Below are positions 1-64,000 of a DNA stretch of 64,000 nt, piece after piece. Below the pieces are notes generated by a model, which searched no databases, was not told where the DNA came from, and saw nothing but the letters and a program-made list of their open reading frames with translations. How positions within the stretch are numbered: position 1 is the stretch's first letter; each line of letters opens with the position of its first letter. A program made the translations under genes and the position numbers. The DNA comes from Rebecca billardiae RCC1528 (lineage: Eukaryota; Protista; Haptophyta): positions 1,736,001 through 1,800,000 of the forward strand of contig OZ251236.1 in assembly GCA_965240325.2 (NCBI GenBank), given 5' to 3'.

Positions 1-459
1 CTTGGGCGCCTTGGGCTGCTTGCCCAGAGCCTTGTTGTCGACCTGCTTTGCACCGCCGCCCGACGGCTTCGGCGCCGCCTTCTTCGCCTGCTGCTTCGCG
101 CGGTTGCGCTCCTTCGCCTCGCGCAGCGCGGCCTCGCGCGCCGCCGTGCGCACCTCCGGCTTCTGGTTGCGCTTCGCCTTGATCACGTCGAGGGACGCGC
201 CGACGACCGCCTTGGAGACGCCCTTCTGCACCTTGCGCGAGCGCTTCTTCTGCGTCTCCTCCAGCGTGCCCTTCTTGTGCAACCGGCGGTACATCTGCGT
301 CCACGCGAGCTTGCGCGGGTTCCACCGGTGCTGGAAGTAGCACTTCACCTTGGCAGACACGAACTTGAACGACTTGTTGTCCTGCCGCACGTACGTGATG
401 CCGTGGCCCGGGTAGATGCGCGAGCCGCTGAAGGCGCAGACCTCGGTCTTCACGACCAT
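1..459 (-). CDS. RPL24: 60S ribosomal protein L24 (eL24); 3' end runs off the window
   Basis: My translation of the reverse strand from ATG at 459 gives MVVKTEVCAFSGSRIYPGHGITYVRQDNKSFKFVSAKVKCYFQHRWNPRKLAWTQMYRRLHKKG, carrying the L24e IYPGHG and WT..YRR..KKG signatures. It is absent from the ORF track because there is no stop within the window. Confidence 0.95.
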   Translation of the reverse strand, partial: MVVKTEVCAFSGSRIYPGHGITYVRQDNKSFKFVSAKVKCYFQHRWNPRKLAWTQMYRRLHKKGTLEETQKKRSRKVQKGVSKAVVGASLDVIKAKRNQKPEVRTAAREAALREAKERNRAKQQAKKAAPKPSGGGAKQVDNKALGKQPKAPK

Positions 460-1126
460 CGCGCCCGCCTGTCTGCACGTGCGCGCGCGCGCGGTGGTCG
501 CGCGGCGTGGAGGGGCGCGAGCGCGTGAGCGCCCGCCCACAGCGCGCTGGCCGCCGGAGACCACGGCGTTGCCACCCCACCAGCCAGGCGGCCGCGGCCG
601 AGCCCAATCACCCATGGCTGGCAGCACGAGAGCGCGGCCGCGCGCGGGCACGGAGCGTGCGTGGCATGACGCGGCGTCGTCGGAGCGTGGGCTCCGCGAC
701 GCGTTCGAGCTCCACCACGTGCGCGTGCTCACGCCGCGCCCGCAGGCCACGCCCACGTCCGCGCGCCGCGGCGCCCCGCGGGCAGCGCCAAGCGCCTCAC
801 CTAGTCTGCGCTGTACCAGGTCTGGCGACACGGGGTCACGTATGAGGTCCGGTGGCGTGCTGGTGGCGGTCCGGTGCTGCGGCCCGGAACCTCCGGCCGG
901 GGAGAAAATGCCGCGCGAACTTTAATACTCAAAACTTCATCGCCGCACCGGCAGCAGGTCAAAAAGACAAAAAGCCCGACGACGATTTTCGCAGCGCCTT
1001 GTTTCCGTCGCTCGGCGAAAACGCCATCGTGTCGCAGCCAGAATCCGTTGCAAGATCGATCACAGATCAGCAGGGCGGCAGCCGTGGCGTTGCGCCCTGG
1101 TCGCGCTGCCGAGCGCTGGGCGCAGC

Positions 1127-4100
1127 ATGGGCAGCGAGCAGGACGCGCGGCTCCTGTGGCTGGAGGAGCGGCTGGTGGCGACGCTCCGCGGCGTCAAGCC
1201 CGAGCGCTTCCGCCGGCTGCTCACCACCGACGCCGGCCGCCACATCCATGACTTTGTGCGCAAGGAGGAGACGCGCCGCCTCTTCTTTGTCGACAGCCCG
1301 ATGGCGAAGGATCTGCTCGTGTCCGAGGTGCCTCCGGTGGGCAAGGCGCTCGCGGGCGCGCGCAAGTTCATGTACTTCATCAAGAGCCGCCCCGAGGCGC
1401 TCACGCCCGACAACATGGACCGCGTCGTCGCGTGCGGCGACGTGGGCGGCCCGCCGCTCGAGCACCTGTACAAGATGTGCCAGGACGTCTTCCTGCCCAT
1501 CCTGTCGAACCCGGCGAACCAGGAGGGCTGGCCCGAGGTGATCTCGCGCGAGGTGATGGAGCACTTCCACCGCCTCATCGCCAACATCTACGTCACGATC
1601 GGCCAGTCGCAGGGGCGGACGCTGCTGCCGCTGCCGCCGCTCGACGTGCTCGCGCTCGGCGGGCCCGAGCACTCGGCCGTGCGCGACAAGGAGCGCGTGC
1701 ACGTGCTCGAGACGGCGGTGGTGACGTGGACGCGGCAGATCCGCAACGTGCTCAAGACCGAGCCCGAGCAGGCCCTGCAGGACGGCGAGCACCCCGGCCC
1801 GCTCGCCGAGGTCGAGTTCTGGCAGCAGAAGGCCGCCAACCTGAGCTCGGTCTCCGAGCAGCTGGACGGCGACAAGGTGAAGAAGGTCGTGCGTGTGCTC
1901 GAGCTGACCAAGTCGACGTACTTCCCGGCGTTCACGCGGCTGGCGAAGGAGGTCGCGGTCGCGTGCGCCGAGGCGTCGGACAACGCCAAGTACATGACCG
2001 CGCTCGAGCCGCTGCTCTCGCGCATGCACGGCACCGAGGACTTCCGCGAGCTGTCGGGCCACTTCTGGCCCATCTTCCACGTCCTCATGCTCGTCTGGAA
2101 GCACTCGAAGCACTACAACACGTCGGCGCGGCTGGTGGTGCTGGTGCGCGAGCTGTGCAACGAGCTGATCGACCAGGCCCGCCGCTTCATCTCGCTGCGC
2201 GAGATCTTCGCCATCGACGCCTCCGACGCGGCCGAGCGGTTTGTGGTCGCGCTCGGCGTGTGCGAGCAGCTGCGCGCCGCGTACCTCGAGTACAAGGGGC
2301 GCGTCGCGTCCGAGGTGGCGTCGAACCCGTGGCGCGTGCAGGCGACGGCGCTGTTCCCGCGGCTCGACGCGTTCGTCGAGCGGCTGCGCGACCTGCTCGA
2401 CATGTTCCGCACCGTCGTGCAGTTCGCCAAGCTCGAGCACATCGAGATCGGCGGCAACAAGGGGCGCACGCTCTCCACGTCTGTGTACCAGATCTACGCC
2501 GACTTCACGCGCACGCTCGAGGTGTTCCGCTCGGGGGCGTACGACGTGCTCGACGTGGAGGCGAAGCAGTTCGACGACGAGTACTTCGCCTTCCGCCTCT
2601 CCATCAAGGAGCTCGAGCGCCGCCTCGGCTCCGTCCTCTCGCAGGGCTTCGACGACTGCGTGACGGTGTTTGGCGCGTTCAAGCTGATCGACTCGTTCGA
2701 GGGGCTGCTCGAGCGCGAGTTCATCCAGGCGGACCTCGAGCGGAAGCACCTCGAGCTGATCAAGGCGTACGGCAAGGACCTGCGCGAGGTGTCCGAGATC
2801 TTCAACCGGCAGAAGGACCGCTCCGCCGAGGGCCGCTACCTCGAGCGCGACGGGCCGCCGCTGTACGCCAACATGCCGCCGGTGAGCGGCGCGCTCTACT
2901 GGGCGCGCGGGCTGATCGAGCGGATCGAGGAGCCGATGGGCAAGCTGCGGCAGACGATGCGGCTGGTGCTCGAGTCGGGCGAGGCGAAGGACGTGAACAA
3001 GCAGTACACCGCCGTGCTCACCGCGCTGCGCGACTTCGAGGCCGAGCAGTACGACGCGTGGGCGCGCTCGATCGACGTGGTCGCGTACGAGAAGCTCAAG
3101 CAGCCGCTGCTCTCGCGGCTGCACGACGGCGGCGGCACGCTCACGGTCAACTTCGACCCGGCGCTGGTGTGCCTGCTGCGCGAGGTGTCGTACCTCGTGC
3201 GGCTGGGCTTCCCGATCCCGCGCGCCGCGGACGAGCTGCACAAGTCCTCCGAGACCTTCCGCATCCAGATCGGCAACCTGCAGATGATCACGGCGCGGTA
3301 CAACGGCATGCTGCGCACGATGCTGGACGTCGAGGAGCCGCTGCTGGCGGGCTCGCTCAAGCAGATCGACAAGGTGCTGGAGAAGGGGCTGCACCACCTG
3401 ACGTGGCGCTCGCACCAGATCAACGACTTCATCCGCGAGGTCGTCGTGCTCGTGCGCGAGGCGTCGGACACGCTCGCCACGCTCAAGGCCAACCTCGCGT
3501 CCGTGGGCGAGATCCTGCGCGGCTGGGAGGAGGGCCCGCTGCTGCGGCGCAAGTTTGCAAAGACCTACTCGCCCGACGAGTTCGGCGAGGAGCACGAGGC
3601 GCAGCTGAAGCAGCGGTACGCCGAGATCGCCGAGGGCGGGCGCGAGGTGCACCGCCTGCTCATGGCCTCCAACCGCGTGCTCCGCGTCTCGAAGGGCGCG
3701 CCGATGTGGCGCGCGTACGTTGAGTTCATGAACGAGATCGTGATCGACGGCCTCTCGCGATCGGTCGCCAACTCGCTGCGCACGCTGTGCACGCAGGTGG
3801 ACGCGGAGGAGATCGCGCGCTCGGAGCTGCTGCCGCTGCTCGAGGTGCAGCTCGAGCTCTCCGGCTCGCAGGTCGCCTTCTCGCCGCTGCTCGCGCCCAC
3901 GCCCGCGGCGGGCGCGGCGGGCGCGGCGGCGTCGATCGGCGCGCGCGTGGACGGCTGGGTGCGGTCCTTCTTCCACGTGTGCAAGCTCGTCAAGCGGCTC
4001 GACCGCGCGGAGGGCGACTTCCTCAAGGAGGTGGAGGAGAACGAGGACGTGCGGTACTACACGCACCAGATCCGCCGGCACATCGTCGCCAACGTCTCCG

Positions 4101-4273
4101 AGTGCGAGCGCTTCTGCGCGCCCTTCTCCGCGCACCGCGAGCTGTGGACGCACGACATCGGCGCACAACTGCGAGCATTCCTCGCGCGCGGCGCGGCCGG
4201 CGCCGCCGACGCGGAGGGCGGCGGCGCGCACGCGGCGCGCGGCGGCGGCGGCGCGGAGAGCGGCGCGGGTGGC

Positions 4274-4304
<31 letters not shown>

Positions 4305-7300
4305 CGGAGTCCGACCCCAACTCGGCGCTCTCGGCGCTGCTCAAGGAGCCGTCGGCCGTGGTGCGCGCCAAGCTGCCGACGGTCGCGCGCGCGCGGCGCG
4401 AGCCGTCGCTCGACGACTTCGACGAGCAGGTGGCGCACTACAAGGGGGTGCAGGACGAGGTGATGGCGCTGCCCGGCTCGGCGAACATCGGCTGGCTCCG
4501 CGTCGACGCGAAGCCCGTGAAGCAGTCGCTCAGCACGTGGGTCACCAAGTGGATGTTCGCGTACACGCACCACCTGCAGTCGCGCGTCGTCTCGTCGGTC
4601 GAGGAGCTGCACGCATTCATGAAGGAGGTGAACGGCGGGCTGCGCGAGCCGCCCGAGGCGGGCGACGTGAACGCGCTGGTCCGCGCGATGACGCACGTGC
4701 GCGACGTGCGCGTGTGCACCGAGGAGATCGACGCGATGTTCGAGCCGCTCAAGGCCACCGTCGCCGTCCTCCGCAGGTACGGCATCGCGCTGCCCGACGC
4801 GGTCGCGGAGCAGCTCGAGAGTGCGCCGTTCGTGTGGGAGGACACGAAGAAGCACACGTTCAACGCGCGCGAGGAGCTGGGGCCGGCGCAGTCGCTGCAG
4901 GCGGAGAAGATCCGCGAGGACGCCGACGTCTTCGCCGGCCGGCTGCGCGAGTTCCGCGCCGGCTTCGCGCGCGACGCGCCGTTCGAGTGGCCGTCGGCCG
5001 CGTCCGAGGTGGGCGTGTCCGCGGCGGGCGTGGACGCGCTCGAGGCCGCGTACGGCGCGCTCGACGCGCTGCACGTGGAGATCACGCGGATCGAGGGCGA
5101 GGCGGCGGCGCTGTCGGAGCAGGAGGAGCTCTTCGACCTGGCGGGGCACAGCTGGCGCGACATCGCCACGTGCCGGCACGAGCTCCGCGCGCTCAAGCTC
5201 GTGTGGGACCACGTCTCGCTCGTCGGGCACGCGTTTGTGTCGTGGCGCGGCACGCCGTGGGCGTCCGTCGACGTCGAGCAGATGCTGCGCGAGTGCAAGG
5301 GGCTCGAGCGCGAGCTGCGCGCGCTGCCCAAGCCGACGCGGCAGTGGGGCGTGTACGCCGGGCTGTGGGCGCTGCTCCAGGAGATGATCGTCGCGCTCCC
5401 CCTCGTCCTCGACCTGCGCGACGAGGCGATGCGCGAGCGGCACTGGAAGAAGCTGATGCGCGTGTGCGGCCGCGTGTTTGCGATGGACGCGCGCACGACG
5501 CTCGACGACCTGCTGCGGCTGCAGCTGCACATGTACGCGGAGAGCGTGGCGGAGACGGTGCAGCAGGCGCGCGAGGAGCTCAAGATCGACCGGCAGCTCG
5601 CCAAGACCGAGCTCGTCTGGGCGGAGCTCGCGCTGCAGTACGAGCCGTTCAAGGGCACGGGCGTGCCGGTCGTGCGACACCCGGACGCGGTCTTCGAGGC
5701 GCTGGACGACCACGAGGTGGCGCTGCAGAACACGATGGGCTCGCGCTTCATGGGGTTCTTCGAGACCGAGATCGTCTCGTGGAAGGGCAAGCTCTCCGCC
5801 GTGCGCGCCACCCTCGACGCGTGGCTCGAGGTGCAGCGCGCGTGGTGCTCGCTCGAGTCCATCTTCCTCGGCTCGGAGGACATCCGCGAGACGCTGCCCG
5901 AGGACGCGAAGCGGTTCGATGGCGTGGACACGGAGTTCCGCGAGCAGATGATCGACGCGGTGACGACGCCCAACCCGATCGAGGCGTGCATGCGCGAGGG
6001 CCGCCTCGAGACCTTCGAGAAGTGCCTCGGCGCGCTCGAGCTGTGCACGCGCTCGCTCGGCGAGTACCTCGAGACCAAGCGGCGCAAGTTTGCGCGCTTC
6101 TACTTCCTGTCGAGCGCGGACCTGGTGGAGATCCTGAGCAAGGGGCGGCACCCGCCGGCGGTGCAGGAGCACTTCATCAAGCTCACCGACAACATGGCCG
6201 CGATCCAGTGGCGCGTGGGCGACGACGGCGGGCCGGCGCCCACCGCGCTCGCGATGCGCTCGGCCGAGGGCGAGGTCGTGCAGCTGCGCGCGCCGCTCTC
6301 GTGCGAGGGGCTGCAGGCGGAGGAGTGGCTGGCGAAGCTGGTGGCGCACGCGCAGGCGTCGCTGCGCGAGCAGCTCAAGGCGTGCATCGACGCGTTCGGC
6401 GACACGCCGCGCGAGAAGTGGCTGTACGAGCACTGCGCGCAGCTCTCGGTCGTCGCGTCGCAGGTGTGGTGGACGGCCGACGTCGGCTCGGCGTTCGATC
6501 GGCTCGAGCAGGGCAACGAGGGCGCGCTGAAGGAGTACCTCGGCGCGGCGCAGGCGGCGATGGGCGCGCTGAACGCGGCGATCGGCCGCTCCGACCTCTC
6601 GCGCAACGACCGCACCAAGGTGATCACGCTCATCACCATCGAGGTGCACGCGCGCGACGTGGTGCGCAGGCTGGTCGACGGCCGCGCCGACTCGTCGTCC
6701 GCGTTTGCGTGGCAGTCGCAGCTCAAGTACCGCTGGGACGAGGAGCGGGGCGACTGCCTGGTGAACATCGCGGACGCGGAGCTCGGGTACTCGTACGAGT
6801 ACGTGGGCAACCCCGGGCGCCTCGTCATCACGCCGCTCACCGACCGCTGCTACATCACGCTCACGCAGGCGCTGCGGCTCGTGCTCGGCGGCGCGCCCGC
6901 CGGCCCGGCCGGCACGGGCAAGACAGAGACGGTCAAGGACCTCGGCCGCGGGCTGGCGATCTGGGTGATCGTGCAGAACTGCTCGGACCAGATGACCTCG
7001 CGCGTCACCTCCGCGCTCTTCTCCGGCCTCGCGCAGACCGGCGCGTGGGGCTGCTTCGACGAGTTCAACCGGATCCCGATCGAAGTGCTGTCGGTCGCGG
7101 CCGGGCAGTGGGCGGCCATCCTCGACGCGGTGCGCGCGCGCAGGGAGCGCTTCGCGCTCGACGACGAGGAGCTCAGGCTGGTGCGCACGGTGGGCGCGTT
7201 CATCACGATGAACCCGGGCTACGCCGGCCGCACCGAGCTGCCCGAGAACCTCAAGGCCCTCTTCCGCCCGTGCGCGATGGTCGTGCCCGACTTCTCGTCG

Positions 7301-10300
7301 ATTGTCGAGATCTCGCTCGCCGCCGAGGGCTTTGAGGAGGCGCCGCTGCTCTCGCAGAAGTTCGTCGAGCTGTTCCGGCTGTCGCGCGAGCTGCTCTCGA
7401 AGCAGCAGCACTACGACTGGGGGCTGCGCGCGATGAAGGGCATCCTGCGCATCGCCGGCGGGCTCAAGCGCGAGGATTCCGACAAGTCGGAGGCGCAGGT
7501 GCTGATGCGCGCGCTGCGCGACGTCAACCTGCCCAAGCTGGTGCTCGCCGACCACGCCGTCTTCGTCGGGCTGGTGGAGGACCTGTTCCCGCGCGTGGAG
7601 GCGCCGCCGCGCGACTCGGCGGAGGTGCGCCAGGCGGTGCGCACGCTGCTCGCCGAGCCGAGCTCGCAGCTGCAGCCCGAGGAGGCCTTCGTGCGCAAGT
7701 GCGTCTCGCTCGACGAGATCCTGGGCGTGCGGCACAGCGTGTTCGTCCTCGGGCCCGCCGGCTCGGGCAAGTCGGTCGTGTGGCGCACGCTCAACCACGC
7801 GTACTCGCACCTCGCCGCGCTGTCGACGGCGACGGCGTCGGCGGGCGCGGCGCTCGTCTCGACGGTCAACCCGAAGGCGGTCTCCTCCGACGAGCTCTTC
7901 GGCTACATGCACCCGACGACGCGCGAGCCGATGGACGGCATCGTCGCGCGGCTGATGCGCGAGTACGCGCACCTCGACTCGCCGGTCGCCAAGTGGATCG
8001 TGCTCGACGGCGACATCGACGCGGGGTGGATCGAGTCGATGAACTCGGTGATGGACGACAACAAGGTGCTCACGCTCGTCTCGAACGAGCGCATCCCGCT
8101 CACGCCGTCGATGCGCCTCATCTTCGAGATCTCGCACCTGCGCAACGCGTCGCCCGCGACCGTCTCGCGCGCGGGCGTGCTGTTTCTCAACGAGTCCGAC
8201 ATCGGCTGGCGGCCGTACGTGATGTCGTGGATCGAGGCGCGCGTGCCGAAGCACCCGCCCGCCGTGCTGGAGCAGCTCTTCGAGCAGTTCGCCGTGCCCG
8301 CGCTCGAGCACGTGCGCCGCGAGGGCTGGCAGCACGTGACGCCGCTCACCGAGATTGCGGTCGTGCAGAGCCTGTGCACGCTGCTGCAGGGGCTGCTCGA
8401 GAGGGGGGTCAGGGAGGGCGCGCACGCCTCCGCGCCCGACCGCGAGCTGTACGAGGCGCACTTCCAGTTCGCGACGGTGTGGGCGGTCGGCGGCGCGCTC
8501 GCCTCGGACAAGGGCGCGGACCACCGCCGCGCCTTCTCCGACTGGTGGCAGGCCGAGCTCGACAAGGCCGCGTCGGTGCACTTCCCCGAGGCTGACGGGC
8601 TCGTGTTTGACTACCACGTCGACGTCGCGCAGCGCCGCTTCGTGCACTGGCGCGAGCTGGTGGGCGCGTACACGCACGTGCCCTCCGCGCCGTTCGCGTC
8701 GGTGCTCGTGCCCACCGTCGACACGACGCGCCTCGCCTTCCTCGCCGAGACCCTCCTCCCGCAGCGCAAGCCGATGATGCTGGTGGGCGGCGCAGGCGTT
8801 GCCAAGTCGACCATCCTGGGCGAGGTGCTGCGCGCGCTGCCGGACGACTGCCTCTCGTTCACGCTCAACTTCAACGCGCACACGGACGCGCCGACGCTGC
8901 AGCCGACGCTGGAGCAGCCGCTCGAGAAGAAGACCGGCTCGATCTACGCGCCGCCCGGCACCAAGCGCCTCATCTACTTCATCGACGACTTCAACATGCC
9001 CGCGCCCGACAAGTACGGCACGCAGTCAGCGATCGAGCTGCTGCGGCAGCAGCTCGACTACGGCGGCTTCTACGACCTGCGCAGCCACAAGCTGAAGCAC
9101 GTGCACAACACGCACGTGCTCGCGGCGATGAACCCGGCGGCGGGCTCCTTCCACGTCGCCGACCGCATGCAGCGCCACTTCGCCACCTTCGGCTGCCCCT
9201 TCCCCGAGGGCGGCAGCGTGAGTGCGCTGTACCGCGCCGTGCTCGGCGGCCACCTCGCCGCCTTTCCGGTCGAGATAGGCCGGCTGGCGGAGCCGGTGGT
9301 GACGGCGGCGCTCGCGCTGCACCGCGAGATGGTGGAGGGGTTCCTGCCCACCGCGGCCAACTTCCACTACCAGTGGAGCCTGCGCGAGCTCTCGCGCGTC
9401 TTCGAGGGGCTGTGCCTGAGCGCGCCCGACTACTTCTCGTCAGCGGTGCAGCTCGCGCGCCTCTGGCTGCACGAGTCGCGCCGCGTGTACGGCGACCGGC
9501 TCTCGACGGAGCAGGACCGCTCGCGGTTCGCCGACGTGCTCACGCGCGTGGCCAAGTCGTTCTTCGAGGAGTTCGCGCAGGACGAGCTCCTCCGCGAGCC
9601 GCTCATCTTCGCCTCCTTCGCCGTCGCGTCGGGCGGCGCGGACGAGGGCGGGCTGGCGCGCGCGTACCTGCCCGTCGCCGAGTACGAGAAGCTGCGCAAG
9701 CTGCTCGAGGCGCAGCTGCGCGTGCACAACGAGACGCTGCCGCGGATGGAGCTGGTGCTCTTCGAGGACGCGATGGAGCACGTCTGCCGCATCTCGCGCA
9801 TCCTCGACCGCCCGCGCGGCAACGCGCTCCTCGTCGGCGTCGGCGGCTCGGGCAAGCAGTCGCTCACGCGGCTCGCCGGCTTCATCGGCGGCTTTGAGCT
9901 CGCGCAGATCGCTCTCACGCCCGCGTACGGGCTCGCCGACTTCCGCGCCGACCTGCTCGCGCTGTACGCGCGGACGGGGCTGAAGGGCGAGTCCGTGCTC
10001 TGGCTGCTCACCGACCGGCAGGTCGTCGACGAGCGCATGCTCATGTACCTGAACGACTGCCTGTGCACCGGGTACACGCCGGAGCTGTACCAACAGGAGG
10101 ACCGCGACGCGATCGTCAACGCGGTGCGCAACGAGGTGAAGGCGGCGGGGCTGCTCGACTCGCGGCAGAACTGCTGGGACTTCTTCATCGAGCGCGTGCG
10201 CGCCAACCTCCACCTCGTGCTCTGCTTCTCGCCCATCGGCGACGCGCTGCGCCTCCGCTGCCGCAAGTTCCCCGCGCTGACGGCGTGCTGCGCAATCGAC

Positions 10301-13300
10301 GTGTTCCGCCCGTGGCCGCCCGACGCGCTCATCTCGGTCGCGAGCCGCCACCTCGCCGGCGTGGAGCTCGGCTCGGACGAGATGCGCGAGAACCTGGCGC
10401 ACCACATGGCGTACGTGCACGAGTGCGTCACCGCGCAGGCCGCCGCCTTCCTCGCGCAGGAGCGCCGGCACGCGTACACGACGCCCAAGTCGTTCCTCGA
10501 GCTCATCGAGCTGTACAAGGCGCAGCTCGGGCGCGCGCGCGGCTCCGCCAACGAGCAGATCGACCGGCTCGACCTCGGGCTGGTCAAGCTGCGCGAGTCG
10601 GCGGCGCAGGTGGCGGAGATGCAGGCGCGGCTGCGCGAGGAGCAGGTCGTCGTCGAGTCCAAGAAGGTCGAGACCGAGGGGCTGCTCGAGCAGGTGGGCC
10701 ACGAGTCGCAGGTGGCGGACGAGCAGGCGCAGCTCGCGGAGGCGGAGGAGCGCGAGGTCGCCAAGGTGCAGAACGAGGTGGCGGCGTTCGAGGCGCAGTG
10801 CGCGGCGGACCTCGCGGCGGCGGAGCCCGCGCTCAAGAAGGCGGAGGAGGCGCTCAACGTCCTCGACAAGAAGGCGCTCACCGAGCTCAAGTCGCTGCCC
10901 AACCCGCCGCGCGACGTGCTGGGCGTGTGCCAGGCCGTGCTCTACATGACCGCCAAGCCCAAGACCAACCTGCGCAAGCTGGACATCTCGTGGAACGCGA
11001 TCAAGAAGGGGATGGGCTCGGTGGACTCGTACCTCGCGATGCTGCAGTCCTTCGACCGCGACAACTTCCCGCTCGAGAACAAGGAGATGGTCCGGCGGTA
11101 CACGGGCCCGCCCGACCGGCCCGAGCCGTCGTTCAACGGCGAGTCGATGAAGTCGAAGAGCGTCGCCGCGGCCGGGCTGTGCGAGTGGGTGGTGAACATG
11201 TGCATCTACCACGACATGTACCTCGAGATCGAGCCGAAGCGGCAGATGCTCAAGGAGGCGCAGGACAAGCTCGACGACGCCAACCGCAAGCTCGGCGCCG
11301 TGCGCGCGCAGGTGTCGTCGCTCGAGGAGCGCAAGGCGCGGCTGCAGGACGCGCTCGTCGGCGCGACCGAGGAGAAGAACCGGCTGCTCGAGACGGCGCA
11401 GCGCACGCAGAAGCGGCTCTCGCTCGCCGAGCGGCTGGTGAACGGGCTCAAGGACGAGAACGAGCGGTGGGGCGCGCTCGTCGAGCTGCTCAAGGAGCGC
11501 AAGGCGCTGCTCGTCGGCGACGTGATGGTGGCGTCCTCCTTCATCGCGTACATCGGCCCGTTCGACGAGGCCTTCAGGCGCAACCTCGTGCACAACATGT
11601 GGATCCCCGACGTGCTGGGGCGGGACATCCCGCTCTCCTCGCCGGCGGAGGGCACGGCGTACGACCCCGTCGCCATCCTCGCCGACGACGCGCAGGTCGC
11701 CGCGTGGCGCTCCGAGGGCCTGCCCTCCGACCGGCTCTCGGTCGAGAACGGCGCGATCATCTCGTCGTGCGCGCGCTGGCCGCTGATCGTCGACCCGCAG
11801 CTGCAGGGCGCGGCGTGGATCCGGCGGCACGAGGAGGCGGCGGGGCTCGCCGTCACGCAGCCCACCTCGCGCAACTGCCTCGAGCGCGTGCGCCGCGCGA
11901 TGGAGGACGGCACGCCCGTGCTGCTCGAGAACATTCCCGAGAGCCTCGACCCGATCCTCGAGCCCGTGCTCGCGCGCGCCACGCTCTACAAGGGGCGCAA
12001 GCTCGTCATCATGCTCGGCGACCGCGAGGTGGAGGTGATGACGGTGGGCGCGCGCGCGCGCGCGCAGGCGGCGGCGGCGGCGGCGGCGGCGGCGGACGCC
12101 GAGGCCGACGGCGCCGCCGGCATCAGCGTCGGCGTGGACGCGCGCGCGCCCACGCCCGGCACGCCCGGCACGCCCGGCGGCGGCGGCGCGCTGCTCGGCC
12201 TCGGCGCGGCCGCGTCGCCCGACGCGCCGCTCTTCCGGCTGTACCTGCAGACGAAGCTGCCCAACCCGCACTACTCGCCCGAGATCCAGGCGCAGACCAC
12301 GCTGGTCAACTTCTCCGTCACCGCCGCGGGCCTCGAGGACCAGCTGCTCGCGGTCGTGTCCAACTTTGAGCGCTCGGAGCTGGAGGAGCAGCGCGCGTCT
12401 CTGCTCGAGCAGCAGAACCTCTTCACCATCAAGCTCAAGGAGCTCGAGGACGACCTGCTGTACCGGCTGGCGAACGCGGAGGGCGACGTGCTCGCCGACG
12501 AGGTGCTGATCGGCTCGCTCGAGGCGACCAAGGTCACCGTGCGCGACGTCGAGTCGAAGGTGCTCGAGATGAGGCACGCGTCCGCGCAGATCGACCGCGC
12601 GCGCGAGACCTTCCGGCCCGTCGCGGCGCGCGGCTCGCTCATCTACTTCCTGATCGACGGGCTGAACGTGATCGACTCGATGTACCAGTACTCGCTCGGC
12701 GCGTACATGGCCGTCTTCTACCAGGCGCTGCTGCTCGGCGACAGCGCCGCGCCCGACGGGCTGGACGGCCTGGGCGGCGGCGGCGGCGCGGGCGGCGGCG
12801 GCTCGGCGGGCGCGGACGGCGGCGCCGCCGCGGCGGCGGGCGCGCCCGCGGCGGCGGCGGCGGGTGGCGGCGGCGCGGCCGGCGGGTACGATGGCCCTGG
12901 CGCGGAGCGCGCGCCCGTCGTGCTCACGCCCACCAGCCACGCGCCGCCGCCCGCCGAGCAGCTGCCCGCGCGCGTCGCCCAGCTGCTCGAGGGCGTGACC
13001 TTCCACTCGCACGCACACGTCACGCGCGGCCTCTTTGAGCGGCACCGGCTCATCTTCGCGACCAAGCTCGCGCTCGACGTGCTGAGCGAGCGCGGCGAGC
13101 TGCAGCCGGACGACGTGGAGCTGCTCGTGCGCCCGCCGCGCATCACCGACCGCGTGAACACCGTGGGCGACTGGCTCTCCCCCGGCGCGTGGCACGCCCT
13201 GTGCGGCATGGTGGACGCCAAGCCTGACGTCTTTGGCGCGCTGCCGACCGAGATGGAGGCGTCTTGGAAGCGCTGGAAGGAGTGGTGCGACACGGAGGTG

Positions 13301-15990
13301 CCGGAGCAGGAGCCGCTGCCGCAGGAGTGGAAGCGGCTCTCCGCGTTCTACCGCCTCGTGCTCATGCGCGCGCTCCGGCCCGACCGCCTCGTCCCCGCCA
13401 CCGAGGCGTGGGTGCGCGAGGTGCTGGGCGCCAAGTACGCGGCCGCGCTGCCCCTCGAGCTCGAGCGCGCGTTTGCAGACGCGTCGCCCGCCGTCCCGAT
13501 CTTCTTCCTGCTCTCGGCGGGCGTGGACCCGACGGCGGCGGTGCAGGCGCTCGGCCGGCGCCGCGGCTTCCGCCGCGAGGACGGCCGCTTCGTCACCGTC
13601 GCGCTCGGCCAGGGGCAGGAGCCGGTCGCCGAGAAGGCGCTCGACCGCACGTGCGCGGAGGGCGGCTGGGTGGTGCTGCAGAACATCGAGCTGGTGCCTG
13701 CGTGGCTGCCGAGGCTCGAGCGCAGGCTCGAGGCGCTCGCGGACGGCTCGGTGCACCCGGACTTCCGCGCGGTGCTCACCGCGATGCCGGGCGGCGCCGT
13801 CCCCGTCGGCCTGCTCCAGAGCTCGATCAAGCTGAGCAACGAGCCGCCCGCCGGCCTGCGCGCCAACATGGTGCGCGCGTACGCCACGTTTGGCGAGGGT
13901 GTGTGGGAGGGCTCGTCGCGCCAGCCCGAGCTCAAGGCGATCGTCTTCGCGCTGTGCTTCTTCCACTCGGTGGTGTGCGAGCGGCGGCGCTTCGGCCCGA
14001 TCGGCTGGAACCGCGCGTACCCCTTCTCGCTCGACGACCTCTCCGTGTGCATCACGGTCGCCTCCTCCTACCTCGAGGGTGCGGTGGGGCCGCGGCTGCC
14101 GTGGGAGGACCTGCGCTACATCTGCGGCGAGATCATGTACGGGGGGCACATCACCGACGCGTGGGACCGCAGGCTGTGCTCGACGTACCTGGCGGCGTTC
14201 CTGCGCGACGAGCTGCTCGAGTCGATGCCGCTCGCGGGCAAGCTCGAGGTGCCCTCCGCCTCGCTCTCGCACCGCGGGTACGTCGAGTACATCAGCGCGC
14301 AGCTCGAGGCGGCCGAGTCAGCAGCCGCGTACGGATTGCATCCCAACAGCGAGATCCTCGTGATGAGCGCGCGCGCCAACGCGCTGTTCGGCGCGATCGC
14401 CGAGCTGCAGCCGAGGGCGAGCGCGGCCGGGGGCGGCGTCGGCGTGGCGGAGAAGGCCAAGCGCACGCTCGACGACATCCTCGAGCGGCTGCCCGAGCCC
14501 TTCGCCGTCTTTGAGCTCGAGGTGCGCGCACGCGCACGCGCGCCACCGCCGCCGCCGCGGCCGAGACGGCGCGACTGCGCGCGCGCGCGCGTCGGCGCGC
14601 GAGTGGCGCGAGGCGGGCGCGCGGCGCGGCGGAGTGCGCCGCGCGCCGCCGCAGCGCCGAGCGACGGCGCCAAGCGCGGCTCACCCCCGCCGCGCGCCCT
14701 CCTCGCGCGCGCCATCGCCCGCGCCGCCTCGCCCCCGCCCCGTTGGCGCGTGCAGGAGCGGCTGTCGGCCGAGCAGCGCGCCTCTCCGTTCGTGAACGTG
14801 TTCGCGCAGGAGTGCGGCCGGATGAACGCGCTGCTCGCAGAGATGCGCCGCACGCTGCTCGAGCTGGACAGCGGGCTCAAGGTGCGCGCACGCGCGCCGC
14901 GCGACGGGCGCCCCATGCCGTGTGCGGCGCCCGCCGCGCCCGCCGCGCGCGCGCGCGCGCCGCGCCACCGCGCTCGCGCGGCGCGGCCGGTGGGGCGCTC
15001 CGCCTTGGCGTGCGCGTGCGTGAGTGTGCGCGCCGCTCGGCTGCGCTCCCCCCACCCCACCGCGCAGGGCGACCTGTCCATCACGGAGAGCATGGAGGCG
15101 CTGATGCGTCAGCTCTACGACAACGCGACGCCGCCGTCGTGGGAGGCGGTCGCGTGGCCCTCGCTGCGGACGCTCGGTGCGCGGCGCGGCGCGGCGCGCG
15201 CGAGAGCGGGGGCGCTGCGCACACGCGCGCGCTCGCTCACGCCGCGCGCGCGCGCGCGCACTCGCTGTGCCGCCTCGGCGCGGCGCCTCCCGCCCGGCTC
15301 CTGCGCGCGCCGCGTGCGCAGGCGCGTGGTTCGCCAACCTGCAGGCGCGGTACAGGCAGCTCAGCGATTGGCTCGCGGAGCTGCAGGTGCCGCGCGTCAC
15401 CTGGCTCCCAGGCCTCTTCAACCCGCAGGCCTTCCTCACCGCGGTCATGCAGGTGACGGCGCGCCGCACCGAGTGGCCGCTCGACAGGCTCGCCATCGTC
15501 GCGGACGTGACCAAGAAGGCGGCAGAGGAGATCGACGGGCCGACGCGCGACGGTGCGCGTGCGCCGCCGCGCGAGCGCCGACGCGCGGAAGTCGCCAGGC
15601 GCGCTCGTCATTCCTTGGGCGCACGCCACTCACGCGAGCGCTGGCCGCTGCGCGCCCATCCCCCCGTGCGAACTTGGGCCGCGCGCGCGCGTGTGTGCAG
15701 GCGCGTTCGTGCACGGGCTCTTCCTGCAGGGCGCGCGCTGGGACGTGTCGGCGGGCGTGCTCGAGGAGGCGACGCTCAAGGACATCCACCCGCCGATGCC
15801 CGTCGTGCTCATCCGCGCCGCCGAGCGCGAGAAGAGCGAGCCACGCGACCTGTACGTGTGCCCCGTGTACCAGACGCAGAGCCGGGGCAGCACGTTCGTC
15901 TTCACGGCGGGGCTGCGCACCAAGGTGCCGCCGGCCAAGTGGGTGATGGCGGGCGTGGCCATGCTCATGGACGTGAGCACGGCGGAATGA
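1127..15990 (+). CDS. Axonemal dynein heavy chain, outer-arm beta-like (DNAH9/11/17-type). Exons 1127-14521, 14756-14881, 15068-15176, 15322-15552, 15701-15990
   Basis: Long N-terminal tail (HPGPLAEVEFWQQKAANL), P-loops GPAGTGKT, GPAGSGKS, GGAGVAKS and GVGGSGKQ, WGCFDEFNR, HYDWGLR, the stalk, and a C-terminal YVCPVY...KWVMAGVA. Four GT-AG introns restore the conserved frame. Subtype assignment is from recalled family similarity. Confidence 0.95.
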
Positions 15991-16411
15991 TGACGCGCGG
16001 CGACGGTGATCGCGAAACGACGTTTTTAGCTAAATCAATCTTGAATCGCGACCTTCTGGCTTCCGGGCTCGAACCGGTGGTTCTATCCGAAGCCAATCAT
16101 TGGAGTTGAGAGTGTTCCACCAAGGGGGTTCCACGCCTTGGTTCCACGCCAGGCTGAGCAATACTGGTCGTGCAATCGAAGCGCTTCTTGACATTCTGAG
16201 CGGTTTCTGGGTCGATTCAACCCTTTTACCCACGTCAAGGCGCATATAATATAAGTCCCGTATGATTCGAGAATACCTCCGCAATAGTCTGCATGATTCG
16301 AAGATAAAAAGCCTTCCGGCCTTCGCACCCGTAAAAGCATAAAAGGGAGACGGCGTCGGGAACACGTCGGCACCCCCTCGCCTCTTCGTGACACACCCAC
16401 CACACACACAC

Positions 16412-17517
16412 CAAGGGAGGTCCGGGCCGGGAGCTCCCAGCGAGCGGCCAGCGCGACATCACCTCAAGGTTTTTCCTGAGCGCCGGGCGGCAGCGGCGGC
16501 GAGGGCGGTGCTCCGCTGGCGGGGCGCGCACGGGGCACGGCGCTGCGGGCGCGGATGTGTCCGCAGAGCCGGCGCGTGCGGACGGGCTGTTGCGGGAGAG
16601 CATCTGGCGCCCTCCTGCGCCGCGCGCATTGCGCCACGCCTCTTTCGCCTTGACTCAGGGCAGCGCGCACATGCGCGCTGCGTCAAGGCCAGCCTTGCCG
16701 CGCCGCAGCCGACCGCACGCGCGCCGTGCGCGGCGTGGTCGGGAAGGAACGGGCGCGGCTGCCGGGCGAGATGGCGACATCACGTGCGCACGCCATGTCG
16801 TCCCGCGGCGCCGCGAAAGGGCGCGATAACGGATCCGCACAGCTGTTGACGAGTGCTGATTTCTTGCCGTGCCTGAAGCCAGACCTGAGCTCGAAAAAGA
16901 TGATGAAAGTGCATCAGCGCGAGGAAAGCGTCGCACCCAGCACTTCTACATGGCCACGTGGTGATGGACATTCATGTAAGAGTAGTCCGCGTGCCCGTCT
17001 GGCACTGTTCTGTGTCTCAATGATCGTCCCGACAAGGGTCGCGACCGCGAGGCCGTGCAGACCATTTGAGACAACTCGAAGAGGCGTGCAAACGGACCGG
17101 CGACACGCTCGTCAAGGCGTGGCGGGGCGGCATGGCGTGCGCACGTGATGTCGCCATCTCGCCCGGCAGCCACGCCCGTTCCTTCCCGACCACGCCGCGC
17201 ACGGCGCGCGCGCGGTCGGCTGCGGCGCGGCAAGGCTGGCCTTGACGCGGCGCGCATGTGCGCGCTGCCCTGAGTCAAGGCGAAAGAGGCGTGGCGCAAT
17301 GCGCGCGGCGCAGGAGGGCGCCAGATGCTCTCCCGCAACAGCCCGTCCGCACGCGCCGGCTCTGCGGGCACATCCGCGCCCGCAGCGCCGTGCCCCGTGC
17401 GCGCCCCGCCAGCGGAGCACCGCCCTCGCCGCCGCTGCCGCCCGGCGCTCAGGAAAAAACCTTGAGGTGATGTCGCGCTGGCCGCTCGCTGGGAGCTCCC
17501 GGCCCGGACCTCCCTTG
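16412..17517. mobile_element. Non-autonomous foldback DNA transposon. Inverted arms ~16412-16797 and ~17131-17517, ~330-bp spacer, candidate 7-bp TSD CACACAC
   Basis: The arms are reverse complements with about 4 substitutions and one T-run indel by my comparison. Termini are CAAGGG...CCCTTG. CACACAC lies at 16405-16411 and 17518-17524. Confidence 0.85.
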
Positions 17518-17556
17518 CACACACCCCTTGCCTCATACCCGCAAGCCTCCTCGGTG

Positions 17557-18789
17557 ATGCCTGGGAAGCCCCCGCGATGCGCCCACGAGGGCTGCATGAC
17601 GGCGCCCTCGTTCGGCCTGCCGGGCGACGCGCGCCCCAGCCGATGCGCCGCGCACAAGTTGCACGGGATGACCGGGATGAAGAGCCGCCTCTGCAATCAT
17701 ACCGGCTGCGCAAAGCTGCCGTCGTTTGGCATGCCGGGCGACACGCGAGCGAGCCGATGCGCCGATCACAGGCTGGACAGCATGGTGTACGTGAGAGGGC
17801 GCACGTGCCGGCATGCCGCCTGCATGAAGGTGCCGTCGTTCGGCATGCCGGGTGACGCACGCGCGAGCGTGTGCGCCACGCACAAGCTGGCGGGCATGGT
17901 CAACGTGAGGCACCCCACGTGCCAGCACGAGAACTGCCAGAACAAGCGCGCATCATTCGGTATGCTGGGCGACAGCCGCGCCAGCCGGTGCGCCGCGCAC
18001 AAGCTGGCGGGCATGGTCGACGTCGTCAGCCGCACGTGCGAGCACGTGGGCTGCTCGAAGGTGCCGTCGTTTGGCATGCCGGGCGACTCGCGCTCCAGCC
18101 GGTGCGCTGTGCACAGGCAGGCCGGTATGGTCTACGTGAGGAGCCGCACGTGCAGCCATGCGGACTGCGCCAAGCTGCCGTCTTTCGGCATGCCTGGGGA
18201 CGCGCGCGCGAGCCGCTGCGCCACGCACAAGCTCGATGGCATGGTCAACGTGAGGAGCCGCACGTGCACCCATCCCGGCTGCGACAAGAAGCCCTCATTC
18301 GGCTCCGAGGGCGATCCGCGCGCCAGCCGGTGCGCCCTGCACAGGCTGGCGGGCATGGTCCCCCACCCCGCGATGATAAAGCGGACACCGGCCGACGTGC
18401 CGATTCACCGGGCGAGAAGCGTCGCGAAATACGCGCGGGGGCACGACGGCAGCCGCGTGGCTAGAGGCATCGCGCAGCCGCTACCGCACCCCGTGCAGGT
18501 CATGGCGCACGTCGTGCCGCCGCCGCCGACCTTCTTCGCACCGCCTCCCGTGCACTACTGGCACGACCATTACGGCATGGCGGGCCAGCACATGATGCCG
18601 CCGATGCTGCCGCCGGGCGTCGACACATCGGACCTACCGGCCGTCATCTACCAGGCCGACGGCCGGATGTACTTCATCCCGCCACCGGGCAGCGCGGGCG
18701 CGCCCTCGACCGTGCCGCATCACGCGCGGCTGCCCTCGTCCGCGCCCAGCACCGAGTACATCGCGGTCATTCACCTTGCACGCGCGTAA
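17557..18789 (+). CDS. EsV-1-7-type cysteine-rich repeat protein: 7 repeats of ~38 aa plus a Pro-rich C-terminal tail
   Basis: Repeat consensus C-x-H-x-x-C-x-K-x-PSFGMPGD-x-RASRC-x-x-H-KL-x-GMV-x-V-x-SRT matches the EsV-1-7 cysteine-rich motif. The first ATG outside the transposon arm is at 17557. Confidence 0.8.
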   Translation: MPGKPPRCAHEGCMTAPSFGLPGDARPSRCAAHKLHGMTGMKSRLCNHTGCAKLPSFGMPGDTRASRCADHRLDSMVYVRGRTCRHAACMKVPSFGMPGDARASVCATHKLAGMVNVRHPTCQHENCQNKRASFGMLGDSRASRCAAHKLAGMVDVVSRTCEHVGCSKVPSFGMPGDSRSSRCAVHRQAGMVYVRSRTCSHADCAKLPSFGMPGDARASRCATHKLDGMVNVRSRTCTHPGCDKKPSFGSEGDPRASRCALHRLAGMVPHPAMIKRTPADVPIHRARSVAKYARGHDGSRVARGIAQPLPHPVQVMAHVVPPPPTFFAPPPVHYWHDHYGMAGQHMMPPMLPPGVDTSDLPAVIYQADGRMYFIPPPGSAGAPSTVPHHARLPSSAPSTEYIAVIHLARA

Positions 18790-19510
18790 TCGCGCCGCCC
18801 CGCCCGGATGCTTCGCTGCTGCTGCGCTGCTGACGATGCTGAAGCTGTGCGAGGGGCTGCCGCGTCGTCCCTGAGTTCAAACTGTAATGAGTCGGATCAA
18901 ACTAAATTAATATATATATATAATATTAATATATATATATATTAAATTAAAATATATTGACTATAATTATAATATATGCTCGCGCGGCATGCATATGCGC
19001 TAGTCGGCCCGCTGACTCGGTAAGCCGCTGCTGCGCACTACATTGCTGTCATCATCATATTGACATCAGCCGCGAGTCCGGCGCCGCGGCTAATCGTCGG
19101 TGCTGCGCATGCCGATTGCCGCCCGCCGCCTGCATGCGTCGATGCGACGATCCGCGTGATCCGTCGTCCGAGGACGGTTATAGGATTGTCGTCAACTACC
19201 GCCGAATCGCGGGCGCGGGCGCTGCGCGCCCAGACACGCGCAGACAACGCGGACATTGCCAGTGCCTGGCTCCAAAGCGTGCGCACATCACGGTGATGGA
19301 CTCGTTCCGCCCTGCGCCCTCACTCCGGCTCAGCGACGCCCAGAGAAAGGGATTTCGAGTCCTGCCGACGGGCGCCCCCGCATCCGCGCGCACCGCACAC
19401 GTGACGTCAGTCAGTCAGGCGTGGACGTGCAGCACACACGGGACGCAGGTGAGAGCAGAGAGGCGGAAGCCCACGTGAGCTCAGCACGGGGAGCCAGATG
19501 GGCGGGCACG

Positions 19511-20800
19511 TCATCCCGTGCTGTGGCGCGCTGCAGCGGCCGCGCGATCGCGACGCCGCGCCACCCGCACGAGCGACGCACCCTTGTCTTGCCTGCGCAC
19601 GAGCACAAGGCCTCCGAGCACGACCGGCTTGAGCGCGAGGACCGCCAGGTAGCAGCCGCTCGCAAAGCCCTCCGAGCCCGTCATCTGTCCCCAGTGCGGC
19701 GCCATGCCCATGCGGTACGTGTCGAACAGGACGGACATGCCGGTGAGCACCACGTAGATCAGCAGGAAGTTCACCTTGTCCGTGTCCAGGTAGTAGAGGC
19801 CGAAGAGGCAGATGAGCGCCTGCCACTCGACACGGCGCACCGAGCAGAGCAGATAGCCGAGCAGCTGCAGGAAGAGCAGCAGGTACACGCCCTTGCGCAG
19901 CCCCGCGGAGTCGGCGAAGTCGTTGTACGCGTCGCGCATGTTGTCATCGTCCTGCGTGCCGCCCAGGGTCGCCGTGCGCGGCGCTGCTGAGCCCCTGCCC
20001 GCGGCGCCGCGCTCTGCACGCTCACGCGGCGCGCGTGCGCGCGCGCATACCCACAGGCTGAACATCTTGGCCGCAAGTATGGAGGCGGTCATGGTCATCA
20101 CGATGAAGGTGAGCTGGAGCACGCCGAACGAGGCCTCGAAGGTTACCGGGCCCCAGCCGAGCGTCGTCGGCGCCGAGTAGACGTACGTCGCCATCGCCAC
20201 CAGCAGGAAGGCCCATGAGATTACCCACGTGGACATCACGATGCCGTTCAGCACCGCGTCGTCCACGCCGTACCCGTTGAGCGCGTACCGCACGTTCTTG
20301 GCGGCGGCCCACTGGTTGGACAGGCCGAGCACAAAGCTGCAGAGGCACGCCGCCCACAGCGGGATGTACCCCAGCCACAGCAGCGTGCGCGTGCGGCCGC
20401 CGGCGCGGCGCAGCTGGCACCATACGGCCGCGTGCGTGTCTGCAAACAGGTCGTCGCCGCGGGGCAGCGCGAGCTTGGGGTCGTCGCCGCACTTGTCCTT
20501 CAGACGGGCAGCCTGGTTGAGAAAGAAGCCATCGCCCTGCCCCGTGCCCGCGTCCGCCGCCTCCACCCAGTTGTTGATCGCGAAGCGCACCTTGTGCAGG
20601 CTGACCAGCGCCTTCTGCGGCGTCTTGTCGACGAGCGCTGTGCCGCGAAGCCACTCGTGGCCGTTGAGCGAGGAGCCGATGAGGGCGATGCACAGGAGCG
20701 CCACGAGAGAACTGAAGAGCGCGATAACGTCCAGCGATGCCGATGGCGTCCTGTCCCTCGCCTCCCCTCCAGCTCCGCTCCCGGGACCGTCCTCCATCAT
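19511..20800 (-). CDS. Multi-pass membrane protein of unknown function, with one in-frame intron at 19952-20050
   Basis: About 7-8 hydrophobic segments. A GTATGC...GCAG 99-nt intron removes an out-of-character Arg/Ala stretch. The C-terminal part loosely resembles AGTRAP-like TM modules (unverified). Confidence 0.7.
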   Translation of the reverse strand: MMEDGPGSGAGGEARDRTPSASLDVIALFSSLVALLCIALIGSSLNGHEWLRGTALVDKTPQKALVSLHKVRFAINNWVEAADAGTGQGDGFFLNQAARLKDKCGDDPKLALPRGDDLFADTHAAVWCQLRRAGGRTRTLLWLGYIPLWAACLCSFVLGLSNQWAAAKNVRYALNGYGVDDAVLNGIVMSTWVISWAFLLVAMATYVYSAPTTLGWGPVTFEASFGVLQLTFIVMTMTASILAAKMFSLWVCARARAPRERAERGAAGRGSAAPRTATLGGTQDDDNMRDAYNDFADSAGLRKGVYLLLFLQLLGYLLCSVRRVEWQALICLFGLYYLDTDKVNFLLIYVVLTGMSVLFDTYRMGMAPHWGQMTGSEGFASGCYLAVLALKPVVLGGLVLVRRQDKGASLVRVARRRDRAAAAARHSTG

Positions 20801-21144
20801 TGCTGGCCGGCCCTGAGACGGTGTCGAGACGACGGTTTCGGAAAGCGTGCTCAACTTTCAATTTCGGCCGCGGTTCGTCGCCCACAAATCCTCGGAAATA
20901 TTTTGTCATCGCCTTTTTTTGCTGCCCGCGCCTGTGTCGGGCTCCGCCGCTCCGCCCGCCGCGCCGCGCAAGCAGCCGCAAGCTCTCCGCTCGTGAACTA
21001 CATCAGAACACACCGTCAGTCACCGGCCAGGTTCTCAATCCCTTCAGATGTCGTCAGCACTATATGCAGCAATTCGTGTCAAACGCGCACTGCAGCATGC
21101 CGACACATCAGGACGAAATATGATGCGCATGATCACGACTGCCG

Positions 21145-23475
21145 TCAAGCGCGCAGGGACCGATCGGCATCATCGCCATCGGCATCGGGCGGAGACCTTT
21201 CGGCGCGGCTGGGGGTTTGCACTACAGGCGAACCAGGCCCGGCGTGTGCTGCAGCCGCTGAGCAGCCAGCAAGCACACTCCTGCCGTTCTCCTCGTCATC
21301 CGAGGACGAGTCTTGCGCGTCGTCCTGCGCCGCGCCTAGCTCAGTCGGCAGCTGCGCGTCGAGCGACTGAGCGTGCGGCTCGAGCAGCGGCTTTGTGGAT
21401 GAGCGTGCCGTCCGAGCCGAGGGTGCGGGCGAGCGGCTCACCGGGTTGAGGCTCTGCAGCCGCGCGACAAAGCTCTCCCTCTTGCCGGACAGGCCGACCA
21501 CACAGCTGGGCGAGCCCTGCTCCGGGAAGGAGGTGGCCGGCCACGCTTCTGACACCGGATCATCGCCGTCGTCGGGCTCGGCCGGAGAAGGCTCGGCTGT
21601 GGACGAGCGGCAGCGCGCCGCCACGTCGCGCACCGCAGCGAGCGCGGACGCGGCGGCGCTCGGTCGGCCGGAGAAGGAGCGGGAGACCCCCCGCGCGCGC
21701 CACGATCCGTTGGAGACGGAGGGCTGGCGCGAAGGCGGGCGCTCGGTGCTGCTCCGGCGGCGGGCCATCTCCATCCAGCTCGTGCGCTGCGAGTCGGAGG
21801 GCGAGCCTCGGCTGCGAGAGCTGAGAGGCTTGGGCTCTGCCCGCCCGCCCTCGGCCCCGTCCCGGTCGGAGCCGCTGCTGCCGCCACTCGGCCGCAGCAC
21901 GCCGATGGCCGGTGGGAAGCGCATGGCAAGGTCGCGGAGCGTGCCGGAGTTGGGGCGCGAGCGGGCGGCGCCGTCCTCGCCGCTGAGGCGCCAGTCGAGG
22001 TACCTCTGCACCGCGCGCTCCACCGTGCGCGCGCGGCACAGGGCGACACCCACGCCCAGGCCTGCGAGCGCACCGCAGCCAAACAGAGGCAGCAGCGTCG
22101 CCGCGAGCAGCCGCGCCGCGCCCGGCGGCGGGTCACTGCGCGGGCAGAGCGGAGGCCCGAGGTTGGCCGCCGCGGAGCAGGTCGGGTAGAGGCAGTTGAG
22201 CGCGTCGAGGTCGTCCTGCGAGATGCACGCCGTGAGGCGCGGCCGTGCCACCGAGCGCATGATGCTGGTGCGCGCCAGCGGGGCGGCGCCGCTGCCGCCG
22301 CCAGCGGTGCCGCCGCCGCCGCCCTCCTGGACGGCCGACGTGCCCGGGCCCGCCCTGAGCACGTCGCGCAGGTCACGCGCGCACGCCAGCTTCTCGCGCG
22401 AGCCGTGCGAGGGCGCGACCAGCCTGAGCGCCGGCTCGCTCGTCGGGTGGTCGAGGCCGAGCACGTGGCCGAGCTCGTGTGCGGCCACGCTCTCAAACGG
22501 CAGGCACTGGAAGCACGGGGCCAGCACGCGCCACCCCATGGGCAGGCCGAGCAGCCCGGCGGCGCACAGCGCGATCAGCTCGACGCGGAACGTGCGCGCG
22601 ACGTGCACCGCGCGCTCGCGCCGGCCCCAGCGCTCGAAGACGCTCGCGGGCAGCTGCTCGCGCCACGCGGGCGCCTCAAAGGTGTGGCAGCACAGCAGCA
22701 GCAGCTGCCACAGCAGCCGCACGGAGCCGCCGCAGCACAGCAGCCAGGCAAACAGGCCGACGGCGAAGACGACCGCCTCGTACTTGGAGGAGCCGCCCTG
22801 CTCGCGCGGGTTGCCCCCAGTCCAGCGCGCGCAGAAGCTCATGTCCAGGTACCAGCACTCTGTCGCGTTGAAGTTGAGGTGCGCCGAGCCGATCACGAGC
22901 GACGCGACGCGCGGCGCCGAGCCGTCAGGCGCGCGCGGCAGGAACGTGGCCGCCTCGCCGACCGAGTAGTTGAGCACCTGCGTGTACGCGGCAGTGCCGT
23001 CGCTCGCGGTGCGCGCGGCCTCCTCCGCCGTCTTGGTCGCGCCGCTCGCGCCGAACGCGCCGATGAGCAGCTCCGTCGACGCGCACTGATCGTCGCCCGC
23101 GCGCGCGCACGCCGACGCGTCGTGCGTGAAGCCCACGTGCGGGTGGTTGGCCGCCCACGAGTCCATGGCGGAGCGCATCGCGGCCTCGATGAGCTCGCAG
23201 CCCGGCCGCAGGTCGGAGAAGAACGTGCCCCGCCGGTACAGCTCGGGGAACAGCGGGAGCATCGTCTCGCAGAAGGTGCGCGTGTACGCGTACGTGATGC
23301 CGCCGCCCAGCCCCTCTGCCGAGCCGACAAACGGCGGCGCCGACCACCGCCGCGCCGTGGCGAGGATGCTCTCCACGCTCGCCTCGGGCTCCTCGTCGCC
23401 ATGCGCGAGGCTGAAGCCGTGCGCGCGCACGAGTAGTGCCGCCGCGACCACGCAGCGGCAGAAGCGAGCGGCCAT
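21145..23475 (-). CDS. Membrane-anchored metzincin (matrixin/M10-like) zinc metalloprotease
   Basis: Signal peptide, HELGHVLGLDH (HExxHxxGxxH), Met-turn SIMR, ISQDDLDALNCLYP helix, TM segments and a Ser/Arg-rich tail. Confidence 0.85.
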   Translation of the reverse strand: MAARFCRCVVAAALLVRAHGFSLAHGDEEPEASVESILATARRWSAPPFVGSAEGLGGGITYAYTRTFCETMLPLFPELYRRGTFFSDLRPGCELIEAAMRSAMDSWAANHPHVGFTHDASACARAGDDQCASTELLIGAFGASGATKTAEEAARTASDGTAAYTQVLNYSVGEAATFLPRAPDGSAPRVASLVIGSAHLNFNATECWYLDMSFCARWTGGNPREQGGSSKYEAVVFAVGLFAWLLCCGGSVRLLWQLLLLCCHTFEAPAWREQLPASVFERWGRRERAVHVARTFRVELIALCAAGLLGLPMGWRVLAPCFQCLPFESVAAHELGHVLGLDHPTSEPALRLVAPSHGSREKLACARDLRDVLRAGPGTSAVQEGGGGGTAGGGSGAAPLARTSIMRSVARPRLTACISQDDLDALNCLYPTCSAAANLGPPLCPRSDPPPGAARLLAATLLPLFGCGALAGLGVGVALCRARTVERAVQRYLDWRLSGEDGAARSRPNSGTLRDLAMRFPPAIGVLRPSGGSSGSDRDGAEGGRAEPKPLSSRSRGSPSDSQRTSWMEMARRRSSTERPPSRQPSVSNGSWRARGVSRSFSGRPSAAASALAAVRDVAARCRSSTAEPSPAEPDDGDDPVSEAWPATSFPEQGSPSCVVGLSGKRESFVARLQSLNPVSRSPAPSARTARSSTKPLLEPHAQSLDAQLPTELGAAQDDAQDSSSDDEENGRSVLAGCSAAAAHAGPGSPVVQTPSRAERSPPDADGDDADRSLRA

Positions 23476-23637
23476 CGTGCATTCACGCCCAGCCAGCCGC
23501 GAATATTAATTAATGGTCGGACTACGAATGAAATGCAATAAGATGAGTCGTCATGCAAGACCACTACTATATCGTCAATAATCAAATTTGTGCCAGGACG
23601 CTCGTGCTGCCGCTCATCGAATTACGCGCGCAGCTCA

Positions 23638-25158
23638 TCACGCGGCGGGCGTCTGCTCTGTCTTCTCGACGGCCCACGCCTTGCAGTCGGCCTTGTGCGC
23701 TTTCCACAGCTCCTTCTGGCACGCGGCGGTGCAGAAGCGCGCGACCGCACAGCCCGTGCACGTCTTGAGCTTGCGCCGCCGCCCGCACGCGAGGCACACG
23801 ACGCTCGCGACCTCGCGGTCCCGGATCCAGCCCTTCAGCTCCGCCCGCGCGGTCTGCGCCAACCTGTCGTCATCCCGCTGCTGCGCGACGCACGCGAGCA
23901 GCTTGGTGCCGCGCAGCTTGTCCGCTGGCAGGTGCGCGGAGCCGGTGAGCAGCGCGCTGCCGAGCTGATGCTGGCACTGCGGGTCGCCCTCAGCCGCGCC
24001 CGCCGCGAGCAGCGCCCACAGCCCCTCGGGGACGTTCTCGCCGCTGCCCTCCAGCGTGCGTTGAAGCCCCACGCACGCCGCCGCCGCGCGCGTGTGGCCC
24101 GCTGCCGCCGCGCGCGCGAGCAGGCCCACCGCCGCGCTGCTGTTTGCGCCCCTGTCCGCGCCGCTGTCCGCGCCCAGCTGCTGGAGCAGCGTCATTGCGT
24201 ACATGAACATGCCGCTCGGCTCGCCCTGCTCGGCGGCGGCGCGGAAGGCGCGGACGGCGGAGGGGCGGTCCGCGGGCAGGTCGTCGGCGCCGCGAGCGAG
24301 CAGCTCGCCCAGCTCCGCCTGCGCGAGGCCCAGCCCCTGCGCCGCCGCCTTCTGCAGCCACGCCTTCGCCTGCGGCGCGTGTGCGGGCCCGCCCTCTCCG
24401 CGCGCCAGCATGCGCCCGAGGTTGTACTGCGCGTCCGCGATCCCGGCCTGCGCGGCCTTGAGGAAGTAGCGCCGGGCCTGCTCCTCGTCCTTGCCCGTGC
24501 CCTCGCCCGAGCGCAGGGCGTTCCCGAGGTTGTACGCCGCCTCGGCGTCGCCCAGCGCGGCGCCTCTGCGCAGCAGCGCGACGGCCGCGGCCGGGTCCTG
24601 CCGCACGCCCTCGCCCGCCTTGGCGGCGGAGGAGGCCAGGAGTCCGGACGCCAAGGCGGCCGGGTCCTGCCGCACGCCCTCGCCCGCCTGCAGCCGCAGG
24701 GCGTAGTTGTTCAGCGCGAGCACCTGGTCCTGCTCCGCGGCCTTGCGCAGCCACGCGGCGCTCTGGGCGGGATCGTCCGCCAGCGTGAGCGACATGTTGT
24801 ACTGCGCATCCGGATGGCCGTGCTCGGCAGCGCGCGCCGTCCAGCGCCGCGCCTCGGATGGATCGGCCCGGACGCCCACGCCGCGCGCGTACGCGTCGGC
24901 GACGCAGAGCTCGGCGTCGACGTGGCCCTGGCGCGCCGCCTTGAGGTACCACTTGAAGCCGTCTTCCTTGTCGATCGGCGCGCCCAGGCCGTGCGTGCGC
25001 GCGTGACCCAGCCGGAACTGGTGCGTCGCGTCGCCGCGCCTCGCGGCCCCGACGTCGCACATGTCTGTGCCCTCGTTGGACTCGGTCACGAGGCGCAGGG
25101 CGTGGAGCGGGCGCATGGCGTCGATGGGCTCGTCGTAGACGATCGGCGGGTCTGCCAT
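23638..25158 (-). CDS. Sel1-repeat protein with C-terminal MYND-type zinc finger
   Basis: Repeated A(Q/A)YNLG..L..GEG...D...A..W..KAA.QG units, followed by CLAC...CTGC...FC...CQKELWKAHKADC. Confidence 0.9.
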   Translation of the reverse strand: MADPPIVYDEPIDAMRPLHALRLVTESNEGTDMCDVGAARRGDATHQFRLGHARTHGLGAPIDKEDGFKWYLKAARQGHVDAELCVADAYARGVGVRADPSEARRWTARAAEHGHPDAQYNMSLTLADDPAQSAAWLRKAAEQDQVLALNNYALRLQAGEGVRQDPAALASGLLASSAAKAGEGVRQDPAAAVALLRRGAALGDAEAAYNLGNALRSGEGTGKDEEQARRYFLKAAQAGIADAQYNLGRMLARGEGGPAHAPQAKAWLQKAAAQGLGLAQAELGELLARGADDLPADRPSAVRAFRAAAEQGEPSGMFMYAMTLLQQLGADSGADRGANSSAAVGLLARAAAAGHTRAAAACVGLQRTLEGSGENVPEGLWALLAAGAAEGDPQCQHQLGSALLTGSAHLPADKLRGTKLLACVAQQRDDDRLAQTARAELKGWIRDREVASVVCLACGRRRKLKTCTGCAVARFCTAACQKELWKAHKADCKAWAVEKTEQTPAA

Positions 25159-25305
25159 GGCCGGCTCGAGCTCTCGGGCGCTCGTCCCAGACTCTTCGGG
25201 AGCGATGTGGGCTTTGAGGGAGGTCTTCGCGTCCCCGCCGATGCCGCCGTTCGTCAGTCCGGCCGCCGCGGTGGCGCGGACGCGCGGTGCCGGAGAGTCC
25301 TGCTC

Positions 25306-26065
25306 ATGGCCTGTGCCGTGCTCGCGCTCGCGACCGCGTCCGCTGTTCGCTTCGGCGCCCCGCCCTCGCTCGGATTCGCGTCGGCTTCCCGCTGCGCCGC
25401 CACCATGTCGGACAAGAAGCAGGTGCTCGTCCCCATCGCCGCGGGCTCAGAGGAGATCGAGGCCGTCTGCATCATCGACACTCTCGTGCGCGCGGGCGCG
25501 CAGGTGACGGTTGCGAGCGTGATGGACTCGCTCGAGGTCACGTGCAGCCGCGGCGTGAAGATCACCGCGGACATGCCGATCGCCGAGGCGGCGGGGAAGC
25601 AGTACGACGCGATCGTCGTGCCGGGCGGCATGCCCGGCGCGGAGCACCTCGCCAACTCCGCGCCGCTCACCGAGCTGCTCAAGGCGCAGGCGACGGGCGG
25701 CAAGCTCACCGCCGCCATCTGCGCCGCGCCCGTGGTCGTGCTGGCGAAGCACGGCCTCCTCGACGGGAAGAAGGCGACCGCGCACCCGGCCTTCTCCGAC
25801 AAACTCCCCGACCAGGGCCCCGTGCCCACGCGTGTCGTGGTGCGCGCCGCGCCGACCCCGGCCAGCCCGCGTGCGCGCGCGGTCACCTCACGCTGCGCGC
25901 GCTCTGCGCCCGCCCGGCGCGCGGCGGGCGCAGGTGGACGGGAACGTGGTGACGAGCCGTGGACCGGGCACCGCGCTCGAGTTTGCCCTCAAGCTCACCG
26001 AGATCCTGTACGGCGAGGAGAAGGCCGCGGCCGTGGCCGGGCCGATGCTGGTGGCGGGCGCCTGA
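25306..26065 (+). CDS. DJ-1/PfpI (ThiJ/YajL-like) protein with N-terminal targeting extension; intron 25840-25933
   Basis: GSEEIE, YDAIVVPGGMPGA, AAICAAP (catalytic Cys), then VDGNVVTSRGPGTA after splicing. An alternative start at 25405 gives MSDKK. Confidence 0.92.
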
Positions 26066-27125
26066 GTGGGCGCCGCGCGGGCCGAGAGTCGTGACGCACG
26101 GACTACGAGTACGGTATACTGGTAGTATGCCGCGTACGTTCAACTGTAGCTAGCTAGCTACGTACATATATATATATATATATATGACCGCGTTCCGCGG
26201 TCCTTCCGTAGAACCAACGTAGTTAGGGGCCCGCGGTGCAACCTTCGTCGGCTGCTGTCGATCAGTCTGACTGACATGGCGGGCCGAGGACTGTCGCCGC
26301 GGGCCGCGCGGCGGGAAGCGCGGCCGCCGGGGCGGCGCGCGCGCGCAGGGCGAGAGGCGCCGCGCGGCGCGGGCTGCGGCGCGTGCGGGCGTGCGGGCGC
26401 ACCTGCTTCGGAGGTGCTCGCGCTGCGCCGCATGCGCTCGACGACGGGCCGCTGGTCGCTCAGCCGGCGCGCCTCGTGCCGGCAGAGCGAGAGCGCGGGC
26501 GCCGCCGACCGTGCCAGCAGTGCCTGCTGGCCGAGTGGCGCGCTCCGCCCTGCACCGCGGGCGGAGTGGAACGAGGCCGGAGCGGCGCGTCGCGCCTGCC
26601 GCCGCGCGTGCGCGCCTGCTCCACCGCGCCGCGCCGTGCTCGCCCGCCGCCTCCTCGTCCGCCACGTCGGCCTCGAAGCCACGGCGGCGGCCAGCCCGTG
26701 GCACGGCAGGCCGTGACAATCGGCAGCCCGTGGCCGTGCGTGCTCGCCGAGTTGCTGCTGCTGCACCTCCGGCGCGGTCGACGACCGAGTTGAGGAGGAG
26801 CTCGCGCTCGGCGTCGAGGAGCGACGGCTCGCGAGCTCGAGCTCGCCCGTTCAGCCGCGCGCTAGCTCCGGGCGCATCCGGCTCATCTCCGCTGCGGCGT
26901 GCCGTCGCGGCGCGCTCCCGTCCTCATTCCAATCAAGCGACGAGCTCGCGTAGTGCTCCGGACTCGGCTCGCCCTTGCGCGCTCCTCCTCGCGCGACGAA
27001 CGCGCCCTCGGGTAGGTTGTTGGGCGCGCGCCGACTCGGCGTGACTCGGCCACGCGGCCCGGCAAGACGACAGACAGACCGGTGGGCGCGCTCGATGAGA
27101 GCGGAGCGCGAGGGCCGGGCGAGTG

Positions 27126-27596
27126 ACGGAGTAGACGCGGGGCCTGCGAGGCGACAGGCGCGCTCGGGGAGAGCAGAGTGCGAGGGCGAGAGGCAGCGGC
27201 CGGCCGGCCCCCGCCACCACCTCGCGCACCGCGGCCGAGTACTGCGGCGGCACGCGCACGCACGGTCCCCGCGGTCCCGGAGTCAATCAAGCACTCACTC
27301 CACGCGTCGCGCGGCTCGCGCCGGCGCGTACCGGCGCGAGTCGTGAGACGGAGTAGACGCGGGGCCTGCGAGGTGACAGGCGCGCTCGGGGAGAGCAGAG
27401 TGCGAGGGCGAGAGGCAGCGGCCGGCCGGCCCCCGCCACCACCGCGCGCACCGCGGCGTCACTGCGGCGGCACGCGCACGCACGCAGCCGCAGGTCCCCG
27501 GTCCGACGGTCAAGCACTCCACGCGTCGCGGCAGGCCCCGCGTCTCACTCCGTCTCACGACTCCGCGCCGGTACCCCGGTACGCGCCGGCCCGAGC
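27126..27596. repeat. Diverged ~220-bp tandem duplication; the second copy is bracketed by a ~55-65-bp inverted repeat (MITE-like)
   Basis: GACGGAGTAGACGCGGGGCCTGCGAGG... starts at both 27126 and 27347. 27314-27369 is the approximate reverse complement of 27531-27596. Confidence 0.8.
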
Positions 27597-28369
27597 ATTT
27601 CGTCTGCGTGCTGTATACGGAGTGATCATGTTTTGTCTGCAGTGCGCCCTCTCGGTCTAGTGGCTTCCGCGGGAACCATGTCCATTTACGACCATGCACG
27701 TTCAACCGTATCGTCGGAAGATTGAACGGGAACCCCCGTGGTAGAATACCCTGCTACTGTAGGACCCCCGTGCACATGCACTTTTAAAAAACACGTCCGG
27801 CCCTGGGTCCGGTTGGTCTCGCCCTCTCGGGCTGGCGACCAAGTTTTGTTCCGCCGTATGAATGGCGGGCTATTTACAACAAATCGCAGCTAGATATTCG
27901 TTCACTACCCAGATATACTGACAAAGGCGCGCCCAGGCTCACGTCTGACGTCCATCGACACTTATGCGGAATGGCGCGGGCGCGCTTATTTCGTCAATCG
28001 CGTAGTTGCTAATGCAGAGCAATGGGCGCCAACGTACCCCTCGAAAAAGCGAAAACTCACCCTCCAACACCCCTCAAAATCGTCCCCCGTCCCCTTTTCT
28101 TTGATCAAAAGATCTTTTTGACAACGTAGTGAGGGCCCCCGGCGGGGCTCCACGCCTACGCGCTCCGCCCTTCACCGCGGGCCATTATATCGATCTGATG
28201 ACGATGCGGACGAGTGCCACTGCCGCCCGCGGGAGTGCGGGCTGCGGCGCTGCGGCACTAACTTACTGATGCTGACGAAGCGGGCTGGAGCCTGGTCTGC
28301 GGCGGGTCATCCGAAACTAGCAGCATACGCTGCGCTACGCTAGTTATCGCAGTAGCTCGTCACGACGTA

Positions 28370-31300
28370 CTAGCTCGGCCTCGGCAGCCGCAGCAGCTGC
28401 GCGTGCGCGGAGACGATGGCGTCCCACGAGAGCCGCGCGCGCGCGCGCTCGCGCGCGCACTCGGCGAGCGCGCGCCGCCGCTCTGCCGCGCCCGAGCCGG
28501 GCGGCGCGAGCAGCGGCGCGAGCTGCTCGGCGGGCGAGGGCATCGCGCCCGCGGCCGCGCGCGCCTCCGCCTCTGCCAGTGGCGCGTCGAGCAGCGCGCC
28601 GCAGCCGCCTCCGAGCAACTCGGCCGTGTGCGGGTCTGGCGTGGCGGCGACGGTCAGCCCTGCCGCCATCGCGCCGCCGACCGCCGCGGCCACGTCCGCG
28701 AGCGGCGCGTCCGCGTCCGCGCCGTCCGCCTCGTCGGCGTCGCCCTCGTCTGCGGCGCGCTCGAGCTCGGCGCCGCTGCGCGTGGGGTGCACCGCCGCGT
28801 GCCCATAGCCCGCGTCGACGCGGAGCGCGGAGGGAGCGGGCGCGCGGCCGCTGCCGTGGTGCGCCCAGTCGTGCGTGTGCGCGGCCTCGAGCACGGAGGG
28901 CGCGCTGGGCGCGGCGCCGGCCTGCACGAGCAGCGCGCGCGCCGAGAGTGCGCCCAGCGGCGCGACGAGGAGGTCCGCCGCTCGGAGCAGCGCGCCAAGC
29001 GACGCGGCGCCGCCGCCGCCCGCGCCCTCCTCCTCCTCCGCCGCCTCCGCCTCCGCGTCCGCGTCCGCCTCCTCCGCCCACGCGCCTCCGGCCGTGGCGG
29101 CGGGCAGCGCGACGAGCCGCAGCGCCGCGCCGGCCGCCGCGGCCGCGCCGAGCGCGCCCGCGAGCGCCGCGCCGCGCTCGCCCCCGCCGAGCGCGGGCGC
29201 GGCGCAGCGCAGCCACGCCGCGACCGTCGGCGCGGCCGCGGCGCGCGCCGCGCCGCCGCCGCCCGGCGCGGGCGGCGCGCACACGCGCGCGCGCCCGTCC
29301 GCGCCGCCGCCGACCGCCGCGCCGCCGACCGCCGCGATGACCAGGGCGGCGCGCGGCGCGAGCGGCGGCGCGGCGTGCGCGCGCGCGAGCGCCGCGAGCT
29401 GCGCGGGCGGCGCGGCGCGCGTGTCCGCGAGCAGCACGCACGGGCGCACGCCGCCGAGGCCGAGCGCGCGCAGCGTGCGCGCGCGCTCGGCGGGCGCGGC
29501 GCCGAGCGCGCCGGCGCAGCCGTCCGTCTCCGCGCCCGCGCCCGCGGCGGCGGCGCGCGCGCTCTGCTTCGGCCCTGGCGGCGCAGCTGGCGCGCGCTGC
29601 TGCGGCGCCGCGTACGGCACGGTCAGCACCGGCGGCAGCGGCGCCGAGCCGGCGGGCGCGGGCGCGTCCAGTCCGAGCGCCGCGCGCAGACTTGCGGCCG
29701 CGGCAGCGGAGGGCGCGACGTGCGCGTAGCACAGCCGGCCGAGCTGGCGCTCCGCCGCGCGCTCGGCGGCGGCGGCGGCGCGCGCGCGCGCGGGCGGCGC
29801 CGGGTGCCACACGCACAGCGCGGGCACGCGCAGCCGGCGCAGAAGGCACGCGGCCAGCGCGCCGCCGCCGCCGCCGTACGCGCCGCGCACGACGTGCAGC
29901 ACGACCGCGCCCGCGGTGCGCGAGGCGTAGTCAGCGAGCGCGTTGTAGTCGCCCGCGGAGCCGCGGCGCAGCGTGCGCACGCGCGGCGCGGGCGCGGCGG
30001 CGGGCGTCGCGGCGGCTTGCTTGCGCCCGCCGCGCCCGTCCGCGTCGGCGGCGCCCTCCACCGTGTCCGCCTCGCCCTGCAGCGACAGCGCCACCTCCAC
30101 GCGCACCGCGCCCGCAGAGCCGGCCGCGCCCGCCGCGCCGAGCGCGGCGCCCATGCGGTCGGCGAGCGCGAGCGCGTACGAGGCCGCGGCGCGCACGGCC
30201 GCGGAGCCGCCGCTCACGCGCGTGGCGGTGGGCGTGATCACGAGCACCGCCCGCGCACCGCCGTGCGCGGGCGGCTGCGCGCTCGGCGGCTGCGCGGGGC
30301 AGCGCTCCCCGTGCGCGAGCGCGTAGCACGCGCGCAGCACGCCGCTGCCCGGCACGCGCGCCAGCCCTGCGCAAGGCGCGGTGGGGGGCGGGGCGGGGCG
30401 GCGGCGGCGGCGGCGGCGGCACAGCAGCGCAGCGGCACGGCAGCAGCGGCAGCGGCGGTGGGTGCGGTGGGTGCGGCGCAGCGTTGGCGGTGGGTGCGGC
30501 GGCGCGCGCGCGGCGCGCGGCGCGGCGCGGCGCGGCGCGGCGCGGCGCGGCGCGGCGCGGCGCGGCGCGGCGCGGTGCGGCGCGGCGCGGCGCGGCGCGG
30601 CGCGGCGCGGCGCGGTGCGGTGCGCACCGAGCCAGTCGTCACGCACGCCCACGCCGCGCGGTGGCCGCCAGCGCGAGGTGTTGGCCGCGGAGGCGGCGGC
30701 GCGGCCGAGCGCGGCGGCGAGCGCGCGCGACGCCGTGTCGGGCGCCGCGGCCGCATCGGCCGCGCGGCGCGCGCGCGCGGCCGAGCCGTGCACCGCATAC
30801 CAGCACGCGCGCGCGCCCTCGTCCGCTGCGGCCGGCCCGAGGGCGCGCGCCTCCGCCGCACCCTCCGCCGCCGTTGCCGCCGGCGCCGGCGCCGGCTCCG
30901 CCGGTGCGGGCTGCGCGCCGAGCAGCGCGAGCAGCGCGGCGCCGAGCGCGGTGGCGTTGAGCACCTTGCGCGCGCCGTCCGCCGCGCTGTTCGCCAGCGC
31001 GCCGCCCGCGCGCTCGCGCGCCGCCGCCGCCGCCGCCCTGAAGGCGAGTGGGAGCGCCACGTCTGCCGCGCGGCCCGCCAGCTGGGCGAGGGCGGAGCAG
31101 TTGGGGCCGAGCAGCGCGACGCCCGCGCCCGCGGCCAGCGCCACGCCGTCCGCCTCCGCGGCGCTGAGCGCGCGCGTGTCGCAGTGCGGCAGCACGTGCG
31201 CGTGCGCGCCCACCGCCGCGCCCTCCGCGCCGCCCGCCACCGCCGAGTCCACCACACGCAGCCACGCGGGCGGCGCGGCGCGCGCGCACCCGCCGCCGCA

Positions 31301-31664
31301 CCCGCCGCCGCCGCCGCGCGCGAGCAGCGCGGCCGCCATCGCGCGCACCAGCTCCGCGTCCGCGCCCGGTGGCGCGATGAGCGCGAGCGAGGCGGTGCGG
31401 TGCGGCGCGGGCGCGGCGCCGCCGGCCGCGCGCCGCCGCCTGCGCGCCGTGTCGGCCGCCCCCGCCGCCGCGTTTGCATGCTCCACCGCGCGCAGCAGCA
31501 CTCGCAGCGCGCGCGCGTTGGCTGCGGGCAGCACTGCGCTCAGTATGAGGGGGGGCGGCGCGGCGCGCTCGGCGGCGGGCTCGGCGTCGGCGCCGCTGGC
31601 GTCGGCGTCGGCGCCGCCGTCCTGCTCGCCCGCCGCCGCGCCCGCCGCGTCGGCGCCCCCCTCC

Positions 31665-31699
<35 letters not shown>

Positions 31700-34600
31700 T
31701 CCGCCGCCGCCGCCGAGCAGCAGCGGCGCCGTGGCGCCGCCCGTGCCGAGCAGCGCGGCGCCGCCCGCGTCCACAGCGCCGACGGCCGCGACGCGCGCGC
31801 GCGGCAGCCCGGCCCTGGAGAGCGACAGCGCGTGCCACCTGCTGCCCAGCCACACCTCGTCCAGAGAGCCGAGCAGCGCGCCCAGCTGCGCGCTCAGCGA
31901 GCCCGCGTCCGCGGCGGCGGCGGCGGCGGCGGCTGACGTGTGCGGCGGCAGCAGCGGCGGCGCGCGCGCGAGCCAGCCGACCACGGCCCCCCACGCGTCG
32001 CAGCGGCTGAGGTCGGCGCCGATGGCGTGCGCGTCCGAGCCGTCCCACAGGGCGAGAGACGGCAGACCCGTGCCCTGCCCCACCGCGCCGCCCTGCGCGC
32101 GCGCGTGCGCGAGCGCGCGCGCGAGCGCGAGCGCGTCGTGCGCGGACGCGGGCGCGCCGCCGCCGAGGCCGCGCGCACACGCGCCCAGCAGGGCGCCCGG
32201 CTCGTCGTCCGCGTCGTCCGCGTCGTCGGCGTCGGCGTCGGCGTCGGCGGCGTCGGTGTGCGCCCGCCACGCGCGCGCAGACGGCGCCGCCTCCTCCGCC
32301 GCGCTCGGCGCACGCGCTGCGAGCGTAAGTGGAGTGGCGCGCCACACGGCGCCGAGCGCGCCGCCGCCGCCCGCGCGCGCGCGCTCGGCCGCGGCCGCGG
32401 CCACGGCCGCGGCGCGCGCGCGGCCGCGGAGCACGCCGCCGGCCGCGCCGCCGGCGCTGGCGAGCGGCACGTACCAGCGCACCGCGCCCACCTCCGCCTC
32501 CGCCTCCGCGCCGCCCGCGCCCGCCGCCGCCGCCGCCGCGCCCGCCGCCGCCTCGAGCTGCGCGCGCCACCGCGCAGAGAAGCGCGACACGGCGGCGGAC
32601 AGGGAGGGGGCGCGCGCGCCGCCGTGCTCGGCGCCGTCGGCTGCCGCGCCGCCCTCGTCCGACGTCGCTGCGCTGGCGAGGCCCGAGTCGGCCACGCCGT
32701 CCGCGCCGTCCGCGCCGGCGCCGCCCACGCCGCCGCGCCCGTCCGCGCCGCCCACGTGGCCCGCGTGCGCGGCGTGCGCCGCGGCGCGCGCGCTCGCCCG
32801 CGCGGCCGGTCGGAGCGCCACCGCGTGCGGCGCCAGCAGGACAGAGGTGCGCGTGCGCGCGGCGCGCGCCAGCGCGCGGTCCGCGACCGCGGCGGCGGCG
32901 CGCGCGCACGCGCCCGTGCGCGCGCGCAGCGCGAGGTCGGCGTCGGTGAGCGCGCCCGCGCCGCCACCCCACGGCCGCGGCGGCGCGGCCGCGGCCGCGC
33001 CGCCGGCGGCGCCGCCGCGTTGGCGCGCGTGGCCACAGCGCAGCCCTCCGCTCGGGTCGAGCGAGACGTCGAGGCCGCCGCAGCCGACGAAGACGGGGGC
33101 GTAGACGAGCGCCGCGCCGAGGTACACCGCCGAGACGTTCAGAAGCGGCGCGTGCTCGGGCGGCCCCTCGCCCACCGACGGCGGCGCCGCCCACAGCAGT
33201 GCTGCGCCGACGCCCGGCGCCGCGCCGCCGCCGGGCCGCGCGCCCGGCGCCGCGCCCGCGCCCGCCGGCGTTGCGCGCGCGGCGTGGAGGGGCGCGGCGG
33301 GCACGCCCCACGGCGCGCCGGCGCGGTGCGACGGCTCGTGCCGGTGCCCCCACGCCAGCCCCAGCTCGGCCTCCACCGGCATCACCGTGCCCGCCGCGCG
33401 CCACTCCGCGACGGCCGCGCCGCCGCCGCCGCCGCCCGGCCGCGCGGCCCAGCGCGCGCTCGGCGCGTGCGCAAAGCCGAGTGCGCCGTCCCACCCCGCG
33501 CCGTCGGCGTCGACGACGCGCGCGCCGATCGCGAGCGCGCCGTCCGCCGCGCGGCTGAGCAGCGCCGCCTGCAGCGCCGCCCCCGTGCTGGGCAGCAGCG
33601 CCACGCCCACGTCCACGACGAGCACCCAGCACCCGTCGCACCCGCCGCCGCCGGCCGCGCCGGCCGCGCCGCCGCCGCCGCCGCCGTCCGCGCCGCCGCC
33701 CGCGGCGTCGGCGGGCGCGTTGGCGGGCAGCGCGGCGTCCTGCAGCAGCGCGTTGAGCAGCGCGGCGCGCGGCGCGCGGCGCACGCACGCCCACCCGCCG
33801 CCGCCCTTCCCGCCGCCGCCCGCCGCCCGCTGCCTCCGCACCGCCACGCGCGCGCCGCGCGCGCGCAGCGCGCGGCCGAGCGCGCTGCCCGCGCCGAGCG
33901 GCGGCGCGGCGCCGGGCTCGACCTCGCCGACGAGGACGGCGGTGAGGTTGCACAGGCCGGAGAGGTGCGCGGAGGCGAGCACGCGCAGCGAGGCGCGCAG
34001 CGCGCCGCCGCCGGCGCGGCTCGCGAGCAGCACCGCCGCGACGCCCGCGCGCGCGCCGGCGCGCGCGGCGGCGGCGGCGGTGGCGGTGCGCGCGGCGCGC
34101 GCGATGCACGCGCGCGCGCCCGCCGCCGCCATTGCACTTGCAGCCGCCTCCATCGCCGCGCCCGCGGCGGAGGCGCGGCCCGCCGCGCCCGCCGCGTCGC
34201 TCGCGCTCAGCGCCGCGTCCGCCGCGTCCGCCGCCGCCGCGCCCGCCTCGCCCGCCTCCGCCGCGCGCGCCGCCACCTGCGCCGCCCACGACCAGAAGGG
34301 CGGCGGCGCGGGCCGCGCGATCGCGGCGGCGAGCCGCGCGCCGAGTGGCGCCGCGCCGCCGCTGCCGCGCGCGCCGTCGGCCGAGCCGACGGCGGCGGAG
34401 CGCGCGGCGCGCGGCAGCGCGTCCGGCCCGCGCCCGCCGCGCGGCGCCGCGTCCGCCGGCTGCGCCGCGCCCATCAGCGCGCGCACGTGCCCGGCGGTCC
34501 ACGCGCTGCCCGCGCCGAGCAGCGCGCCCGCGCACGCCGGCCACACAGACACGGCAGCGCGCGCGCCGCCGCGCCACGCGGCCTCGTCGTCGAGCTGCTC

Positions 34601-34919
34601 CGCGCCGGCGGGCTCGTCGTCCGCGCGCTCGAGCGCGAGCGCCGTCGGCAGCGTGACGGTCAGCGCCGCCGCCGCCGCCTCGGCGCGCGCGCACGCCGTC
34701 TCCCTCGCGCGCGGCCGCGCGCCGCCGCCCGCCGCGTGCGCCGCGCGCGGCAGCGGCAGCGCGGCGCCGTCGAGCGCGCCGCCCGCGCCCGCCTGCGCGG
34801 CGAGCGCGCCGTTGAGCCAGAGCGTGAGCCGGCCGCGGAGCAAGCCGCCGTCGAAGCTGAGCGCGACGTGGGTGGGCGCGTTCAGTGCCGAGCGCGCGCG
34901 CGCCCACAGCTCGACCCAC

Positions 34920-34955
<36 letters not shown>

Positions 34956-36250
34956 GCGCGCGCGCTCGCCGCGGCCGCGGCCGCGCACGCCGCGCGCGCG
35001 CCCAGCACGCCGCTCGCCGCGGCGGCGGCCGAGCAGTTGGCGAGGAAGAGCGACGCCGCGCCCGGCGGCAGCGGCGCGTGCGCGGCCTCGAGCGCCACGC
35101 CCGCCCCGAACCGCCGGCTCCGCCCGTCCCAGATGAGGCACAGCGCGAGCCCGGCGCACGGCGCGCGCGCGCCGCGCGCGCCGCCCTTGCGCGCGGCCAC
35201 GCCGAGCAGTAGTGTGCGCTGCTGCTGCGGCTGCGCGGACGGCGGCGCCTCCGCCTCCTCCTCGGCGCCGTCGTCGGCCGCGCCCGCCGCCGCCGCGCCC
35301 TCCGCGCCGGGCTCGCCGCCGCCGCTGGTCGCGCTGAGCAGCACCCACACCGCGGCGCTCAGCCGCTGCGCGCTGCCCGCGCCGCCGCCAGAGGCCGGCG
35401 GTGCGCCGCCGTCGTCGGCGCCGCCCTCGTCTGCGCGCTCGGAGCCGCCGAGGCCGTCGGGCGCGAGCGCGAGGTCCCAGAGCGGCTGCGGCGCGCCCTC
35501 CGGCGCGCGCGCGCGCGTCGCCGCGCCCACGTCGGCAGCAGCCGCATCATCCACGCCCCCGCCCCCCTCCGCCTGCGGCTGCGGCTGCGGCTGCGGCTGC
35601 GGCTGCGGCTGCGGCTTCGGCTGCGGCTGCGGCTGCGGCTGCGGCTGCGGCTGCGGCTGCGGCTGCGCGCTCAGCCAGCCGCCGAGCATGGCGCGCACAA
35701 CGGCACGGCCAGAGAGCGCGCGGCCCCAGCTGCGCGCGAGCGCGACGTGCGCGCGCGGGAGCGCCGGCGCCGCGTCGCACGCCAGCAGCGGCGGCGCCGG
35801 CGCCGCGCCGTCGGCCGGCGCGCCCGCGAGCGCCGCGCACAGCCGGCGCTCGGCCGCGCCGCCGTGCGGCTGCGTGCGCGCGCGCCGGCCGTGTGTGTAC
35901 GCTGCGAGGCTGCACGTGGCCGCGTCGAAGGAGAGCGCGATGTGGTCCCACCCGCCGCCGAAGGGCACCTCGCCGAAGCGCACGACCGCGCCGCCCTCGC
36001 CGCCGCCGCCCGCCTCCTCCTCCTCGCCGCCGCCGCTGCCGAGCGCGGCGCGCAGACTTGCCAACGCACCGCGCGCGCTGCGTGCGCGCGCGCCAGCCGC
36101 GGGCGCGTGCACGTGCAGCTCGTACGCGCCGCCCTCGCCCACGCGCACGTCGAAGCGCCCGTGCGCGTCCGCGAGCACGCACGCGCGCGCATAAGCCTCG
36201 CCGTCCAGCCGCGCCCACGCCTCGACCGCAAAGCCGCCATCGCCGTCGCC

Positions 36251-36283
<33 letters not shown>

Positions 36284-36646
36284 ACCGCCTGTGGCGGCCG
36301 CGCCGCCGCCGCCGCCGCCGTTGGGCTCGGGCGCGGGCTCGGCGTCGGCGCGGGGCGGCGCGAGCGGGAGCTCGGCGCCCAGCTCGTCCTCCGGCCGCGA
36401 CCATCCGAACGCCGCCGCGTCCGAGCCGTCCGCGCCCGCGGCGCGCTCGCGCGCCGCGAGCTGCTGCCGCAGCCGCGCGCGCGAGGCCGCGGCGGCGCGC
36501 CGGCGCTGCGTCGCGTGCGGCTGCGCGTGGAAGGCGCGCAGCGACGCGAGCAGCCACAGCGCGCTCGCGCAGAGCAGCACGAGCACGCCCGCGATGCGCC
36601 ACGGGCGCCGGGGCTGGTGGTGGCGCAGCGGCGCGCCCGGGGCCAT
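28370..36646 (-). CDS. Giant Ala/Gly-rich type II membrane protein with LamG/ConA-like modules and degenerate glycosyltransferase (GT2-like and GT4-like) segments; in-frame intron 30367-30627
   Basis: N-terminal TM anchor. LamG-like motifs FAVEAW...WDHIALSFD and THVALSFDG..LTLWLNG. GT4-like motifs LDEVWLGSRW..SLSRAGLP and ADLLVAP...AMAAGLTVAAT...LSWDAIV. Domain calls are by eye. Confidence 0.6.
30506..30622. repeat. (CGCGG)n pentanucleotide microsatellite inside an intron
   Basis: About 20 tandem copies directly visible just inside the GTGCGC donor at 30627 (minus strand). Confidence 0.9.
35572..35666. repeat. (CAGCCG)n coding hexamer repeat encoding a (QP)n linker
   Basis: Tandem GGCTGC on the + strand; translates as QPQPQP in the minus-strand ORF. 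Confidence 0.9.
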
Positions 36647-37116
36647 CGTGTCGTCAAATGCCGGCAAGCTGAAGGCGACTGGCGCCCTGTGCGGCTGTGC
36701 CCGCTCCCCCCCTCGGCCCTCGGCCCTCGGCCCTCCCCGCCCGTTCGTTGACCCGCCAGCCCTTGGGCCAGCCCTGCCCACCCACGAACAACTACTCACT
36801 AGGACGACGACGAGCGCCTGCGCTACATCGGACGAGGGTTCTGCCCAGCGCGCGGCTGACGCTGGGCGGAGTCGCCGTGGCGGCGCCCCGTGTGGCGCTG
36901 GCACTCGGGCTCAGTGACAGGGCGGCCCGCAGCACAGCATGACAGTTGGCACATGACCGCGGCGCCGGCCGCTGCATGCGCAGTCAGCAAAATAAATAAG
37001 GCGCCGCGCGCTCCGCCCTTGGCCGCACCCTCCGCCCGCGCGGGCGTGGCAGCCCGCGCCTCGCGCCGCGCGCGCGCTCCACCCACCAGCGCAGCCGCGC
37101 GCCCTGCGCTCCCCGC

Positions 37117-39251
37117 TCAGCCGGGCGGGCCCCGCAGCGGCGCGACAAGGCGGCGCGCGCACACGCCGAGGGCGTCTGCGAGCTGCGCGCGCGCGCGCTC
37201 CGCGTGCCAGCGCGCGTAGAGCTGGCTCACGCCCGCGCGCACGGGCGCGGCGCGCGCGCGCGTGCGCCCCGCGTGCAGCCAGGGGTGCTCGCGCAGCTCG
37301 GCGGCGGACGGCCGCTCCTCCGCGCGGTGCGCGAGCGCGGCGCGCACGAACGCGCGCGCGTCTGCAGAGTCCGGCTGCGGCGCGCGCGCTCCGGGCGGGT
37401 GTCCGCTGAGCAACAGCTGCACGAGCGCGCCCACCTCCCACACGGCCGCGCGCTCGACCGCGCCCGCCGCCGAGAGCGCGCCGCCGCCGCCGCCGCCGGC
37501 CGCGTGCGCGGGCGAGCGCGCGCGGCGCGCAGGCCTGTGCTCCGGAGGGTCGAGTGCTGCGTCCCACACGCACGCGCCGCCGCGCACCGAGCGCGCCGCG
37601 GGGCGCTGCAGGCCGAGCGCGCTGAGCGCGGGCCAGATGTCCTGCGCGGCCGGCGAAGCGCCCGGCGCGTCGTGGCCCCCGCCGCCGCCGCCGCCCCCGA
37701 GCTCCGCCCCGCCGTGCGGCGCGCGCGCCAGCAGCGAGGCGGCGTGCGCAGAGAAGCAGCCCGCGTGACCGGGCGCGCCGTCGAGCGAGCGCGAGAGCTG
37801 CGCGCGCACGTAGGCGAGGGCGCCCACCGCGTCGAGCAGCGCGGCCGCCACGCGACAGACGTCAGCCTCGCTGTACCCGCCGCCGCCGCCGCCGTCAGCG
37901 CCGCCGCCAGCGCCGCGGGCGTGCGCGCCGTGCGGCCGCGCGGTGTGCGCGGCCGCGTGCGCGAACGCGTCGAGCAGCGGCAGCGGCGCGCGCGAGGGCG
38001 GCTCGAGCAGCAGCGCTAGCCACGCGCCGCGCCCGTCCGCAGCGGAGTGCGCACCGCCGCGCGGTGGCGCGGGCGCGTACGAGTACGAGTGCGCCACGGC
38101 CCAGTCGACGCACGGCAGCTGCGCGCGCGAGCCCGCCGCGCCGGGCGCGCACAGCGCCGCCGCCCAGCGGCGCAGCGCGGCCTGCGCGGGGCCGGGCGGC
38201 GGGAGCGGCACGATGGCGCACCAGAGCGCGCGCGCACCGCCGCCGCCCGCGCCCGCCGCCGCGGCCGCGGCCGAGCGGTGCGCGCGCCACCGCTCGCCCA
38301 GCGCCACCCGCCCGGCGTCCGCCTCCGCCGCGCCCCTCAGCAGCGCGCCGTCGAAGAGGCGCGCCGGCCACGGCTCGAGCGCGGACGCGCCGCCCACGCC
38401 CGAGCCCGCGGACAGCAGGGCGGCGAGCACGTACTTGCCGCCGCGCGCGGACTCGGCCGCCGCCTCGAGCACGCCGCTCTCGGCCAGGGGTGGCGCGCCC
38501 GGCCCGAGCGCGGCCCAGCCGCCCTCCGAGCCTCCGCCCGCGCCGCCGCCCGCCGCGCCGCGCAGCGCGCCCGCCGACGCGGCCGCGTCCGCGGGCGCGC
38601 GCGCGCCCAGCACGCCCAACACGTCACGCAGGGCGGCGCCCGCGCTGCCGGGCGGCGAGCGCGCGGCCGCGGGGAGCGGAGAGCCGCCGCGCGCCGTGCT
38701 GCCGCCGAGCGAGCGCTCCGAGCGCGCGCGCGGGCTCAGCCGCCGGCGCGGCGACGGCGAGAGCGAGCGCGCGCGCGGCGGCGCGCCGCGCGCCGCCGAG
38801 CGGCCGCGCGGCCGCGCGCGCGGCGAGCCCCAGCCAGCGCGCGCGGCCGAGGGCGGCGCGGCGGCGTCGTCGCGCGGCGCCAGCGCGGCGGGGTGCGCGC
38901 CCGTCGCCGAGGCGTGCAGCAGCAGCTGCACCGCCGGCCCGGCGCTCAGCGCCTGCACCGCCGCCCGCTGCGCGCCCATCTCCGCCAGCCGCGCGCCCAG
39001 CGCGCCGTACGCGGCCGCGAGCGCGGGCTGCGAGTCTCCCGCCGCCCAGCCCGCGCCGTCGTCGGGCGCCACGGCCAGGAGCTGAGCCCAGTGCGCGTCC
39101 AGCGTGCAGCGGAGGAGCTCGAGCGCGCGCCGCTCGCGCGCCGTCCGCCGCTCGATGGCGCGCAGCGCCGCGAGCGCCCTCTCCGCCATGTCTGCGCGCG
39201 GGTCGTCGTCAAGCTCGCTGCCGCTGCCGCTGCCGCTGCCGCTGCCGCTGC

Positions 39252-39331
<80 letters not shown>

Positions 39332-41340
39332 GCCGAGCCGGGTGAGGGGCGGCCACCCTCGTCGTCGTCGTCGTCGTCATCAGAGGCCGAGCCGCGCCCG
39401 GCGCGCCCGCGCGCACGCCGCGCCCGCGCGCCGCGCGCCGGGCTCGCGAGCGCGGGCAGCTCGGGCCCTGAGCGTGCGAGCGCGCGCAGCCGTGCACGCA
39501 CGCTGTCGAGGGTGGCGAGGTCGCGCGCGCCCGCCGCGACCTCGGCGGCGGCGAGCTTGTCGCCGAGGCGCTCGAGCGCGCGCGTCTGCCGCAGCGCGAG
39601 CGCGCGCCAGTCCACCGCCGCCTTCTGCTGCCGCCGCGTCGCCGTGCGGATCTTCATCGCGCGCGCGCCGAACGCCAGCGACGCGGCCGCCTCGGCCGCG
39701 TGCTCCCGGCCCGGCCCGAGTGTGACGACCAGCGCGGTGCGCGAGGCGGCGCCGAGGCCGAGGGCGGGCTGGAGCAGCTGCGTGAGCGCCGAGTCGCGGA
39801 AGTTGGCGTGCGCCGCGCCGTCCGCGAGCGCCTGGCACAGGTTGCCCAGCGCGAGCAGCGAGAGGTTCGTCGCCACCGCCTCGCTCGCCCGCTCCCCCTC
39901 CGCTCCGCTCTTGCCCAGCCGCTCCGAGCCCGCCAGGTCAAAGAAGGCGAGGGAGGAGCCCTCGAGGGCGGCGGCGTGCAGCGCGGCGGCGCGGCGGGAG
40001 GCCTCGCCGCCGAGCGCGCGCGCGGTGCGCGCGAGGATGTCCGCGTCCGAGTCCGCCGCCGGCCCCTCCGCCGGCCGCAGCCGCAGCCACACCGCCATGT
40101 GCGAGCGCGAGCTGTCTTCGTTCATGCGCGTGGCCGCGCGCGCGCGCGCGCCGCTCGCCTGCGCGAGCAGCGCGTGCGCGTGCGCGGCTGAGCGCACCTC
40201 GTGCTCGGCGAGGCCGTGGACGAAGAAGCGGCCGTCGCGGTCCTCGCGCACCTCGCACGCGCTCGGCGCGCCCCCGTCCCTCGGCAGCAGGTCGTGCACC
40301 TCCTCGCGGTACAGCTGCAGCGCGCTCAGCCACACCACAAGGCCGCCGCCGCCGCCGCCGCCGCGCGCGGCCGAGCCGCCGCCGCCGCCGCCGCCGGGCG
40401 CGATCGAGACGACGCGGCCGCGCAGAGAGGGCGAGGACGGGCGGCGCGCGAGCGCGGGCGAGGAGGGCTCGCGCGCGAGCGGCGGCGACCACGCCCGCGC
40501 CAGCCCCGCCGACGACGGCCGCCGCGCCGACGGCGAGGACGGGCGGCGCGCGCCGAGCGCGGACGGCGACGAGGGCCGGCGCACGTGCGGCGAAGAGGGC
40601 CGCCGCGCGCCGCCGGCGGCGCCGGCGGCGGCGCCGCCGGGAGCGCCGCCGCCGTGGAGCAGCTCGAAGAGGCGGTCGATGGCGCGCGGCAGCAGCCCGC
40701 GCTCCTCGCTCACGCTCAGCTCGAGCGCCGCGGCGGTGGTCGCGTCCGCGGCCACGTCGGCGGCCGACGCCGCGCCGCCGCCCTCGCCGCCCGCTCGCGC
40801 GCGGCCGAGCACGGGCGGCGTGGTGCCCAGCGTGTACGTCTTGCCCGTGCCCGTCTGCCCGTACGCCAGGATCGTCGCGTTCGTCCGCGACAGCACCGCG
40901 TCCACCGCGGGCACGCCCACCGCCTCGAACAAGTCGAGCTGGTGCGCGCGCGGGCCGTACACGCGGTCGTACCGCCACGTGCGCGTGGAGGCGGAGGGGC
41001 CAACGAGGGGCGGCGGGGGCGAGGGCGCGGCGGGGGCGGGGGGGGGCGGCGTGGACGGGGACGCGCCGCCCTCCGCGCCGCGCGGCTCGGACGACGGCCG
41101 CGCCCAGCGCGCGTGCGGCGCGCGCGCGGCCGCGCGCGGCGCCGCGCGCGCGCGCGTCGGCTCGGTGAGCGACTGCGCCTCGGCGGTGAGCGTGACCTCG
41201 CGCGCGCGCTCGTCGACGTCGACGACCGGGCGTGCGCGCGCCGACTCGCCCTGCGCCTCGAGCGCCGGGCGCAGCCGCACCACCACGCGCACGCGCTCCG
41301 TCGCGCTGCCCTCGGCGGCGAAGAGGCTGGCCGGCGGCAT
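37117..41340 (-). CDS. Kinesin motor protein with coiled coil and a C-terminal degenerate protein-kinase-like lobe
   Basis: RVVVRLRP, YDRVY, AYGQTGTGKTYT, NEDSSRSH, FDLAGSE, NLSLLALG, FRDSALTQLLQ. The C-terminus has VWEVGALVQLLLSGHPP...ARAFVRAAL...EERPSAAELREHPWL. Confidence 0.88.
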
Positions 41341-41565
41341 CGCTGCTGCAGGCGCGTGATGAATGGCCCTTCACGTTTGGCGCCGGTTTGGCCCCAAGGC
41401 CCAAATTGTATTCGGGAGTAGTAACAGTCGCGCGCGCGTGCAACGGGTGGACAAGGGTACCCGCACTTACGCGGCCGCCGGCCAATCGGCGCCCGCGCGT
41501 GGGACTTGGGGGCGCGGGCGCAAGGTTTGCCGCCGCGCAAGTCGACGCGCACGCACGCGCGCACG

Positions 41566-44329
41566 ATGCCGGGCGAGGCGCCGCCGGGCCAGCGCCTGCG
41601 CGAGCGTCGCGCGACGATCCCGCGCATGCCCGAGGCCGCGCTCCCGCTCGTCCCCGCGGCGCGCCCCGCGTACGTGTACCAGCTCTGCCCCGGGCTCCAA
41701 GAAATCGCGGGCGTCGGCTCGGTGCCCGAGCACGAGCTCATCCGCGCGCTCGAGCGCTGCGGCGCGATCGTGCGCGTCGCGGCGGGCGCGGCGGAGGAGG
41801 AGGCGGCAGCGCCGGCGCTGCCCGAGCCCGAGCGCCAGCCCTCCAAGCCGCGCCCCGCCGGCCAGCTCTGGACGCTCGCCAAGCGCGCGGCAAAGGGTGC
41901 GCCCGCGTCCGACCCGTGGGAGGTGCACCGCCTGTGGGAGCGGCCGACCGAGCTGTGCGTGCGGCACGACTACGACCCGCACACGCGCACGTGGCACAGC
42001 ATGGAGACGCTCGTCAAGATGGAGGACCAGCCCTTCGCGCACGGCGCGATGCGCGAGTGCTTCCGCCTCAAGAAGATGTCGCAGTTCTCGCCCGCCTTCT
42101 TCTTCCGCATGGACTGGCGGCACTGCGCCAACTACGTCGCCAAGCGGTACAAGAGCGCGGAGGCGGGGCGGCAGATGTACCTGGACGACGTGATGATGCA
42201 GATGGAGGCGAAGCGCTGGTCCGCGCGGTACAACGCCCTCGGCCCGCCCAAGCCCGTCGACTTCCTCCAGGCGTTCGCACTCGAGTTCCCGCACCGCGGC
42301 GGCGCGGTGTACGCGGCCGAGCGGCTGATCGAGGGCGAGTACACCAAGTACAACGGCAACTCGGGGTACGTGGCGGGCGGCGCGGAGCACTACCGCTCGA
42401 CGCCGCAGGCGTTCTCGCTCTTCACCTTCCATGCCTCCGCCGGCCGGTGCATGGTCGTCGACATCCAGGGCGTGGGCGACGTGTTCACAGACCCGCAGGT
42501 AAACGCTCAAGCGTACTACTCATGACGAGCAATGAGCAGGGTCCGCTGACGGGCTCCCCCGCCCCCCGACTGCGCGCAGGTGCACACGCACGACGGCGCC
42601 GGCTACGGCGACGGCAACCTGGGCGTGCACGGCATGGCGCTCTTCTTTGTGAACCACGTGTACGACGAGCTGTGCGAGGGGCTCGGGCTGCCGTGCTTCG
42701 CGCTCGCGCCCGCCGAGCTCGAGCGCGCCAAGGCCGCGCGCGACGCCGACGCCGCCTCGGGCCGCACCGACTCGGCGGGCGGCGCCGACTCGCTGCCGGC
42801 CGCGGTCGCGTCGCTCTCGCTGCTCGCGACGCGCGCGCGCGCGCGCGCGCCGCTGCCGCCCGCGCCGGGGCTCGCGGTGCCCGTCGAGGTGGTGCGCGCG
42901 GCGTCGGACCTGGGGCACGAGGGCTCGGTCAGCGCGCGCGTCGGCCGGCTGCTCGACGAGCTCGTCGCCGTGCAGGTGCGGCGCGCGCGCACGCGCGCGC
43001 GAGCGCGGCCGGCCGCGCCGCGCCGACGGTGCCGCGCGCCGCGCGCCGCGCGCCGCGGCGCATCAGGCGCAGAACGCGTCGCGGCGCATGAGCATGGCGC
43101 CCCTGCCCGAGCTCGGCAGCGCGGCGCACCCGACGGCGTGGCAGACCGTGCACAGCGCCGACGTGGACGCGCTGCCCTGGCGCGAGATCGGGTCTGCCAT
43201 CGAGGCCTACGAGTGGGGCGTGCTGCACGGCGGCGCGGGCGCTGGAGCGAGGGGCGGCGATGTGGGGGCGGAGGGCGCGGCGGAGGGCGCGGACGGCGCG
43301 CCCGCCGCCGCCGAGCACGCGCCGCCCGGCTCGGCCGCCCCCGCGGCCGCGGCCGCCCCCGCGGCCGCGCAGCCGCGGCTGCTGCTCGGCGGGCGGCAGG
43401 ACTCGGACTCGGTGGCCTCGGCTGCGGCGCGCGGCGGCGTGGAGGAGGAGGACGACGAGGGCGACGCGACCGCGCGCGCGATGCGGCTCCGCGCGACGCT
43501 CGGGCAGGTGCGTGCGCGCGCACCCGCGCGCGCACCCGCGGCGCTGGCGCCCCGCGTGGCCGCGCGCGCTGGCGCGGCCACACGGCTGACGGCAGCGCCG
43601 CCCGCCGCGCCGCCCGCCCCTCTGCGCCGCGCCCACGCGCGCACGCCTTCGCCGCCGCCGCCTTCGCCTTCGCCTTGGGCGCAGGTGCACCTCTCGCTGG
43701 CCAAGCTCAACTACGCGTGCGCGCTGCCCGGGCAGGACGGCGCGCGCTGCCCCGACGTGCCGTGCGCGCTCTTCCACCTCGTGCACTCGGCGGCGCACGG
43801 CTGCGTGGGCGCGACGCGCGGGCTGCGCGCGCTGTGCCAGGGCACGCGCACCGAGCTGCTGCCCGACGTGCACTTCTCGCGAGAGTGCCCCGAGCGCGCG
43901 CACGTGCTCGCGCGCCTCGCCGCGTGGCAGGGCGACCGCGAGTCCACGGTGGAGGTGGTCGCGGAGACGGCGGCGCAGGCGGCGGAGGCGGAGGCGGGCG
44001 GGGACGGCGCGGCCGCGGCGCGCGCGAGAGAGCAGGCGGCGGCGTGGCTGCGCGCCGCGCTCGAGGCAGAGGGCGAGGAGTGGGACGACGAGCGCGACGC
44101 GGCGGCCGAGCTGAGCGGCGCGGCCACGCACCAGCTGCGCGCGCGCCTCGCTGAGCTGCTCGAGGCGGGCGCGCAGTGGGCCGACGCGGCCGAGCAGTAC
44201 GAGGCAGCGAGCGAGGCGGCGATGGCGCGCGCGAAGGGCAAGCTCGCGATGAAGCTGTCCGAGAAGGCCGAGGCGGCGTGGGCCAAGGCTGAGGAGGAGG
44301 AAGACGGCGGCGGCGCGGAAGCCGAGTGA
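41566..44329 (+). CDS. EEF2K: Eukaryotic elongation factor 2 kinase (alpha-kinase). Introns 42499-42579, 42976-43066 (or -43072), 43508-43684
   Basis: PFAHGAMRECFR, YVAKRY, DVMMQMEAK, VVDIQGVGDVFTDPQ|VHT, YGDGNLG, and an eEF2K-type C-terminus AAMARAKGKLAMKLSEKAEAAW. The start codon is uncertain. Confidence 0.9.
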
Positions 44330-44499
44330 CGGGTATGAGTAATGTGGGTAGGTAGATTCATATTCATATGCGTATCTAGCCATCGATAGAATCCCAACCG
44401 CGTTCACATATTTCTTCATCATTCTGATGAAGAAATATGTGAACACGGTTGGGAGTAAAATAATCTCGCCTGCCTGAGCTGTGTGCGTCTCTTATAATA

Positions 44500-45575
44500 G
44501 AGGCCACTTCACCGAAATCCAGGTTGGGGAGGATCTCCGCTGCACTGGTGGGGAGGATGTCATCCTCCCCGCTCGCCACGGCTGGGGAGGATGTCCGCCG
44601 CGCTGTCCGGTCTTTCGCCGCTGACAAAACTTTCGAAAACGAAAGTCGCGCTATGGCGGACCCGGTGTTCCCGCCCGGCGGCGAAAGGGGCGCGGGGCCG
44701 GTGGCTCGCGATCCGAAGGGCAGTAGCTCGCGACCTCGCTTGGGCGGTGGCAGCGGCGCTGTGGCACGGCGTGTACCATCCGCGCGGCTGTGCGCGATCG
44801 CGCGGTCCCGTTCGTCGCCACGCCGCGCGCGACCGTTCACGCCACAGTCTTTCCGCACTGGCATGCACCCGTTGCAAGCGCATGACGGCGGAGAGCTCAG
44901 AGAGCCCGTCACGCGCGTGACGACCGTGTGGGATGGGTTGTGCCGATATGAAGGCTGCCCTTCGTAGGCTTTCTGATGAGCCCATCCAACGTTCAGACCA
45001 TTCCTAACTGCTGAAAGATGAGTCATCGCCTGCCACACGGCCATGGAGTTGTGGACAGTACAGCAGCCGTCCATGATCCGCATGCCCGCCTCATGGGCCG
45101 GCGCGTGCCTCCCTGAACATGAAGACAAGCTGTACAACCCATCCCACACGGTCGTCACGCGCGTGACGGGCTCTCTGAGCTCTCCGCCGTCATGCGCTTG
45201 CAACGGGTGCATGCCAGTGCGGAAAGACTGTGGCGTGAACGGTCGCGCGCGGCGTGGCGACGAACGGGACCGCGCGATCGCGCACAGCCGCGCGGATGGT
45301 ACACGCTGTGCCACAGCGCCGCTGCCACCGCCCAAGCGAGGTCGCGTGCTACTGCCCTTCGGATCGCGAGCCACCGGCCCCGCGCCCCTTTCGCCGCCGG
45401 GCGGGAACACCGGGTCCGCCATAGCGCGACTTTCGTTTTCGAAAGTTTTGTCAGCGGCGAAAGACCGGACAGCGCGGCGGACATCCTCCCCAGCCGTGGC
45501 GAGCGGGGAGGATGACATCCTCCCCACCAGTGCAGCGGAGATCCTCCCCAACCTGGATTTCGGTGAAGTGGCCTC
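44500..45575. mobile_element. Non-autonomous foldback DNA transposon. 442-bp inverted arms (44500-44941 and 45134-45575), 192-bp spacer, candidate TSD TAATA (or TA)
   Basis: The arms are reverse complements with 2 mismatches seen. Termini are GAGGCC...GGCCTC. TAATA lies at 44495-44499 and 45576-45580. GGGGAGGAT is repeated subterminally. Confidence 0.9.
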
Positions 45576-46244
45576 TAATATTCTTACAGTAGTAAACTGC
45601 ACGAATCACACGCGCGGTACTAGCCATAAGGGAGATTCTCAAACGGTATGGTATGGGGGTTTCAAATGAAGTTCTCAACATACTCAATGGTTAGATGGTA
45701 GTATTGGTTCGTGTGTTCAACCGGTAGAATCTCTGTTCTCAACGAATCTTTCATCACATTCGATCGGGTGATCAGACCGAGATGTCCCAGTGATGAAAGC
45801 CGTTGATTATTTCATTCACGATTCTGATTGGTACGTGCGGGTTTCAACTGGGGAAACTGTATGGCGACGTATTACGCACCATATACTGATGGATTATTAA
45901 TGGGCGGGTTGGTCGGTTGGGTTGATGATTGATGATGATGAATTGATGATTGATGAGCAACTCACTTCGCCCGCGGCCGCTCAGTAATCATATGGGAGTG
46001 AGAATCCCCTGGTTTATCGCGACGAACTCCGAAACCCCGAGGGCAAGCCAAATATTGAAAGCATCTCCGGGGCCCGGCAAAGGATCGCACACAATCATTC
46101 CTGGGACTCCGGCGCGACGACGGGGTACTCGCCCCCAAAACAACCCGCCAGTGCTCTCGCTCGGGGCGGCCCAGCAGCCGCACTCGCCCCGCTCCACACA
46201 GCGCTTGGCGTCTGCCCGCGCGTCGCCCAGAGGCCAAGAGCATC

Positions 46245-47309
46245 ATGGTCAAACCTGATCGGATGGAATGGACGCCCGAGCTGCACGCCCAGTTCGTGGC
46301 CGCCGTGAACAGGCTCGGCGGCCTCGGCCGCGCGATGCCGGCGGCGATCCTCGAGGAGATGGCGCTGCCCGGGCTGACGCGGCACCAGGTCAAGAGCCAT
46401 CTCCAGAAGTACAGCGGCGAAGGGAAGTCGTCGAGTAATGCCACTGCGCACCACTCGGCCAACCCCACCACCGCCGCCGGGCCTCATCAGGGCCTCGCGT
46501 ACATGCCCGCTCCCGCCGCCGCACCGTCCGGCCCGAGCTACACCGCTCACGTCGTGGCGCCGATGCAGCAGCAGTACGCGGGCTGCGTGCAGGCTGTCCC
46601 GTGTGTGGGTCCCTCTGCCCCGTGGGCGCAGGCGCAGCCCATCTGCTCCGCCGCACCGCCGCCACAGCCGAGCCCAGGCCAGCTGCAGCCGTACGCGCCG
46701 ATGGAGCAACAGCCGTACCAGCAGCAGCGGCAGCCTGTGGCGCAGATGCAGCAGCAGCCGTCGTACCAGCAGCAGCCGCCGCCGCAGCAGCAGCACCAGC
46801 AGCCGCCGCAGCAGTCGTACCAGCAGCAGTCGTACCAGCAGCAGTCGTACCAGCCGCAGCCGCAGCCGCAGCTGCCGCCGCAGCAGCCGTACCAGCAGCA
46901 GCCGCCGCCGCAGCACGCGCCGCCGCAGCAGTACAGCCAGGGCTCGTACTGCGTGGTGCCGCCAGCACAGCCCCTTCAGCCGCAGGCGCAGCAGCACGCC
47001 AGCAGCAGCTGCGCACTGAGCAGCGGCGGCCGCCTCCGGCGGCTCATCCCAGCGCACGCCTCGTGCACTGGGCACGAGCCCGCCGGCGGCATCACCCTCA
47101 AGAACGGCACTGAGGCCGACGAAGACCTGTGGTGCGAGCTGCGCCGCCTCCAGCACGAGCTCGCGTCCGCACTCGACGAGCACATCACGAAGCGGAAGCG
47201 GGTGCCGTGCGCGGATGGGCACGCGCTCAAGCAGGCGCGCAGCCTGCGCGGCAGCGTCACGGCGTTGGTGCACAAATACGAGCAGCTGCAGGCGCTGCTG
47301 GACAGCTGA
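46245..47309 (+). CDS. MYB-related SHAQKYF/GARP-class transcription factor with Gln/Pro-rich region and C-terminal coiled coil
   Basis: [18 protein letters not shown]...[25 protein letters not shown]. Confidence 0.92.
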
Positions 47310-47817
47310 GTCCTACTCAGTCGTACGAGTTGTGCGTCAGGCAGCGGAGACGACCTGCGGCACTCCTGCGGTCGCCCGCGTGGCTGACGACGATCATCAT
47401 CACATGAGTGTGATCTTTTCCGACGCTGGCAACGGACCGCCCCGGAGCTGCGAGTGCCACGGGCCGGCCGACCAGAGCCGTGCGTGCGCCGGCCTCCGGC
47501 TCCGAGGGCGGGGCGCGGGCCACGGCCGGCGGCCTGCTCCCGCTGAGAAGTGAAGTGTTGAACCGCTGGTTCAGTACTTGAAGTGATGACACTCGTGACA
47601 GACCGGCAGGCAGTGTCATCGCACTCATTCGTGATTTCCAGTCTGGGACCGATCGTCCGGAATGACCGTGGAACCTCAAACCAGTATGCTTGTTCCGATA
47701 GACCGATACGCCGTGGTGTATTGTACGACAGAAAGGAAGAATAAACCGGACGGGCGCAGCGGCTCGCGCGGCCGCCGCGGTGGCCGTGACGCCGCACGTG
47801 CGCGCACCCTCGGTGGT

Positions 47818-49824
47818 ATGCCGCCTTCCGCGGTGCTCGTACTCCTCGTCGCGGGCGGTTGGCGCAACCCGCTGCTTCTCTCCGAGAGCGCGCTGCGCGT
47901 GCGCGGGCTGCGCGATCGCGATCGGCTGGGCGGCGCGCTCGCGGGCGTGGGCGACATCGACGGCGACGGCGTGGACGACGTCGTCGCCACGCGCGCGTCG
48001 GGCGAGATGCACGCGCTGCTGCTCGCGCGCGACGTACGCATCAGCGGTGCGGTTCGCGCCGCCGTGCGCATCGTCAGCCGCGACGACGGCGAGCCGCCCG
48101 GCTTTGGCCGAGCGCCCGTCTCGGCCGTCGCCGCGCTCGGCGACGTGGACGGCGACGGCGTGCCCGACCTCATCGCGGGCGCGCCGGGGAGCGCGACGGT
48201 GCGCGCACTGCTGCTCGACCGGAACGCGAGCGTGCACACCGCCGCGCCCGCGCTGCGCGTGGCCGGCGCGCTCGCGCTCGGCACCGCGCTCGCCGGACTC
48301 GGCGACGTGGACGGCGACGGCGTGCCCGACGCGCTCGTCGGCGACGCGCTCGGCGGCGCGGGCGGGAAGGGCGAGGTGCACATCGTGCTGCTGCGCGCCG
48401 ACGGCTCGCAGCGCGCGGCCATTGGCATCCTCGAGTCCTCGCCCGAGCTGCGCGGCGCGCTCGCCGCGGACGCGCGCTTCGGCGCCGCGCTCGCCGCGCT
48501 GGGCGACGTGGACGGCGACGGCGCGGCGGACGTGCTCGTGGGCGCGCCCGGCCGCGCGTGGTGGGAGGCGCAGGCGGCGGGCGACGGGGAGGGCAGGCAT
48601 CTGTTCCGCTCGGCCGAGCGCGGCGCCGCGTACGTGCTCGTCCTCGAGCACGCCCCGCTGCTCGGCGTCGTGCGCGAGGCGCGCGTGCTGCGGCCGCGCG
48701 CGCTCTCGGACGGAGGCGACGGCGCGGGCGACAGCCACGGCTTTGGCGCGGCCGTCGGCTGCGCGGGCGACCTGGACGGCGACGGCGTGCCCGACGCGAT
48801 GGTCGGCGCGCCCACCGCGCTCGTCGGCGCCGGCCGCCGCGCGCGCCTCGAGGGCGCGCTCTACCTCTTCGCCCTGCTGCGCCACGAGCCGAGGCCGCGC
48901 TCGGTGCTCGCGCTCAGCTCGCGCGCGGGCGGGCTGAGCGGGGAGGCGCTCGGCGCGGGCGCGAGGCTGGGCGCGGCCGCGGCGTGGGTGGGCGGGCGCG
49001 CAGTGGCGCTCGGCGTGCCCGGCGCGGCGCGCGGCGGGCACCAGCGCGGCGCCGTCCTCCTCGTCACGCTCAACGCCACCGCCCTCGCCCTCGGCGCGCG
49101 CGCGGAGATGAGCCCCTCGCGGCTGGCGGCGCTGGGCGCGCCCTTTGGCGTGGGTGTGTTGCTGGCCATGGCGTGCGCGGCGCTGCTGGGCGCGCGCCCG
49201 CTGTACAAGTGGGTGCGGAGCGGCGGCGCGCGCAGCGCGAGGGAGCGGCTGCGCGAGGCGCGCAGGCGAGCCGGGCCGGCCGCGCGGGGCGGGGCGGCCG
49301 GCGCGCCTGAGCCCGCGCCCGCGCCGGAGGCTGAGCTTGGCGCCGAGGACGGCGGCGGCGGCCGCGCGGCCGCCGAGGTTGGGGCGGCCGCGCCAGACGC
49401 GCGGCCGCCCGCGCAGGCCGATGCCCGCCCGTCGCCCGGTGCGCGCAGGCGGGAGGAGCTCGGCCGCAGGGCGCAGGAGCGCGCCGAAGCGCTCACGCGC
49501 AGGGCGCAGCTGCGCGCGCACGTCGCCTCTGCCGTGCGGCCGCGTGCCTCGGTGCCCGCCGTGCTGCTGCGCCGAGAGCAGCCGCCGCCGCCGACACCGC
49601 CGCGGCAGGCGGCTGGCGGCGCGGCGCAAGGCGTCGGCCTGCCGGCGGAAGGCGACACCGTCGAAGAAGGGCGTGCCGTGCGACCCGCTGCGTCGCCGAC
49701 CGCCGATGACGACGCTCCAACGCTCGCGGCCCGGCCAGGCGAGCAGCGGACGACAGTGATAATGCCGACACCAGCGGCATCGCCTCCTCTGCCTGCTCAT
49801 CCGGGCGGTGGCGGCGGTGGCTAA
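47818..49824 (+). CDS. FG-GAP repeat (integrin-alpha-like propeller) single-pass surface protein
   Basis: Hydrophobic N-terminus, five GD(V/I/L)DGDG..D Ca2+-binding motifs with FG...GAP elements, a TM helix and a low-complexity tail. Confidence 0.85.
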   Translation: MPPSAVLVLLVAGGWRNPLLLSESALRVRGLRDRDRLGGALAGVGDIDGDGVDDVVATRASGEMHALLLARDVRISGAVRAAVRIVSRDDGEPPGFGRAPVSAVAALGDVDGDGVPDLIAGAPGSATVRALLLDRNASVHTAAPALRVAGALALGTALAGLGDVDGDGVPDALVGDALGGAGGKGEVHIVLLRADGSQRAAIGILESSPELRGALAADARFGAALAALGDVDGDGAADVLVGAPGRAWWEAQAAGDGEGRHLFRSAERGAAYVLVLEHAPLLGVVREARVLRPRALSDGGDGAGDSHGFGAAVGCAGDLDGDGVPDAMVGAPTALVGAGRRARLEGALYLFALLRHEPRPRSVLALSSRAGGLSGEALGAGARLGAAAAWVGGRAVALGVPGAARGGHQRGAVLLVTLNATALALGARAEMSPSRLAALGAPFGVGVLLAMACAALLGARPLYKWVRSGGARSARERLREARRRAGPAARGGAAGAPEPAPAPEAELGAEDGGGGRAAAEVGAAAPDARPPAQADARPSPGARRREELGRRAQERAEALTRRAQLRAHVASAVRPRASVPAVLLRREQPPPPTPPRQAAGGAAQGVGLPAEGDTVEEGRAVRPAASPTADDDAPTLAARPGEQRTTVIMPTPAASPPLPAHPGGGGGG

Positions 49825-50137
49825 TCACACCAGAGCATGTCTGCCGGCGCCGGCCGCAACTGCTACTAACTTGAGTTAGCTATATATATATAATAATAAC
49901 TTTCGGACTCTGACGATATACTGCGCCGCCGATCAGACGACTGGCGCGAATAATCGTCGTCGATCTCATATGCAGGCCCCACCAGTGAGGCAAGTGAGTA
50001 CAGCCACTGAGGCAGCGGCGGTCGGCCTGCCCACGCCAGGACGCCACGGCGCGCGAGCGGCGCCCAAGTGCCCGGCTGCCCGCTCGTGCGCCAGACCTGG
50101 CGCGTGTGTGCAGTCTCCGTGCGCGCAGCCCCCTCTC

Positions 50138-51538
50138 TCAGAGGGCTGCGACGAGCGCATCCGCCGGCAGCCACTCGACGCCGCCGCCGCCGCGCTCGGC
50201 AAGCGCGAGCGCGAGCGCGCGGAGCTGCTCCTCGCGCCGCGCCGCGCGCTGCGCCGCGTCGGGCTCCCCGGCCGGCGCGCCCGCTTCCCCGCCGCCGTCC
50301 GCGTGCGGCTGCGGCTCGAGGTGCGCGCGAGAGTCGTGGTGCTCAGACTGGTGCTCAGAGTGCTCAGAGTGATGGTGCTCGAGCAGACTCACGCCCACCT
50401 CGACCTCGACGGAGTCCGAGCCGTCGGCGGAGGCGGGGCGGTAGGTGCGCACGCGGCAGCGCCGCCCGGCGTGCTCGCCGCGCACCACGCGCGCCGTTTC
50501 GCCCACGCCCAGCCAGCCCGCGTCCACGCAGCGCGGCAGCACGGCCGCCACCCACGCGTCCAGCAGGCTGCCCGCGCACGCGCCGCCACGCGCGCGCCGC
50601 GCCGCGTCGAGCTGCGCTCCCACCAGCAGCAGCGCGCGCGCACGCGCGCGCGCGAGGCGCGGGAAGGCGGCGTGCGCGCGGACCGACCACTCCGTCTCGC
50701 GCGCCGCGCCCGCGCGCACGCACAGCGCGTAGCACAGCCGAGCGCACGGCCCGTCGTGCACGAGGTCGGTGCAGAGCGCGACGCAGCCGCCCGCGCGCCC
50801 GACCGGCGCGGCCGCGAGCACCGTGCGCTGCCAGCACGCGTCGAGGGAGACGCGCGGCGGCATGCCGACGAGGAGCTGCTCGTCGGCGGGCACGTCGACC
50901 AGGCACGCCGCGATCGACTCGTACAGCGCGCCCACCAGCCCGCCCTGCCACAGCGCGCCGAACCAGCGCTCGAGCTGGTGCGCGCTCAGCGTGGGCGCGC
51001 TCGAGACAGCGACAGAGTCGGGCGTGAGCCGCTGCTTCCACGTGACGTCGAAGAGGCGGCGGAGCATGGCCGACGCGCGCGAGCGCTCCTCGAGCACGCC
51101 GCCGCGCCGCGGCTCGAGCGCCTCCTCGCCCGACACCACGAGCAGCGCGCCGCCCGCCTCGCAGAACGCCTTGAGCGCCGGCCCGACCTCGGCCTCGAGC
51201 GGCAGCGCGCGCACGTCGAGCATCGCGAGGAGGATGGCGGAGTACAGCCCGGAGCGCACGTGCGCGAGGAGCTCGGAGACGCGCTCGGGCTCGCCCGGCA
51301 CCACCTCGAGCTCGTGCCACCGTGCCTCCGCCGGCCGCTTCCGCCCGACGCGGTACATGTGGTCGACCAGGTGCACGTCTGCGCCGTGCGCCACGAGCAC
51401 GCGCGGCGCGGGCGGGCCGGCGTCGGGCGGGCGGCCGTCCTCGAGGCTGCCCGCGCTCTGGGCGAGCTCGTCGAGCAGATTCTCGTCCTCCGCGCCGAGG
51501 CCCAGGTCGGCCCACGCGATGTCGGCGGCGGCGGCCAT
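50138..51538 (-). CDS. Hypothetical protein
   Basis: Long ORF with the GC3-rich codon pattern of the real genes and globular-looking composition (MAAAADIAWADLGL...). No motif securely recognised. Confidence 0.6.
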   Translation of the reverse strand: MAAAADIAWADLGLGAEDENLLDELAQSAGSLEDGRPPDAGPPAPRVLVAHGADVHLVDHMYRVGRKRPAEARWHELEVVPGEPERVSELLAHVRSGLYSAILLAMLDVRALPLEAEVGPALKAFCEAGGALLVVSGEEALEPRRGGVLEERSRASAMLRRLFDVTWKQRLTPDSVAVSSAPTLSAHQLERWFGALWQGGLVGALYESIAACLVDVPADEQLLVGMPPRVSLDACWQRTVLAAAPVGRAGGCVALCTDLVHDGPCARLCYALCVRAGAARETEWSVRAHAAFPRLARARARALLLVGAQLDAARRARGGACAGSLLDAWVAAVLPRCVDAGWLGVGETARVVRGEHAGRRCRVRTYRPASADGSDSVEVEVGVSLLEHHHSEHSEHQSEHHDSRAHLEPQPHADGGGEAGAPAGEPDAAQRAARREEQLRALALALAERGGGGVEWLPADALVAAL

Positions 51539-52600
51539 CCCGGCGGCGCTGATGGCGGAGGATGCACCCAGGCGGCCTCGGCAGCTCACGCCCGGCCAGA
51601 CGGAGAGGGCTGCCACCGTGCCACGGCGGCCCGGTGCTTGGCCCAACCCGTGCGTCCGGTAGACTGCTCACTGCTCTTGGAGTCTTGGCGGACAGCCGGA
51701 CACGGCCTCACGCCCGGACCCGGGAATGGCATGCCGGGACCGGGAGGTCCGTCCCGGCTTTTCCAGGGGAGAGAGGAGGCTTGGCGACGCCTGTGCTTCC
51801 AAGCCGCGAGCATGACGACGAACACACGAGCCGATGATGGCCTAGACTACGAGGTGAATGCGGCCCGGCTAGGCACCATTTCACGGCGAGTGCTGCACTC
51901 CCTTACGGCACATGGCTCCGAACTGGCGAGCGTGCGCAGGGTGCGCAGGGGGAAGACGCGGATGGTCTCACGGCCGTGCCTTTGCCCAAAAGCTCCTACG
52001 TGGGCGTATTTGCAAATCATGCAAACCGAGCGCGGACTCGCATCGCCTGGTATGACGTTTTGCTGTCGGGGGGCGTGTGGACACGAACTGGGGCGTGTGG
52101 CACCGACTTCTGATGCCGCCTGCAAACTGTACGCCTTGCTGAATGGAGGCCGCGGACCTAACGATCGCTCGGACCTGCCAACTCGTGCTGAGCGGTACGG
52201 GATTGGTCCGGGTGGCAGGAGGCTGCATCCTTCATGGCTGCCGGCCGGCGAGGGCTCGCCTTTGGCGCGCTTGCGCGGGCAGGTGCAGGACGAGGATGAG
52301 TTCGGACCACCGTGACCGACCAAACTACCCGGACTGAATTAATCGTCCAGAATCGATCCATCGTGTTGCGTTTGGCCCACCCTCCCGGCGGTGGCCGTCC
52401 CGCCAGTAAGTCTTAATATAATAGTAACCGGCCTGAGTGTCGCCGGTCACCGTACACTACGACCGGCACCGCGCACCGCACTCCGCAGCGGCACTCGCGG
52501 TACGTGCCCTAACGGTATCGGCTGATATGATGATGAGAACTTTGCTGATGATATCAGGACGACGCTGGCCGGCCCCGCGAGGCGGAGTCACATCCGCCAG

Positions 52601-54789
52601 TCAGCTCGCCGGCGCGGTGCCATCCCGTCCACCGCCACCGCCGCCTCCGAGTCCGAGCATCTCGGCCGTCACGCGCAGCGTCGGCACGTCGGGCTCGGCC
52701 CCGTCGTCCGCCGCCTCCGCCGCCTTGGCCGCGGCCGCGCCCACCAGCTCGTCCAGCCGCTCGGTGCACACGTGCCGCGCGGAGCGGCCCGAGGCCAGCG
52801 CCTCCTCGACCAGCGCCTCGCGCGCGCACGGCTCGAGCAGCAGCGCCACGCCCTGCTCCGCCTCGCAGCGCTGCGCGCAGCGCGCCACGTCCGCGGCCAC
52901 CAGCTGCCGCCTGCGCGGCTCGAAGCCGGCGAGCAGCTCGGCCAGCACCTCGCGCGGCCGCGCCACGGTGCGCTCGTCGAGCTCGAGGTGGCAGAGGTCT
53001 GTGCACGGCAGCTCAAACTTGAAGGGACGCAGCACGCCCTCGAGCACGGTCACGAGGCCGCGCGCGCCCGTGCCCTCCGCCGCCGCGCGGCGCGCCACCT
53101 CGGCCAGCGCGCCGTCGGTCGCGTGCAGCTTGATGCCGTACCCGGCCAGCTCGCGCTCAAACTGGCGCAGCGCGGAGCCCCTCGACTCCTTGAGGATGTC
53201 GAGCAGCGCGCCCTGAGCACACGGCCACACGGCCACGCGGCACGGCGCGCACACCGCGCGCGCACACCGCGCACGGGGAGGGGGGCTCAGTGCCGCGCAC
53301 AGGGGGCGGCGTGCGCAGCCGAGGCGCTCCCGCGCCGCTGCCGCGCCCTCCCGCGCACGCACGCACGCACCTGGTCGAGCGTCTCGCAGCGCACGCGCAC
53401 CGGCAGCCTGCCCACCAGTTCCGGCTCCAGCCCCGCAGAGACGAGCGCGCCTGTCTCCACGACGGAGGCGAAGTCGGGCGCGGGGCCGCCCGCGGCGGGC
53501 GCGCCGCTCTTCGAGCTGGGCGCGGGCGCGGCGAGGCCGGGCACGTGCGAGAACGCGCCCGAGAAGATGAAGAGCACGTGCTTGGTGCTGAGCGCAGCGG
53601 GCGCCGACGACGCAGCGGCACCGGCCGAGCCGCCGCGCGAGCCGCCGCCGCGGCGCGCGCCCGCCTGCTGCGAGTGCGCGCCCGCGTCCAGCGGCACGTC
53701 CGTGTCCTCGAGCAGCTTGAGGAAGTTGTTCTGCACGTCGCGCGTGTGTATGTTGCCCCCGCCCCCGCCCCCGCCCCCCGCGCCTCCCCCTGCGCCTGCG
53801 CCTGCGCCTGCGCCGTGCGTGTGCGTGCACAGCTTGTCGACCTCGTCCACGTACACAATGCCGTGCTGCGCCAGCTGCACGTCTCCGCCCGCGGCGGGGA
53901 GGAGGTCGCGCACGAGGTCCTCGGGGTCGCGCCCGACGTACCCCGTCGCGGTGAACTTGGTCGCGTCCGCGCGCACGAAGGGCACGCCCACCAGCCGCGC
54001 GAGCGTGCGCATGAGGAAGGTCTTGCCCACGCCGGTGCTGCCGAGCAGCAGCACGTTCGGCTTGGTGTGCTCCTCGGAGAGGGCGAGGGAGGGGTCGGCG
54101 AGGCAGCGGCGCGCGTGGTTGTAGTGGTCGCACACCGCGACGGCGAGCACGCGCTTCGCCTCCGCCTGCCGGATCACCCAGCGGTCGAGCAGGTCCGCCA
54201 GCTCGCGCGGCCGCAGGTCGAAGGAGGCGATGCGCGCGAGCGCGGACGAGCCGCTGGGCGCCGCGCCCGAGGAGGCCGAGGGGCGCGGCGCGCCGACGTG
54301 CCGCGCGGCGCGCGCGTGCGAGGGGGGCGGCGCGTCCGCGCCCGCGCCGGGCAGCGCGGCCCACCACGCCGCGTCGCGCGCCGCGCCCGAGTCCGCGGGC
54401 GGCGGCTTGGCGCCCGAGTCTGCGCGTTCCTTGGCGGCTGAGCTCTCGTACGTGCGCACGCTGGACGCGTGCTCGGCGAAGCGGCGCGGGAGGCGGGGCG
54501 AGACGTCGGCCGCGTTCAGCCGCAGCAGATCCGCCAGCGTCATCGCCTCAGGACTCGCTGCGGGCGCCGCGTCGCCGCCATCGGCGCCGGCCGCCGGCGC
54601 GTCGGCCGCGTCGGCCGCCGCGCCACGCGCCGCGGCCGCGGAGGACGGCTTGCTCGCCGCGCGGATCTCGTGCGGCTTGGGCCGCGCGACATGGAGCGGG
54701 TTGTACGCACGCGCGGGTGCGCGCGCGATGGCGGGCCGACAGCGCGCTCGCCACGCCGCGACGTCCGCCACGAGCGCCGCGCTGCGCAT
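52601..54789 (-). CDS. ClpX-like AAA+ ATPase with probable organellar transit peptide; intron 53213-53370
   Basis: NVLLLGSTGVGKT, DATKFTATGYVG pore loop, GIVYVDEVDKL, PELVGRLPV, GTGARGL. The splice joins TLDQ|GALLDILKE. Confidence 0.88.
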
Positions 54790-55223
54790 CACAGCACCGC
54801 GCGCTGGCCCGCGATGCACGGCTGCCCTTCGATCGCGTGATGACGGCGATGCTCCGGGCGAGAAATATCGCACGCAGCTGCTGCGGAAAAAGGCTGAGCT
54901 GCTAGAAAAAGGAGGACGATTTGCGCGGTTGCGCCCGCGCCGGATTAATTAATTGCTGATCGCTGCGCGGTGACTTGATCACCACGCACTCAGCGCGAAC
55001 GCAGCAGCCGACTCCTCGCGTGTGCACACAGGCGCGAGCCGTTGTCAACTCGCATGAGTCGCCACTCCCCAGCATCGTTCGGGCATGGTCCGCCCCGCGC
55101 CTGTCACGCCACGCCCCATGACGCGGTCGCTGTCACAGTCGCTGAATCATGTGTCAGTCAGCCGGCACTGCTCCATGGAAAGGCCGTGGCGAAGAGCAGG
55201 CGGCACAGCGGCAGGTCCGACGT

Positions 55224-55708
55224 CTACACCAGTGGTCGTGACGCCGAGTTGATGATCTGAAGGACGGCTGCGCGTGCGCGGCACCAGCGAGCGGCCCAGG
55301 GCGCCGAGGGCGGTGAGCGCTGCGCTCGCCCGGAGGCCGCGCGTACGCGCGCGCTCGCGCACCTGAGCCGACGATGACGAAGACGAAGAAGCCGAGCAGA
55401 TACGGGTTGATCGGCGACTTCTCCTTCTTGGGCTGCGCGCCGATCGTATCGGGTGGGGCATGCGCAGCGCGTGCGCTGTGAGCAGCGGCCCCGTGGCTCA
55501 CGCAAAGCGCCGCGCGCGGCGGCGCACCTCTGTTGGGCCAACCTGGCCGCGCTTCGTCACGTTGGAGTTGTAGCGAGCGCTCGCCACGCGCAGCTTTCGT
55601 GCGTTGTTCGACGTGCCCTGCGAACGCAGCGCGCGCGGGGGCGCACGGCGGTCAGTGCGAGGCGTGCGCGAGTTGCTGACGTGGCGGCGGCGTGCAACTC
55701 ACGGCCAT
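55224..55708 (-). CDS. SERP1: RAMP4/SERP1 stress-associated ER protein, 69 aa. Exons 55703-55708, 55528-55617, 55363-55432, 55224-55267
   Basis: Spliced translation MAGTSNNARKLRVASARYNSNVTKRGQVGPTEPKKEKSPINPYLLGFFVFVIVGSAVLQIINSASRPLV*. Three GT-AG introns; 210 nt of coding sequence in total. Confidence 0.88.
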
Positions 55709-57210
55709 TGCTCCTGCGGTGTGGCGATGCAGTTCCGCAGTCGAGTGGAAGCCAAGTGTGTTACGCAGGGGAGTGGAAAGGCCACGCGGCCCTGATTGAT
55801 TACCTGAAACCCCCTTCCCGTTTCCCGTTACAAGACAAAGGCTCAAGTGATGGGATGCCTGCTCCTTGCACGCGCCCCGCGCTCGTGGAGCAATCTCTGT
55901 CGTCGGACGACCTCTCTGCGCACAGGGGCCGTGCTGCACAGCTGGTTCGCACTGGCGCGTGGTGCCGTAGCGCGACTCGGCCGACGTCGTGCCGACTGGA
56001 ACGCCCTCATGTCTTGATGGCTGCGCCATGGCAGGTCCGCTCTTTGGATGCACGCTCTGGCCACGGACGCACTACCTAGCGGGGCGAGCTCGGCGGATAC
56101 GTCCACCTTCGTGAGAGCGCGGCCATCTTGCACGCGCACTCGTACTAAGGCCTGCGCGCGGCCAGCAGAGCCAACTGTGCTGTGGGAAAATGCGTGCGTG
56201 CTAGTCCTCCCCTGCGCGACGCTTGACACGTGCGTCACCGAGAAGAGCCCGTTTTGCGCAGGGCGTGTTGCCAGTGGCAGGGGCTGCCAACTTTTCTCCT
56301 CTCCCGATCGCGCGTGCAAGCGCACGGTGCTCCACTTGCGCGACCCTCCTGCTGGCCTCAGCTCAGCGACTCGCGCGACCGCCGTGTCGATGCGATAACG
56401 ACCGCAGGCTTACGTGGCAGCTGACTAATCTACAGCAGGACCGCGAGGCCCAGCCGTATCGGTCCAGCGGCCTGGGCGCTGCGTCCGGGGCGCACTCTGA
56501 GGCAAAACTGCCGCCCGCGCGCGCTCGGCACGCGGCACGCGGCAGCAGGCGCCCGGTCGCCACACAAAGATGTGGCTCGGCGCCGCCCGCGGGTGGCGCG
56601 CCCGTCGGGATCGAGCAGCTAGGCGGTAGGCCGGTAAAGGGCCGGCGACTGTGCCTTTCCACTTGCTCCCAACGCATCACCCTGATGGCCAGCCATGGCC
56701 GGACGAGGTGAGTGCAATGGGCGCGTGCACTCAGTGCCGTGCCGACTGTCTCGGTCACTACCAGCTGGCCCTCGCCAGGCTGAAGATTTGTAGTGAGGAA
56801 GTTTTTCCGAACTCTCAAGATTCCCCGGCTACCGGAAGAAGCTGCTGTACAAAGATGCCGGTGTCCCAGCAAGGGTTGCTCGCCATGTCTTTTCCGATGT
56901 TCGCCACCCGTCCAAGCGACAATCGCGTCCGGACGCCCCTGCTGTCTCAGACGGGCCGGCGTACGGCAACCTGGGAGGCGCTATTGAGAGTGCATCCTGG
57001 GACGCCCGACCGACGCATATTGCGCTAGCTCGTCGACGATGGTGCGCGCGAGGGACGCCGAGCGCCCGCGACCGTCTCCGTCGGCAACGGTCGCGCGTCC
57101 CAGTACCCGCCCGCACGCGCCGCGCGCACGCTTGCGCGCACCAGCCTCCGCCGCTGAGCACGCCTGGCGCTCGCGCGCGCGCCCAATTGGCTCCACAGGA
57201 GTGGGGCCCT

Positions 57211-58410
57211 ATGACTGCGCCTGCGCTGGCAGGGATTGCGGCGCTCGCGCTGCTCGCGCTGCTGTACCAGAAGCTGGGGGGCGGCGGCTCGAAGAAGGGC
57301 CCGGTCTTCCTCAACAAGGAGCGGCAGTCCGTCACCCTCGCCGAGCGCACGATGCTCTCGCACGACACGGTGCGCTTCCGCTTTGCGCTGCCGACCAAGA
57401 ACCACATCCTCGGGCTGCCCGTGGGCAAGCACTTCAAGCTCTTCGCGCCCAACCCGAAGGTGCGCGCGCGCGCGCGCACGCGCGCCGCCGCGCGCGACCT
57501 CCGCCCAGCCCCGCCCGGGCCGCGCTGAGTGCGCCGCGCGCCACGCGTGCGCGTGCGCGCGTGCGCACATGCGCAGGGCAAGGTGCCCGGCCAGTGGAAC
57601 GGGCGCGAGGACCCCGAGGCCGACGCGAAGGAGATCGAGCGCAAGTACACGCCCACCTCGTCGGACGCGGACGTCGGCTACTGCGACCTCGTCATCAAGG
57701 TGCGCTCGCACGCGCCGCCGCCACGCGCGCGCGCGCGCGCCGCTGCGCACGGGCGTTCGCCGCCGCAGCGGCGGCCGGCGCGCGCAGCCGGCCACGCGCG
57801 CCCCTCCTGCCTCACGCGCGTGGTGGGCGCGCGCGTCGCGCGCGGCGTGCAGGTGTACGAGGGCGGCAAGATCGACCGCTTCCCCGACGGCGGCAAGATG
57901 TCGCAGTACATGGCCTCGCTGCGCGTGGGCGACAGCATGACGATCTCTGGCCCGTGGGGCATGAACGAGTACAAGGGGCACGGCCTCTTCAAGATCGGCA
58001 CCAAGGAGAAGCAGGTGAGCCACGTGGGCATGATGTCGGGCGGGACGGGGATCACGCCGATGCTGCAGGTCATCGCCGCCATCCTGCGCGACCCCACCGA
58101 CAAGACCAAGGTCTCGCTGCTGTACGCCAACCAGGCGGAGGGGGACATCCTCGTGCGCGACAGCCTCGAGGCGCTGCAGGCGCAGCACTCGGACCGCTTC
58201 GTCTCGCTGTGGTACACGCTCGACCGCCCGCCCGCGGGGTGGAAGTACAGCACGGGCTTCATCACCGACGAGATGATCAAGGCGCACCTGCCCGCGCCCG
58301 GGCCGAGCACCATCGTGCTGATGTGCGGCCCCCCGCCGATGGTCAAGTTTGCGTGCCAGCAGAACCTCGACAAGCTCGGCTACGCCAAGGACATGCAGGT
58401 GGCCTTCTGA
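57211..58410 (+). CDS. NADH-cytochrome b5 reductase with N-terminal membrane anchor; introns 57460-57576 and 57700-57852
   Basis: [56 protein letters not shown]. Confidence 0.95.
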
Positions 58411-58979
58411 GAGCAGCACGGCACCAGGCCCAGCGGGCGCGCGGCGGCGGCAGGCGCGCGCTGCTGCGAAGCACGCCGGCGGCACCACCGGGCCCGGCGA
58501 GGCGCGGTCGAGCCGACTCGCAATGGCGGCACGCTGCGGCGTGCGGTGGCGGCTCCTGCTGCGCGAGCGGCATCGCGCCATCCGCATCACGCGTGTGCAG
58601 CTGCAAACAGCGGGACGGCACCACATGGCGTGCGCGCGTGCGCTCGGATGCGCACTCGGCCGTCGGCGAGTCGGCTCTGCCCCCTTGCTATTTATCGTCA
58701 GCGCAGGCCTCGTGCCATGGCCTGCTGGCTGCCGCTCGATGCGGGCTGAGCCTGAGCCTGAGGGCGGGAGTCGTCGCGGTCGTGCGACTCGTGCGTGATA
58801 AACTGTCGGCAACTGATCCACGTCGTGCTACAGTGCCGGGGATGTCGTCACGGGTAATTACATATACATATATACATATATACGGTAATAAATTAATAGA
58901 GAATCTCAACCTAGGTCGTATTATTGGGCTAGGTGGTCGGCTCGGATGCCCCATTTCTCGAAGTTGAAGTTATATCAAT

Positions 58980-59947
58980 GGCTCCAGCCACATTGTCAGG
59001 GACGTCCACTGACCCCGTATGGGGGGGTGCATTTAGACGAACCCCTGGGAGCCAGGGAGCGATGAGGGTACCAATCGAAAGATCTCCGGGGCGGCGGACG
59101 AAGCCGCAGGTTCAAAACCGAAGCCGCAGACGATTTCGTATGTTTCTTTGTCCTTGAACGCGTCGTCACAGTCGAACACGGAGGACTCCATCGTGCTGAA
59201 CTTTTTTTGGGGCTCCCGGAGTGACCCGGACCGGTCTCTCGCACGATGGAGCTCCGCCGCCGAGCGGGCGAGGAGACGAGACGCCTTGGAGGCCTTGATC
59301 CGGGCGCATCCCCTGGTTGGCCGCGGCACCCTGTCGCGCTCGCGCCCCGGGTGCACCTTCGTGCACTGAGAGTCACCGATGGGCGAGAAGCTGCTCGTCG
59401 ACTCGAGCAAGCTGCGCGCTATCCGCGTCGAGCTGCTCGCGCCGGCGGCCACACCTCGCGGCGGTGCGGGCGTGCGCATGAGCTTGTCGGCTTCTAGCTG
59501 CTCGCGCCCCGGGCCGCGCCGTCAGCTCGTGGTGCCACGGGTATGCGCACGAGCTCGTGCTTGGCTGCAGCTCCTCAGAGGACTGCCACAGCTGGCTGGC
59601 TCAGAGCTTGTTCGCGAGTGCTGAGGTGCGGCGTGGCCTGCGCGGTGCGCCGCAGCGGTCAATGCGTTGCTCGATCCTGCACTGCGCTACGTCTTGACTC
59701 GCGAGGGAGGCGCCGATATCGGGGCTGTGTGCAATGCGTCATGGCCGCCCGGCGCAGAGCCGACGCCGCATGACGCAGCCCTCAGCCAACCGACCAGCGA
59801 ACACTCGGTCTGCTATGCGAATTCTGGCGAGTTGGGGCCTTATTGAGGCGTATTTGGTCCTTCGATCGGCTGGGGGGAGCCCCCCCCAGACCCCCCCAGA
59901 GAGTCTGAATGCACCCCTGCTGGACGTCCCGGACAGTGACCGGAGCC
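58980..59947. mobile_element. Probable old non-autonomous element with degenerate inverted ends
   Basis: Three collinear inverted blocks: 58980-85 with 59942-47, TGTCAGGGACGTCCA 58994-59008 with 59921-35, and GGGGTGCATTTAGAC 59024-38 with 59903-17. No TSD recognised. Confidence 0.55.
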
Positions 59948-60420
59948 CAATCGGGGGTCGGAAGGGCTTCTGCTACTGTACGACTGCTGCATGGTCCACT
60001 TGGTTGACATCGTCTTCGGCTCGGGGCCACTGAGACGTAGACGTATAGTGTAAGTACTGTAACCGTAACGGGATTGCTGCCGCCTGCCGGCCGGGGGCCG
60101 GGGTGGACCGCAGGAGCCAGGAGCCTATCACATCGTCTGACGACGAATGCTGACGCGACCGGCCCGGAGGCGCGACAGGACGCGACTGAATGTCATCGCC
60201 CGATGATGACGATATATATATGACGACTCGCGCGCATCCGGTGTCCGTGAATCAGGCGTGAAGTCGTCGCGGACGCGGGCGCGGCGGGCCAGTCTCCGCG
60301 AAGGTTCTGCAGCGTGCCGCGCGCACGACGGGCGGCCGCCGACAGTTCGGGCATCATGGCGCGGTGCAAATGGCCATCACGCCGAATACGCCTGCCCGCG
60401 CGGGCAGCGCGACGACGCCC

Positions 60421-61695
60421 TCACTGCTTCGACAGCCGCGGGGCGGCGCCGCGCGCGGAGCTGAGCCTGGAGCTGGCGGATGCCGAGGGCGCGTCCGCCT
60501 CCGACGATGCCGGCCCGGAGGACGGTCCGGGCGGGGGCTTGGCGGCGGCGAGGGCGAGCTCGAGCGAGTCGAGGCCGGGCTCGGCCCGCGGTGCGCCCGG
60601 CCACGGGTACACTGAGCCCGCCGCGAGCACGAGCGCGCCCACGAGCGTGGCGGCGCCGAGCGCGCGCGATGCGGCCAGCGCGCACAGCAGCGCGCACGCC
60701 GCGCCCGCCCAGCCAAGCAGCGCGGCGCAGTACTCCGCGCGCAGCCACGGCCGCGGCGGGCGCGCGGGCGGCGGCGGGTGCGCGGCGGCGGCGGCGCCGA
60801 GGCGCTCCGCGAGGAAGGCCTCCTTGCGCGCCCAGCGCTCCGCGAGCCACGCGCGCAGCTCCGCCGGCTGCGTGGGCAGCGCGTGCCGCGCGTGCCTCGT
60901 GACGTGCGCGTGCACGGCCGTGGGCAGCGTGCCGCGCAGCAGCGACCGCTCGGAGGGGCGCTCGGCGGGCGCGTCGGGGTGCGGCTCGTACCAGAGGTCG
61001 ACGTCGTACACCGCGTCGAGCCGCTCGCCCAGCGCGTGCACGCACGCCTCGAACCCCGCGCTGCGCGGGTGCAGCACGTGCTCGTACTCCGCCAGCCCGT
61101 GCGCGCGCGCGTGCGCCTGCGAGCGCGCCTTGTTGGCGGCCGAGAGGTCGGTGCCCTCGGGGAAGAGGAGGAGGAGGAGCGGCGCGCGGCGCTCGTGCGC
61201 GAGGTAGGCGAGCAGCGCGCGGATGCGCCCGAGGTCCGCCTCGCGGTTCCGCCGCGTGAGGAAGCAGAAGAGGAACGCCTGCATCGCCCAGCCGAACGCG
61301 GGCGCCGCGCGCAGCTCGGCCTTGAGCGCGATGCACAGCCGCGACGCGCAGCCCTGGCGGCAGGCGAGCGCCCAGAGGAACATCCAGTCGATGCGGCAGT
61401 GGTGGTTGCAGATCACTAGCGCGACGCGCTCGCCCGGCGGGCACGGGCCGCACCCGTCGCCGGACGCCACGACGCGCGCGCCGCCCAGCCACTCGAGCAG
61501 CGCGGCCGCGAGCGTGAACCACGCGCCCGCGACGCAGCGCGCGACGGCGCGGTTGAGGTCGCGCGCGGCGGCGAGGGGGAGCGGGAGGAGGATGAGCGCG
61601 CTCGGCAGCAGCACGTGCACCGAGCCGATCACCGCGGACAGCAGGAAGGCGACGAGCAGCAGCGCGCCGCGCGCGCGGTTGAGCGCCGCGCCCAT
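60421..61695 (-). CDS. Lysophospholipid acyltransferase (AGPAT/LCLAT-like, PlsC domain)
   Basis: ICNHHCRIDW (NHxxxxD), GWAMQAFLFCFLTR, LFPEGT, HVLHPR, AVYDV. Alternative start at 61722. Confidence 0.92.
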   Translation of the reverse strand: MGAALNRARGALLLVAFLLSAVIGSVHVLLPSALILLPLPLAAARDLNRAVARCVAGAWFTLAAALLEWLGGARVVASGDGCGPCPPGERVALVICNHHCRIDWMFLWALACRQGCASRLCIALKAELRAAPAFGWAMQAFLFCFLTRRNREADLGRIRALLAYLAHERRAPLLLLLFPEGTDLSAANKARSQAHARAHGLAEYEHVLHPRSAGFEACVHALGERLDAVYDVDLWYEPHPDAPAERPSERSLLRGTLPTAVHAHVTRHARHALPTQPAELRAWLAERWARKEAFLAERLGAAAAAHPPPPARPPRPWLRAEYCAALLGWAGAACALLCALAASRALGAATLVGALVLAAGSVYPWPGAPRAEPGLDSLELALAAAKPPPGPSSGPASSEADAPSASASSRLSSARGAAPRLSKQ

Positions 61696-61794
61696 GATGG
61701 CCGGCCGAGTCGAGAAGATCATCAAAGCCGGACTCACGTCACCGTGCGACTCCCGCGGGTGCGCAGCACACACCTGCCGTGTGCCCGCCCTCGG

Positions 61795-63573
61795 ATGCAC
61801 CGGGTGGAGTGCAACGGACGGCGCGCCTGGGCGCTCGCCGTCGTGGTCGTCGCGCACGCAGGCGCAAGCACGTGCCCGGAGGCCATCTGCGTCGTCTCCG
61901 GTGCCTGCGTCAACGCCTCGGACGCGCACACGTGCGCTGCCGCCGCCGCGGCCAGTTCGGCGTGCCCGGCGGCGGGCGCGGTGCCGTGTGCTGACGGCTC
62001 GTGCGCCCAGGCACCGGACGGCTGCCTCCTCGGGCTGGCGCTGGCGGGCGGCTGCGCGGACGGGCTCGTGCCGTGCTGGGATGGCACGTGCGCCCCCTCC
62101 GCGCCCGCCTGCCCGCGCGTCGGCCGCTGCGCGTCGGCGAGCGCGCGCGTGCGCTGTGAGGGCGGCGGCTGCGGCGCGGCACCGGATGCGGGCTCGTGCG
62201 CGCAGCCGTACGCGTGCGCGCCGGGCCGCGCGCGCTGTGCCGACGGGACGTGCGCGCTCTCGCTCGAAGAGTGCGCGCCGCACGACGGCTGCCCACCGCA
62301 CGCCCCGCACGCCTGCGCGGACGGCCACTGCGCACCGCTCGGTGGCAGCGTCGACGGCTCCGCGGCCGCGCCCGCGGCGTGCGCGGACGGCTGCGCGGAC
62401 GCGGAGCAGCGCTGCGCCGACGGCACGTGCGTTGCAGCGGGCGCGAGCTGCTCGGCCGCGCCGCCGCTGCACCTCGCCGTCGCCCACGTCGCCCTCGCCC
62501 TCGGCGGCGGCAGCAGCAGCGCAGGCCGCAACACTACGCTCACGCTGACCAGCGGCGCGCGCGCGGGCGGCGTGGCGGCGCAGGCGACGGTGCGTGAGCC
62601 TCCGGCGGCGGCGGGCGCGGCCACGGGCTCCGTGGTGGCGGTGCACGCGCCCGCGCACTCACTCCTGCGCGCCGCGCTGCGCCCGCCCAACTGGGCCTCC
62701 GTCGAGCGCTCGCTCTTCTCGCCCGCGCTCGGGCTGAGCGCTGCGGCGGTGGGCACCGACGCGGCGCAGGCGGAGGCGGCCGTGCGCGCGGCCGCGGAGG
62801 CGGCTGCGGCGGGCGAGCTCGGCGCGACGCGCGCGGCAGAGGGCGCGGGCGCGGAGGGCGTCGTGGGCGAGGGCGGGCTCGTCGCCGTCGACCTCACGCT
62901 GCCCACCCTCCTCCCCGCCGACGTGCGCGCCGCCCTGCCCGCGCTGGGCGAGGCGGACGCGGACGGCGGCGGCGCGCCCGCGCCAGGGCTCTGCTTGCTC
63001 GCGGCCGTGCGGCTGAGCACGCGCGCGCGCGCGTGGGCGTGCGCGGCGGCGCTCACGCGCGCGCACCGCGACGCGCTGCTTGCTGCGCCCGCCGGCGAGT
63101 ACGTGCCACTCGCCTTCGCGGACGTGCGCGCCACCGGCGTGTACGCCGTCGGGCTGGCGGCGGCGAGCGCGCGCACGCAGTGGCAGCATCCGGCGCAGGC
63201 GGCGGAGGCGGCGCGGGACGTGGCGCGCGCGGCCGCAAGGCGCGGCGCGCGCGCCGAGCTCGTGCTCGGCGACGGGGCCACGGCTGCCGACGAGGGCACG
63301 GGGCGCTCGAGCTCCTCGCCCTCCGCGTGCAAGGGCGACGGCGACGACGACAACAATGCCGCCGCGTCGCCGCCTCCCGCGCCGCCCGCAGGCCCAAGTG
63401 CCGCGCCCACCGCAGCCTGGGGCGCGTACGTGGCGACCGCGTGGCTGTTCGGGCTGCTGGGGCTGGCGGCGCTCATGTGCGCCAACTTCTGCTGGGGCCT
63501 GTACGCCGTCACACGAGAACGGAAGCGCGCGGCTGTGCTGGTCGCCAGCTTGGACCGCCGTGACGAGCTGTGA
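61795..63573 (+). CDS. Cysteine-rich single-pass surface protein (C-x-DG-x-C repeats)
   Basis: Signal peptide, repeated CADGSC/CWDGTC/CADGTC/CADGHC motifs, a C-terminal TM helix and a short tail. Confidence 0.75.
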   Translation: MHRVECNGRRAWALAVVVVAHAGASTCPEAICVVSGACVNASDAHTCAAAAAASSACPAAGAVPCADGSCAQAPDGCLLGLALAGGCADGLVPCWDGTCAPSAPACPRVGRCASASARVRCEGGGCGAAPDAGSCAQPYACAPGRARCADGTCALSLEECAPHDGCPPHAPHACADGHCAPLGGSVDGSAAAPAACADGCADAEQRCADGTCVAAGASCSAAPPLHLAVAHVALALGGGSSSAGRNTTLTLTSGARAGGVAAQATVREPPAAAGAATGSVVAVHAPAHSLLRAALRPPNWASVERSLFSPALGLSAAAVGTDAAQAEAAVRAAAEAAAAGELGATRAAEGAGAEGVVGEGGLVAVDLTLPTLLPADVRAALPALGEADADGGGAPAPGLCLLAAVRLSTRARAWACAAALTRAHRDALLAAPAGEYVPLAFADVRATGVYAVGLAAASARTQWQHPAQAAEAARDVARAAARRGARAELVLGDGATAADEGTGRSSSSPSACKGDGDDDNNAAASPPPAPPAGPSAAPTAAWGAYVATAWLFGLLGLAALMCANFCWGLYAVTRERKRAAVLVASLDRRDEL

Positions 63574-63721
63574 TGCCATCGGCACTGTCGTAGTGTCGTA
63601 ATATAATAATTATGATGATCGATGATATCGCAGCAGATGACCGTGCGCGCGCGGTGCTATAGTGCCGCCTAGTAGTAGTCTGCTGCGCTAGCAGTATATA
63701 TAGGTCGTAGTAGTCGCGTAC

Positions 63722-63853
63722 TATATATGTATATATATACATATATATATATATATACCACGTCGTTAATATATATATATATACCACGTCGTTAATATAT
63801 ATATATATTAACGACATATATATATATATATATATATATTAACGACGTGGTAT
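63722..63853. repeat. (TA)n tract with nested direct and inverted copies of ATACCACGTCGTTAA
   Basis: Forward copies at 63755 and 63781. Reverse copies at 63808 (partial) and 63839-63853. Confidence 0.9.
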
Positions 63854-64000
63854 GCAACGGGCAGGCGTCAGAGTCAGCAAGCTGTAGCAGCAGATCGAGC
63901 AGCAGCAGAGACAAACACCAGGATCAGCGCTCCTCGCCGTCGTCCCCCCCCCCCTCGTAGTCGCCCATCAATCAATCACTCCATCGCCGAGCGGAAGCTC

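Follow-up and report, generated by a model that had tools for sequence, protein, structure and literature searches.

A recently mobile, non-coding foldback element in the haptophyte Rebecca billardiae combines GAG...CTC ends with 5-bp target-site duplications

The stretch of DNA analyzed here, which we call the window, comprises 64,000 nucleotides of contig OZ251236.1 of Rebecca billardiae RCC1528 and has a G+C content of ~70%. It carries a foldback element, whose features are collected in Table 1, followed by a MYB-like gene of the SHLQKY type (46245-47309) and preceded by a neighbor (41425-42522) that, judged by eye, may encode an alpha-kinase-like protein. Because the MYB-like gene starts ~670 bp downstream of the element, this 1-kb hairpin occupies the likely promoter region of that gene. 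A small, perfect-looking palindrome (44392-44454; 30-nt arms, 3-nt loop) lies 45 bp to the left of the element, and Rfam returned for it only sub-threshold, miRNA-precursor-like hairpin matches. Farther upstream, a 12-kb stretch (29000-41000) reaches a G+C content of 78-87%, extreme even for this genome, and is overlapped in part by a 1,417-aa ORF on the minus strand (37120-41370). An exact look-up of the products of both neighboring genes, made in search of other assemblies and an empty site, gave no match, and no empty allele was seen.

Table 1. Features of the window copy and its immediate flanks (positions of the window)
Feature	Coordinates	Strand	Basis or remark
Whole element, family F1, non-autonomous foldback, non-coding	44500..45575	.	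1,076 bp
Left TAATA, 5-bp target-site duplication	44495..44499	.	5-bp duplications in 25 of 26 F1 copies
Right TAATA, 5-bp target-site duplication	45576..45580	.	Sequence
Left arm, 442 nt	44500..44941	+	Inverted-repeat search and arm alignment
Right arm, 442 nt, two mismatches versus left arm	45134..45575	-	Arm alignment, copy comparison
Unique center (loop), 192 nt, 70% identity to F3 center	44942..45133	.	Inverted-repeat search, F1/F3 comparison
Left conserved 23-bp terminus GAGNNCACTNNANCGAAAWCNNG, common to all sister families	44500..44522	+	End alignment
Right conserved 23-bp terminus	45553..45575	-	End alignment
Left subterminal GGGGAGGAT array	44526..44592	+	Motif count
Left GGGGAGGAT sites, direct	44526-44534, 44550-44558, 44584-44592
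Left GGGGAGGAT site, inverted	44562-44570
Right subterminal GGGGAGGAT array, mirror of left array	45483..45549	-	Motif count
48-bp dispersed repeat unit, left part	44462..44494	+	Resumes 45581-45603; element inserted inside

An inverted-repeat search of the window returned a single pair (44494-44941 and 45134-45581) of 448 nt, 99% complementary and separated by 192 nt; the six surplus bases on each side of this pair are A/T flank and lie outside the element. Alignment of the 442-nt arms revealed two substitutions and zero gaps. The initial annotation, made from the letters of the window, had described 442-bp arms with only two mismatches, GAG termini, TAATA on both sides, and a motif array of four copies, three direct and one inverted, in the ~95 bp next to each end, and all of these features were recovered. 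The ends read GAGGCC...GGCCTC, and the same GAG...CTC ends recur in all copies; TAATA abuts the element at both junctions (Table 1); and all eight GGGGAGGAT copies of the 64-kb window lie inside the element, three direct and one inverted no farther than 95 bp from each terminus, compared with 0.13 expected by chance. The second and third copies of the left array together form a palindrome with a 10-bp stem.

The same annotation had taken the insertion to be very recent and its duplication to be 5 bp long, a view at odds with a genome that holds no other copies or only copies with TA or 9-bp duplications. Searching the 72-Mb genome (41 contigs) yielded at least 27 full-length copies of the family to which the window element belongs, designated F1, 22 of them at 97-100% identity. 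Read at fixed ends, 25 of 26 F1 copies are bordered by a perfect 5-bp direct repeat, the sequence of which varies from copy to copy, and in the 26th, six filler bases at the right junction separate the 5-bp repeat from the element. When F1 is pooled with two sister families, F2 and F3, and with a composite of 7.6 kb (see below), perfect 5-bp duplications number 30. The window copy alone is compatible with a direct repeat of length 2 or 5; this ambiguity is settled at 5 because the other copies show 5 bp. A TA-only reading of the Tc1/mariner kind was rejected, given that the flanking 5-mers vary from one copy to another and that most of them have no TA at the junction, and a 9-bp reading was likewise excluded. 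The window copy matches three others (on contigs C16, C11, and C10) at every base, and 18 copies differ from it by at most 10 substitutions, in keeping with the very recent insertion that had been proposed. An F1 sub-lineage with a 15-bp deletion comprises four identical members, and older F1 copies have diverged by 2-8%. F1 has been active more than once, and very recently. The window element is a genuine transposon, non-coding and recently mobile: its ends are fixed, it occurs as a discrete unit at 27 or more unrelated sites, each with a 5-bp duplication of its own, and its sequence is nearly the same from site to site.

The 30 perfectly duplicated sites define a weakly palindromic target consensus, c/NGWCN/g (slashes mark the borders of the duplication), with C at position -1 in 20 of the 30, G at duplication position 2 in 19, A or T at position 3 in 20, C or T at position 4 in 25, and G at position +1 in 15. 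This pattern is what a symmetric dimer cutting with a 5-bp stagger would leave. The window copy is inserted inside a dispersed repeat unit of ~48 bp, of which 12 copies were found in ~300 kb of loci centered on GAG-type elements (in the window at 44462-44499 and 45581-45603, and also in L005, L020, L026, L030, L035, L045, and L050). The unit is sometimes tandem and often preceded by a conserved stretch of ~40 bp, and its copies vary by small insertions: +2 (TA) twice, +5 twice (the window copy), and ~+10 once. Transposons may insert into and excise from this unit preferentially; alternatively, the unit may be one end of a different small, abundant element. Once the element and one copy of the duplication are subtracted, the unit in the window differs from the unit consensus by two 5-bp insertions, the first of which is a TTATT duplication with two junction bases swapped for their complements; the TAATA target spans this junction. 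Excision scars with complemented junction bases are left by hairpin-forming enzymes (hAT, Transib/RAG). The pre-insertion site appears to resemble such a scar, an observation to which we give little weight, as it is a single case and alternative parses are equal in mismatches.

To compare the arms, we followed individual positions across copies. The arms of the window copy mismatch at element positions 229/848 and 269/808, and sister copies have perfect pairs there, resolved one way or the other. In copies L025 and L026, 75 arm positions differ from the window copy, including 35-36 complementary pairs, and only 1-3 mismatches separate each copy's own arms. Because the arm differences fall as complementary pairs, with few mismatches within each copy, the arms of one copy evolve in concert. 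Such concerted change needs either repair templated by the opposite arm or that one arm be rebuilt from its partner from time to time, presumably through hairpin mismatch repair, gene conversion, or snap-back synthesis.

F1 is one of several related families. A genome-wide search with the 20-nt end core GAGNNCACTNNNNCGAAAWC, allowing up to three mismatches, gave 173 matches, versus 0 for the reversed control. The matches represent at least five kinds of GAG-end foldback, 0.13-4 kb long and ~95 elements in all: F1 (~1.08 kb), F2 (~2.96 kb, with arms of ~875 nt), F3 (~1.04 kb), variants with ends starting GAGTCC or GAGACC (2.4-4.0 kb), the L047 family (2.25 kb, with a degenerate left end), and a miniature member of 131 bp (L010:2756-2884; C10:1507862-1507990). 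The miniature sits 180 bp from an F1 copy, and its flanking 5-mers no longer match. The 7.6-kb unit of L045 is a non-coding composite of arms with its own 5-bp duplication. Three F2 copies within C11:1119643-1148553 have starts spaced exactly 12,950 bp apart, suggesting that a 12.95-kb segment, already bearing the element, was duplicated threefold in tandem.

Alignment of the ends of 13 representatives reveals 13 invariant positions in the 23-bp end consensus, which contains CACT at positions 6-9 followed by an A-rich block. The geometry of the subterminal array is likewise conserved across the sister families: in five of them, sites of 9-10 bp are laid out direct-direct-inverted-direct at ~27, 51, 62, and 85 nt. 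Each family has its own site word (GGGGAGGAT, GTCCAGGGC, GTCCTGGGC, GGCCAGGGC, and GGCTAGGTGT), and within one family the word is altered in all sites simultaneously. F1 and F3 are 86% identical in the arm interior and 70% in the center, and only 56% in the subterminal 100 nt; the two are mosaics of each other. We read the fixed architecture as a set of putative protein-binding sites whose specificity has been switched several times, and the same end and geometry, with sites changing in concert, point to sequence-specific recognition. Alternatively, the arrays could be conserved for the structure of the DNA instead of for the binding of a protein; however, a structural role would not require the first, unpaired (non-palindromic) site to co-vary, and that site does co-vary, which argues against a purely structural role of the small palindromes.

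The initial annotation had also called for identification of the autonomous partner, and none with matching ends was found among all paired ends plus the unpaired ends read, a set outside which 15 further unpaired ends lie. No ORF with the strong third-position G+C signature of this genome is present inside any member examined, nor is there a coding element between paired GAG-type ends, the pairs spanning 0.13-4.0 kb plus the non-coding 7.6-kb composite. The unpaired ends in L034-L037, L041, L046-L048, and L050 proved to be truncated copies or other foldbacks and contained no coding partner. Truncated unpaired ends adjoin host genes (kinase, ankyrin, PHO4, and histidine kinase). One of them adjoins an unrelated 4.6-kb foldback (L050:4537-9148; C8:3341194-3345805) with arms of ~615 nt, the subterminal region of which repeats a ~16-nt word, GTACCGTTGGTGGCAC.

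Genome scans with domain models were equally negative for a linked transposase. The MULE domain (PF10551) has two matches, neither within 400 kb of a GAG-type end; the hAT dimerisation domain (PF05699) has one weak, interrupted match, 72 kb from the nearest GAG-type end; and Chromo has 19 matches, none near GAG-type ends. A group of ~19 near-identical rve matches without RVT_1 nearby was first read as an RT-less integrase transposon, a reading that was dropped because one copy read has RVT_2 (1e-51) beside the integrase. These matches belong to a Ty1/Copia family (L052, C8:1711000-1714300, and ~18 other sites) of ~19 near-identical copies with frames of ~1,950 aa, which has evidently been active recently. 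A weak Chromo match in L051 was considered as a possible chromodomain-bearing transposon and rejected; it falls in an 815-aa ORF (L051:3745-6189; C11:2609744-2612188) with a partial chromodomain and a motif that looks OTU-protease-like by eye, 3 kb upstream of an RT match that lies in a 2,751-aa frame, and the ORF may be part of an unusual retroelement. A metagenome scan gave two bacterial matches, attributable to chance, and 13 single matches from a viral-contig scan were taken as chance as well. Because neither an autonomous copy nor a transposase was found, we can only infer mobilization in trans by a DDE enzyme.

Based on these results, the stretch 44500-45575 is very probably a copy of a class II (cut-and-paste) DNA transposon of the foldback type, non-autonomous and moved in trans. 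It has the fixed inverted ends, fixed-length duplication, and dispersed non-coding copies by which non-autonomous class II TIR elements are recognized. We propose that a transposase supplied in trans would bind the 23-bp terminus and the four subterminal 9-10-bp sites of each end, pair the two ends, and join them to a target cut with a 5-bp stagger; the weak palindrome of the target would suit a symmetric enzyme dimer, and repair of the stagger would generate the 5-bp duplication. The similarity of the 442-nt arms would be maintained by repair or regeneration of one arm on the template of the other (intramolecular gene conversion or snap-back synthesis), and the sister families might be recognized either by several variants of the enzyme or by a single, tolerant one.

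Transposon superfamilies are defined by their transposases, and protein-less elements are assigned to a superfamily by duplication length and end sequence. Mutator/Foldback elements typically have G-rich GAG starts and long inverted repeats and give rise to foldback derivatives, and the duplications of eukaryotic MULEs are usually 8-10 bp; CACTA elements have subterminal direct and inverted sites, and hAT elements use short subterminal repeats. As Bao and colleagues are said to have reported in 2009, all three Sola groups make 4-bp duplications. The 5-bp duplication of the window family matches the length found in Transib and hAT5 and departs from those usual for Mutator (8-10 bp), P (7-8 bp), Sola (4 bp), and Tc1/mariner (TA), while its GAG...CTC end departs from those of Transib, hAT (YARNG), Ginger (TGTNR), and P (CA...TG). 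Among the described groups compared (Transib, hAT5, Ginger2/TDD, Mutator, and Sola), none pairs a 5-bp duplication with GAG...CTC ends; the earlier remark that such ends, with 5-bp duplications and long arms, fit none cleanly holds for all five. The accompanying suggestion of an undescribed family stands as far as the unusual signature goes; novelty at the level of the superfamily is not established, because it is the transposase that defines a superfamily, and the searches recovered none. What makes the signature unusual is the combination with GAG ends and not the 5 bp alone, since groups with 5-bp duplications have already been described.

A RAG1-fold enzyme, that is, a member of the CACTA-Mirage-Chapaev-Transib assemblage, is a conceivable though unlikely mover: CACT at end positions 6-9 with its A-rich block, subterminal direct and inverted sites that recall CACTA elements, and the single pre-insertion site resembling the hairpin-type scar of a 5-bp-duplicating element are all consistent with it, but no such gene lies between GAG-type ends. 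Transib is moreover the classic 5-bp group, and some of its families favor palindromic 7-mers with outer c...g (PMC1131882); on the other hand, the window family has neither the CA...TG ends of this clade, whose duplications span 2-5 bp (PMC12730594), nor the CACAATG heptamer of the heptamer/nonamer-type Transib ends (PMC1131882). A divergent hAT-like transposase of the hAT5 type is more doubtful; the sole genome match to the dimerisation domain is weak, broken, and 72 kb off the nearest GAG-type end. Short subterminal repeats are a hAT habit, and the possible hairpin-type scar at the insertion site would be compatible with hAT chemistry. Families of hAT with 5-bp duplications do exist in the hAT5 group (PMC12730594), but their superfamily has YARNG ends, with G at position 3 of a CA or TA start (PMC1131882), where the window element starts GAG.

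That the element is instead Mutator-like or Foldback and moved by a MULE transposase of this genome we consider rather improbable. The MULE genes that the genome does have are represented by only two domain matches, neither less than 400 kb from a GAG-type end, and no pair of GAG-type ends has the 15-18-kb spacing required for a giant MULE. The GAG start, the long inverted repeats, and the foldback form all recall Mutator/Foldback elements, but the usual MULE duplication of 8-10 bp is not what these copies show. Tm1 exemplifies a foldback element with long inverted repeats (PMC3169594), and duplications across 4-10 bp have been reported for MuDR/IS256 (PMC10045372). Very unlikely, in our judgment, is a retroviral-type integrase (Ginger2/TDD-like or Polinton-like): Ginger2 TDD-4/5 elements do duplicate 5 bp, but with TGTNR ends (PMC2836005), and integrases generally make 4-6 bp duplications (PMC10045372), but the only abundant rve family in this genome (~19 copies) is the Ty1/Copia family with RVT_2 (1e-51) beside its integrase. 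Lastly, the GAG/5-bp foldbacks could be the sole visible trace of an undescribed cut-and-paste lineage, in which the enzyme would recognize a 23-bp end plus a four-site array of fixed geometry, the sequence of these sites having switched at least five times, and would be encoded outside such ends, by an immobile or domesticated (stationary) source gene or as a protein too divergent for family models. We hold this reading tentatively and think it unlikely: the combination of a 5-bp duplication with GAG...CTC ends matches no described group compared, and ~95 elements in at least five families include no coding member, yet some copies are identical; against this, the absence of a partner rests on limited searches (ends with up to three mismatches, 15 unpaired ends lying outside).

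Whichever enzyme is involved, the non-autonomous foldback transposon is a known kind of element, and what is new is the unusual combination of end and duplication, together with a 23-bp consensus for the ends, a site geometry that is conserved while the motifs change in concert, figures for the concerted evolution of the arms, the mosaic relation of F1 and F3, and the exclusion of the Copia integrase. The family is populous and currently active, in a very GC-rich alga of a poorly studied group, and its two assignment signatures disagree with every described group compared. The family offers a test case for how binding-site arrays switch sequence while their geometry stays, and for how long inverted arms stay identical; 1-kb perfect hairpins in promoters are also potential sources of double-stranded RNA and of rearrangements. 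A claim to a new lineage hinges on finding the transposase.

Among known systems, the foldback elements (Drosophila FB, Galileo, Tetris, and nematode Tm1) resemble the window family in their very long, near-identical arms and short center, their repetitive subterminal regions, the predominance of non-coding copies, and arms that remain alike as families diverge. FB and Tm1, which belong to Mutator, make 9-bp duplications and Galileo, which belongs to P, makes duplications of 7-8 bp, whereas the window family is strictly 5 bp and non-coding. Transib shares the 5-bp duplication and, in some families, the palindromic 7-mer target with outer c...g, as does RAG-mediated transposition; unlike the window family, with its GAG start, CAC from position 6, and 442-nt arms, it has a CACAATG heptamer and an A-rich nonamer within ~38 bp and short repeats. 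hAT5 elements likewise share the 5-bp duplication and have short subterminal repeats as likely binding sites, but they start with CA or TA, and no usable hAT gene is linked to the window family. The Dictyostelium members of Ginger2 (TDD-4 and TDD-5) share the 5-bp duplication and differ in their TGTNR ends, 50-180-bp repeats, and preference for AT-rich RTATAY targets. Sola, named in the initial annotation for its GAG-type ends, differs by its 4-bp duplications. Mutator-like elements also have starts of the GAG type and long terminal inverted repeats, and they include many non-autonomous derivatives whose interiors are unrelated, but they differ in their usual duplication of 8-10 bp. Although membership in any of these groups is not supported, in its working mode the window family comes closest to the foldback derivatives of Mutator and P and to the CACTA and hAT elements with subterminal arrays.
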